A stretch of DNA of 64,000 nt from Amoeboaphelidium protococcarum X5 (taxonomy: Eukaryota; Fungi; Aphelidiomycota). The DNA lies in assembly GCA_023515725.1 (NCBI GenBank), contig JALDTO010000057.1:248001-312000 (forward strand), written 5' to 3'. The notes below the pieces were generated by a model. It ran no database searches, had not been told where the DNA came from, and worked only from the letters and a program-made list of their open reading frames with translations. Below are positions 1-64,000 of this stretch, piece after piece (position 1 is the first letter of the stretch; each line of letters starts with the position of its first letter). The translations under genes were made by a program, and so were the position numbers.

Positions 1-323
1 TTTTTTTGCTTATATATTGATAATCTCTTCAACTTATCCATGATCTTAGTACTTGCACACTCTGCTTAACTTTCAAAGTTTATAGTACCGGTATGACGCA
101 GTTAATTTGTATGATCACATGTGAACACAATGCCAGTCACGATACCTGTGACATGCGATTTCATTGGCTGAACACAAGATTACGCCCAGCCATCCACTAC
201 CGTCTGCCAAGTACAATTATTTATCATCCATCCATTACGTATATATATATATATATTCCCTTTTCTTAATTTAATCAGTACATTCTTGATTATAGTCTAT
301 TTAGTGATACCTGTTTTGTTAAA

Positions 324-1511
324 ATGATCATTGTTTCATAGTTCTAATTGTATATTGTCGCGTCAATGGTCATATTTGGCAGTGATGTTTATGCCCAAGA
401 CGGTGCTGCACAACTTCCCCGTGCTGAAGATTTCCAACCTACTGCTAATCCTCAAGTGCCAGTAGCGGTGTCGGATATTTAGCCAGCTCCTGATGCTGAA
501 ACTAGTGCTCAGCCTGCTGCACCGGCACCTGATACTGATTCCGCATCGTCTCAACCTGCTGACACATAGTCTTCGCGTCCTCAACTTCCACGTGCTGAAG
601 ATTTCTAACCTGCGGCTAATCCACCAATATCATAGTAACCTGACTCTGGTACGACTGTAGGTCAGACTGCTTCCTCTCAATAAGGTTCAGCTCAGGGACC
701 ATAGCGTCCCTAATATCCTAGCGGTCCAGAATATTTTGGCTAGCCCGCTGTCCCTGCTGCATAGTAGTAACCTGACTCTGGTACAGTTGCGGGTCAATCT
801 GTTTCTCCTTAGCAAGGTTCTTCTTCAGGACCACCACGTGCATAGTATCCTGGTGGAGCAGAACTCTTTGGTTAGCCCGCTGTCCCTGCTGTATAGCCTG
901 ATTCTGGTACAGCTGCGGGTCAATCTGTTTCTCCTTCATAAGCTTCTTCTTCAGGACCACCACGTGCATAGTATCCTGGTGGAGCAGAACTCTTTGGTTA
1001 GCCCGCTGTCCCTGCTGTATAACAGTAATCTGATACTGGTACAACTGCGGGCTAATCTGTTTCTTCACAGCAAGGTTCCTCTTCAGGGCCACCGCGTTCA
1101 TAATATCCTGGTGGAGCAGAACTCTTTGGTTCCGCGGGCCCTCCTGGCTCTCGCGCAACACCATCGGCACCTTAAGGTACAGCTGCAGGAAAATCTGTAT
1201 AGGGAAGCAAGCCAGCTACGTAATCATAGATGAGCTAGGCTTCTTAATCAGATAAGAAATCAAGCACCCCTACGAAAGGAACTGCCACTGCCTAAAATAA
1301 GTAGGCCGACTCTGCGAAGTCAAAGACTACCAGCGCGCCATCTAGCAAGAAAAGTGGACCTGGGAAATCCCAATCAACTGGGACCGCCGCGTCGAAATCT
1401 TCTGGTAGTAAACCGGGTGGAAGCGCTGGTTCCAAATCCTCTGGGAAGTCTTCATCCTTGGGAAAACGTGGTCTGTCTGGTAGAAGTATAGCTGGACGCA
1501 TATGGATTTGA
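324..1511 (+). CDS. Secreted Pro/Gln/Ser/Gly-rich repeat protein (395 aa)
   Basis: ATG324 to TGA1511 open with TAR=Gln; hydrophobic N-terminus (MIIVSQFQLYIVASMVIFGSDVYA); about four ~40-aa repeats (PDSGT.AGQSVS..Q.SSSGPPRAQYPGGAELFGQPAVPA); Lys/Ser-rich tail. Confidence 0.8.
636..1135 (+). repeat. Coding tandem repeat, ~120-130 bp units, about four copies
   Basis: CCTGACTCTGGTAC-like and TATCCTGGTGGAGCAGAACTCTTTGGTT blocks recur. Confidence 0.85.
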
Positions 1512-1922
1512 ATTTCAGGTCCTTATTAAAGATGCCTGTCTATGATGATTGCCAAAAGTCGCTGTTCCATCGTAAATGTAAGTTGCTGCTTCAACTCCGA
1601 AACTTGGTCTTTCCGCAATTGTGGCCTCTCATAGTAAGTGCTGATAATTTGGGTTATTTTAGGAGTTGAACTCTAACTTTCTCCGTGATATCCGTCTAAC
1701 ATCTCGCCTTGATAACGCTTTGGTTAGTTTGCATTGCCCAGCTTTAAGGTGGACTTTTTCGGTTGCTGTTGCAGATGGCATTCGGCAATGTCGATTGATG
1801 ATGATACCTGTTACTAAAATTTAAAAAATGTAATTATTATAATTGGTTTTTTATTTACAGGCAATAATCATAACGGAATTCATTGAATATGCCAGAAAGC
1901 AAGCTTTACTTTACTCTAGGGT

Positions 1923-4900
1923 TCATCCTAATTTCAGTGAACGTATACGATGCTGCTCTTATCGCAGCTTGGCATTGGCCTGCAACAACTCATGACTTGT
2001 CAACTGCTACGAAAACCCACGAATCAAATCAGAATAGTCTTTCAGCTATACTACAACATTTCTGTGAGTTTCCATAGTTCGCTTCAGCAAACGATCATTC
2101 TGCAGCAAATCTTAATCAATGGAAAAAGACTTGATATTGCGAGGTGGAGCTCTAAAGTACAGCTTGAGCTCATTCTTGGGAAACCAGCTTGACATTGACT
2201 CTTGATCGACAACGGACTTGAAGAGTGAAGTCTTTTTGACATTAAGTTTATAGAGAGAATCTTCTATCGTGCCAAAAGTGTACAGCCGATAAACATACAC
2301 ATTCTTCTTTTGTCCAAAGCGGTAAGCTCTAGCAATTGCCTATTGATCTAGAGTAGGATTCCAGCCAGCGTCAAAGATAATTACACGATTAGCAGATTAT
2401 AGATTAACACCAACACCACCAGCGGAAATTGAGATAAGAAACACGTCAATCTCGGAATCTCGGTTGAATTTATCAATAAGGGATTGACGCTGAGCAGTGG
2501 GAACCTTACCATCTAAGCGGAGGTATGAGATTCCGCTACCTCTAAAATTCTCCACTTGCTTAATCTTCTGTTCAACCATGTCAAGTGTGGGAATACTTCT
2601 TGAGAAGAGCAATACTTTATCACCAACCCGCCTAGCTTCTTTGATGATCTAAAACGCAATCTAAAACTTGTGACTGTTGGCAATATTCACAATATTTGGA
2701 ATCGCTTTTACCTCCTCATGGAAGGACTTTAGACCAGGTTCATCTTACTTCTTAGTGAACTAACTTTACAATAGAATACTTTCATAATCGTCATCCTCTT
2801 CAAAGTCCTGATCCAAATCTACAACTGTTTTGACGTGCTCTGAGGCAAAAGCTGGTCCAGAAAACAATTTCTACCGGGATGCTAAAGCTGCGACAGAGCC
2901 GGAAATTTCTTCATCATTATCATCGCCGTCTGTATGCTCGATTGATAGAGCGGCATTCGAAATCTACTGCAATGTTGAGGACATCTACTTCTTCTCATTC
3001 TATATTATCAAATTGTAACTACACGCTGGATGATTGACTAGTCGAAGCAATTCCTAGTAATGAGTTAGAATATCAACTCTACTGACTTGTAGTAATTAGC
3101 TATTAGACTACTTGTTAACATGAGCGGAACCATCATGGTTTAGCTACAAAGCATAGTCAAGTTCATCACATTCGGTGGTATTGAGAGGCTCATCACTTTC
3201 AACAAAATGGCCGCAGCATTTCAAGTATTCTTCATACAAATGCTACTGAACAGGAGTCAATTGTACAGCGATGGAGAACTCAAACTTTCTTGTATGCAAT
3301 AAATCTGCCAAATCCACAAGATCATTATTATTATTAGCTTCTTGCATTAACGCGTCAAAATCTTTAATACACAGCCGATGAACCAGAGGCTATAGCAGCT
3401 TTTAAAGTACATACAAACTCTGGCGACAAATACTCTTCTAAACAGGAGTAGAATCCATTGACAAACCATCCGTGATAGGATGCATGAATGCAAGTCTGAA
3501 ATCTTACAGAGTGCCCAAGTATCCAGGATACACAGAGTCAACCATAACGTAGTACTCCAGCAGATTATTCTACAAAGGCGATCCCGTAAGACAAATCTTG
3601 TACTGACATTAAACACGCCTCAGTATAACGTTAACTTTACTCTAATGATTCTTTAATCGATGAGCTTCATCCACAACAATAAGATGCGGACCACGATTGA
3701 GGAATATATCTTGCACCACGGCATCATTGATGAACAATTAACGAAACATCTCAAAGCCCATCAGGAGCAATCCACCGCCTTGTGACCACTGTCTAACTTT
3801 ATCTCGTCTCTCATGAACGTTCGCATACAGCCTGATATGAATAATGGAATCATTGAATACGGATTGAATATCTCTGCGCGGTATCCATCGGTAAATCTCT
3901 TGAATCCAATTTTCTATCAAAGTGGCAGGCATTAGAATAAGTATTTTCAAAGTGCCCTATCCCTGCCGCCGAAGTACTGACGGCAACAATTCAGGCTACT
4001 ACTGGGCGGTTTAACAAAGTATATGCATCAGAAGAATGACCTGGAACGTCTTCATAAGTCCCATACTATGAGCAAGCACACATCCATGACCATTTTACAA
4101 GTTTTACCACATGAATTGCACACCCTCCACCTGATGTTTCTTTACTTTCTCATAACAAAATATAGGCAAATATACACCTTCTGCCAGTTTAAAACCTTCC
4201 GCATTAAAATTAATTTTATTTACTGCTACTTCAGTACTTATATCAAAAGGCAAAATATCTCTATTCATCCAATCCTAATCCATATCATCAATATATTCAC
4301 GTCTCCGCTTTACTCTCAACTCGGACTCCCATTCTTGTTAATTCACAATCTCAACTTCATCTTAATCTATGCTCACTTGACCTGGAAGCTCTATAGTCTA
4401 AGAACTTCTTTTCACGTTATATGCGCGCGACTTTGATTAAGATGAAAATTATCGTTATTGTGTATCATCATGACTAGTTGATCTATCAGCATCAAACTGC
4501 ACCATATCAAACGCGTCATTCATCTACACATTAAATACAGCCTGGTATGATAACTCATCATCTTCAGATAATCCATTGATACTATTCCTCTCATACTATG
4601 ATGATTAGGATGTCATTTATTAGAATATAGGATCCAATGCAATCTATAATAGGGATTCTCTGCCACATTTAATGATAAACATCAACAGTGCTTATTGCAA
4701 ACTTGTCAATGCAACATTCAGGCTCTTTTAGCAATATTACGCGTACAATAAGACTTTCTACAGCAAAAATAGAACACCAACCTCATTGTCTTATTTATGA
4801 AAGTCTTGACTGGGCGAGGACACACTCTATATCAATAGATTAAGCAACTGCTGAAAACAATCAAATGATGGCATTAGAGCTTTAAAATGCCCAGATATGT

Positions 4901-5162
4901 ACAAAGTGAATTAATCAGAATTGCATGATGAGATATTCCGCATTACACCATACAATATATCAGCATCTTCAATAGTCTTGCCAATACGCTCCATCACTGA
5001 CATTACTTAATCCCCAAATTGATAGATGTTTGAGCGTTTTTCTGCACTTGGCTTTCTTATTATTATTACTGCAGCAACAAGAGACGCGTGTTGCGAGCTC
5101 TCCCTGATCGACTTAACGGGATTTGATTCGACATGTTTCATCACACTGGTGGAAACGCACAT
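1923..5162 (-). CDS. SNF2-family helicase, ATRX/RAD54L2(ARIP4)-like (~1079 aa)
   Basis: One frame with TAR=Gln: HQVEGVQFMW, GCVLAHSMGLMKT, VVDEAH, TGSPLQNN, LRLDG, AGGVGVNL, QAIARAYRFGQ. Start codon uncertain (5162, 5141 or further downstream). Confidence 0.88.
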
Positions 5163-5268
5163 TATAACAACAGTATTACATGCCAAGCAAGATTTACTTG
5201 AAACGGGCTATCAAACAAAATATTCATGAACAAATGCATTAATTTATTTATATAATCAAACTACACTT

Positions 5269-6645
5269 TCAATCAAAGCATTAATTTTGATCCAGCTGGC
5301 AATTACTGATGGACGGAGAGTACTGCGTAGACTCAAAAAACTAATTACTATCAAGTTCCGCAGTCCCCATCAGCTCTTTAGCAATACCAGGAGGCGCCAC
5401 CCTGACCTCTTGGTATATTGGAGACCCATCATTATTGTAATCAATTATAAATCGAGGTACTCCGACGACGCGGCTGCCAGCTGGTTCTTTGGTCAAAGCC
5501 TTCTTCAACTTCACCATGCTAAAATCCAACTTTTTAGCCACTTTTTGCACAGTGTCCAAAAATTTAAATTGGCCCTAATTGAGCGGAGTCTAAACAGCCA
5601 AGGAGTTGGCTGCGGGCTAGCTCCGCGCGGGCTTTCTAAATCTCTTGGCGTCACCAAAGCGGGAGAGAAGGATTACCAGTACTTTCACCAAACTTCTTTG
5701 TACCAAATCTGTGCAGCTAGACGCTGTATAAGCAGAGTGGCCATCAAGGCTATCATAAGGATACGTGAATATTGTATTGCGATCCTTATTCTCCACAAAC
5801 ACTTTAAATTGAGATGGGGTAGCAAGCAGAATTGGAGCATTAAGGGAGTACATGGTAGCAAGGACTTGAGCGAGTCTTGATTAAGATTACCATAGATGAC
5901 CGTCCGGATAACTGGTGCAAGTCTTCAATTCAGTACCGAAATATATGGGAGATGATGGGAGATTACTGCGACCTTTGGTCAAATACACGTCCATTTTAGA
6001 GCAATAATCGTATGAATGATCGCACATAACTCCGCCGATAACAACAGACTTTTCATTAGATGTAGCAGTTGGCACCTTCAATATGGAGCCTAGAACCTAC
6101 ACCAATTACACCAAATTAGAGCTGAACGACGATTCATTTAAATCAATGGACAAGTTCTCTAATTTTAACTACACCTCAGCATCAACTTCACAATACGCTG
6201 CCGCGGCCTTCCATCTCTTTTCGACTCCCAGAAATTCGGCCAGTTGATCCAGACCATCCTCACAGTGTCCAAGAGACTAAATCGATCTGTATATAGAAGG
6301 GTGGAAAAGAGTATGTGTCAGTTTCGAAGCTCCAGGCCTTTTGATAAGTTTCACCGTGTCATGAGTCGATTCGCCAATGCCATTGGGGCGCACTTCTATC
6401 ATGCAATTGGCACTTGACACAAATTAGAGGAATTCCAATTGTCTTTGAGCTTAGACTTAGGATAAAGGAAGAAGGAGCGACTATCTTTCTAGCTCCTCAG
6501 CCTCTAAATAGCGGCTAGTAATGGAGGATTAATCAGTATAATCAGAGTCGTCCATCTGCTAATCGCGACCATACACGCGGACCTTTATATCTTGGCTCTC
6601 TCCGACACTAGCAAATAAGTCGTTGAAAACGGGATGTATAATCAT
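5269..6645 (-). CDS. Hypothetical protein (458 aa), possible PD-(D/E)xK nuclease-like fold
   Basis: Open ATG to TGA under TAR=Gln; KMDVYL...GTELKT...RLAQVLATMY pattern. Function is speculative. Confidence 0.65.
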
Positions 6646-7150
6646 ATTTAGATGCAGAAAATTCTAAAATTGAATTTGTAGACAATGTGCTTCTTCCTGT
6701 CAACGGCTAGACTAAAATTCTGTCAATGACTAAACTGTTCTGGCTGGAACAAAGACGGCTGAAGTTCGGTTGTCAAATACAGCCGACCGTGGAAAAATGG
6801 GCGGATCCATCATTCGTGCACCAAGTCCTTTTGAAATTTTTTATCCATTAAGTATTTGTATGATAGTTAGTCTTATTTTAAATACGATTATCAATGAGAT
6901 TCTATATATTTTTACATACTCTTCAATACAAGTCAATAATCTAATTACTCGTTTACTTTATTGCCAATCTTCTGAGCTTGTCTCAATACCTTAAAAATAC
7001 CAATTACTCTTGAGTGATTTTAGGCTTCGACCATCCTCATTGATATCACAATGAAAGGATGACTGGTCATGTCACATCTCATCATTGCATTGTATTCAAT
7101 GCTTACTGACAGTATTCTAATTCTTTCATCGCAATACTGATCATTTGAAA

Positions 7151-7786
7151 ATGTAGCCAAGCCAAAAACGTGAATTATCTGCGGCTGCAAAGACAGCACT
7201 AGAAGATTTCAAAACTTAAGCATATCATCAAGATATTCCCGGCTTTCTCTCCGTGTGTGCTAAGGTGATCAATGAAGTTGATATTCGGATAGTCAAAGAA
7301 CTTGGCGCATCATCATTTGCCGCATTTGCTCCAGTATTTGCCCCTTGGTATAATACTAAATCTGAATGGTTTGGACATTATGTTTGGAATGGCAACACAG
7401 ACGCGTTCAATTAACGACTGTTGTTAAAATGCACTGACAAGGACTGGCAAATACCGTAATCTTAATAAACAGAACACTCCTTAACAGCAAAGTTCAATCC
7501 TAATTTGAATCGTAAAGACATGGGACAAAACGTAAGTGAGAGCCAGGAGAAGTAAAGTTTTAGTCAGGTGCAGCATTAAATTGAGAATATCATTGAATCC
7601 AAAATGCGGAATCAGTAGATTGCATCAGATACAGTCTCTCTAATGGCTAAATGGAAATCTAAGCAGTAATAGTCGTCATCTAAGAGTTTGAAGAAGAAGA
7701 AGAAGAAAGTGCTACAGCTTTCGGAATAATCTCTAGTGGCGTTGGAAAACATGAAACCAAAAATCGGCGAGAGATTGCCGAACTGA
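7151..7786 (+). CDS. Element ORF1 (211 aa); possibly the N-terminal part of the Fanzor protein
   Basis: ATG7151 to TGA7786 with TAR=Gln; KKKKKK stretch; overlaps the Fanzor ORF by 136 nt; its sequence is recognisable in the second copy; no serine-recombinase YARVS motif. Confidence 0.65.
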
Positions 7787-9363
7787 ATCAGTATGATCAG
7801 ATACGCTCGATTAATATTCGTATATTCCCTGATAAGAAGTTCATACACAAATTCAATGAATGGCTGGATCTCAAGTTTCAAATGGTCAATTTCATCATTA
7901 ACATTTTGAATGATTCCAGAGATTAAGGAGAAAAGGTGTCAATACAAGCGCTAAGGAACCATGTTGCGCTAAGTTAAGTCAAAGCCAAAAAGTGCCGCGT
8001 GCCTGATGACGACCCAAGATTGCGTTGGATGCGAATGCCATCTACAGTGCAAGATGAGATTATTAATGCGACTCGCACGTATTACTATGCGGCTCATGAG
8101 AAGTATACAAAGGGTGATATCAAAGACTACAACTTTATGCCAAATAGAGATGATGATTAGTTTTAGATGCTCCAGTTTCAAGCGTAAGATGCCCGTGTAG
8201 ATCCAGATAGCAATCGCGTCCGCCTACTGCCTTCATTCCTCAAGAGCTTTGGGAAACTGTATGCCAAAGATCCTCTATTCTAAGAGCCTGGCAAGATTGA
8301 CTACTGGCCCCGTTTCATCAAGTTTGGCTATGGCAGAGGAAGAGAGTTCAAGCTCGTGAAAAGAAGAAATTAGTTCTTTGTGATTGTTTCGTATGATGCC
8401 TCCTGTATATAAGGTCCATTCACTGATTGGTATTACTAGCAACTGAAAGATATGAATAATGCAGATGAGAATCTTGAAGGTGCTAGATCATTTATAAGCC
8501 GCCGTGATGCGCGTTGCCGTTAAACTGGAAACACTTGCTCGGTGGATCCAGGTGTTAGAGTGAGCATGACCGTCTTCGATTTGGATCGCAGGTCATTCAT
8601 TGCGATTGCGCCTGATTTCAAGTAGCTTTATAAGAATAAGAGTGAATAGATTTCCAATGCATAGTCTCTGAAAGATTAGATGGATAATCGCGCAGCTGCT
8701 TTACAGAATGGACAATTGAGTCTGGAGGAGTTTAAAGCGTAGAAGAAAGAATTATGGCACACATGGAAGTAATCAAAGAATAATGTTGTTCCCACTGATA
8801 TTGGCATTAGTCGTGCTTACACCAAATTCTCTGCATATGTATCGAATTTGCATAACCGAATTGGCAACTTTTTGATGCGGCATTATGATCTAATCATTCT
8901 TCCCGAGTTTCTGACTATTAAGATGGTGAAGAAACGGAGAAAGCGTTTGAATCTACCTCCCGTTCTAAGTGATACGGCCGATGTACTGGTAACACACTCG
9001 CGTGGTTAATAAAATTCTGGGCATCTTCTCCATAAAAATACGCGGAAGACTCTATTGGCGTTTAGCCATTACAAGTGTCGTATGAAACTTATTGCAATGG
9101 CATAAGCTAATATATTTAGATCTGGAAAGTAAGTGCTCGTGACAACGGAGGAGTTTACGTCGAAACAACATCCGTTTCAGAATGTGCTACATAACTGTCT
9201 TGGTGCTGATGAGTACTTCATGTTGGGTGATTTTCGTGCATATCGGGATAATGTTGGATCATATAATGTTATGTCTCGAAGTTTTTCTAAGGAAGAAGTG
9301 AAATTGGTTACTGCGAACTAAGCGGATTAGACACTATACAAGGAGTTCGTGATGTCCATATGA
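7651..9363 (+). CDS. Fanzor2 / TnpB-like RNA-guided endonuclease (570 aa)
   Basis: IRSINIRIFP (TnpB N-terminus), CSVDPGVR (RuvC-I), HNRIGNFLMRHYDLIILPEF, TRKTLLAFSHYKCRMKL, VTTEEFTSK (shifted Glu), YRDNVGSYNV (RuvC-III); more than 20 in-frame TAR, no internal TGA. Confidence 0.9.
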
Positions 9364-9467
9364 AGGTCTTGCAAGAGACTCTATTGCGCCTTGCTTAACA
9401 TCTGATCACTAAATCATAGAAGTGTTTTGTAATTGCTTATCGTTATGCTCGTACTATACTGTTACTC

Positions 9468-9575
9468 TGCTATTAAGGGGCTATGTGGGGACCCCAATGA
9501 AAAGATTGCTGGAGCTTTTTTAAAGTGTACCAATGATCGATTAACCCACATGGGGGCATAATAAATGGGAAAATT
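9468..9575 (+). ncRNA. Candidate omega-RNA 3' scaffold plus guide
   Basis: Most conserved block between the two copies; ATGTGGG/CCCACAT stem; CAAT-GAAAAG-ATTG hairpin with a compensatory change in copy 2. The 5' end is unknown. Confidence 0.65.
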
Positions 9576-9806
9576 TGCACTTTAAAAATGTCCCGGCGTT
9601 ATTCTACACTGACCATACCCGTTGTCAGGCAGTTTGTTTCGAGATCCTTATGCTTCGTTTACTCGACGCGTGTTCGTTGAGTCACTTTTACGTGCTATAG
9701 CTCTTTGTCATTCATCCGGTTTCCTTTCTCTTTCATAAAACGTTTGAGAGCGTGGCGTTTGCTTATCACACTTTGACACCCGTCGATTCTTTAAACTCTA
9801 TTAATA

Positions 9807-12206
9807 ATGAGTTCAGGTAGCGGTAGTAGTAGTAGTAATTATCCTCCGTAACAGTAGTAGTTTTAGATGAAGGGTCCTAGCAAGATTAAAATCAAAAACT
9901 TTGTAAAGCCCAAGCTGCCTGCTGATTTCTTCTAGACCAATATAAAGCTGTTGACTGATGGCCTCATGTAGCTGTATTAAAAGAGTCCTGATGTGTCATA
10001 CGAATCTTTGTACAAGACTTGCCAACTGCTTTGCACATATCGGTACGCGGAGTAGGCTTACGAACACGTCATTTCTCAGTTTAGGCACATTCTGCAAGAG
10101 ATTAATCTAACTTTGGCCTAAAGTAGCAGCACCGATAATAATTAGGATGATAAAGTTAATAGTAATAGGAAGCCTCTAAAAATTCTGGAATCATATCGAT
10201 TATTTAAAGACTTTCTGTCAATTTGTAAATCAGTGTTGCTGCATATTGAGAATCATCTCGCTTCTCGGTAATAGTCGCTGTACGTTGATGGTATTGAACT
10301 GTTTAAAGAGTTGATAGTCAAATAGAGTGGAAATTAACGATATCTGTAGTAGTTTATAGTTTCCAATTATAGTTTGGACTCTGGAGATGGATTAGATGGT
10401 TCTGCAGAGCTTATGGAGACTGTCAAGGGCTTGATGACAATGACACTGGATTTGGGCATATACCATCAATATATTCAGCCGTTGATGATGGAAGATCGAA
10501 GAAGGTTTTATGTTACGGATTCAGCAGAGTAAGTTAAATTAGCTGATGGAGATTTGTGCAAGTACCTGCTGTATTGTCGTCGTGTGATCAAGACTGAATA
10601 GAGTCGACCTCATATACCTCTGATAATTGACAAGTCGCCTATTTTGCATCATGTCAAGATTCAATTAATACTTTATCATCGCTAGTTTATTCTTGATTAT
10701 TGCGATCAATTATTCTAATTGAGGTAGATGAGTATCCAGGATGGCAGCAATGGTACTAGTGATGAAGAGTAATCCCCGCTTGGTTAGAATGAAGAAGTGG
10801 ACCAAGATTTAGCACGTTTGTGCTTTACCTATGTCAATGACGTTGGCTTTACGGAATAACTGAGAGTGGCGCTGATGAATAAGTTTGTAGATGTCGGGAG
10901 TCCTATTGTTAAATCTGGTGAAGATGTTGACATGATTCGAAAGTTGCTGCTGTTGAAAGCCAAGACTGATTAGATGATTGCCGCGGTTGATCGCGCCAAA
11001 TTGACTTTAGAAGATATTCAAAAGTACAGAGATGGTGTACACGATTGCATGACCAAGGTGGTGAATGTAAGAGAGGATAAACCGGCGGAATTGCTTGCCA
11101 AGTATTTTGATTAGATGCTTAAAGAACGGTAGACTGATGAGCAGATGATTGACTAGCTGTTGACATTATTTCGGTATATCAAAGGTAAAGATACGTTTGA
11201 AGCATTCTATAAAAAGGACTTGAGTAAGAGACTATTACTTGGAAAGAGTAACAGTGTGGAGTATGAGAAGAATGTCCTTGCCAAGTTGCGACTTGAGTGT
11301 GGTGCATCTTTCACTGTGAAGCTGGAAGGGATGTTTAAGGATATTGAAGTGTCTAAAGATCTAAACCGGGATTTCAAGGCATCTTATTTATCATCAGCGG
11401 GTGGTAGCACTCTAAGCGTCAGTGATTCTAATATTGACAGTGGTGCTAGTCCTCCAGCAAAGCGTCATAAATAGCCTGTGCGCAAGATTGATTTGTACGT
11501 GAATGTGTTGACACTTGGTTACTGGCCGTCTTGGCCTCCCGTCACGCTTAAACTGCCAGAGTTTATGCAGACGCAGTTGGATGAATTCAAGAGTTTCTAT
11601 GTGGATCGACATAATGGAAGGCGTATAACATTTTAACATAATTTGGATTATCTGCTTCTGAATGCGCAATTTCCAAAGGGCGATAAGGAGTTGAGTGTCT
11701 CCTTGTATTAAGGTGTAGTGCTGTTATTATTTAATGAGACTGGATGTGAGTAATTATCGTTTCTGGATATTAAAGCACAATGTGGACTTGAAGATTAGGA
11801 GTTGAGGCGTACTCTGTAATCCCTAGCATGTGGCAAGGTGCGAGTATTGACCAAGACACCGAAAGGCAAAGACGTGCTGGACCAAGATGTATTCCGAGTT
11901 AACGAGTCTTTTACTCACAAGTTGCATCGTGTCAAGATCAACACCATCCAGTATAAAGAGACCCCGAAAGAGTAAAAGTAGACTCATGAGCAGGTTAGCG
12001 TTGATCGGTCACATCAGCTGGATGCAGCCATTGTGCGCGTAATGAAGAGCAGACAAAAGATGAGCCACGCAATGCTAATGCAGGAAGTTATGGCGTTGTG
12101 CAAGTTTCCAATGACTGCTCAGGATTTCAAGAAGCGTATAGAGTCTCTTCTAGATCGTGAATACATCGAGCGCGAAGATGGTAATAGTTACCGTTATCTT
12201 GCATGA
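9807..12206 (+). CDS. CUL4: Cullin-4 (799 aa)
   Basis: [14 protein letters not shown]-terminus, [42 protein letters not shown] neddylation motif, ends YRYLA-TGA. Confidence 0.93.
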
Positions 12207-12366
12207 TATTCGAGTGATTGATTTGGTTGATTATGATAACAATACTGTTAGGAAATTTTAAATAAAGACAGCCAATTTAACTTAGATATTTTTATGGCTT
12301 GTAAACACCATCATTGAATCGCTGATCTTTAGCAATTCAATGATGTAACCACCCTCATTCATACAA

Positions 12367-13847
12367 TCACAGAGCATAATTCTCTAGCCCTTGGCCTTCG
12401 ATAGCAGCCCAGCTGGCGTCGCGATTCAACACAACTTGCACATTGCCCAACATCTTCTCCTTAAATCCAGCTTCACAGTAGGAAAGGTAGTAAAGCCACT
12501 TGTTCTTGAATTCCTAACCATAAAATGGCTCCTTACGCGTACCTCCATAACCCAAAGCTTGGGCAATTAAACCACTACCGCCATCAGGCTTTTCGACATA
12601 CTTTGGAAAGGTGGCCAGCTGGTCATAAGTCTACAAAAATCTATCTCTCCACTCACGCAAAGTACGAGCATAATGCACACCAATGTTCTCCAAATTCTCA
12701 ATAATCAACTAGTTACCCGTGCCAGCAGATATAGCATTAGTAAGCGCAGTCACAGATGGACAATGACCACCAGGGAAAATGTACTTCTAAATGAAATCAA
12801 CACCTTTACAGTAAGCATCGTATCTCGTCTCCGGCATCGTTATACACTAGAATACCATCACACCGTCGCGCTAATTCAGCATTTAATTCACCACCTAGAA
12901 GTAAGTATTCAAAAACTGTGGACCCACAGCTTCAATCATCTCTATGGACACTATCTTGTTGAATGAATGCAGTGGGAATACTTTGGGCAAGTCACGATAA
13001 TCCATCAATCGGATATCAATCTTGCGACTATGCTCACTTGGCAGGAGAGAGACTCTCTTGCAAGCATAAGCATACTACTGACTGGATAGAGTGATACTTG
13101 TCACCTTGCAGCCAAACTTTTAGACAGCCTCGATGGCGAACGTGCCCCATCCAGTACCGATTTCCAGGACATTATCAGAAGCTTTGAGGCGGGCTTTATC
13201 AAAAATCATTTACAATTTGCGCATCTACGCCTTGTACAAAGCACCCTGACCCTGACCATCAGACTCGGCAAACACGGCGCTGGAATACATCATGCTGTCA
13301 TCCAAAAACTTGGTAAATAGTTCATTTCCAATGTCATAATGAGCACTGATGTTGGACAGGGAATTCCTGATAGTATTGGCGAGCATGTTATGAGTTATGA
13401 CGTACTAGATGTTGCCTACTGAAGCAGTTGCCAAGTTCAAATTGTTCAAGTTGGCAGAGTTCTTGGTGTAGATCTATAACAATTTGGTCAAATCATCAAC
13501 CACAATCTCGCCCATGATGTACGCCTCACTGAATCCAATGTCTGCATGCAACAACAGTCTAGTGTAAAAGTAGGCATCTTTCACGGTGAGCTGAGCACTT
13601 AACTGGCCTTTTTGAAATGATCCATAGACTTTACGATTTGTTTCGTCATTAGCAACATCTTCAGCATTGGCAGAAGTACCAGCATACTCTTCCACAACAG
13701 TCAACTGACCGATGGAAATGCGACTAATCAGAGCGTGAAATACTGAGCGGCCTACATTCGTTCATAAGACATTGTTCAACAATGACGTAGCCACATGGGA
13801 TAAAGCTTACCTATAGAATTGGACGCTTTAATGGCAATGGCCGACAT
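12367..13847 (-). CDS. Cyclopropane-fatty-acyl-phospholipid synthase family methyltransferase (473 aa; intron 13752-13810)
   Basis: DIGFSEAYIMGE, NISAHYDIGNELF, VLEIGTGWG, SIEMIEAVG, FIQKYIFPGG, YYLSYCEAGF; a 59-nt GTAAGC..TAG intron restores the frame. Confidence 0.9.
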
Positions 13848-14624
13848 TTTTTACCAAAAGACAGAATGTTTTTAAAATTACTAATGAAAGATAGAGAATA
13901 AACAGCAGCCGAGCAGAATTATCAACTGTATACCGAATGAATACAAAAAATGAACCTGCCTGCAGACAGCACAGAGAATAATTGAGTGAATGAATGAAAG
14001 AATCGATTGTCTGAAATGACCGCTCGCTTGATGACAAATCGCCGGCAAGTCGCTGGGGCGAGTGGCTGAGTGCGAGCCGAAAATTTGGTTTCATCTCCAT
14101 GATGATCGCGCTTTCTTTAGGCTTCTGCGGTTCATAGCAACACATCCATCGGTCAATGACGTAATTTTATGGTATCTGTCTAGAAACTGTTTATTAGTGC
14201 GCGCGTTTCACGTTACTCAGATCAATGATTTAATGATAGAGTGCTCATACGGTAATAAGGCATTACAAATAACGTGTTCCAACTACTGTGCATATTGTTT
14301 ACTGAAACAGTTGAAGGCTGGCAAGAGTATACATTGATATTCATTGATTACTTTTATCATGGATTTACTTTTCAAAGATAAGTTGTAATTTAATCCAGGT
14401 ATCAAGTCTTTACCAGTTTCAGCTGGGATATATTTAACTTTCAGCAAAAGATATCCAGAATATAGTACTTTCAACCATGTTTCGCCGTGATCTCTCCACC
14501 TCTCTCGTTCCTCTCTTTGTGTCTCTTTGCCTTCTCGTTCGCTCCATCACCGTCCTAGTTCGATACTAGTCATAGTTGCGTTTATCACATTAATAATCTA
14601 AACCTTTGTTAGAGTACTTTGGAA

Positions 14625-15899
14625 ATGGTGGTGGCGAGTAGAAAATAGTAGTAGTAATCCGCTGTTGATATTAAGAAGGCTCAATCTAGCAAGTCGCTGG
14701 CTAAGTAGTCAATCGTGTCAGAGTCGGTCGCTGATAGTAATATCGTGCCAGTTGCAGAGTGGTATGAGCCAATTATTGATAATGGATACATTCCAGATTT
14801 TGTTCTACGTCCGCTGGTCAGAACTCTGCTTGGTTATAGGACTAGCGTAGTTAATGCAGCCTCTTAGGAGGATGTATGCCAGAACAGAATGCAGTTTGTC
14901 AAGCAGCTGAAGTCCAGTAAAGTTGCATTGAATACCAAGGAGGCTAATGAGCAGCATTATGAAGTTCCATCCGAGTTCATCCAGATGTGTCTGGGTTAAA
15001 GACTCAAGTATTCCTGTTGTCTATTCCCAACTCAAAAAGGTGGTAAGAGCGCCGTGATGGTGGTGAATGATGGCGATCTGGATTCAGCTGAGGAGCGCAT
15101 GTTGGCCAGCTACTGCGAGAAAGCCCAGCTGGTTGATGGTCAATCTGTACTTGATCTTGGATGTGGATGGGGATCACTGTCTTTGTATCTGGCTGAGAAG
15201 TATCCTAAATCCAAGATTACTGGTTTGAGCAATAGCAAGACTTAGAAGCAGCACATTGACTCTGTGGCCAAGAGTAAAGGCTTCAAGAACTTGACTATTA
15301 TTACGGCAGATGTCAATGAGTTCGACACTAGCTAGAAGCAGTTTGATCGTATCGTATCCATTGAGATGTTGGAGCATATGAAAAATTATCAGCAGCTGTT
15401 CACCAAGATCTCGGGCTGGTTAAAGGATGAAGGGCTGTTCTTTTGTCACATATTCTGTCACAAGAGTTGGCCGTATCATTTTAAGGTGGATGAGAGACAT
15501 AGCTGGATGGCTCGTAACTTCTTCACTGGCGGCACTATGCCAAGTGCTGACCTATTCTTGTATTTCCAGGATTCAATGACTCTGGTGGATCAGTGGATAG
15601 TGAATGGGATGCATTATGCTCACACTAGTGAGAATTGGCTCTCGTTGATGGATAAGAACAAGGCAAAAGCTCTGGATGTGCTAAAGCAGTCACAGCTTGA
15701 GTATCTGTAATCCAAAGATGGTGATAATGCCGATAAACTCTCTCCATAAGATTTGGATAAGAAGGCGTCCGACGAGGCTTACAAGTGGTTTGTCAAGTGG
15801 AGAATCTTTTACATCAGTGTCGCTGAGCTATTTGCATACAACCAGGGGGAGGAGTGGTATGTTGGTCATTACTTGTTCCAGAAGAAAACCAAAAATTGA
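14625..15899 (+). CDS. CMAS / coclaurine N-methyltransferase-like SAM methyltransferase (424 aa)
   Basis: [71 protein letters not shown]. Confidence 0.9.
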
Positions 15900-16002
15900 G
15901 ACTGATACACTGGGTCAATGAATAATATTTATATGTTCAATTCGTATTTGATCTTTTGATTTACTATCATCTATTCACCGTAGATGTGTTTATTTATTCA
16001 TT

Positions 16003-17721
16003 TCAGTACAAGCGTAAGCTTTTGAGAATACGACTGCAGAGACCAATCCAAAAGTTGAGCCACGTGAGAATGACCAGCGTGTACAGCTCAGAAATGTAAG
16101 ATAAACCAATGCGCTTAGATTTGGCGATATTGTCCAACTAAGCATCGTGGTTATTCAGTATATCATCAATCTCGATGGGTGAATCCATTTAAAATGAATC
16201 CGTCGGACCATACTACGCGCTTTTAATGCCAACTTCGTGTAGATGGCTGGCATCATATACACCAATCGGAGATTTGGCACCAACCAGAGCTGCCATACTA
16301 AGCCCACTAAATAATCCATCCTCATGAAATCCATAGCCGGCCCAAGCACCTCCAAACAAACGTTTATTTCCACCTGGGCGTACAGTGTCTTGGTTGATAC
16401 ATCTCAACTCCTCTTACGCTTCAACTAAATCCTTATTGTATAGAGGATGACGATACTCAATTTTCTGTATAGTATTACTAGGTTCCTTGATCGGATTCAA
16501 AGTCACTAAAACCTGACCATACTTTTACTCATCAATAGACTGCAATAGATTCATCCAATAAGTTAGACAAACTGATCCATTCTTCTTTTACTCTTACATG
16601 ACTTGAAATGAGCCACTACGATCGACTTTTCCACTTTCAGACTAATCCTGGCAGATATAGTTCCATGCAGACCAAGTAGATCTAATACGAGGCATCAGAG
16701 ACAGATCAGAATGTACATACGCCACATTAGGACTATACTTTACCTTGGAAAGGACCTTCTTCTCATTAACTGAGGGATCTTTCAACAACTTCAGAGCTTA
16801 ATCACCATGGCAGGCAAACAGAACGTAATCGAATTCCTATACACCACCTTTTGCATCCCGGATAACATTGCGTGCAGTAGAAGAGTCATGACTGACTTCA
16901 ACCACCGCACAGTCAGTCTTTATAGATTTTACGCGTTTCAATGCGGGCTGAATGTAAGAGCATGAACCATTATCAACTGTGTACCACACTGGACGTTCTT
17001 CCAAGATGGATAACAGACCGTGGTTGAGCATAAATCGAATCAGAGTCACAGCAGGAAATTAGGCAAAGCACGCATCTGCATCAGTGGACCAGATTGAAGC
17101 AGTCATAGGAATCAAATAATTGTCTATAAAGTACTAGGAGAACCCATAGTATTCCAGATACTTTCCAATAGACCAGTCCTTCATCTGCGGACTCTTGAGA
17201 AGCTGAGGGGCACAATAACTAAACCTGAATATGTCTAAAACCATCAAGTAATGGGAGAGATTAAGCAAGTTGGACGTTTAGGCAAATACTGTCCACAGAC
17301 CACCACCAGACCATTCCAAATCTCTCTATACTCCAAATACCAAGCGACTAAGAACTTTTAAGGGATTAAACTTAGATACAAAGCCACTAGCGCGAGAATT
17401 ATCTTAATCATTGAAGCGTCTAGAAACTGCAAAGGACATATCGCTTCCCTTGTATGGAACAGCCAACTTTTCGAGGAAGCGAACAAAGTTGGGATAAGTG
17501 CGCTTATTAAAAACGATGAATCCAGTGTCAACAGGAATTGAACCATCAAATTCAGCAGGATTCTTGAACTAGATAGTATTAGTGTGACCACCAAGTCGAT
17601 CAGCAGCTTCATACAATGTAACTTCAAATCCATCAGTGTTAGACAGGCTCCAAGCAGCGCCAACTCCAGTTATTCCACTTCCAATGACGGCAACTTTTTT
17701 ATTAGACTATTATTCGGGCAT
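16003..17721 (-). CDS. FAD/NAD-binding oxidoreductase, COG2907-type (572 aa)
   Basis: VAVIGSGITG, RLGGHTNT, VDTGFIVFN..TYPNF, SDMSFAVS, GAWAGYGFHEDGLFSG. Confidence 0.88.
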
Positions 17722-18061
17722 ACTCTCTTACTTAACTGATATACTGCGTTATTACAGTTCAAAAAGGAGCGAGATGATGATTTACTGTACTGAGTGAGGA
17801 AAGGCGTCTAACGAAGAAATCCACAGCACGATTAAGACTGAAGAACAACGCGCAGTTGAATTGGAGCGCGACAAAGCTCAAGTGCCGTCGGAGGATGAAA
17901 CACGCGCCTTTTCAGCTCGGTTTCATTGCGATACGAGTATGTAGCGTCAACTGTGTACTATATTCTGATGGGAATTGTGAATATATTCTAGCAATATCGC
18001 GCTCTAAATCTTGCCATAATAAAAAATTAAAAAGAGAAACATAAATAAGCACAGTGACGTA

Positions 18062-18712
18062 TCAAAGTAAATTGTATTTCTGCGCATATACATGAAGATT
18101 CCTGAGTGGCTTTATGAGGATAGGCAACTTGACGCGAGATTTCGTATCCTCATCAGTGCCAATTCTAAGAGCATATTCTGTATCAAAACTTTCACTCAGT
18201 AGATCAAGTCTATCCGGATCTGAGATATTACTTCCTTTATTCTTATTGTCAACCTAGATACTCTGACCAGTTTCAAACAGCATTTTATAAATCACATCAA
18301 TAGCAGTTTCAAATTCACTTGAGCTGTCCAACTTTAGTTACGTGTTGCCTGCTTCATGATGGTTAAACAGAGAGTACAAATCCAATTATTTACATAGAGT
18401 GAACGCATTTTTACATTAGAAACGCTTGTCATTTACATTATCCCAGAACTAGTACCATTCAGTGTCATTTTTTGCCACGTTCATTATATTTACAGACGGT
18501 CTATTACTGCAGACGGTACTAAACGGAACACCATCAGTTCCATACTTCTAAATCGGATGTCTAGTTCTATGCGGTCTCTGCGTACGATTAGCATTATATT
18601 ACTAAACTTGTCTAGTATATGGCTTATCATTCCTTTCAGTTCTTTAACGTGATGTTGATGAATACTGCTGATTGTGTGCATTCGCTCTTGGATAGTTTCT
18701 ATTGGGCGGCAT
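18062..18712 (-). CDS. Hypothetical protein (216 aa)
   Basis: Open ATG to TGA under TAR=Gln; basic/Gln-rich N-terminus; no recognised motif. Confidence 0.6.
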
Positions 18713-18840
18713 TGTTACTAAGAGTTTCCGAGTGTTTCTTTAACAGACGAACGACTTTACTTGGATCTGAAGAACGCGGCGTCTGTTCGTACAATCACTG
18801 ATCTCATTCCCGATTTTAGATTAATATTATCGGATTCTAT

Positions 18841-19629
18841 ATGAAGTTGATAATATCGCATAGCGGTAAGAGAGTGGAAGTTGTGTTCCCTTAGATGGAA
18901 CCGAATACGTTAAAGCTGTCAGAGGTGAAAGGCAGAGTAGCACGGGAATTCAATGTTGATCCGGCGTCTATAAAGCTTCTGCACAGTGGCATAATCTTGA
19001 AGGATTCCAAGAGTAAAAGCGGTCGCACAATGCAGGATTTTGGTATCAAAGATGGAGATTTTCTGATGCTTATCGGGCACAAGGTTCTCCCTTAATCGTC
19101 GTCTAGGATGCCGAAAGTAGATTAGAGCAGCACCGCCAATAACGCAATGAGACGCGATGAAGTTGAGTTGATATAGAAACGATAATAAGATCTCGTCAGA
19201 CTTTAAGGCTTGTAGAATAAGATTAATGCAGAGCGATAAAAGTATAGACAGGTAGCGTTGGATTATTTGCTCCAATTCGAGTCTAAAGTGTATTAGGCCA
19301 TTTCGTTGGATAGCAGAAAGTCAAGATAGTATGAGCTTATCATTGAATCGCGTCCTATTGAAGTTGATTCTGAGGGCGGTGATAGTGGTCAATAGATTCC
19401 TTACTCTGACTTGGATAAGTCTCACAAGTTTATAAATGAGCTACTTATGCGTATCCTAATATCGCTGGATGGTGTGAGCATTCCAATGGTGGAAGATTTG
19501 TAGATTGACGATGCCGAGTAGAGTATTGATCAACTGCGATAATCCCGTAGGAGTGTCGTCGCCTAGATATACGCTCTGCTTCATCATATTGACGCGTTAA
19601 AGGACTTGATTAAAGTTGATTAACCGTGA
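18841..19629 (+). CDS. Ubiquitin-like plus BAG domain co-chaperone (262 aa)
   Basis: UBL (IKLLHSGIILKD...FGIKDGDFLMLIG) and BAG helices (NELLMRILISLDGV...RQSRRSVVAQI). Confidence 0.8.
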
Positions 19630-19792
19630 TGTTCTCTTTATATAATATTGAATTATTCGAATGGTTTAAGCATTGTATCTTAGACTGTCTTGATCGCTCA
19701 AGACTCATGTAAGGCCATGATAACACTAAAGAAGCATATAATATAGTCAAGTATTAACTATATTATGCTCATAAGTAATGAAATTCTAATAA

Positions 19793-20362
19793 TCATACAC
19801 TACCTCCTACTGCTTGCTTTGGAACATTAACTGAAAATTCCTGGACATTATCAGATTTCTAATTCATAGACTTGTTCTTCTTGGTAAGCATGTCTGGATT
19901 CTTCTTCAAATAGTCTGCAATAGCTGATCTAACAGCATCCTCAGCTAGCATACTACAATGCAATTTTACAGGTGGTAGAGATAGTTCTTTTGCAATCACA
20001 GTGTTTCCAATGACATCACGCTTAGCACTCACCTCAGGCTTACCATCGTCATTCAATCGGATGTCCACAACATCATCCACCATCAATCCCTTGATCTTCT
20101 CCGTGGCAAAGGAGCTACTAGCAATAGCACTACCACAGCCAAAAGTCTTGAATTTCACATCCTCAATCCTCAGAGTGTCAGCGTTAATCTTCACCTGCAA
20201 TTTCATCACATCACCACACGCAGGTGCTCCCACCAGTCCGGTGCCCACATCTTTGGCACTCTTGGGCATCGATCCCACATTTCTGGGATTAGCGTAATGG
20301 TCCAACACCTTCTGATGATAATATCTTACATTAATCGCACGTCTCATAATAAATCTCTGCAT
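19793..20362 (-). CDS. ISU1: Mitochondrial Fe-S scaffold protein (189 aa)
   Basis: YHQKVLDHYANPRNVG, APACGDVMKLQ, FKTFGCGSAIASSS, LPPVKLHCSMLAEDA; Arg-rich presequence. Confidence 0.95.
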
Positions 20363-21005
20363 TTTGATACTAGAATTTGATTCCCGATAGCTTTGATTAT
20401 AATAGTGATGATGATAGTAAAGACAAACTAGAGAGATTAACGGAGAGAAGAAAAAGGAAAAAGATTTCGTGATCGGCATTTAAATGACGTGTTTCATTGA
20501 ACAATGATACAGCTGAAGAAATGTAGACGTATGTATGCTATTTAAGGCTTGAATATTAAGGCTTCCATAATACATAACTTGGATTGTGTGAGTATAGTTA
20601 AAAATTTTGCTAATCTAAGAATTTGTGGACATGGACGGATGTTATGGCAGTGACTCGTCATAAAGCAATCACGGACATTCTTGTTGCACACGTAAAGTTT
20701 ATTTACTGTGACTGCAATCGCTACTCAATAAAACGCTTACAGTGTAGTTGACAAATATATCGAGCTATCTGATATGGTCATTGTATCGATGAAAGTGATC
20801 CGAGTTGAACACCCACTGTGTAATCTCAATTTCTTCAATTTAGACAATCACATGTGCACGCATCACATGAAATCAATCTCGAGGTAAAATCGCGTCTAAT
20901 CTCGTGCGAAAAGCTTTTTTGACATTCACAGGCACAGTCTCTTCTGCCTTCTTCTCTTGCCATATTAAAATTCATCGACCCATCCGCTCAGCAATAATAA
21001 TTAAT

Positions 21006-21977
21006 ATGTATTATCGAATTATAATTATATTTCTATACATTATATCGTCATTCTATGCGAATCTCTCGGTCTAAGCCAAGAATGTTGTGCCTGTGATCCC
21101 GATGATGTCCGCGGCTTTCAATGAGGTGCCGAATGTGATCTACGCAGGTCGCGATTTCTAAATAGTCTACTGCTGGCCAAAGGCAAGAGGTAAGCTTTGG
21201 AGCTATGTGAACGTTGGATTCAGGTTTTCGCGTAAAGTCGGTCGTGGTAGGAAGAAGAAGAAAGTACTGACTAAATTTGAGCCAGTTAGAGCTGTGCCCA
21301 TTTGGACTGATTACCGTTACATCAATAGCAAATACAGTGTGAATCGTTGCGCGCGTCTAAAATTTATGGCGCCGGGGGAACTGCAGACTGGTAGGTATTA
21401 TTTGACTGCATTAGGCGGCAAGACTCAACGCTCTAAAGTATATACTGCGCGGTCTTTTGCCGTCAGGAGTTTCCAGTCGTAGGCGAGAGATATCAAGCAG
21501 TTTGTGGTCAAGTTTGACTAATCTGGTGGATTTTATGTCACATCTGCTAATGTCCCCTCTGATATTAGAGTAATGTATAGCTAAATACATGATGCTTATC
21601 AGGTCTTTCTTTAATAATTTATCTAGGATATGAAAACCGCAGCTGCTCTTATCGAGTAATCAGATCCTAATCGGGAGTTCCATGACAGAGAGGGGGCTAT
21701 GAGATATGCTTCTGCTATTGGAATATAGAAAGATCCATCGCTCGTCGTAAATCCTAACGATTTTGTGTCGGATCATGATCCTTTTCTTAATGCTTTAGGC
21801 TCTTATAATCGAGGAGTATTATTTATGGATAAAGTGATTGATAGATTCTTGAACAGCCCAGACAATTGGAAAAAGTTTATTGGACTTTAAGCTGTGTATG
21901 CCCGCTCAAAGCTAGTTAAAAAGAAAGACTTTCTGGACCATTTGTATGCTATTTATTATAAAAGATAATAGAAATGA
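21006..21977 (+). CDS. Secreted hypothetical protein with basic cluster (323 aa)
   Basis: Signal-like MYYRIIIIFLYIISSFYANLSVQA; RKVGRGRKKKK; open to TGA21977. Confidence 0.72.
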
Positions 21978-22008
21978 TGAATGATTAAAATGAAGTTGAT
22001 TTCTTGAC

Positions 22009-23517
<1,509 letters not shown>

Positions 23518-23642
23518 ACTTGAATCTACGATGCTAACCTGCTATAAAGAGCGCGTCGCTATTGGACACAAAGTTTTGATGTATGTCGAAGAATGTGAAG
23601 ATTTTGAATTTATTAAGTCAAACGCGTTAAGATTTTCAATAT

Positions 23643-24635
23643 TCACCAGCGATAAGCATCGCTATCGCCAATAAATTCTTTAAAAGCAGGCTTAAACTAT
23701 CGAAAACTGTCTACCAGAGAATCACAGTCATTCTTGTGAAACTCTTCCCGGGCTTTGTGCATAAGTTCCTTCAGTTGCAACACGCGTCGCTCCGGATTGG
23801 GATGAGTTGAGAGAAACTGAGGCAAGGAGCCCTTCTTCTCTGTCAGCACCGCCATCTTTCGCCAGAACGTGATAGCCTCTGATGGCTCATAGCATGCCTG
23901 AGACATCAACATTAGACCGAGATAATCCGCCTCTTCTTCACATCGACGACTGAACGGCAAGTTGAATCCCAGAGAGAAGAAGACTGGATTGAACACGATA
24001 TTCGCAGCATCTGACCCAATAAAGAGCGAAGCCAACAATTTCATAAACATTGCAAGTTTGAGGAAAGACAGTTTCTCTGCTGTATGACGCGCATAAACGT
24101 GGCAAATTTCATGAGCGAGCACTGTTGCCAGCTAAGACTCGTTCTCTATCATCTTGAGGAGGCCAGTGAACACAAAAATTTTCCCATTAGGTAGCACAAA
24201 CGCATTCTACTCATCCTAGTCTATAACATTAATTTCCCACTCGGTACTTGATTGTATTTATGCTTTATTTATCAGCTTTTGTGATACCCTCTTGACCAAC
24301 CGGGTATAGGGATGAAATTGAGGGAGAAGCTGGTTCTTAAACTGAGACATTACAGAGTTGTACGCGAACTGTCCCATTTACACTTCATCCTGTGTGGATA
24401 CATTCATAAAACGTCTTCTATTACTCAGCGGCACCGTTTCAAGATGATAAACGTAATACATTCCCAACAATAGTGATGATCCGCCGGCGAAATACCATAT
24501 CCGTCGATCTTGAAAAGGTTATTATCGTGCTCTATTATTAAAAAATTGATATTGAGACTGACTCCTCCGTATGAGAAGCGGCTTATTGAATAACTTAAGT
24601 GTACTGAATCTTTATAATTTGAATATCTAAAGCAT
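23643..24635 (-). CDS. OMA1: Mitochondrial M48 metalloprotease (330 aa)
   Basis: HLETVPLSNRRRF, NAFVLPNGKIFVFTG, HEICH, SRRCEEEAD, FLSTHP. Confidence 0.9.
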
Positions 24636-25200
24636 ATTACTATACTCTGTCGCCAGTATGGAATATCTAAGCAGTTTTGAATTTCGATATGATCGATGGA
24701 GAGAAAAGATGGAAGGAACATGAAGAGAAGTATTGGAGCATAAAACCGGCCCTTACCTCTTCGGTAAAGCGATATAGATGGTCTTCATTGTATTTCCTTT
24801 TTATACAGATGTTGATACGCGTGGCTTTTCACGATTTAATAACAGTTCTGTGTAATATCTGCATTAGGAAGCATAAACTCTCGCGATAATACGAATTTCT
24901 TGCATGAAAAGCCAGTTCATTTTACAATTTATTTATTAGACATACAAATCTGAGTTCGTCGAACAAATTGGTGATGTTTATGTTTGAAAATTTACGTGAC
25001 TGCGTAAGTTGGACGAAGTTGCAAGTATGTCGTTCTCTACCTGATCTAGAAGCTAATGAATATCCCGCGTTTTCGTCGTAAAATCTTGTTATTATTGAAT
25101 TTGATTACAATTCAACTGCACTTTAACCTCATGTTGTCAACTTTATGGTAAAAAGAACACAAGAAAACACCTGATATGGAGTTGACATAGCTCAAATGTC

Positions 25201-25465
25201 AAATATATTCCGTCAGACTCGGAGATTTCATCCGCACTAGTGGTGCAAGTGTATTTCGCTTTAGCTCAGTTGGGAGAGCGTTAGACTGAAGATCTAAAGG
25301 TCCTGTGTTCGATCCACAGAAGCGACACATACTTTTTGGTGGTCAATGATATTATTACATTGTATGGAACTAGTTACGATTCAAGCGGGAAGATACGAAC
25401 TTTATTACTTGAATCGAGTCGCGTGGGAGACCAGAATGTCATATACGTTGCATCTACACGTCAGT
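25201..25465 (+). repeat. ~265-bp tRNA-Phe cassette, copy A
   Basis: About 55 bp of 5' flank and 140 bp of 3' flank are highly similar to the reverse complement of 43999-44262. Confidence 0.88.
25255..25327 (+). tRNA. tRNA-Phe(GAA), U1xC72 mismatch
   Basis: Cloverleaf: TAGCTCAGTTGGGAGAGC D-arm, TTAGA-CTGAAGA-TCTAA anticodon arm, CTGTG-TTCGATC-CACAG T-arm; TTTTT terminator just downstream. Confidence 0.92.
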
Positions 25466-25629
25466 ATTTATTAAATCGACAAACGTGAATTCATGAAATT
25501 TTCCTTGATCGCTGGCCCAAGATCTCTAATTGACGATCAGCAAGATGGTCGATAGCAGTGTAGTGAATAATTGCAAAAAGTTTATAGAATACAGACCCAA
25601 CAATCATGATGAAAGCACTCACTGTATTT

Positions 25630-27263
25630 TCACAATTCTTCGTGTTCAATTTTGGACTTGGAGCCGGGAAGCTCTTCTTTACCATGCGATGCCTTACAAG
25701 AACCACCATCATCCTTCTACGCGCTACATGACTTGCCACCAGAAATCTTGTCAGAATCTGCATCAGATTCAACACCAAAATCAACTTCAAACGTATACGG
25801 ATAGACTTTGCTGCGTGAAGACGTCAAATCTTTAACAATCCAATCCACAAGAGACTTGGCGTCAAAGGCACCAATATAAGGTTTGTACACTTTCTTACTT
25901 GGCTTAATGACAAAGGCAGTTGGAAGATCAGATGCCAAGCCAAACTTGTTGATAATGTTCTTCTGCACACTTTCAGTATTACCAAATGTCCACATGATCT
26001 CAGTCTTGGGAAACTATTTCGTGTCCTTCAACTTGTGCAAACCAGCCTTAACCTGCTCCAGTAGCAAGATCAAATCCTAATGTTATTGCACCGATTCTGG
26101 AACATCTGCTTCAAGTACTGGCATGTGTACAACCATGCAAAGAGCACTAGGGGCATTCGTCGTTTGAACGCAGTGCTTTTCAAAATCAACTTGGGATGTA
26201 ATTTGAGACACCTAAGGTACAAAGTCTTCTTACTCGACATCCTTTTTGTTAGCATCGTCTTCGCCACTATCACTATCACCATCATTGTTATCGTTATCAA
26301 CATTGTCATCTTCAGACTACGCGCCATTTGAAGAATTGGAAACCTTAGATTACGCCTTAGAGAATGTGTATAGATACTTTCTTAAATCAGTTGCTTTCAA
26401 AGTTCCATTATACACAGAAACCTGTCCATCTAGACCAATAATAATCAGAGAAGGTAATATAGAAATGCCAAATTGTTATTGCAGATCAGCAAACTTCTTC
26501 CCATTGACTTGACCAAAAACAAATTGCTGACTGAATCGCAATGAAAGTGACTTATAAAGTGGCGATACCTGAACCTTATCAGTGAATAAGATAACTTTAG
26601 GTGAGGTACTATTATTGATGGAGAAGAACTCTTCCATAGACTTTCCGCTCTTTTTAGAAGCAGAAGCTGATGATGAGGATGATGATCCAATGATCCTCTC
26701 AACAAACTTTGACGGCAGTCTTGCCACAGCAGCTTCAACTAACGCTTTGGCCGTCCGCTAACCTTAATAGTCGACAGCAATCTTTTACTACTACTACTAC
26801 TTAGGGGCCTTCTTATCACCTTTATTACCGCTGGCTTTGCCATCTTTAACGCTAGCGGGGAATATTTTGATGGTGGGAAATCCTTAAATTCCATACCGAC
26901 CACACAGCGGCTTATTCACTTCTTGATCACAATCAATGGCGCCAAAGTGCACGATGCCCTTCAAGTTGCCGGCAGCCTTCTTATACTCTGGAGCCAAGCG
27001 TTAACAATGCCCGCACCAAGGCGCGTAGAATTCCACAATCCATACCTCCTACAATGACCATACGCTAGTTGGGACAATACCATATTTTGGTGCTAAACTT
27101 TACCAATTGGAAAACTTACCACGCTGGACAACACCTTCTTTTCAAAGTTGTACTGGTTCAATTCAATAACAGCATCTGCCTTAGTGTACAGCGAGCCAGC
27201 GACTAAGTTCAATAATTCTAATACCGACAGTATAGTAATAACTAGCAAAGTTTAAATTCCCAT
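25630..27263 (-). CDS. Protein disulfide isomerase, PDIA6/Mpd1-like (520 aa; intron 27049-27119)
   Basis: Signal peptide, VEFYAPWCGHCQ, GFPTIK, C-terminal HEEL; 71-nt GTAAGT..TAG intron. Confidence 0.9.
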
Positions 27264-27398
27264 AACGAAGTTCTAACGCGAATTTGTGCAAGCGGAGATA
27301 AGCAAAGACAAGTAAATATAGGAGAAAATTTATAATGATTTAACGTGTCATTTAAATTTACTTTAGTTCTTTACTGTATATTATAGACTCGGGCAATA

Positions 27399-30300
27399 TC
27401 ATTTCTTATCGTATATCAACTTGAAGGACGGCGAGCCAGGAGTAGATTGCTAAATAAGACGTTCTTCAGCAGTGTCAGAGGGTGTAAGATCCCCGACCAA
27501 TTTGAATTCAATCTCTTCCAGATCTAAAGACTTTTTCAGATATACCGCGTTCTCTTCCAACACTTTGAACTGATTATAAGGCAGATTTCGCTCAAAGTCA
27601 AATTGCTTCGATTTGTTCTGTGCCTGAAATTAGTCATACTCATCCATAATGCATTTAATGAACGGAATCAAGCGCTTCTCCTTCATCAATGGCTTAATCT
27701 CAGGCTGCGCTCTCATCACAGACAGCAAGTCTTAATATTAAGAACCACTGGAGCTACTGAGAACTCTCTGCAACACCTTAACGGTGATGTTCTACCACTC
27801 AGGATACTTGTCATTCACCAAAATCTACGCCTTGGTAGGAGGAAACTTTGGAGCCAATTCCTTCTTCTTCTTGGGATTCATCTCTGATATAATCTGCAGA
27901 CGCAAATCTCTGATTATATTGTCCACATACTCTTTAGATGCGCCAATCGTGTGATCTACAGGATGAGTCTCTGGCCAGGACGCTTTCATAATAGACTGTG
28001 GCTAGTGCATCAGCTTCATCCAGACATACTCGGTGAAATGTGGAATGATTGGGCTAATCAACTTCAACTGCACCTCAATGTATCTCTTGATAACGGCGCT
28101 ATGCATCTTCCTCCCCGTCAAATCACAAGCTTTCACATAACGATCCTTCTCCTTGTGCAGCTCATGGAATCCAAACTTGACAACTTCAGCAAAACACATC
28201 TGTTCATACCACTTCTCTGTCACACCGATAACATTGTTGATATCATTCAAGAATGCCTTGTCATCAAAATGCTCAACGGGTTCACTCTCAGGCACCAGCT
28301 TGCCATTGCGAGACTCCTCCAGCACTTCGGTCATCCACTCCTTCAAGTTGAACAATTTCAATATGAACGCGTTACACTGAGTCTAATCAAAGTTGGCATC
28401 CTCAATTCCATCACCGGCACTAGCGAGACAGATTCTAATCGCATCTGCAGAGTACTTGGACACGGCGTCCGTCAATGTAAGGAAATTGCCCGTGCTCTTG
28501 GACATCTTCTCATTGTCAATTAGCAGGTGACCATTAGCTCTAACAGCTTTAGGCCAGAATCTCTAAGGGAACATCGCCACATGATTATAGATGAAGAATG
28601 TGAGGTGATTAGATATTAAATCTTTACCAGACACACGCAGATCCAATGGATAGAAATATTCAAACTCCTACTTCATTCTCTGCAAATCATCAAATGGAAT
28701 CTCAGTATCAGGCATCATCTTCTCCTCGGTGAAGATATAGTTCCACACTTCGTCAGTCATCTGCTCCGGTTTAATGTTCAGCAATCCCGGTTTTGAGCCA
28801 TCCAGAGAACCACTCTACAGCAGATGTGCCACAGTATAGTAGGCCATGTAGATGGTGGAATCACTCAGACTTTCAATCAACCACTTATCATCCCAAGGTA
28901 ATCGAGTTCCCAGACCAAAGCTTCTTGAGCAGGCCCATTCACGAAGCCAATCCAAAGTTTTGGCAAATCCACTACGAGTCTCCTCTTGGTAGGTGTTCAT
29001 GCTCTTCAGACATTCCATCGCAGCATTCTTCCACTCTTCCTCGCCATAGTTCAAATACCACTGATCCATATGGCAGACGACACATTCATCACCACTTCTG
29101 GAGATCACTAGACTTTCTGGCTCATGATAAGAGCATGCAAGTTCTTGATCAATCAGCTGTTGTCTAATCTTTGGCTTGGCTTCTTGCACAGCCTGGCCAG
29201 CACAGTCGCCGACAATCATTTTCCCACTATAGAACCCCTACTTGTACACTTGCTCTTTAGCTTCATCCAGCAACTTTCGATCTTTCGGGGAGTTGATCTT
29301 CATCTACTCAACCACCTTCACGGCGGCCAAGTTGCCAAACTACGGAGTCTCGATAATAGGAATAGGATCATATCCATTCACCCACTCTGCTTTAATCTTG
29401 TAATAGTCAGCTTTCTTCTTCAAATCTTGCAAGGTGGCGAAGTCATCCGGAGAGTCACTGGGCACAGAAGTGACGACTCCAGTACCTTTAGTGGCAAGCA
29501 CAGACTCCATAGGTAGGACATAGACGTGTTCAAAAGAACTCAACGGCGCCTTCACCTGCAGGCCAACCAAATCACTTCCAGAGAAATCACACAACTTCTC
29601 CACCTGTCCAACCTTGTCTGCAGCGGTCCATCCTTGATGCGCCAGATTGAGTGCGGCTCTCTCAGTGCAAATGAATACTTCACCCTTCTCGACTCTGTAC
29701 GCACCATACTACAAATCTGGACCAACGAAGCAGTTAGTCTAACCATACATCGTCTCTGGTCTAAGAGTAGCTGCAGCTAAATACACTTTATTATCGCTCG
29801 CAGAGGCATCAGCAATCTTATCATAAAATTACTTGTTGGCAGCAGATTATTCATTCCTCAGTACTTGCAACTTGATCAACGTATACTCCTGAGGTGCAAC
29901 ACCTTCTCCAACAGTTCTGTCATGATCAGCACACGCTTGACCATCCAGTGGGCTGTAGATTGTGTACCTCTTACCAAACTTGATCTTGTCCAACTGCTTT
30001 AATCTATTAAACTGCCATCTGACAAAAGAATCGTAATAAGGATTAACATCGGTGGTGATAAATGATCGACGCCAGTCAACATGCACACCCAATCTCTTCA
30101 AATCTTCCTGCGCTAGTGGTGGAAAGTAGTAGAACCAATGCACAGGATCAGCAAATAAATGAATCTCATCCTCCGGCACGCCCATACTTGCCATAATCTC
30201 CCACTAATACTTTTTATCAGAGGCTTTAGCCGCGACTTTACTCTTCTTCTTGGCACCACCAGCAGAGTCTTTATCCACGCTGAGCTATTACACTCCATCT

Positions 30301-30815
30301 GCAACCTCTCCATCTCCTCCGACATTTTGCGTATCACGTGGAAACTATGGCGGATTACCGTATAGCTCAATTTCGCGCTTGATTTTGTCAGCACAAGCTT
30401 TAATGGGCATACCTGTACAGTGGAATCCAAATGGGAATAGAACCTCTTTACCGCGCAATCTCTAATATCTGGCAGCAAATTCACACTTTGACAGCGAGAA
30501 CGAGTGACCCAAATGCAGTCTTCCATTCATGTACGGATATGGGAAGGATACCATGTACTTTTACTTTACACCCTAAGGACCATACGACATCAATTCTTCA
30601 TTCGATGGCGAATTAGCCTCGTGAAGACGCTCCTTCTCCCAGAACTGCTGCATCTCTTCCTCCACTTTCATCAGCGAGTCTCTCTTAAATGTCTGCTTTG
30701 GCTCTTCTTTCATGACAGGCGTTGTATTTCTAATGCTGTTGATGCTATATCGATTAAATCTATTAGACGTGAATATAAATGGCAATTATTATAACTATCG
30801 AAAGCGAAAACGCAT
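27399..30815 (-). CDS. LARS1: Leucyl-tRNA synthetase, cytosolic/archaeal type (1138 aa; second ATG at 30713)
   Basis: [53 protein letters not shown]. Confidence 0.95.
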
Positions 30816-30904
30816 GAAATGTTAATCTCTACTAAGAGGATTGAGGCGCAGAAGAAGAGAAAAGATTAATAAGGTGGTCGCGCGTTCTTCCTCGTTCGTG
30901 CCAA

Positions 30905-30930
30905 GTGAGTGAGTGAGTGAGTGAGTGAGT
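30905..30930 (+). repeat. (GAGT)n microsatellite in the divergent LeuRS/MBOAT intergenic region
   Basis: About six GAGT units. Confidence 0.85.
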
Positions 30931-31179
30931 TTTCCTTCACATTGCATTGTCACAGATTTTAGCTTTTCACACGCTTTCATTCAATCCGCTCTTAAATTAC
31001 TTTGATTAGTCAGTCAGTCAGTGAGAGTCTCTTTCGCTTGATCGGTTTCGGTCGCTTCTTCAAGTAAGCGAGTCACTCCTCCCGAGTAAAGCTGTAACTA
31101 CAGAATTTTAATATTGTGATTATCTTTGAATAGTCTTGTTAACTTTGGAGTTTCAGAATCTAGAGAAAATAGTAGAATA

Positions 31180-32784
31180 ATGATTGTTTAAAGGCTAGCG
31201 AATGCTGTTGGAGCTAGCGAAGAAGCTTTGAGGTTGATGGTGGGCATTCTGCTCTCGATAGTGATCAGTTTCGTGTGGTTTAAAGTGTTCATCCAGGCGC
31301 GAAATTAGTTGCAGCCATTGCATAGGAGTTAGTTGGGAGTATAGCATTTGGTTAATATATCTATTGGCCTGTGGTTGGCATGGTTCTTGTACGGCGCTGA
31401 TTTTATCCACTTTCCGATTGCGATCACCGGTTGCTGGTCCATTCTATACTTGACACCGAGTAAACGCGCTTACTTTGGTCACGTCTCGGTGTGTATATTT
31501 ATTATGGCCTACCTGTTGGTCAGTTATTACTTTTATTCAAGTGTTGAAGATTATTCAGTAGACTTTACCACCAGTTTTTGTGTGTTGACCCTGCGTCTCA
31601 TTGGATTCAGTTTTGACTGTCTCGACGGAGTTAGATTAAATGCAAAGAATGGCTAGAAATAAAATGGTGCTTAAATTAATGGCAAGGTGGATTCTACACA
31701 ATCTACTGTATCATATTAATCTACAGCGGGTGCAGCGGTAAGTTAAAGACCTGTCAATGGAAAGTAGAAAACTATTTGGGATAATGTGGAATTGACAGAG
31801 ATGCCTTCGCTGGTGGAGACTTTGAGTTATTGTATGTTCTTTAATGGGTTTATAGTTGGACCTCAGCTCCCATTTAAGGCTTTTATTGATTACATGACTC
31901 TGGATAAGTTTAGTGTTACTGAGAGTGATGGAAAAAGTAAAGTCAGAGCACCCAACTCTATCAACTCTTATGCTCTGCGATGCTTCATCTATGGTGTGTT
32001 GTACATTGGACTTCAGTAAGCGCTGAGTCCAATGTTCCCATCGCTGTACATGGCCACTAAGGCATTCGCTAATGAGAATGTACTGATGAAATGTTTCCAT
32101 ATTATCATGGCTGGTAGAATCTGTTTGATGAAGTATTTAGGCGTGTGGCTGCTTAATGAAACTGGCTGCGTATTGAGTGGACTATCGTTTAATGGATACG
32201 CCAAGTCGGAGTCATAATCTCCTGTGGCCAAATGGGATGGCTTGGTGAACGTGGATCCATTCGTATTTGAGACGTTAACCTGCCTGAATAATGTCGTCTA
32301 ATCGTTCAATATAAACACCAATTTGTGGTCAAAGAATTATGTGTTCAAGAGACTCAAGTTTTTGAACAGTAAGAATGCCAGCGCTCTGGGGACTTTATAA
32401 TTTCTGGCTATATGGCATGGATTTGCTTTTGGATATTTTGGCGCATTCGGATTAGAGTTCCTGGACATGGAGAGTGAAAGGATTGTGAGAAAGTGGTTAT
32501 CTCCGGTGCATAGAGCTGTATATTAGAATGCCAGCACTCCTGCTATGGTGCGGTACATTACCAATGTTGTCATGCATCTGGCCACCTGGGTTTTTAATGG
32601 TATCGGAGTTGTCACCTTTGATCTTTTGACATATGGACGCGTCACTGCCTTCTGGCGTAGTACTTGGTACCTGAATCATATTCTAGTTGCATCTGTTATT
32701 GCAGCGGATAATTTACTAGGTGTTGTTTTTAAGTCTAGCAAGAGTAAGTAGAAAGTATCCGATTAATTAAAGAAGAAGGAGTGA
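31180..32784 (+). CDS. MBOAT lysophospholipid acyltransferase, LPCAT3-like (534 aa)
   Basis: GASEEALRL, CVLTLRLIG, GFIVGPQ, FNINTNLW..YVFKRLKFL, FLAIWHG, KKKE C-terminus. Confidence 0.9.
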
Positions 32785-32894
32785 ATTAATTTATTCACGA
32801 CTTGAAAGGTATACTCCGAGTAATATACTGTCATTTACCGTACTATATCTAAAATACTTATTGATCACTTTATTTCAGACCCAATAAAAATCAT

Positions 32895-34496
32895 TCAGTC
32901 ATTGCTCAGAGTCACAATGTCGTATCCTTGCTCTTTACTGCCAGACATTTTGGCCGTTCTCGCTCCAAATTGCACGGCCCGCTTAGCTTCTTTAGATATC
33001 GATTATAGTCCAAGCATTTGGGAGGCGTATTAACGTAAGAACATCTTATCGCCCACACCTTTAGGTACACCATTGCTGAGATTACATTTCCAATTCAAGG
33101 GGATCTAGAGCAGAAAGTTGACAACTTCCTCAGCCAGAAAAGGGACTCGCAGCTCCAAACCATGACTACTGATTACTCTATCATCCCGGCCCAAGTTTCT
33201 ATTCGGAAGTCTGTCATAATCCTTTTGTAAAGACTGCCATAGACCGTGATGTCCCTCTTTAGTAAACGCGGCATTATGATGACCATATCCAGCGAGTAAT
33301 TCATCTGGTCCAAGTCCACTAAACACAATCTTGGCCCTGGATCCAGTATAACGCGGATTGGTGGCGAACCAAAATGCTGCGGCAATACTCAAATCCATCG
33401 TGGTGTTTGAAGGATACATGAGTTTTATGATGAAATCTCTCTACGCCAAAAACTCTGAATATGGCACATCCACCTCAACAAATCGCCATTGCCTCTCCGG
33501 ATACCTCTATTTGAGTTCAGCGTATGAAGAGAGACCAGTAAGACGATCAGGTACCAGGTATATTTATGAACTACCCAGCTTGTTGTTCTGTATAAATCTT
33601 GGATTTTCAAATGCAACATTCAGCAAGTCTATAGTTTAATTAGACGGCAATGTACGATGCAGCACAGCGGCAAGAATCGAGCAGTCGATACCACCAGAAA
33701 ACATTATCGCTACATTGCCATTATTATTATTATCAACTCCGTCTATATCAGAATGATCTACTTCATGATACACTGTCCGTTTGCGAACAGATTCCGTCAA
33801 AATAGTATCAAATTTATCGATACAATTCATGAAACCCGGATCTATCGAGCCTAAGTCAATAAAGCTACCTTGATCGCTACTGACCTGCTTTGCATATCCA
33901 TACTCTACGGGAACTTTCTAAAAATATTTTTAAGTAAGATCAAAGTAGTGAATGTATCCAGTCTAAACTTCTTCGCACGCGGAACCATACTCAGCGACTG
34001 ATGCCACCATCAAAGAATCTTCCGTATGGTGCACAATAAGTGACCGGCGACCCATAAAATCGCGTCCAAAGTACACCCTGCCCTCCCGGGCTGAGAAGTA
34101 TAAAAAAGCATACGGGCCATCTATGGGTTACAATACGCGTATCAGACACTTTATGCTATCCTGGCCACCCGTACTTCTTCGCTCGCTGAACAGACGTTGA
34201 GATATCTCCAGTCCATCATTCACACCCTATTTCATAAATTCTTCATTAAAAGCTTCACCATTCCAGATGAAAAAATCCTCATTATCGCCGCAATCGTCAA
34301 AGAATGGCTGACGCGTCAAAGCGGTAGAGCCTCTCATATGCAGTACCGAAGCTAATGCATATATGCTCACGTCATTCCACTCTCTCTCAAAAATCTGCTA
34401 GTAATCTGGGCCTCGCAAGAATATCGAATACTGTTATTACTAAATACTAGCAATTTTATCTCCATTCCACTAAGCCTTGAATGATATGCCACACAT
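32895..34496 (-). CDS. ASNSD1: Asparagine synthetase domain-containing protein (533 aa)
   Basis: MCGI start, RGPD, SVLHMRG, GRDFMGRRSL, FSGGIDC, SGLGPDELLAGY, RNLGRDDR, KRAVQFGAR. Confidence 0.88.
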
Positions 34497-34722
34497 ATTT
34501 AAAAGATCTTCCAAGGGATAATGAAAAAGTGAAATTTTAACAGCGAAAGCACACATAGCACAGTTTGAACCGAATTGCAATGGTTCTATCTAAGAAAATC
34601 AGTGAGGTCTTAACTAAGTAGTCAAGTGAAAACAGCTGTAAAAATATATCCAGATTTTATGGACCCTTAATTTAGAGATATAACGCGAAGACAACTATAG
34701 ATACGTTCATTTCTTGAAGAGA

Positions 34723-36009
34723 TCACTACTCAAGATTGAGACGCGTCTTTTCAGAGGCTTTAACAACATATTTGTAAAGCTACGCGGCATCTAGACTATA
34801 TAGTTGACTAATGCGAGCCACTGCAGCTTTATCTATCCAAACCAAGCCACCCATTTACTACTATTTACTACTACCTGCACATGGTTGACTAAGAGTGCTG
34901 CGATAACTTTGATTCAGATCAGAATCGCTATGGATATGGAAACCATGACTATCAATGATCTCTTCAGAACTTTTAATCTCAGATTCCAACACCAACCTTT
35001 AACCATCTGACATTGTAGACGCATCTTGGGTCAATTTTTGACGGCATTATTCAATATCATTGCGGCATTGCTCAGCAACCTTCTACTCCGTGTCGTTGAT
35101 AGTATTGAAGAGCCTTACAGTCTACAGACATCTGTGGTATGAGAACAGCTTTATAAAATTGTACGCAATAGGCAAAGACACAATCTTATCGAAGCCACTC
35201 AGAGATACTGACAGTAGCTACATCGCATCAATCTCATATAGCGTATATGGAAACACCGCATAGAATGGTAAAGTAATCAGTAGAACTTTGGCAGCGCGTT
35301 TTCGCTATTATACCATATATTATTCCAGAGTTTACACATGATTCACCGTGTCTTGCAGTTGAACATCAATCTATTCAGATTTACTGGCAAGCTATTGTTA
35401 TGGGAGATAGTCAGAAGAGCATTTCATATCATCCATGAATCGCGGATATATCAGCTCAATCTTTTTCACTGGCATTTACAATTTATCCCTTTTCAAGTGT
35501 ATAAAGCCGCTGGTCAAATCAACGTGTCTCATAAAATCTTCTCCCATTGTTAACGACCACTATCTGATCAAGCTTTATGACCATCGATAAACTGGCAATC
35601 TCAATTTATCTATAAAGGAACTCGCCGATTATACTTACAAATTATCTTTGGATCGATCGGCCAGTTATGATTAATGCTCATTATGACCAATTGACTTCAT
35701 CTATTATCTTGGTCGCATCATGAAATCCCATATAGTTTTGTAGGTGCGTCCAATTATCCATAAACCGTTTCGCCATACATTAACCATCTTCATAGTCCCA
35801 TACTGCATCATTGAAGTCGAGCGATGACGCGCCGGCATGGGGTATAGCATATAAAAACATTAATCAATCTTCTGTACAGGGTTCAGCTTGAAAGCAATAG
35901 GCAAAGCTAAAATCCGCAGAACACCAGCATTGTCACTCCGTGCTAAGCTATTAGATGCAGCTATATTAAGGCGAGATATTTCTTATGCCACTTTGGTACG
36001 CGTCGCCAT
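34723..36009 (-). CDS. Hypothetical protein (428 aa), weak resemblance to the mitochondrial K+/H+ exchange-related (Mit_KHE1) family
   Basis: Open ATG to TGA under TAR=Gln; RILALP, IELIYP and a hydrophobic segment before YNFIKLFSYHR. Family call is tentative. Confidence 0.6.
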
Positions 36010-36395
36010 CAAGTATCGGTCTTTTAAGCTTCAATGGACAAAAGTCTACACTGAAAATATTCGGGCAATGTTATATAATCGCGTTTGGAGTCTACTGAAT
36101 AATGAACGCGTTATACAAAGTGAGAAGACTGTATTATTAATTACATAAGTAGAGAACCGAAAGATAGAGCCAAGAACATAACGTGTAAACGATAAATCAT
36201 CCTTGTTTGTTGATAGTCCCAGATAGTAAACTTGTCGCTATTATTCTTACAAGTACAGTAGATCGCTCAAGCGATTTGTTAGTGAAACTCTTTCGCCGTT
36301 TCAAACGACGTTTTTGGATAAATTGTTGATCATACGCAGATCATTAGTGCTGGTGCTGAAAATCAATTATTTTAATAACGCATAAAAAATTGAGG

Positions 36396-37667
36396 ATGTC
36401 AATTAAGCTTGGACTTGAGCGAATATAAAAACTGCTGCAACTATTAGGCAATCCCCAAGATTCTTTGACAGTTGTTCATGTGGCTGGTACTAATGGCAAA
36501 GGATCTGTGTGCTCTTACATGGGATCTGCTTTAATCGAAGCAGGATATTCTGTGGGCGTGTATAACAGTCCCCATTTGCTCCATCCGACTGACTCCATTC
36601 GTGTCAATGCACAGCCAGTTTCGTAAGAAGTGTATTTCCAAGTCAGGTAGCGCATTATTCAGCTTATTGACTAGGAGTACTATTCTCATGATGAGACACC
36701 AAGTTCATTTGAAATACTAACAGCTACGGCGATTACAATTTTCAAGCTAATGAAAGTTGATATTGCAGTCATTGAAGTTGGAATGGGTGGTAGACTTGAC
36801 GCGACCAATATATTTAAGCCTTAGAACGTTCTACTCTCTGTTATTACTTGCATTGGAATCGATCATCTGGATATGCTGGGTGGTGATATTTAGTCTATAG
36901 CGCGACATAAAGCCGGTATTATAAAGTAAGGAGTGCCTGTGATTGTTGGTAAATAGAATCAAGAATATGAAGGCATTGTGCATCGCGTAGTCATAGATGA
37001 ATGCGAAGTAGTAACTTCTTAAGCTTATTTTGATCAATGCGACGATTAAACGGATGTAGGGTCTTCGGCTACTCAGCTGCTGAATCAAATTACAGATATA
37101 GATGGATACTAGCGGCAGAATGCCTTCTGTGCAATCCGGGCACTTCTTTTATTAGGTGAGCAGTTGAAAGCTATCAGTCTCAAAGCGATATCGCATCAGT
37201 AGTTGCTAGATGGAATTCAGAAAGCTGCTTGGCCTGGACGACTAACGTTCATTGATCACCCTTCGTATGGAAAGATCATATTGGATGGCGCACATAATCC
37301 AGATGGCTGTACTATGTTAAGCAAGTATCTTTAGAAATTGTTTGGCAATTCTCCCAAGTATTATATAATTGGTGTCTCCGCAGGTAAACAGGTTGTAGAG
37401 ATGTTGAAGTCCCTAGATATTGGCGGAATAGATTAAGTTTCGTTTGTACCGTTCAGTCAGCCTGAAGATATGCCTTGGGTGCATTGCACATCTGCGTCTG
37501 ATATCTAGCGGGAAGCTTTGAGTTTAAGTATTCATGGTGAAGCTCATAACAATTTGCAAGACGCGTTTGCATCGCATCCCGGTATGCCTATCGTATGCTG
37601 CGGATCTTTATATCTAATTGCAGATGTGTATCGGTTCCTCATGATAACACCAACTTGGCGAAAATGA
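36396..37667 (+). CDS. Dihydrofolate/folylpolyglutamate synthase, FolC/Fol3-like (423 aa)
   Basis: IKLGLERI, HVAGTNGKGS, YNSPHL, EVGMGGRLDATN, WPGRL, LDGAHNP, CGSLYL. Absent from the standard-code ORF track. Confidence 0.93.
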
Positions 37668-37729
37668 AAAGACAGAAATCATATATCTATTTCCTATATT
37701 TTTTATTTCAAAAATCAAATTGAATTTTT

Positions 37730-38785
37730 TCAAACTAAAACATCACCACTGTCGTATGACTGATTCGAATTGCCACTGCCCTGACCGACAAAATTTGACG
37801 AGACTTGGTGATGTTAATAACTGGCCACTGTATTCGTGTCAGAAGGCAGATTAACTGCACTATCAGGCCTAGACATTTCTCCCTTCTCAAGCGGTGCAAA
37901 CTTGAAGCCCTCCGTGTTTACAGAGCTATTCTTGGCCTAATCGGACGAGTTTGGCATTAACAACTTCTTGCCTGCAGAGGTGGAATTACCAGACTTACCG
38001 CGACCTTCTGCAGCGTTCAACATCATCTTCATACGGACAAATGTGGCAGCAATTGCACAGAAGCAGATGTAAAGCCCAACAAAAATCAGCCCATGTCCTA
38101 GACTTAGCGGAATGAAGTTACTCAAAACTCCACAAACACTTGCACAAAGAGAAAAGCATGAGCAGATCACACCATGTCTTGCGATGATACCGTAAAAAAT
38201 TGCAGTCGGCGATTCCACAATGCTTCGCAACTCTTTAATGTACTTGGTCAAAGCGTACAAGTAAAAAGCATCCATGGACATCAGGCAGAAAACTGCAGCA
38301 ATGAGCTCATACTACATGAACAAAATAAGATTTCTTAACTGCGAGCGAGACCATGTGTTAATCACCACCGTGGCTATCATGTTAGCTACACAGAAGAGAA
38401 CAAAGAGAATACAAATGAGATAGATACCAGCGCGGTAAATTTTAAAGAAGCGATAGTTCTGCATGATCGGTTTGCTGCGAATATACAGCAAGCTCACATA
38501 TGAATTTACAACTATAGTTATAGAGCACAAATAAATAGTGCTGGCAGTGAAATTGACAGTCAATTCGTTAACACCTGGGAGAGCGAGTTAAAGTGAGCTA
38601 GCGATAAACGCAAAGGCCATAGACACATGCATTGATAGCATCAAGTAGTCAAACACAGTACGAATGAGCTTTTTAGCGTTGCGATGCTGGATGAGTAGAT
38701 ACACGCAAAAACTAGCAATAACAAAAACTGCAGCGACACACCCAACAGGGACTATCCACAACAAAGAGGTGAACTATTAGCTCAT
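37730..38785 (-). CDS. Multi-pass (7TM-like) membrane protein, paralogue 1 (351 aa)
   Basis: About seven hydrophobic segments; shared FD, YIRS.PI, D..Y, HG/HS..C motifs; Ser-rich tail. Confidence 0.8.
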
Positions 38786-39064
38786 TCCTTACTTTCTAAT
38801 ATTTGTTCAGAAAGCAGAGACTCTGATTTATAAGTGGAGGAAAACGCATTCCAATTCACCAGCACAACTTTGCAGCATGCACTGTGTCTATATATTTTTA
38901 GATCACGTCGAACATCCGCAATATATTCCGATCGCCACATACATTCTAGAATTTCCGTCTGATCACTTCTAATTTTAGATACTAAGCAGAAGATGCAATT
39001 TGAGTGAACTTTAATATAGAGAATTAGTGAATTTACAATACAGCTAACACCTATTATATCTATA

Positions 39065-39952
39065 TCAATCGTAGTTATCATCAGAAAGAGTGAATGCTGT
39101 GGACAGCGGCAATGTTTAACTTTCTCTTCCTCTAGTGTTCAACTCAACATCAACCTCGCCATCGTTCTCAATCTACAAAAATCTATACTTCATCATAACC
39201 AGAATTATAGGGATGAGAGTGATGCAAAGCATGAGAAATATCTCAATTATGGCGCGCCACTGCAGAGGAAACTCTATGAACTAGATCGGAGTGAATAAAC
39301 CAGCCGTAAAAGAGCAACAGGCACAGACCAAACTATGCCTCGTGATAGTTTGAGCTCTTCGCTTCGTGGCATTTTTAGAACTGACAGAAGTAAACTATAT
39401 ATCCTACATGAACAAGTGAATGTATAAGATGTCCAAAATCATTAGAGCTAATATGGACATTACAGCACCGCATTATTGAGATCCCTAAAGAATGTAAACC
39501 CAGCCTCGCCACTGAACACGCGTAAAAGTTATAATAATTACCATTAGTATCGATTAACTAAACACATCTATGCCAAAGCATATTACAGCTAGACGCGCAA
39601 GTAGACTAAAATATTTGACATACTCACTTCGGTCAATTACAGGAGCACTTCTGATGTTGATAGTGGTCACGTACAAAGCCAAAGACATCCACAGTGCAAC
39701 CGTGAATATCAATGAGAATATTGGCGAAAGCACTTTTTCTTGTCTATAAGTAGTAATAGTAAGACTAGAGAATACCACATATACACTGGTTGTAAGCAGT
39801 AAAGCAAATAGGCACCTATCAAATTTGGACTCGAACAACTTTCCATCTTTGCGCCTCTTTGAGATCACAATGAAGAATATCAGAGCACTGATCAGAGCAA
39901 TAAAGTAAACAAAACAAACGTAATTTAGCCAGAATATCTTATTAAATTTCAT
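39065..39952 (-). CDS. 7TM-like membrane protein, paralogue 2 (295 aa)
   Basis: IRSAPVID, LMILDILYI, TRHSLVC, LIPIILV. Confidence 0.8.
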
Positions 39953-40090
39953 CTATTATAATTTCTAGTAAATTTTGAATGTCACGTAGGAGCTGAAGAC
40001 GGACAAGATGAATCGGTCTATTTATAGAGCTACTCCGACAATCGTCAGATATCTCTACAGATACTGCATTGTCTATAAATCAATATTAAC

Positions 40091-40978
40091 TCAATCGTCC
40101 ATATCCAAATTCTCAGCCTCAGTCAATAGAATGGAGAAACTTCCACGTATGTTGGTGGCCAATTAAAGTTCTTCTCGAGCGATAATGTTCTCGAGCTCCA
40201 CCAGTTTGTGCCTCAATCGCGCCAGAATAAGAGGGATCAGCGAAACAAAGAACATCAACACAATGTGTGCAGCAGCTTGAAGAGTATACGGAAGCACAAT
40301 AAAAGTCACTGGTGTTACAAGGCCAGCCATGAAAGATGAGAGTACGCATGTCAGACTATACTTTGTGATAGCTAAAGCTTTCCGCCTCGTTTTATGCTCC
40401 TCATCTAATTTGAAACTAGAGATATCTTCTAGGAACAATGTCACGTACATTATGTCCAATATCATGAGCGACAGCACGCCAATTCCAGCTCCACCTAGTG
40501 TAAATACTTCTTATAGGTAGGCATATATTCTATTAGTAACACCGATTCTATGGAGTTTATCGTAAAAATATACCAGTTGACCCATAGAGTAGAAAGCAAA
40601 ACTCACCTTTGATATATTGCCCAAAATGCCAAAATACCGCTGATTCTAACTTTCTGCTATTACAGGCGCACTTCTGATTTGGACAGTATTTAAGTAGGTG
40701 ACGAGAGAGGAGTAAAAGGACACCTAAAAAACTATACCAATAGAGGCGGAGACCACTGGCTCTGTTTTTGCTAGACTAATAAAAAGTCCATCTGATACAC
40801 TTTAAATGGCAGAAGTGATGTGCAGTATAAAAAGGCATTTATCAAACGGTGTCTGAAACACAGACTTTTTTCGTCGCCACTGAAGCACAATGAATTAGCC
40901 TAAACTCGCTATAATGACCACAAAATACCCAAGGGTCGCATAATTAAGCATATAAGCTCCGTTGAATTTAAGCATCAT
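40091..40978 (-). CDS. 7TM-like membrane protein, paralogue 3 (295 aa)
   Basis: IRSAPVIA, LMILDIMYV, TKYSLTC, LIPLILAR. Confidence 0.8.
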
Positions 40979-41128
40979 ATCATTACAAAACACAGATAAT
41001 AGAATTCAGTTGATAATGCTCTTAAGGTTATTGTTTTAGCACAAGTGAAAGTGAGGAAATTCATAATCTAAATATAGGCCAACGGTCGACTGCCGAATGC
41101 GCGACAGTTTCAGATAAGAAATTAAGTC

Positions 41129-42331
41129 GAAAAAATGGGGCCGATCTCTCCTGTTCGTGCACTTACAATTTTTTTGCAAATTTTATTTCTTGGTTCACTA
41201 GATGATGGTCAGCTTGTTTCACAAGTATTGTGATATGACATTTAGCGTTACAGTATATATATGGTTCCCATTGAAACTGATCCTAAATCGAAATAATCTC
41301 TCTGAACCCGTGTCTTTCCCTTAACTGATAACTCATCTTGATTGATTTTTGCGCTGCTAAGTATCATCGTTGAAGTCGCACTAATTGATGACTTGTCGCG
41401 TCACTTTATTGTTACTGATATTTTTCTATTCTACACTCGTAGCACTTATTGTCTGATACATCTATCCAAGTCAAGTCAAAGAACGCGAGCTATTTGTTCC
41501 TGCCAAGTAAAGATTCTAGACGAGAACGTTTCATCATGATATCACCGATTGCTGTCCGTGTGTGCCGAGTTAATCAGAAACTCGGATATCAAGATATGTG
41601 ACGCATGATGATGTGGTCTGATACGATGGTGTTAATGATAGAAACATTCCTGTTAAAATGATGCAAGTTGACGTGTTACTTCTCTTCTTAATAAGAAATT
41701 GCTAGTATTGTGATATTGTTGAATAATAGAAAGTTGCATTTACGTCTTTAGGTTCGCCTCTAATGAAACTGTTGCAGTCTTGGCGCTAGTCATTTCATAT
41801 ATTATTGCGATAATGTCAGAGCTTGCATTGTTATGTCACGGAGTTTAAGGGAGAAGTAACATTGGTTGTAGTTGACTTGGCGGAGTAGACTTTTTGCATG
41901 AAATGAATGATGTCTATGTGCATATCTTGCTGAAATACTATCACGCTATATTCAATGGTTGGTCGCTGTATTAAGAAGTATTTCGTTTGCTAATCATTGT
42001 TGTTGCATCATAATGTGATTATCTTTGCGTCTGATTAAATTGGGTTAATGGTAGGCGGCTGCCGCCTAGAGTACTGGTATGGAGGCGCTCTTTGGTGCTG
42101 CAGATGTTGAAGGGCTTATGCGATGAGTTTTAAGCATGGTGCCAGGCTAAATTGGTCAAGATTAAGGTGATGGTGTCCAGTTGTTTTGTCAGGTTGAGTT
42201 TTTGGGCTTTGTAAAATCGTTGAGACAATTCGAAGATTGCAGTCGCTACTACGGGGATATGTGGGGACCCCGATGAAAAGATCGCCGGAGCTTTTTTAAA
42301 AGTGTACGAGTGATCGTTGAACCCACATGGG
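41129..42331 (+). mobile_element. Degenerate, internally deleted copy of the Fanzor element
   Basis: Collinear similarity to about 6792-7470 and 9230-9554; about 1.7 kb including most of RuvC is missing; coding remnants are disrupted; right end is highly conserved. Confidence 0.82.
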
Positions 42332-42352
42332 AACAGATACAACATCCCTATT
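42245..42352 (+). ncRNA. Candidate omega-RNA 3' scaffold plus guide, copy 2
   Basis: ATGTGGG(42259)/CCCACAT(42322) stem; CGAT-GAAAAG-ATCG hairpin; diverges from copy 1 right after ATGGG. Confidence 0.6.
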
Positions 42353-42536
42353 CTCTATATTCATCAAATATTTTCATCAAGTTTAGCGGTAATTTAACAC
42401 ATTGCAGGTTCAAGCGATGATACAAACATCCAGAGATACCAAGTAATGCACAAAATCTCAGAGTCAGGTCAACGTTGTGCGAAACTCTTGACAAGCGCCT
42501 TTGTCTGATGTTGGTCTTAAAGAGAACCTCAAACTA

Positions 42537-43424
42537 TCAGAGATCAATTTCCTGGTGACCACTACTCTTCGTGTGACTCTCCAACATTTCGGTGAAACTA
42601 TTGTAGCTAGCAGTCCGTTATTAAGGCAGGCGAGATTATACCAAGGTCAAATGAGTCTCATCCTGGATTTTAAAGAGACAAATTTTCATTCGAACTAGAA
42701 TCACCGGTATCAACGAAACAGGCAGTAAGAGAAACATAGATATCAATGAATGATATCTATGAATATCAAGATAGGTGAAAGGTGTCACAATACCAGAGCA
42801 CAAAGAGCATATAGCGCACCAAAGGCTGTGTTTAGCCACGACAATAGCGATTTCTGTAGTTGAGTTTTTGGCTTTTTCACGCAGAGTCTGCAAATACTGC
42901 GTAAATATTTGAATATATAATGCATCCAACGCAATAAGATTCAGAAGCCCAAGCATAGCTAATGCTGAAGACGCTTAGTACAAAAAATTGAACCACATAG
43001 AACAATATTATCCCAATACAAAATAAATAGTTGAAAGGATGCAATACAACGGGAAACTTATGCCTGTAATCCATCTGAGTAAAAGGAAATGCTTAACATA
43101 CTTACTTTTATCCAATATGGGCGCGCTTCTGATGTATATCGTATTCACATAAGCAATAGCAGACGTCGATATAGACGCAGAGTATACAGTCATGATGATA
43201 GTAACAACCAGCGGATTTTTTGTAAAAATCGAAGTATTATCCAACGAATAACTGATGGTAAAAATTATACTGCTGATGTGTAAAATTACAATGTTAAAGC
43301 CAAACCAACTTTCCGACTTCTACTCGTTGTGACGCTTTTGTACCAAGATTAATTTGATTAAACTAATGATTAACATCAAAAGGCATAAGGTGCCGTATGG
43401 AACAACCCACCAGAAAATTGCCAT
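42537..43424 (-). CDS. 7TM-like membrane protein, paralogue 4 (295 aa)
   Basis: YIRSAPILD, LIALDALYI, AKHSLWC, LIPVILVR. Confidence 0.8.
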
Positions 43425-43998
43425 CTTTAATTAATCTGATAGAAGAATTAAAGAATACTATCTGCTCAACAGCGAGAATATATATTTGGTGAGGATTGAG
43501 TTAAAAATAGATTAGATCAGCAACGGTAATCATCTGAAACAATATTGGCACTGAATGCTTGTCAAAGCTGCAATCAGCATAAAGTACTGTATATCGCTTC
43601 TGCATCTTGGAAGTTACTCATAACAGAGTGTGACCTATTTAAAGAACTTATTTATTCCCATAGTAAGACCTTTATTCGGTAGAACTGCAAACGCGCATTG
43701 CGATTCTACTCTCAAATTGTATCGTGATTACTCCGAAAAATCCATGCACGCTATCGAGTGTTTATGCACTTTCGATTAATTAAGATGCCATAACGGTATC
43801 AATAAAATTATCTCAATCATACGAGAGTAGAAAGGAGATGTTCGATTGCCTTAGCTTAATAAGGTTCTAGTGGGGAATTTTCGAACCTGCGTCCCTGCGG
43901 ATAATTGCCTCGGACCATCTTGCCAATCGTCAATTAGAGTTCTTAAGTCAGCGTTCAATAAAAATATATGTAAGTTCTCGTTTACCGATATAGTAAAC

Positions 43999-44262
43999 GC
44001 TGACGTGTATATGTAACGACATGACGTTCTGATCGCCCACTGGACTCGATTCAAGTAATAAAGTTCGTATCTTCCCGCTTGTATCGTAACTAGTTCCATA
44101 CAATGTAATAATATCATTGACCACCAAAAAGTATGTGTCGCTTCTGTGGATCGAACACAGGACCTTTAGATCTTCAGTCTAACGCTCTCCCAACTGAGCT
44201 AAAGCGAAATACACTTGCACCACTAGTGCGGATGGAGTCCTCGAGTCTGACGGAATATATTA
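43999..44262 (-). repeat. tRNA-Phe cassette, copy B
   Basis: Reverse-complement match to 25201-25465. Confidence 0.88.
44136..44208 (-). tRNA. tRNA-Phe(GAA), identical to 25255-25327
   Basis: Same cloverleaf and same U1xC72 mismatch. Confidence 0.92.
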
Positions 44263-44681
44263 TACATTTCATGTTTCACATTTTAATTTGGATACTTTTG
44301 ACGCGTCTACGATTTCAACTCTTATAAAAGATGTTCTCAATCTAGACCTTGTGAATATTAAGCTTATGGCAGCCTTTAATTCCATTTATCGTTGGAGCAA
44401 TGCGGACCTAACAACATCTGAACTCATGATATGCATGCGATGCACTTTGTACAAAAATCATTACTATCAGCTTTCGTTGCGTAAAACTGCTTTAAAATCC
44501 CCAGCATATATAGATATGATACCACAAAATGATTTTTGAATTCTAAGCTAGAGTGATGGCATAAGTCAAAGCTTAGCTTTCACATTTGCATCGCTCACTC
44601 CTTGGACACTTGTTGATCAACATCGCGAGAGAGTTTCTTTCATTTTGCTCTAAGAGAAAAGAGATAGAAAATAGTGAGAAA

Positions 44682-47600
44682 ATGGTAAAAAGTTAAAAAC
44701 CTAGTAGTAAAAAGAACAAGGTTGTAGCATCAGAAATACCAGAAACAGAGTAGATAGTAGATTCTGTGCAGGATTTTCCTAGAGGTAGACCTGGTAAGAG
44801 AAAGGCGGATCAGGTGCCTGAAAATCTGGACGAGTCTACGCTACTTGATGATTCCTCCAATGAAGATGCCAATGATATACCAGCTACTGCCGGACCTAAA
44901 CAAAAGAAATCCAATATTAAAAAGACCTCCATCCAGGCACCTACCATAAATCAAGTGATAAAGGGAATGATACTGCTTGGAGTCATCAAAGAAGTGAAAG
45001 TTGACGCGTTAATCATGGCTTTACCTTTTGGATTTGGTGGTATGGTGTCGAGAAAGATGGCCGTGCAGAACGTGAATAATATAGACTAGGTGAATTTGAA
45101 GCAAATGTACAAGGCTGGCGAGTATTTGCTCTGCTCTGTTGTTGAAGTAGAAGATTTGAAAAAGAAACGCGTCACTCTGTCTATACTGCCAGATCTATGC
45201 AATGATATGGATCAGATGGGTGATTTGCGTAAGGGAGTCTATCTACAGGGATGCATCAAGAGTGTTGAAGATCATGGATACATGGTTGATATTGGTAGCT
45301 AGTAGATTAAAGCATTCTGTCAGTTTGAGTAAAGTAGTGTCAGTAATAATGATACTTCAGGTGATACTAAGAGGTATGCTACTGGTAAATGCATGGTGTT
45401 TTCAATCAGAGCAGATTCGGATAGTAGTAACAGATAGGTTCAATTATCACTGGATAAGAATGTATTTACAAAGTAGAGCTCATTGCCATCAGCAGGTAGT
45501 CTTTATAACACCAAGGTGTTGGAAATCTCACCATTAGGCCTTGCAGTCAGTGTTGGTAAAGGAGTCACGGGTCAAGTGCCTCTTTAGATGTGCAAAGTGT
45601 CTGGTACATCATCTCTGACGGAATAGTACAAGATTGGATCAAAGATTGTGTGCAGAGTTTTGCAGTCATATCCTAAAGTAATCGCCGATAATCTCATGGA
45701 TACAGAGACTTCCAGCATCCAGCTGTCTAATCTGGACCATATTGTCTCTTGTGATGGACTGAAGACCAAGTTTGTGATGGGCGAGATTATTCGAGATGCT
45801 GCAGTTGTAAAAGTTGATCAATCCGGCACGCTTGTGTTGTCTCTGAATGATGATCAGGCTGTTGGCTATGCTTCCGTCTCACAGCTGACTGATGATCAAG
45901 ATTTGCTTGGAGATTCCACTCGTTTGGCCAAGAAGTTTGCTATTGGTAGTAGACACGTGGCTCGTGTTATCCATATTGATGCTTTCAGTGGGCAGCTGTA
46001 TGTCAGCTTATTACCGTCCGTGGTGTTTGCTAGATACTTTAGTTATGCTGACGTCAAGGTTGGCGATGTTGTGAAGCATGCGGAGATTGTAAGCTTCGAT
46101 TCCAACACTTGCACGGCACATATCGGATTAGCTATGGGTAATAGAATAAGAGGTTTTGTGCCGAGACTGCATTTGGCGGACACGGCTCAATTGAAGCATC
46201 CGGAGAAGTTTTTCACTGTCGGCGCAAAGATCACTGCGCGCGTAATGTCAGTTGATCCGGAATAGCGAAAGGTTGTGCTCACTCATAAGAGGATGCTCAT
46301 GTCTTCCAAGACGCCGATTCTGAAGTCTATCCAAGAAGTTTAAGAAGTGTTGTAATAACCTTCTAATGGTGTTGAGAAAGAGTCCACATTTTATGCAGCT
46401 GTGGTGTATTAGGTGCGCGATTCCAGTTTACTAGTCCACTTCTTTGGCGACGTTAAAGGTGCAATTCCAAAGACTCAGATTGCTTTACCGACAGAGAACA
46501 CCCGGTTGGAAGAGTTATTTTCATGTGGTCAGATTGTGAAATGCAGATTGCTGTCTATTGATGAGCACTAGAAGGTAAAGTGCAGTCTCCTGCCGGTCAA
46601 AGAGAAGAATGTGAAGCCAAAGAAGAACAAGTTGTCGCCTGGTGATATTGTCAAAGGTACTGTTAGTAGAATCATCGATAATGCCGGTCTTTTGGTTAAT
46701 ATTGAGTCAAAGTAAATTGGCGGACGCTAACTGGTTGGTCGAATCCATTGGACGGATATTAGTGATAAATTTGACCAGGAGAGTTATGTGGATAAGTACG
46801 AGGTTGGTGATGAAGTCACTGCTGCGGTATTATCCATCCAACGCGGATCTATTGATTTGTCTTTGAGATAATCTGCCATGTCTCCGTAGTCTGATGGAAA
46901 TATGGTGGCGGTGTACGACAAGGTGATTGAAAGTATCGACAGTCTTAAAGAGCGGCAGTTGTGCAGAGGATTTGTGAAAAACATTGCAGACAGCGGTCTT
47001 TACATATCTATTGGTCGCACTGTTGTGGGGCGAGTCAAGATTCGCGAATTATTCGATGATTTCGTCAAAGATTGGAAATCCAAGTTCAGCATTGGCCAGT
47101 ATGTGGAGTGCAGAGTACTCAACGTTGATCTCACTGCTCAGAATGTTGAATTGAGCACCAGACTATCGTAGGTTGACCCAGAGACATTTAAAGATTCTAT
47201 TCAGCAAGGAGGTGCGTTAAGTATTGATGAATTGGAAGAGGGAGCCATAGTGACGGGAACTGTTGCCAGTATTGCTGAGTATGGTGTCTTTATTGCCATT
47301 GACAATACACGTCATTGGACTAGAATGAATTAGTAGCTACGTGGTTTATGTCATGTGTCTGAACTCTCTGATGAATAATCGGCAGACGTGCTGTAGAAGT
47401 ATTCTATTAGCGATAAAGTGTAAGGCAAAATACTGAAAATTGAGAAGGATTAGAAGAGAATTAGTATTGGTCTGAAGAGTTCCTACTTTGATGATGCAGA
47501 TTCCGATCATTAGATGGACTCAGATTTTGATTTCGAGGTGAATAATGACGATGAGGATGCTGATACTACTGAAGTTGAACAAGACATGCTTACTGAATCT

Positions 47601-48695
47601 GAAGATGAGTTGTCAGGTTAGGATGATGCTTCTGAAAATGTCGAAAGCAATGTAGAAGAGCAGAGTGATAGTGATTCAGAGATTTAGCCACTTGCTCTAG
47701 TGCCCGAAAGTCAAACTATCGCCGAGGATACTGTCATTTCGACAACCACTGCTATTAGTAAGACAACCGTACTGAAAGAGAATAATAAAGTATTATCTAA
47801 GGTGGATGAGGAGGCTGAGATTGCTGGAAAAGAACTACTGGCGCTTGAAGATGATTTGCAGCTGCCATAGTCTAAGGAGGATTTCGAGAGGCTTCTCCTT
47901 GGCTCTCCAAACTCCTCTTTCCTTTGGATTCAGTACATGTCCTTTGCAGCAGAGTAGCTGTCCATTGGTGCTGCCAGAGATGTTGCAGAGAAGGCTCTTA
48001 ACACAATTAACTTCAGAGAAGATAAGGAGAAGTTTAATGTGTGGATTGCGTATTTGAATCTGGAGCATCAACTGGGAGATGAAGAGTCTATGGATGAAGT
48101 CTTGAAGAGAGCTTTGCAATACAATGAACCAAAGCACGTCTATCTTAGTCTAATTGAAATATATGATCAATCTAAATTAGTCGAAAAGTGCCGTGATGTC
48201 TTTGCAATACTAACCAAGAAATTCAAGGCATCCTGTAAAGTATGGGCTCGTTACTGCGACTTTCTCATGGACAGATGTAACTATGAAGCTGCATAGGACG
48301 CGTTCAAGTCTGCTCTGAAGTTCCTACCAAAACGCAAGCATATCAAGTTCTCGCTCAGATATGCCAAGATGGAGTACACCAAGGGTAGTTTAGAGCGAGG
48401 TAGAACTATTTATGAGACTCTCACCTCCAATAATCCGAAGCGTATTGACATCTGGTCAATGTATATCGATGCTGAAGTCAAGCTGAAGAATATTGATTAT
48501 GCTAGGCGTCTGCTATAAAGATCAGTCCATTTAGAACTTTCGACAAAGAAAATGAAGTTTCTGTTCAAGAAGTACCTGGACTTTGAGAAGGCTCATGGTA
48601 CTGAAGAAAGTGTAAAGTCAGTGGTTAAACAGGCTAAAGATTACGTTGAATCCTTATAAAAGAAAAATGGAGATGTAGATGCGTCTGAGGAATGA
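44682..48695 (+). CDS. RRP5: rRNA biogenesis protein Rrp5 (1337 aa)
   Basis: FPRG, several S1 domains (SVEDHGY, GFVPRLHLAD), acidic linker, HAT repeats (PNSSFLWIQYM, PKRIDIWSMYID, KKMKFLFKKYL). Confidence 0.93.
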
Positions 48696-48758
48696 GATAT
48701 TATGATAGAATATATTCAATTAAATTCATGGAATCTTAGTTAAACTTGATTGTTCGAA

Positions 48759-50657
48759 TCATTACCAGAATTTTACTTTGGCCTGGCGCGGATTCAATGG
48801 TCGCTTGACAGATAACATCATGGAAAGAGCAGCACTGAGAGACATTACTACAAAATGTTGCTCCTGAATGATGTCGTCTTTTTTCAAATGATTTAGCTCC
48901 TCCTCAGTCAATACATCTCCATTTGTTAAATCTTTAGTATACATTGCGTTTGCCTCTTCGAATTGTCGTTACTGTTTTACCAACAGTGGGGACAATGGGG
49001 AATCATCGATCACAAGAGGATCCCCAAATTCATTAGACGTGATTTGACTTTGCCGCCTTGCACTGGAAGATTTCAATTACCTTAGCACATCAACTGTCTA
49101 CTGTTCTATAATCGGTGACTACCTCCATATAGCTTAGTAGCGCAACTAACATTAGAATTCAGATTCAGTCTTATCATTGATGGCCACATAAGTTTTAAAC
49201 TTATTCAAGGTCGATTCGGACGCGTTATCACCTTCATCCCTTTAAAGCAGTACAATAGAGCATATAGGAAGATCCTGCTGCGTCATCTCACTATGTATTT
49301 TGCATGTTAAAACATCCGAGGGATATAACAATCGAACGCGCACGTCACTCAATGTAGAATGTTGCAAATCCAGAGCAAAGTCTTTGGTAAGTTTGAGCGA
49401 TGGTGCAGATTGTATCACTTGATCATTAACCATTAAAGTAGCACGATAAGAGGATTTCTGAACAGATAATCTTCGTCTCTGTTCTGTAGCAGGACACTCC
49501 CCAGTAAGTGTCACTTGCAAACTACTCACCTGAAACTTGTACGAGTACTAGGGATGAATGGCACTAATCCGCTCCTCAATTTCTTAATACTATGCATTTT
49601 CTTCATCACCTTCTTAATCTTGCAGTAGATTATGTTATAGTTGTGCAAATAGAATAATATTTCTACATTGCTCCTTCAAAGACGGATCCTATAAACTTTT
49701 CACCACATTAATATCATAAGGGAACGAGATAAATCCTTGCATAGTTCGGAGTTACTAAATCTTTTTAATCAATTATCGAATCTATTTCTGGACTTTGATC
49801 TAATCTCGACACAACTGTTCATATCCATTTACTTTTATCAACAGTGCAGAGGCAAGTCTAATCAGAGAATTAGGATCAGCAGAGGGGTGTTTGAACAGAG
49901 CATGACTAACATCCTGTTATGCTTGAACCATTTCAAGAAATTTCTGATCAAGTATCACTGACGAAAATTGAGCATTGTACGATTCAATAAGATCCAGCAG
50001 CTACTAGCCCAGCGAAATCTCTGGTATGAGAAGAGGATGGTCAATAAAACGAAGTAATCCACACTTTATATGTATGCCAAAATCCTCAGAGATTACTGTT
50101 GTATTACCTCCATCGGCCTATCCATAAGGCAAGTCGCTAGCATCACGCCCGGTTTAAGGATCGATAACAATCTGATCAATAAAGTCATTGCGAACGTGTC
50201 TCAATGGACGCTATATCGCCCACTGAGTATCAAACACCACCCTGCCAGCATCATCGATCCACGGTACCTTTTAATCTCTCATCAGCAATTACTTTAGATG
50301 AAGATAATTACATCTTGATATACAAGATTTACATTGACGCGTATGATTGCTAGTAATAATGTCACTAGTGATAAACCAGTAATTCAAAGGCTGAAACAAA
50401 TGCAGGTGGAAAAATGATTGGGGAACTATCACCACTTTAGAGTTATCCTGGCTAGACAATGTCTCTATCTTTTATAAAACCAACAGTTATTGACCATTGA
50501 ATTGACGTAAGCTATCTAACAGTTACTCGATATCAGCTGATTCAAAACCAACTTCTTACTCTTGGATATGCTGTGTATTTACTTGATCTTCCAACTCTAT
50601 TGCTTGATCCAGCTCTCGAGTTTTCAACATTACTACTGCTTCACGTTTACCGGCCAT
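48759..50657 (-). CDS. CC2D2A(MKS6)-like N-terminal-half protein (632 aa)
   Basis: LRFIDHPLL..E, CPATEQRRR...LMVNDQ...DF and terminal KRPLNPR resemble recalled CC2D2A segments. Confidence 0.55.
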
Positions 50658-51000
50658 TTACTGTATACTTCTTCAATAATACTAGTTGAGATTAATGGTT
50701 AATGTGGTATATAAATCAATACATATCCCAAATAATTGTAAGAGTTCCTAAAGCGCAGTTAAGTGAGGTCTTCATAAAGTGTCTGTGGTAACACATCTCC
50801 ATGGAGACGATACTGACCACCCTCAGCATCACCATCATTCAACATTTGACTTATCGCGACTTCAATGGTGAATAAATCGACTCACTATTACGTGACTGTA
50901 GTCAATAAAGAATAAAGATGAAAAGATAACTTCAAGATTGTAAATCAGATGCTGTATATAGAGGGATCCATCCATCCATCTATTCAATTAAATTCAAATT

Positions 51001-51504
51001 TCAAGGTCGATCTTCACACCACTCATTCTCGCGCCTAATCTGCTCCTCCTCTTCGGGCGTGAAGTCATTGACTATGCCAAACGTCTTTCTAATCTCTTCC
51101 GACGTTTTGCCTTTAATCATATAGGCCACCGTCTTACATGTGAGATCCAGTAGCGGTTTTATGTCCAGATAGTTTGCAGCCAGAATCAGCTCAAACAGAG
51201 TTCCCTGGTCCACCTTGACGAAATTGACGTCCCACTCGTCAGACTCTTCCCATTGCTGCGGCTTTGACGGATCCTGGTCTTCTGACGCCGCCTGCATATC
51301 ATTCCTGTGATGTTCACAATACTCCAATACCTTGGCCAGAATTGGACCGGTAACGTTGGGCAGTGGAATCGGGATCGACTAATCCTCCACCACATCTTCA
51401 ATCAAATGCTTCAATGTCTAGCTCTTCTCCGCAACATCTCGGTCCACCTTGAACTCTTATCCCTCACTTGACTTTAATATGATTTTTTGTAAAGATGACA
51501 TCAT
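51001..51504 (-). CDS. SKP1: SCF adaptor Skp1 (167 aa)
   Basis: [53 protein letters not shown]. Confidence 0.97.
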
Positions 51505-51702
51505 TCTAAGATTGGTATGTCTTATGCCTTTGAAGTTTAAATCTAAAATGATAGCATTACAAGAATAGAGCGAACGAGCGTTAGATGATGAATGAGATTT
51601 AACGAATGACGAGCTTGATGACAACGCGAGTTGGTTGATTGAATATAGAGAAATTTACCAATATAGAAAGCTGATTTTAATTAAAAGACTTGTGTTTAAT
51701 AA

Positions 51703-53004
51703 TCATAAATCAATTTTCTTCAAGTGTCTGAATAACGGATGTTCTAATGCAGCTTCTATACTCATGCGGAGACTGGGGTCTACGAACAGGCAATTGAGGA
51801 TAAAGTTTGCCAGATTCTCTCTCTATTACAGTACAAAAGTCGGGAAAAGTGGCACGTATGGGCATTAAAGCCCATTCAATTGACTCTTATATCGATCACC
51901 AGAAATACAGCTGTATAAAATGTCATCAACGATAGGCTCTTGCCTCTGTTTATCGACAATTGCCAACGATTTCTAACCCATAATCGATTGCACACCAAAA
52001 TAGAGGCTAAGAGTGGTAAGCCCTAAACTAAATATATCCTCATTCGCAGCGGCTTATAAAGTTCTTTCTCGAGCGGGTGTCATAAACTATAATGTACCTC
52101 CGTTACTTAATTCCGAAACTTTAGACACTAATCCCAAATCAATGAGCACCGCGTCGAATCGATCCCCATTGAGGCGAAACATGATATTTTCAGGTTTGAC
52201 ATCATTATGAACGTAGTCTTGCAATGATAGATGCTTCAGAGCCAACAGAATTTATTATATCCATCTGACAAAATCCTGGTATTCTGCATATTTCTGGACC
52301 TGACGCAAGCCGTAGAGAATACTGTACGAAGCACACAGCATACCATTCCATTTAAACTTTAAGAGCGGAATATTAAAATACTTTTTGCCTGGGCTTTCGT
52401 AACGTTAGAGTCGACTGCTAATTTCATATTCTGTAGATAAGCCTTCGTTAGCTTTTGATTATCGCTCTGCATCTGTCAACGTGTCATCTTCTCGGCCATA
52501 AGAGAAGGCTACTTTTAGGGCCACTTTCTTCTGGTGCTTGTGATCAAAGGCTAACGCGACATCAGAGAATGCTCCACTGCCTAGACGAGAGAGTATTTCA
52601 AATCTAAAGAGCAACACATCGCCAGCCTTGTATCTATTAGCAATCTTTACCTATAATCTATAAGATTAATGCAAATCACTTTTGAAGCATTACTATAATC
52701 TGCCGAAACAAGAGCGGCCGGATCTTCTAACAGACGCGTCTAATTGATAGAATGCAGCGACTCGATGCCTACCGATCTAAGCTCTATCGTGATCATTAAT
52801 ACAGCCCGAGAATTATTCAAGCATTACATTTAGAGGTATAGGCTTCTTGGTCTTTTCAAACTTTTTTATATCGCAGTGCTGTTGCACACCAGATGATTGT
52901 CTAGTATTTGGTTGAAACACTGATGACCATTTCATAGCTGACAGATCATGGATCAATACTAAGCCACATAGCAAAAGCAACCATTGCTTACAATTGAAAG
53001 GCAT
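51703..53004 (-). CDS. Secreted DYRK-derived protein kinase 1 (433 aa)
   Basis: Signal peptide; GDVLLFRFEILSRLGSGAFS, VALK, HNDVKPEN, DLG, DIFSLG, DPSLRMS..ALEHP. Confidence 0.85.
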
Positions 53005-53245
53005 GACGTATCTATATAGTCTTCTTTTATTCTGAGAGTAGAAGAAATGGGAGTCCGAGTTGGACTTAACACTAAATTTCATTTCATAACGTGATCAGTC
53101 TCCTCGTGGTTATTGAGTTTCAATTTATCTTGTTTGAATGCGACATTGTATTACAGTTACATAGAAAAAAGTGAGCAAAAATCCTATAGAATTATACTTT
53201 CAGAATATTGTATTAAACAGCGAAAGATATTGATAACCATCATCA

Positions 53246-54583
53246 TCATAGAGACTGTTTGTCCAGTTAATGAAATAGAGGATGTTCTAACGCTTAGTCT
53301 ATAGTTATACGAGCCTGAGGATCAACAACGAGACACCACGAGATTAAATGAGCCAACTACTTTCGATCTTGTACATTTTATATAAAGATTTAAGGATACA
53401 TGTCATCCACGTACCTCATCATGGAACGTCCAAGTCGAGGTGGACTGATGAGATTATAGATGGCTTTATATCCTTGTTCAAAACGTTCAACATTACGGAT
53501 AGCAAAAGAATGCTGATCTTAAAATTCCAACCGGTTAAGGACAAAGTTGATTAAAGTCAGTCCGAAACTGTACATATCTTCATTGGCCGTGACTTAACCA
53601 GTCTATAATCTATAAGGAGATGCAAATTCGAGAGTTCCTGCGATGCTATAACCTCCAGTGGGCTAACTCAAAGCCAAGTCGTTAATCACCGCTTCATAAC
53701 CATGAATACGTGACCATCTGAACAAGATGTTTTCAGGCTTTATATCATTATGAACCAGACCAGCTAAGTTCATATGTTTGAGAGCCAGAAGAATTTAATA
53801 AGCCCAGCGCAGAAGATAGCTGAAATTCGCGAATTCTAAAGCCGATTCATAAGACTTCAAACGGTCAAATACAACCATTTAGATCCCTCCCCACTTAAGC
53901 GCGTCACGAGGAGGATTCAAATACTTCTTTCCAAAACTATCAACGCTATTTAATAATCCATGAACTTCAATTTCCCTTTCGATCTAATCATTGGCCTATT
54001 TCCAAAGCTTATCGAGATTAAATCCATTATGGGCTAAATCTTATGAATTGATACGGGCCGCCTTTAATGCCACGTTACTTCTAATCTTGTAATCATAAAC
54101 CAAAGCAACGTCCGCAAATCCGCCCGCTCCCAATTTACTCAGCACTTAATACCTGAAGGCCAAGACGTCACCACCAGTGAAACCGCCAGTTATAGTACCG
54201 TCGTAGTACACTTTCAATGGCTCGTCGCGTTCGTGTCCACCGCCACCAAAACACTGACCAAATTTGGACAAGCACGACCGATGTTTCATCAAGACGGATT
54301 GACTGAGCTGGTAGATTTCGCGAATGTCATTTACTCTAATGTCATCAAGGTCATAATTGGTTAGGCAGCCTTTGAATTTCTTTAAGAAGACATCCAAACC
54401 TATAGGCTTCTTCATGCGTTCAAACAAGGCCACATTGCATTTCCCGTGAACTAATTCGCCAACCTTGGCGCCAAACTTAGAGAGTCTATTCAATTAGTTT
54501 GATTGCTGCTAGGCGGTCAAAATGGCGCCCACAAGTAATTGCAATGCCGCCAGCAGAGCTGTAATCATTACCAAAAATCTCAT
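53246..54583 (-). CDS. Secreted DYRK-derived protein kinase 2 (445 aa)
   Basis: Signal MRFLVMITALLAALQLLVGA; GDVLAFRYQVLSKLGAGGFA, VALK, HNDIKPEN, DLA. Confidence 0.85.
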
Positions 54584-54829
54584 TTCTAATTGTACCAGCT
54601 AATTTATAGAGAGGCGTTTAAACCACAATCTAGTCATGAAAAATCTCCACACGATTCTCACGCTTTTCCGCGCGTTGTCTCATGTGAATATCAAATTGGC
54701 TGACGCGACCAGCTGATGTCACATCGTGAAATCTCACCACGTTGGATCAATCTTAACCGCTCGAATTGCTTATTAGAACTATATGTAGTATAATTTATAA
54801 GAATATTTATTCCGAAAAACAATCTAAAT

Positions 54830-56335
54830 TCATTAACCTTCTCTTACTTTCTAAATTTACTGAAATAATGGCATCTTGAGTGCATCATCAATGGAGATTC
54901 GACGTTTGCTGTTTTCAAACAGAGTCAGAGCAATAAACTAAGCCACTTGATCTAATGTCTCATCATTAGGTATGGCAATACGAGGTGACCTTTTAAAAAT
55001 GCATTTGAGATTGCTCGATTTGACACTTGAGCCGCCACTAGTAGATCCGTGATTGTGATGCAAGTTGATCGACTCTGATGATAACTTTTAAGACTTTATG
55101 CCGTATCTTTCAGGATCATCTTAATCATCATCATAATTGGAGGTGGTGGGAGAATCTTGCACAGCGCCAGATAAGCAATCCTTAATCATAATTAAAGTCC
55201 TCCAAAATCCGTCACTATCATCATCACGAATCATGAGTCTTTTCTAGTTTTTTAAATAGTGCGTCCCAAATACGAAATTAAGCACAGTAAGTCCTAGGCT
55301 GAACATATCATCATTTAGCATTAGTTGAGTCTCTGCCCATTGCGAACAATGAGTAGGAACGAACAGTTTCGTCCCAACTCTCCCAGTACTGCCAACCTCC
55401 TTACATAGAGCAAAATCATTTAGAACCGCGTCATATCGCCCATTATCAAGCTTAAATAAGATGTTATCTGGTTTTATGTCATTGTGCAAATATTAATCCA
55501 TCATCAGATGCTTCATTGCCAGCAGAATTTACTGAGTCCATCTGATCAAATCATTATACGTAGCACGTTTTATGACAGACTTAAACGAATGCAGTTTGGG
55601 AAACACTGCAACAACTTGCCCGTTCCATTAAAAGTCATCAAGTACAGGATTGATGTACTTTAATCCGGAAGATTAATGGTTTTGCATCATATAGTTGACT
55701 TTGATTTCATTGGTTAACGCAACGTTAACTTTCGATTAAGGATTGCTCAATTTTTATTTACTAGCAAAAAAAGGCTCCATGTAAGCAATCTTGAGCGCCA
55801 CCTACATACCATTGCTACCATCAATGGCACTTACTACCATAGCATTACCACCAATGCCTAAGTGACCAGACACGCGATACCTAAACTTTATAACACTCCG
55901 TACACGGTAGTAACCAGCGATATTCATGAGTTCATCTTGACTCTTACGATCACCTTCATAGTCACCGATAAAGCAGCGACCAAATATTCCACCACATCCA
56001 ACGCGACCATTCTATGCTCTGTTGAACGATCGATAATCCTCATTGACGAGGTAAAACCAATCCAGCTCATTCTCTTTAATATCACGCCTCTCCTGCGCAG
56101 ATATACAACCAGAAAATCGCGACTGCATATCCTCCAGAGACAAAGGCTTTGGCGATTTATTAAATGCCTTCACATTACACTTGTCCAATTTTGTATTCTT
56201 ATTAGAATTTGAAAATATCAATCTACAATGTGCAACACATAGCCCAACATCCATCATTGACTAAACGCTATGATTTAGCAGCATCACCATCAGCACAGTT
56301 ATCTGTATTAATCTCTGATTCCATCCAAACATCAT
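54830..56335 (-). CDS. Secreted DYRK-derived protein kinase 3 (~501 aa)
   Basis: Signal-like N-terminus (alternative ATG at 56377); LGIGGNA, VALK, HNDIKPDN, DFA, DMFSLG. Confidence 0.82.
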
Positions 56336-56605
56336 CTGTATCATCAACACCATCATCAAAAAGAAACCAATTGGCATAAATTTTCTAAAATATCACGATA
56401 TATTCTGTTGACTGCAAGATTAACGAAAAAAGGGAAATAATTTTCATATTGACATGCCGTGATAAACCCCTAAGCTCCTGCTGATCAGCCATCTCATGAT
56501 TTTGTAATCGTCCAACCGTTCCTCTTTTCCACTGTACGTCAGAGAAGCTATTCATTAGTTTCTACTGGGCCAAAAATCTATAATTTAAGTCAGCCGCATA
56601 TTAAA

Positions 56606-58201
56606 ATGTTTAATCACACAGAGATTATACGGCTCATAAATTAATAGGATGCTTTGGATAATGTACAGTCTGAAATCTTAAAGGTGAAAACTATAATAGA
56701 AGAATACGAGTCACTCAAGTTGTCAATACATACAGAGAGCACTGCGGTAATCAGTGATATGAATGAGTTGAACTTCTTCAGTGATAAGCATTAGTAATTG
56801 AACGCGTTAAATTAAAATCTGTATTAATTACGTCTTGGTGGTGGAGTATTCCTAGTGGCTGATAAAAGTAAACACTTGATTGATTATGAGTAGATCAAGA
56901 TTTTATATATTTCCAGTGCTGGTCAGTTGAAAGTATTCTTGTATGCCAATATGAATGATCTCTTTAGTAAATTTACAGCTGGAATGACTTCATTTACTCT
57001 ACAGGACATTCAGTCACTGCGTATATCATTGGACAATTTTGATGAATCTGTGTTGGAAGATGTGGTTCACAATATATAATCTATCCGGTAGACTTAGTAG
57101 GTGGCAGATGGAAAATTAACAGGCTATGAAGTGAGGATATACTTTAAGCGAGGCAGGCGAAGACTTGGATTGTATACTAAAGATTCTTAGTTGGAATTGA
57201 CTCTTGGTGCTCACCTATAGCATTATAATGTGAAGAAACGCGTATTTATTTAGTCTATTGGCACATTGTGTAAAGATTTGAAGAACTGCCGCAATTATGT
57301 TGATACGATAGATGATGGTCAGAGCCGTCGAATATGTATTGCACTTTTGAGAAGACTATGGACCGCTTGTCTAATTGATGTGAAAGTGCCAGAAATTGAC
57401 AACGATAATGATTTACTCGATAATGATCAGTGGAAGCGTATTGGTTTTTAGACTAGTTAGCCTATGAAGGATTTTAGAGGTATGGGTCTTTTGGGTGTAT
57501 GGTTGTTGGTGTATCTGGCTGAATCGGTTATTGTATAACCGTCTTAATAAAGATTTAATTGGAAAGGTGACCCTGTGTAATCTTATGACAGAGTATTTCA
57601 TAACACTGGTTGGATCCAGAGGCACATTATTCAACAGGATAACCGTGGTGTGACTTATCCTTGGGCAATCGCGGGATTTAATGTTGGCTCGATGCTCTTA
57701 CATAATATTTTGCACATTAGTGATTAACGATTGGACTAGCACTTTACTGCGGATGTTTGGAACTCTCCCGCTGTTGATTTTCTGGCTGCTATCGAATCTT
57801 ATGAAATGCAGTAAGACGGTCGACGCGTTGTACCTCCTCAGTCATACGCTTTCGAAGAATTGTTCTGTTTAGCCATGGAAATGGTAGATAGAATATACGT
57901 CCGTGATTAGAGTTCGTACATGGATTTCCCTGCCGTACTGAAAAGAGTCGAGTTGACTTTAAGGTCTTGGTTTGATCCTTAGTAATATATCCCGTAGAGT
58001 CACCACCACCATCACCACCATCACTCTTAACCATCATAGAATAATGGTCACAGGTCAGTCGCTACTGATATCAACTCCAATGGACAATCTGCAACTACAC
58101 GCTTTGTGAATAATGTGTTTAAAAGAAGGGGAAATAGTCATCAATTGCTATAGATGACCGATCTCTGGTGTAAGCTTTAGAAAGAGTATCCAATCCAGTG
58201 A
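56606..58201 (+). CDS. ELMO/CED-12 domain protein (531 aa)
   Basis: QWKRIGFQ(TAG)TSQPMKDFRGMGLLG, YPWAIAGFNV, MDFPAVL; His8 tract near 58001-58024. Confidence 0.85.
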
Positions 58202-58283
58202 AGATACTATGCACTATAGCAACTGTTCGTTTTGGAAATAATACTATGTCAAATAATGTGTCGTCGTAAAGAAGTTGATATAT

Positions 58284-59534
58284 TCAATAGATTCCAGGTA
58301 AAATTCTGTAAGGGACTCTTGACCTGTACTACTTCCACAACTTGCCATACTTTTTAGAGCACTTGTCATCATCTCTCCAGTCTCTATGTATCAGAAGCAG
58401 GAACAGGTAGATTGGATAAAAGTATGGAATGAATGACAGGAACCTCAGACCACAAGGCAGAGCATATGAAGCAGCCAGAATCAGATCACCCAAGTAGTTG
58501 ATATGAGACGCCAATCCCCACCATCCGGACACCAACAGTCTACCGCCAATAACTTCAGGCTCACGGCCCCAAATCAGTCCACTTGGATCCTTCTTAAAAC
58601 TGTGCTTCTACCAATTGGCGAACCTGAAGATTATATAACCAGTCAGGAAGGTGGCAACATAAAGAGTCGCTTATACTGAACTGAACGGCATCACCGCGAC
58701 GGTCTCCTCAGTTAGAAACCACAGCTAAAGCGTAAAAGTGAACGGTATAAAGCACAAGTCTCCCCATACAAGCATGAAGCCAAACTTCTCTGCAATGATA
58801 TCCCAGGTGGAAGTGACAAATTCTTCAAACAAAAAGTAGTCAATTACGTACCAGTTGGTGAACACTTGATACAACACCATAGGCACACTTACTGCGCCAT
58901 TATTCAGCTCGTAATGTTTAGCCAGGAAGGATAGATTGATAAAGAGCCACAGCATCATCGACGGTCTCAACCAAAAAAAGTTCAACTTCAATCCAAGCAC
59001 TTCAGGCACCAACTCCTGGCCCATAACGAAATCTTCAATAGCACCAGAACCTGACATCATATTTGTGGCCCTGCCTCTGATGAATAGGTACAAGCTGACG
59101 GCGAACGCAATATAATGTGCCAGAACTAGAAGAGAGGAGAACTCATCATAACACAGCGTGTACTTGATCACGCCATAGTAACTCAGGCCAATGTACAGCG
59201 CAACAGTCGCGATCAATGACGACAGGCCGTTGCAGTAGAACTTTATAACACGCCCATCTCGTAGCGGCGGAGACTAACAGACGTAACCAGGCATTACAAA
59301 TGACAGTAAGTATAGCCAGGCGAAATAGGCAGCCATCGCTTTACACGCATAAGTAGATGGAATCAGAGCAGGCACAAGGTAGATTGAAATCTGTTGTTGC
59401 AATAACGAAAGCAAAATCTATGGGCGCGTTTTGAGGAGTAGCACTGTGTTCAACCCAGTGACTCTTTAATACTCATACATTGCTACAGACACGGCCACAG
59501 CAATCGCTGCATAACATTGCGCCTTCATTTACAT
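58284..59534 (-). CDS. Sterol C14-reductase, ERG4/ERG24 family (416 aa)
   Basis: FYCNG, STWDIIAEKFGFMLVWGD, LLVSGWWG..HINYLGD, HRDWRDDDKCSKKYG, VPYRILPGIY. Confidence 0.88.
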
Positions 59535-59857
59535 TCGCCCTATGAAAATTAACACCAAACTTAAATCTAACTGCTTACGAAGTGGGAACGGAAAGCAGTG
59601 GATTAATTCAAAGAACTTCTGTACTGTTTAAGTTCAGTCTTCTACTTCTCAGTTGGTAGAAAATCTCTGAGGATTAAGCTGAAACGCGCGCTCTCAGTTC
59701 GTTCCCATTAGAAGGCGCTATTGATTAGTTGACGCGATAACTCTCAAAGGTTCCTGTTAATTGTGTGCTTTTACTTTGGACTAAGTAACGTGCCATAATT
59801 GATAACATTGCGGATTGTGCAAAAGTCAAATATATAAGAATAATTATAGCGATAATT

Positions 59858-61627
59858 ATGGTGTTGGATATTGAGGAATTGAGTTTGTTGGATAACGCGT
59901 CGCATGTAAATCCATCAACTGCGGTGGATGATGACGATCATGATAAAGGTAGTGATCAAATGAGGTAAGATAGAGTTGCAGTGTATCTAAAGACTTGGGG
60001 ATGCTCTCATAACAATAGCGATGGCGAATACATGGCTGGGCTTTTGGATGAGGCTGGTTACCGCGTCATTTTGGGTGATAATGAGAAATTAGAGGCACAA
60101 GTATGGGTATTGAATGGATGCACAGTGAAATCTCCATCAGAGAGCACGTTCCATAATGCTATAAACTAGGCGAAAGCTAATGATATAAAGTTGATACTTA
60201 CTGGGTGTGTTCCACAGGCATCATTGCAAGCATACTCTAAGTATTCAATTGTCGGTGTACAATAGATTGATAGAATTGTGGAAGCTGTGGAAGAAGTTCT
60301 TTAAGGTAAGCTGTTCAAGGCGATTTAGAACAAGTTTGCCACCTCAGATTCTTCTGATGGTCAATTAAATTAAAGTGGCGGGAATAGCAATAAGAGACAT
60401 CGTAAAGCTGGTGGAGCCAAATTGCAACTACCTAAGATTAGAAAGAATCCATATGTGGAGATAATTCCCATCAATACAGGTTGTCTGAATTAGTGTACAT
60501 ATTGCAAGACTAAGCATGCGAGAGGAGATTTGGGGTCCTATTCTATTGCGGAGATTGTGGATCGTATGCAATAAGTCCTGCATGAAGGCGTAGTAGAGAT
60601 TTGGCTCACCTCTGAAGATTTGGGCGCGTATGGTCTGGATATTGGTCACACTCTACCAGATCTTCTCCGTAAAGTTGTACGTGTTGTGACTGAATACAAC
60701 GATTCTCATGGTTTCCGCGTAATGATACGCCTGGGTATGACTAATCCTCCGTATATTTTAGATGATGTGGAAGCTATAGCTGAAATACTTAATCACAAGT
60801 ACGTGTATAAATTTCTGCATATCCCCGTCCAGGCTGGTAGTAATCTGGTGCTGGGTGACATGAAGCGCGAGTACACGATTGAAGAGTTTAAATATCTCAC
60901 CACTTACTTGCAAAAGAACGTACCTGGAATATCTATTGCAACAGATATCATCTGTGGATTTCCCACAGAAACGGATGAGGATTTTTAAATGTCTTTGGAT
61001 GTTATAGATTGGCTAAAGCCTTCTGTACTTCATATCAGTCAGTTCTATGCACGTCCCAATACTGTTGCGGCTGCGATGGACCGTCTACCTAATCAAACTA
61101 TCAAGGATAGAAGTAGATAGATGACTCAACTCTTTTATTCGTATTAAACTTATGCTGAGGCTGTGGGTACTGTTTAGGAAGTGCTTGTGACTGAAGTATA
61201 GAAAAAGAATAAGGGTGGTGCTTCTAAAGAAGCTACTGAAGATATCTCCAGTGATGGAAAGTTGAAGAACTGTTGGGTGGCACATGACTAATTCTACAGA
61301 CAAGTTTTGATTGCTAGAAGTAGCTTTTAGGAATAAGATACGCAATATCTTGGTATGTCGTGCAAGGTAAAGATTAAAAGTTGCGGCAAATTTTATCTGA
61401 TCGGTGAGTTGACAGAAGAGCCGCGTTAAGCTAACGTGTAAGTATAATTATCTTCGGTGATGCTGCATAGAGCTGGTCAAAACAATCGCACAGTTGAAGT
61501 GATGCGGCTGAAGGTCAAGCAACACAACACCAAGTGGAGTGTGAAGGAACAGATACTGCTGTCAGTTTTGATCTCTTTACTGGCGGTTTACATTGCTCTG
61601 AGATTTTAATTGTTGAAAATTGATTGA
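59858..61627 (+). CDS. CDKAL1: t6A37 tRNA methylthiotransferase (589 aa)
   Basis: [16 protein letters not shown], radical-SAM CLNQCTYC (Q encoded by TAG), [19 protein letters not shown]-terminal TM. Confidence 0.93.
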
Positions 61628-61807
61628 AATAGGTAGTTTTGAGACTTTTTCTTATTAAGAAACAAGTAGAATGTCATTCATTTAACAAGTAAGGTTTTAT
61701 ATGCCTCAACCAAAGCTAACGACTTATACTTATAGTGCGGTAGACGTACTTTAGCAATGAGTGTTTACGGAAATTGGAAAATGAATAGGTGACGTACATC
61801 GCAACAC

Positions 61808-62156
61808 TGGAATCTACACTTTTCTACACCGAAAAACTACACCTTTCTACACCTTGACAACACTTCACGAAAACAATGGTTTGATCGTACAAACAATGGA
61901 ATCTACCTACACCTTTCTACACCTTGACAACACTTCACGAAAACAATGGTTTGATCGTACAAACAATGGAATCTACCTACACCTTTCTACACCATGACAA
62001 CACTTCACGAAAACAATGGTTTGATCGTACAAACAATGGAATCTACCTACACCTTTCTACACCAAAAAACTACACCTTTCTACACCTTGACAACACTTCA
62101 CGAAAACAATGGTTTGATCGTACAAACAATGGAATCTACCTACACCTTTCTACACC
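61808..62156. repeat. 70-bp minisatellite, about 4.5 near-identical units
   Basis: Same phase at 61851, 61921 and 61991; a 22-nt sub-repeat insertion precedes the last unit. Confidence 0.95.
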
Positions 62157-62481
62157 TGTTTAATCCTTGACAAATACCGATTGCAAACGCACAGACTATG
62201 GAATCAACTGTAAATGTATAACTTATATTGATTTCATGTTTGAAATACATCATGATTAGAGCATTTTCTTGATTAGCTATACATTCACTTCTGATACAGC
62301 TTAACATTAAAAACTTGACGATGTCATGAAATTTGTTGTGAAAAAGCTTGTGCGCGTTAATTACAGTAAAGTAGTTCTTTCGATATCAAAATTGTTTTTC
62401 TTGTCCTTTCTCTATCTGCTATCCAAAATCATTGAATAAAAGAAATTGCGGCTGAGTAGTTGCGTATAATATATTGCCACT

Positions 62482-62935
62482 ATGACTACACCTTTAAATC
62501 GCGATTAACGATAGAAATGCTATACATCGAGGGACGCATTTTTTAAATGTATGGATAAACATGATTTAATTACCAGCGATATGCAGACGATTTATGATCT
62601 CATGCGAAATCCTATTCTGAATCCCTTCACGCGTACTATCAATGGGGATAAGTCTAGTAGTTAGAATACAAAACCATCAGTGATGCCTGTTGAATGTTAG
62701 CGTTTACTTCAAAAATTCTAGCGGTACTGTCCATCCTCATGGGTAATAATTTACTACCATTATCATTATTTGATGCGTCAATTTCTCATTTATTCACTTT
62801 TGTGCATTATCAATGTAGATTAATCATTTTGAAAAGTTGAGATAACGAGATTTTGTTGTGCGAGAACTGGATAGAATGGGTATTAAGCAATTAAATTAGC
62901 CAACATATGGCGGTGGATAATAGTAAAACTAATGA
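62482..62935 (+). CDS. COA6: Cytochrome c oxidase assembly factor (125 aa; intron 62743-62818)
   Basis: RQKCYTSRDAFFKCMD...C...FQRYCPSSW|INHFEKLR; 76-nt GT..TAG intron. Confidence 0.8.
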
Positions 62936-62963
62936 AATTTTATAGAATGAGATGAAGCATGTT

Positions 62964-63760
62964 TCACTTTTATTGCTATTATGATGAGTCTTTATCACTT
63001 TGCAAATGACTGGATATACTACTTGCCTTAGTTTTCGGGATGGGAGAGTATCGATTATGCTTCTTGTATCTATCCTCTAAATTTTAAGTCGTAGCTTCTT
63101 CACTATCCTATTACTTTCTCTTATTGGTTGTGGATGATTACGCGTCTTACAATTTCTACAACTTTATATTTAAATGTAATCTGTTTAAGTTATTGTATAA
63201 TTAACCATGACGCGTAATCTTACCTCAATGTCAGCGTTAAATTACTTGTACGATGAACGTCCAGCTATAATTCTACTTTCGAAATCTTTATCTGTTTAAC
63301 TATGTCCATTATTATTCGTAGTAGTGGTGATATTCTTGTATGACATTAAGGATGCATAACTAGATTCCCTTTTAAATCGCCTTCTTTGTCCAGTTTAATA
63401 CACTTTAACCGCGGGTGATTCCCACATCATCGATGCATCAGATTTAAGATCACTACTACGAGTACTCTGTCCGCTTTAGATTTATGCAGTGCTTCCTTTA
63501 TTATCCTCTGACTAATCAGCGTTTTAATTATCTCGTTTAGATAATAATGATGAACTCTCTAATGATTGTTATTATTATGCGGTACCTCGGTTCATAAACT
63601 ACACCATATACATTCCGATAATAACTCTAGGTATGCGGTAAGATGGTTAGTTATGTACAATAAATACCTTCATAGATCTTAGCCGACCCGAAAGCTGTTT
63701 ATTTTCTGATTAATTTTGCTAACTTTAGCCATTACCAGTGTTATTCTACCTGTTAATCAT
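62964..63760 (-). CDS. Exosome cofactor Mpp6-like (219 aa; introns 63599-63667 and 63156-63223)
   Basis: LSGRLRSMK|FMNRG and GRSSYKQFNADIE motifs; two GT-AG introns give an intact frame ending in TGA. Confidence 0.75.
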
Positions 63761-64000
63761 TTTCTATCAATATCACTCCCGTCTCTTTTGATTAATTTGA
63801 AAAATAATAAATACAAATTATGTAACTGATTATAAAAGTGCTGTCTTATCGATATTCAAATGGAATAATAAAGAATTCGAAAATGATATCACTTGTTCAA
63901 ATCATAGATCAATTCATTATATCCTCTTCAAATAAAATATCTGTGTGGATAAAATCAAGTTCACTTGGTCTTCACAGCCATGGCATTCAGAGCACTGCCA

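Follow-up and report, generated by a model that had tools for sequence, protein, structure and literature searches.

The window analysed here is a stretch of 64,000 nucleotides from Amoeboaphelidium protococcarum X5, a parasite of algae. The question that it raises is whether the frame at 7651-9363, originally predicted to be an apparently intact Fanzor2 nuclease of 570 aa hidden by a code in which TAR is read as glutamine, can encode a working RNA-guided enzyme, and what kind of element carries it. The frame comprises 570 codons followed by a TGA stop, contains no internal TGA, and includes 14 TAA and 10 TAG codons on recount. Under the standard code it falls into stop-free pieces (62, 78, and 80 aa), for which nothing was found in Pfam or PDB. 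The locus is best explained as a frameshifted IS607-derived transposon that has lost tnpA and kept a Fanzor2-lineage gene, and this explanation as a whole, including the mechanism proposed below, is considered likely.

A. protococcarum reads UAR as glutamine (PMC11687900), and TAR accounts for 55% of the glutamine codons in long host frames of the window, compared with 33 of 57 in the Fanzor gene. The reading of TAR as glutamine is borne out by a TAG (residue 513 in the full-length protein) located in a column that is glutamine in 18 of 21 standard-code homologs, and by exchanges between TAR and CAR among copies. An IS607-lineage element has thus resided in a TAR=Gln host long enough to adopt its code, and it should be confined to such hosts. 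The gene is hidden from a six-frame search with table 1, which would miss it, but not from databases: NCBI holds 31 related sequences in one cluster as full-length table-6 translations that are named hypothetical proteins. The closest database proteins are those of A. protococcarum, and KAI3630017.1 (745 aa) is identical to the copy L013. The family is already in NCBI, without the Fanzor name. In the literature searched, no paper was found that joins Fanzor with Amoeboaphelidium; the Saito et al. supplement contains at least two A. occidentale proteins.

The DPG motif and the shifted glutamate, which had been taken as the mark of Fanzor2, are both present; they characterise both Fanzor types (PMC10711439), and the Fanzor2 call therefore depends on profile, fold, and gene context, all of which upheld the proposed Fanzor2/IS607 lineage. 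With the 78-aa piece (8773-9006) as the phmmer query, 30 relatives were retrieved, which belong to aphelids, chytrids, Tilletia, and metagenomes. In an hmmsearch of the homolog profile against PDB chains, the mimivirus Fanzor2 (9B0L) ranked first (E 4e-22), far before Cas12f and Cas12m. The model query for the fold was P0044, the NCBI translation of sister copy L013, which is identical to the window copy at 526 of 533 residues of the shared part. Its AlphaFold2 model (pLDDT 75) again had 9B0L as the best match in Foldseek and VIA-align (Z 16.4, 398 residues, rmsd 5.1, residues 63-725). No Fanzor1 chain occurred among the profile, Foldseek, or VIA-align matches listed, giant-virus transposases came first in a BFVD structure search, and no relative was found in a scan of viral contigs. 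Residues of the model from 63 align to 9B0L from 53, and intact copies are thus predicted to contain the N-terminal domain (RuvC-R, thumb); the N-terminal piece modelled alone was poor (pLDDT 56). TnpB is devoid of this domain; in ApmFz2 it supplies the rest of the RuvC fold and is in contact with the pseudoknot of the RNA (PMC11832414).

Regarding gene context, six relatives have an IS607-type MerR/resolvase TnpA just upstream of, or overlapping, the Fanzor N-terminus, and the window family is placed among TnpA-adjacent relatives in a tree that includes no named Fanzor1 or TnpB references. On the basis of the profile, the modelled fold, the catalytic triad, and this gene context, the protein family is assigned to the Fanzor2 lineage. 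In L049, L041, L040, L047, L048, and L050, tnpA overlaps the Fanzor N-terminus in another frame, in some apparently with an intron, and gene callers fuse or truncate the two genes.

The predicted motifs were located where they had been placed, namely VDPG (Asp 8545), ILPEF (8896), SHY (9064), and RDN (Asp 9247). The position of TEEFTSK was also correct, with glutamates at 9148 and 9151; the catalytic residue is more likely the second than the first, which had been proposed, because of the rule that it stands six residues before the zinc finger. TEEFTSK is aligned with TEEYTTKQC of relatives and NEYLTTKTC of 9B0L, and a proline occupies the canonical glutamate site. The rearranged RuvC centre, with this proline, the shifted glutamate, and a D/E/D triad, was confirmed. 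The triad (D474, E676, and D708) and the D474-P-G motif are unchanged in 23 of 23 copies, and the three residues correspond to D324, E467, and D501 of ApmFz2.

The C4 zinc finger motif, which is situated between TS and RD (PMC3627910), is missing. No CxxC pair is present in P0044, P0042, or P0003, and all four finger cysteines are gone or replaced in aphelid proteins; both aphelid families and the Tilletia relative are finger-less, whereas most other relatives retain the finger. A search of the genome with PF07282 identified 36 other places above the cut-off, and this Fanzor family was not among them because the finger is absent. Those places (e.g., C154:219328, C211:210120, and C264:681866) represent several other zinc-finger Fanzor families in the same genome. 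The second finger-less aphelid family (G000:C179:334139-336325 and L044:3001-5217; KAI3636302.1 and KAI3648567.1) is 49-50% identical and uninterrupted, and the L044 family has its own co-varying ends.

Cleavage is uncertain because the zinc finger has been lost. It is possible, if rather improbable, that the family consists of RNA-guided binders or weak, decaying nucleases in which guide RNA and DNA are still bound and cutting disappeared together with the finger; the replaced cysteines, the blindness of PF07282, and the broken state of 13 of 23 copies all agree with this. Of the other ten copies, 9 read 740-758 codons without interruption and 1 stops about 16 codons early. Against this reading, two aphelid families that are only 50% identical have both retained all of D-E-D, as has the finger-less Tilletia relative, and there is purifying selection between subfamilies. 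The dN/dS ratio was 0.80 within the recent burst and 0.35-0.37 against two older subfamilies, indicating purifying selection over the history of the family while single copies now drift. No CpG or RIP-like mutation bias was detected among copies. Taking the analysis together, intact copies most likely encode a nuclease guided by RNA to cut at the empty site; the family descends from the Fanzor2 lineage and would work in the same way. Because both the zinc finger and an in-element TnpA are missing, the family is filed as a Fanzor2 variant and not as a canonical member.

Such a nuclease would require a guide RNA, and a candidate is encoded at the right end of the element (Table 1). In the predicted scaffold, a stem of 4-5 bp (9477-9480/9492-9495) encloses a loop (9482-9489) that pairs with the last 8 nt (9545-9552). 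The pseudoknot, of 7-9 pairs, is kept via changes on both sides in five families, and its last G always pairs with U, which agrees with the scaffold of IS607 TnpB in that the latter takes in a fixed flanking base (PMC10711439). The same layout, with a length of 77-86 nt, was found after the stop codon in the 50%-identical L044 and in L040, L048, and L049, and probably in L042 and L047; for each, 4-11% of shuffles produce such a layout, and L045, L046, and L050, three further relatives, showed none. In the inner hairpin (~9504-9538), four pairs are changed on both sides, all from L044, and folding is strong in L044 (z -4.5), intermediate in the short family (z -2.8), and weak in the window family (z -0.9). 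The whole 3' region did not fold better than shuffles (z +1.1), and an Rfam search was blank.

The same right end also occurs in elements that do not encode a protein. A pattern search detected 42 right ends in the genome, of which 26 belong to the Fanzor family and 16 to a 1.2-kb non-coding family that has a member in the window. Contigs from other runs, taken as a sister strain because they are about 5% diverged, were used to look at this end. No run is recorded as RNA; depth differs between genes, the Fanzor gene is mostly covered at low depth, and judging from this unequal depth the runs look like RNA. Very deep sister-strain contigs lie at the right end, and one extends into the flank of the short-family copy L026, a hint that the ghost loci are expressed. 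Another short-family copy contains a nested 2.1-kb insertion (L022:777-2760).

The ends of the element were defined by 23 full copies with sharp common ends and 93-99% identity, and the genome contains at least 23. Twenty-one of them are related in a star-like pattern, each having about 0.35% private change, as a single recent burst would leave; the other two are 3.6% and 6.2% away. Seven variants within 63 bp of the window copy (6995-7057) are common only to L035, the most divergent copy, and probably mark a gene-conversion tract between copies. Sister-strain contigs carry the empty site, joining 6797 to 9554 with three letters between (6798-9553 skipped); this gives a net insertion of 2,753 bp, comprising 6801-9551 and one of the two GGs (6799-6800 and 9552-9553). 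Contig C249 was rejected as an empty site, having a gap of the right length and a paralogous sequence too diverged to align; it also contains a counterpart of window positions 1-5793 at 79-89% identity.

Insertions share a target preference. At two positions in the A-tract to the left of the element, A was found in 26 and 25 of 27 insertions, and the first base beyond the right end is G in 25 of 26, with variable bases from the second onward. Across copies there is little variation in the left GG or in one G on the right, and the second right base varies (G+N in most); the window copy has GG at both termini and, by comparison with the empty site, a GG target without duplication. No target duplication is fixed across copies, and some have one of 2-3 bp; the ATGGG at both junctions was rejected as a target duplication since it holds for the window copy only. 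The right junction is exact, and the left junction varies by 0-3 bp. At the left junction of L018 and L023, a duplicate of right-flank sequence stands in place of the first 7-9 bp and ends at a short match to the start of the element. The subterminal imperfect inverted repeat is weak when the window family is taken alone (9 of 100 shuffles were equally good), and its equivalents are a perfect repeat of 13 bp in the sister family L044 (0 of 100 shuffles) and an imperfect repeat of 28 bp in L047.

In IS607 elements the arms of an imperfect inverted repeat lie unequally far from the two ends, the termini are G(G), and no duplication is fixed (PMC6188088); the ends of the family fit this description. 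The three departures are the right junction of G plus any base, the 2-3-bp duplication in some copies, and the left A-run; a preference for A-tracts is unreported for IS607 (PMC6188088). TnpA is missing from the elements of the aphelid, Tilletia, and L042, and four queries did not find it in this element, in short-family copies, or elsewhere in the assembly, using a first-pass filter that may miss split or divergent genes. The TnpA-bearing relative L047 has BTB, NADAR, KilA-N, and F-box genes around it, which gives it surroundings like those in giant viruses. The absence of TnpA from all genome searches, the combination of an exact right junction with a left one that varies and in two copies holds 7-9 bp of target, and the strong A-tract preference would all suit an element now moved by a non-IS607 transposase through a Fanzor2*-like capture, for instance by an HUH or Helitron2-type enzyme. 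This is unlikely, given that the end structure is that of IS607 and that TnpA-bearing relatives have the same G-closed pseudoknot at the end. The family would instead depend on mobilisation in trans, through a serine recombinase of IS607 type that has been lost, is absent from the assembly, or has diverged too far to be recognised.

The window copy itself differs from intact copies by a frameshift. A segment of 16 bp at 7758 is carried by 20 of 23 copies and is also present in an independent sequencing run, but it is missing in the window copy, L002, and L003. With the 16 bp restored, a single frame runs from an ATG at 7151 to 9363. The 570-aa protein proposed initially is thus superseded by one of about 745 aa in intact copies, which starts at 7151 in another frame, and codons 1-36 of the frame 7651-9363 are an off-frame reading of the poly-Lys linker. 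In the window copy the true frame from 7151 stops at 7784-7786 after 211 aa; its product matches residues 1-~205 of the 743-aa P0042, aligns to the N-terminal domain of 9B0L, and includes residues invariant among relatives (A60, P61, F63, W66, and S71). This part was rejected as a separate upstream partner gene because it is the Fanzor N-terminus. Judged from the reading frames, the window copy has thus been deprived of ~200 N-terminal residues, and the ATG that follows in frame (7882) is already beyond the first WED strand. The three copies without the 16 bp have no other private variant in common, and the deletion may have arisen repeatedly, spread by conversion, or resulted from assembly error. 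It is very unlikely that the window copy is functional, either because the deletion, which falls in the low-confidence linker of the model, is an assembly or polishing error, or because it is bypassed by a cryptic 44-nt GT..AG intron (7666-7709) that would restore the frame or by a start at ATG 7651: slippage typically produces deletions such as this one between 10-bp repeats, the frame is likewise restored by 56 chance GT..AG pairs and no splice joint was seen in the sister-strain contigs examined, a start at 7651 would forgo the domain that in ApmFz2 completes RuvC and binds the pseudoknot (PMC11832414), and NCBI annotates two genes in the equivalent copy L002, one of 214 aa and another downstream of it. 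The window copy, which had been described as apparently intact, therefore probably makes no working nuclease, and it could still supply guide RNA.

Neighbouring genes, including a cullin and a helicase-C-domain gene, indicate a eukaryotic host genome context. The element lies about 150 bp upstream of the ATG of a host gene on the reverse strand (5269-6699, about 458 aa), two pieces of which gave no Pfam match. The insertion may sit in the 5' leader or promoter of this gene because one sister-strain contig covers both the empty site and the 5' part of the gene. Other features of the window are near-perfect tandem repeats of 70 bp and 93 bp (61837-62156), a coding tandem repeat of 126-132 bp (632-1131), and two tRNA-Phe(GAA) genes (25255-25328 and 44135-44208).

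Table 1. Positions of the transposon, its gene, its predicted RNA, and a related element in the window.
Feature	Position	Strand	Remarks
Whole element	6799..9553	+	2,753 bp net; includes GG at each junction; interior 6801-9551; ends common to 23 copies
Host-side target motif (A-run, 1-2 variable bases, G)	6793..6800	+	Predicted TAM side
Left subterminal imperfect inverted repeat	6804..6821	+	Partner 9525-9542
5' gene part	7151..7786	+	N-terminal helices, APVFAPW, poly-Lys linker; early TGA after deletion
16-bp deletion site, frameshift	7758..7759	+	Between two 10-bp direct repeats
3' gene part	7759..9363	+	WED, REC, RuvC; D 8545, E 9151, D 9247; zinc-finger cysteines gone, ~9166-9240
Predicted omega-RNA scaffold core, 76 nt	9477..9552	+	Pseudoknot and inner hairpin, by comparison
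Predicted guide	9553..9572	+	Host flank, different in each copy; proposed from IS607 TnpB (PMC10711439)
1.2-kb non-coding element	41138..42330	+	Ghost or non-autonomous partner; ends and RNA scaffold as in the Fanzor element; genome has 16 such right ends

The proposed mechanism concerns intact copies. These would produce a protein of ~745 aa with TAA and TAG read as glutamine, and the protein would bind the right-end RNA, in which the 76-nt pseudoknotted scaffold, including the fixed G, leads into host flank that serves as the guide. The complex would then cut the empty allele beside a G-ending motif, and repair from the filled copy would restore the element, a form of homing. Cutting of the empty site in a way that favours element restoration is established for TnpB. 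A fuller picture combines an active finger-less Fanzor2 nuclease in intact copies, a scaffold of ~76 nt, an A-rich, G-ending motif, guides supplied in trans from highly expressed ghosts, and spread without a recognisable IS607 recombinase; as a complete set this is a tentative proposal with a rather low chance of being correct. Fanzor2 enzymes are under development as editors; in the one with a solved structure, a zinc finger is present and the scaffold is ~200 nt long. With nine natural alleles that are uninterrupted, a 76-nt scaffold backed by covariation, and a target motif drawn from 27 insertions, the family is suited to a direct test of the need for the zinc finger, for which the window copy is unsuited. 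Uninterrupted copies include KAI3632007.1, KAI3636195.1, and L004 on C244, and KAI3630017.1 has more private changes than these.

Among known systems, ApmFz2 of Acanthamoeba polyphaga mimivirus (9B0L; PMC11832414) is the best match in profile and fold. Both proteins have the order of N-terminal domain, WED, REC, and RuvC, the DPG motif, the proline at the canonical glutamate site, the shifted glutamate, and the RD of the triad, and both systems have a 3'-terminal RNA pseudoknot and a G-ending target. On the other hand, the aphelid protein is longer (745 versus 520 aa), is only 14-16% identical, and has no C4 zinc finger, and its element is without tnpA and uses the TAR=Gln code. The pseudoknot partner is situated ~70 nt from the end in the aphelid and ~190 nt in ApmFz2, so the aphelid scaffold core is predicted to be much smaller. 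The IS607 family (IS607, IS1535, ISC1926, and ISXfa1; PMC6188088, PMC10711439) shares the unequal imperfect inverted repeat, the lack of a fixed duplication, a crossover at G, and an RNA scaffold that takes in the fixed flanking G. It differs in that aphelid TnpA was found in neither element nor genome, the aphelid left junction is variable, and the aphelid target needs one G instead of GG, with an upstream A-tract.

SpuFz1 of Spizellomyces punctatus (PMC10432273) is likewise a transposase-less multicopy Fanzor with non-coding ghosts that share the right-end RNA and a scaffold of ~75-90 nt, but it has a Fanzor1 fold, true terminal inverted repeats, and no pseudoknot. Membership of Fanzor1 is not supported for the aphelid family, which gave no Fanzor1 match in the profile and fold searches, has no fixed target-site duplication, and has a predicted pseudoknot. 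The remaining comparison is with the uncharacterised long Fanzor2 clade of fungi and metagenomes (Borealophlyctis KAJ3300409.1, Tilletia CAD6944024.1, and soil L040, L049, and L050). Most of its members keep the zinc finger and an overlapping tnpA, whereas the aphelid and Tilletia members are without both. The aphelid protein is 24-29% identical to these relatives over the full length, carries the same insertions, and forms one clade (99/99) with them, apart from the short Fanzor2-like proteins; several members have pseudoknotted right ends of 77-86 nt.
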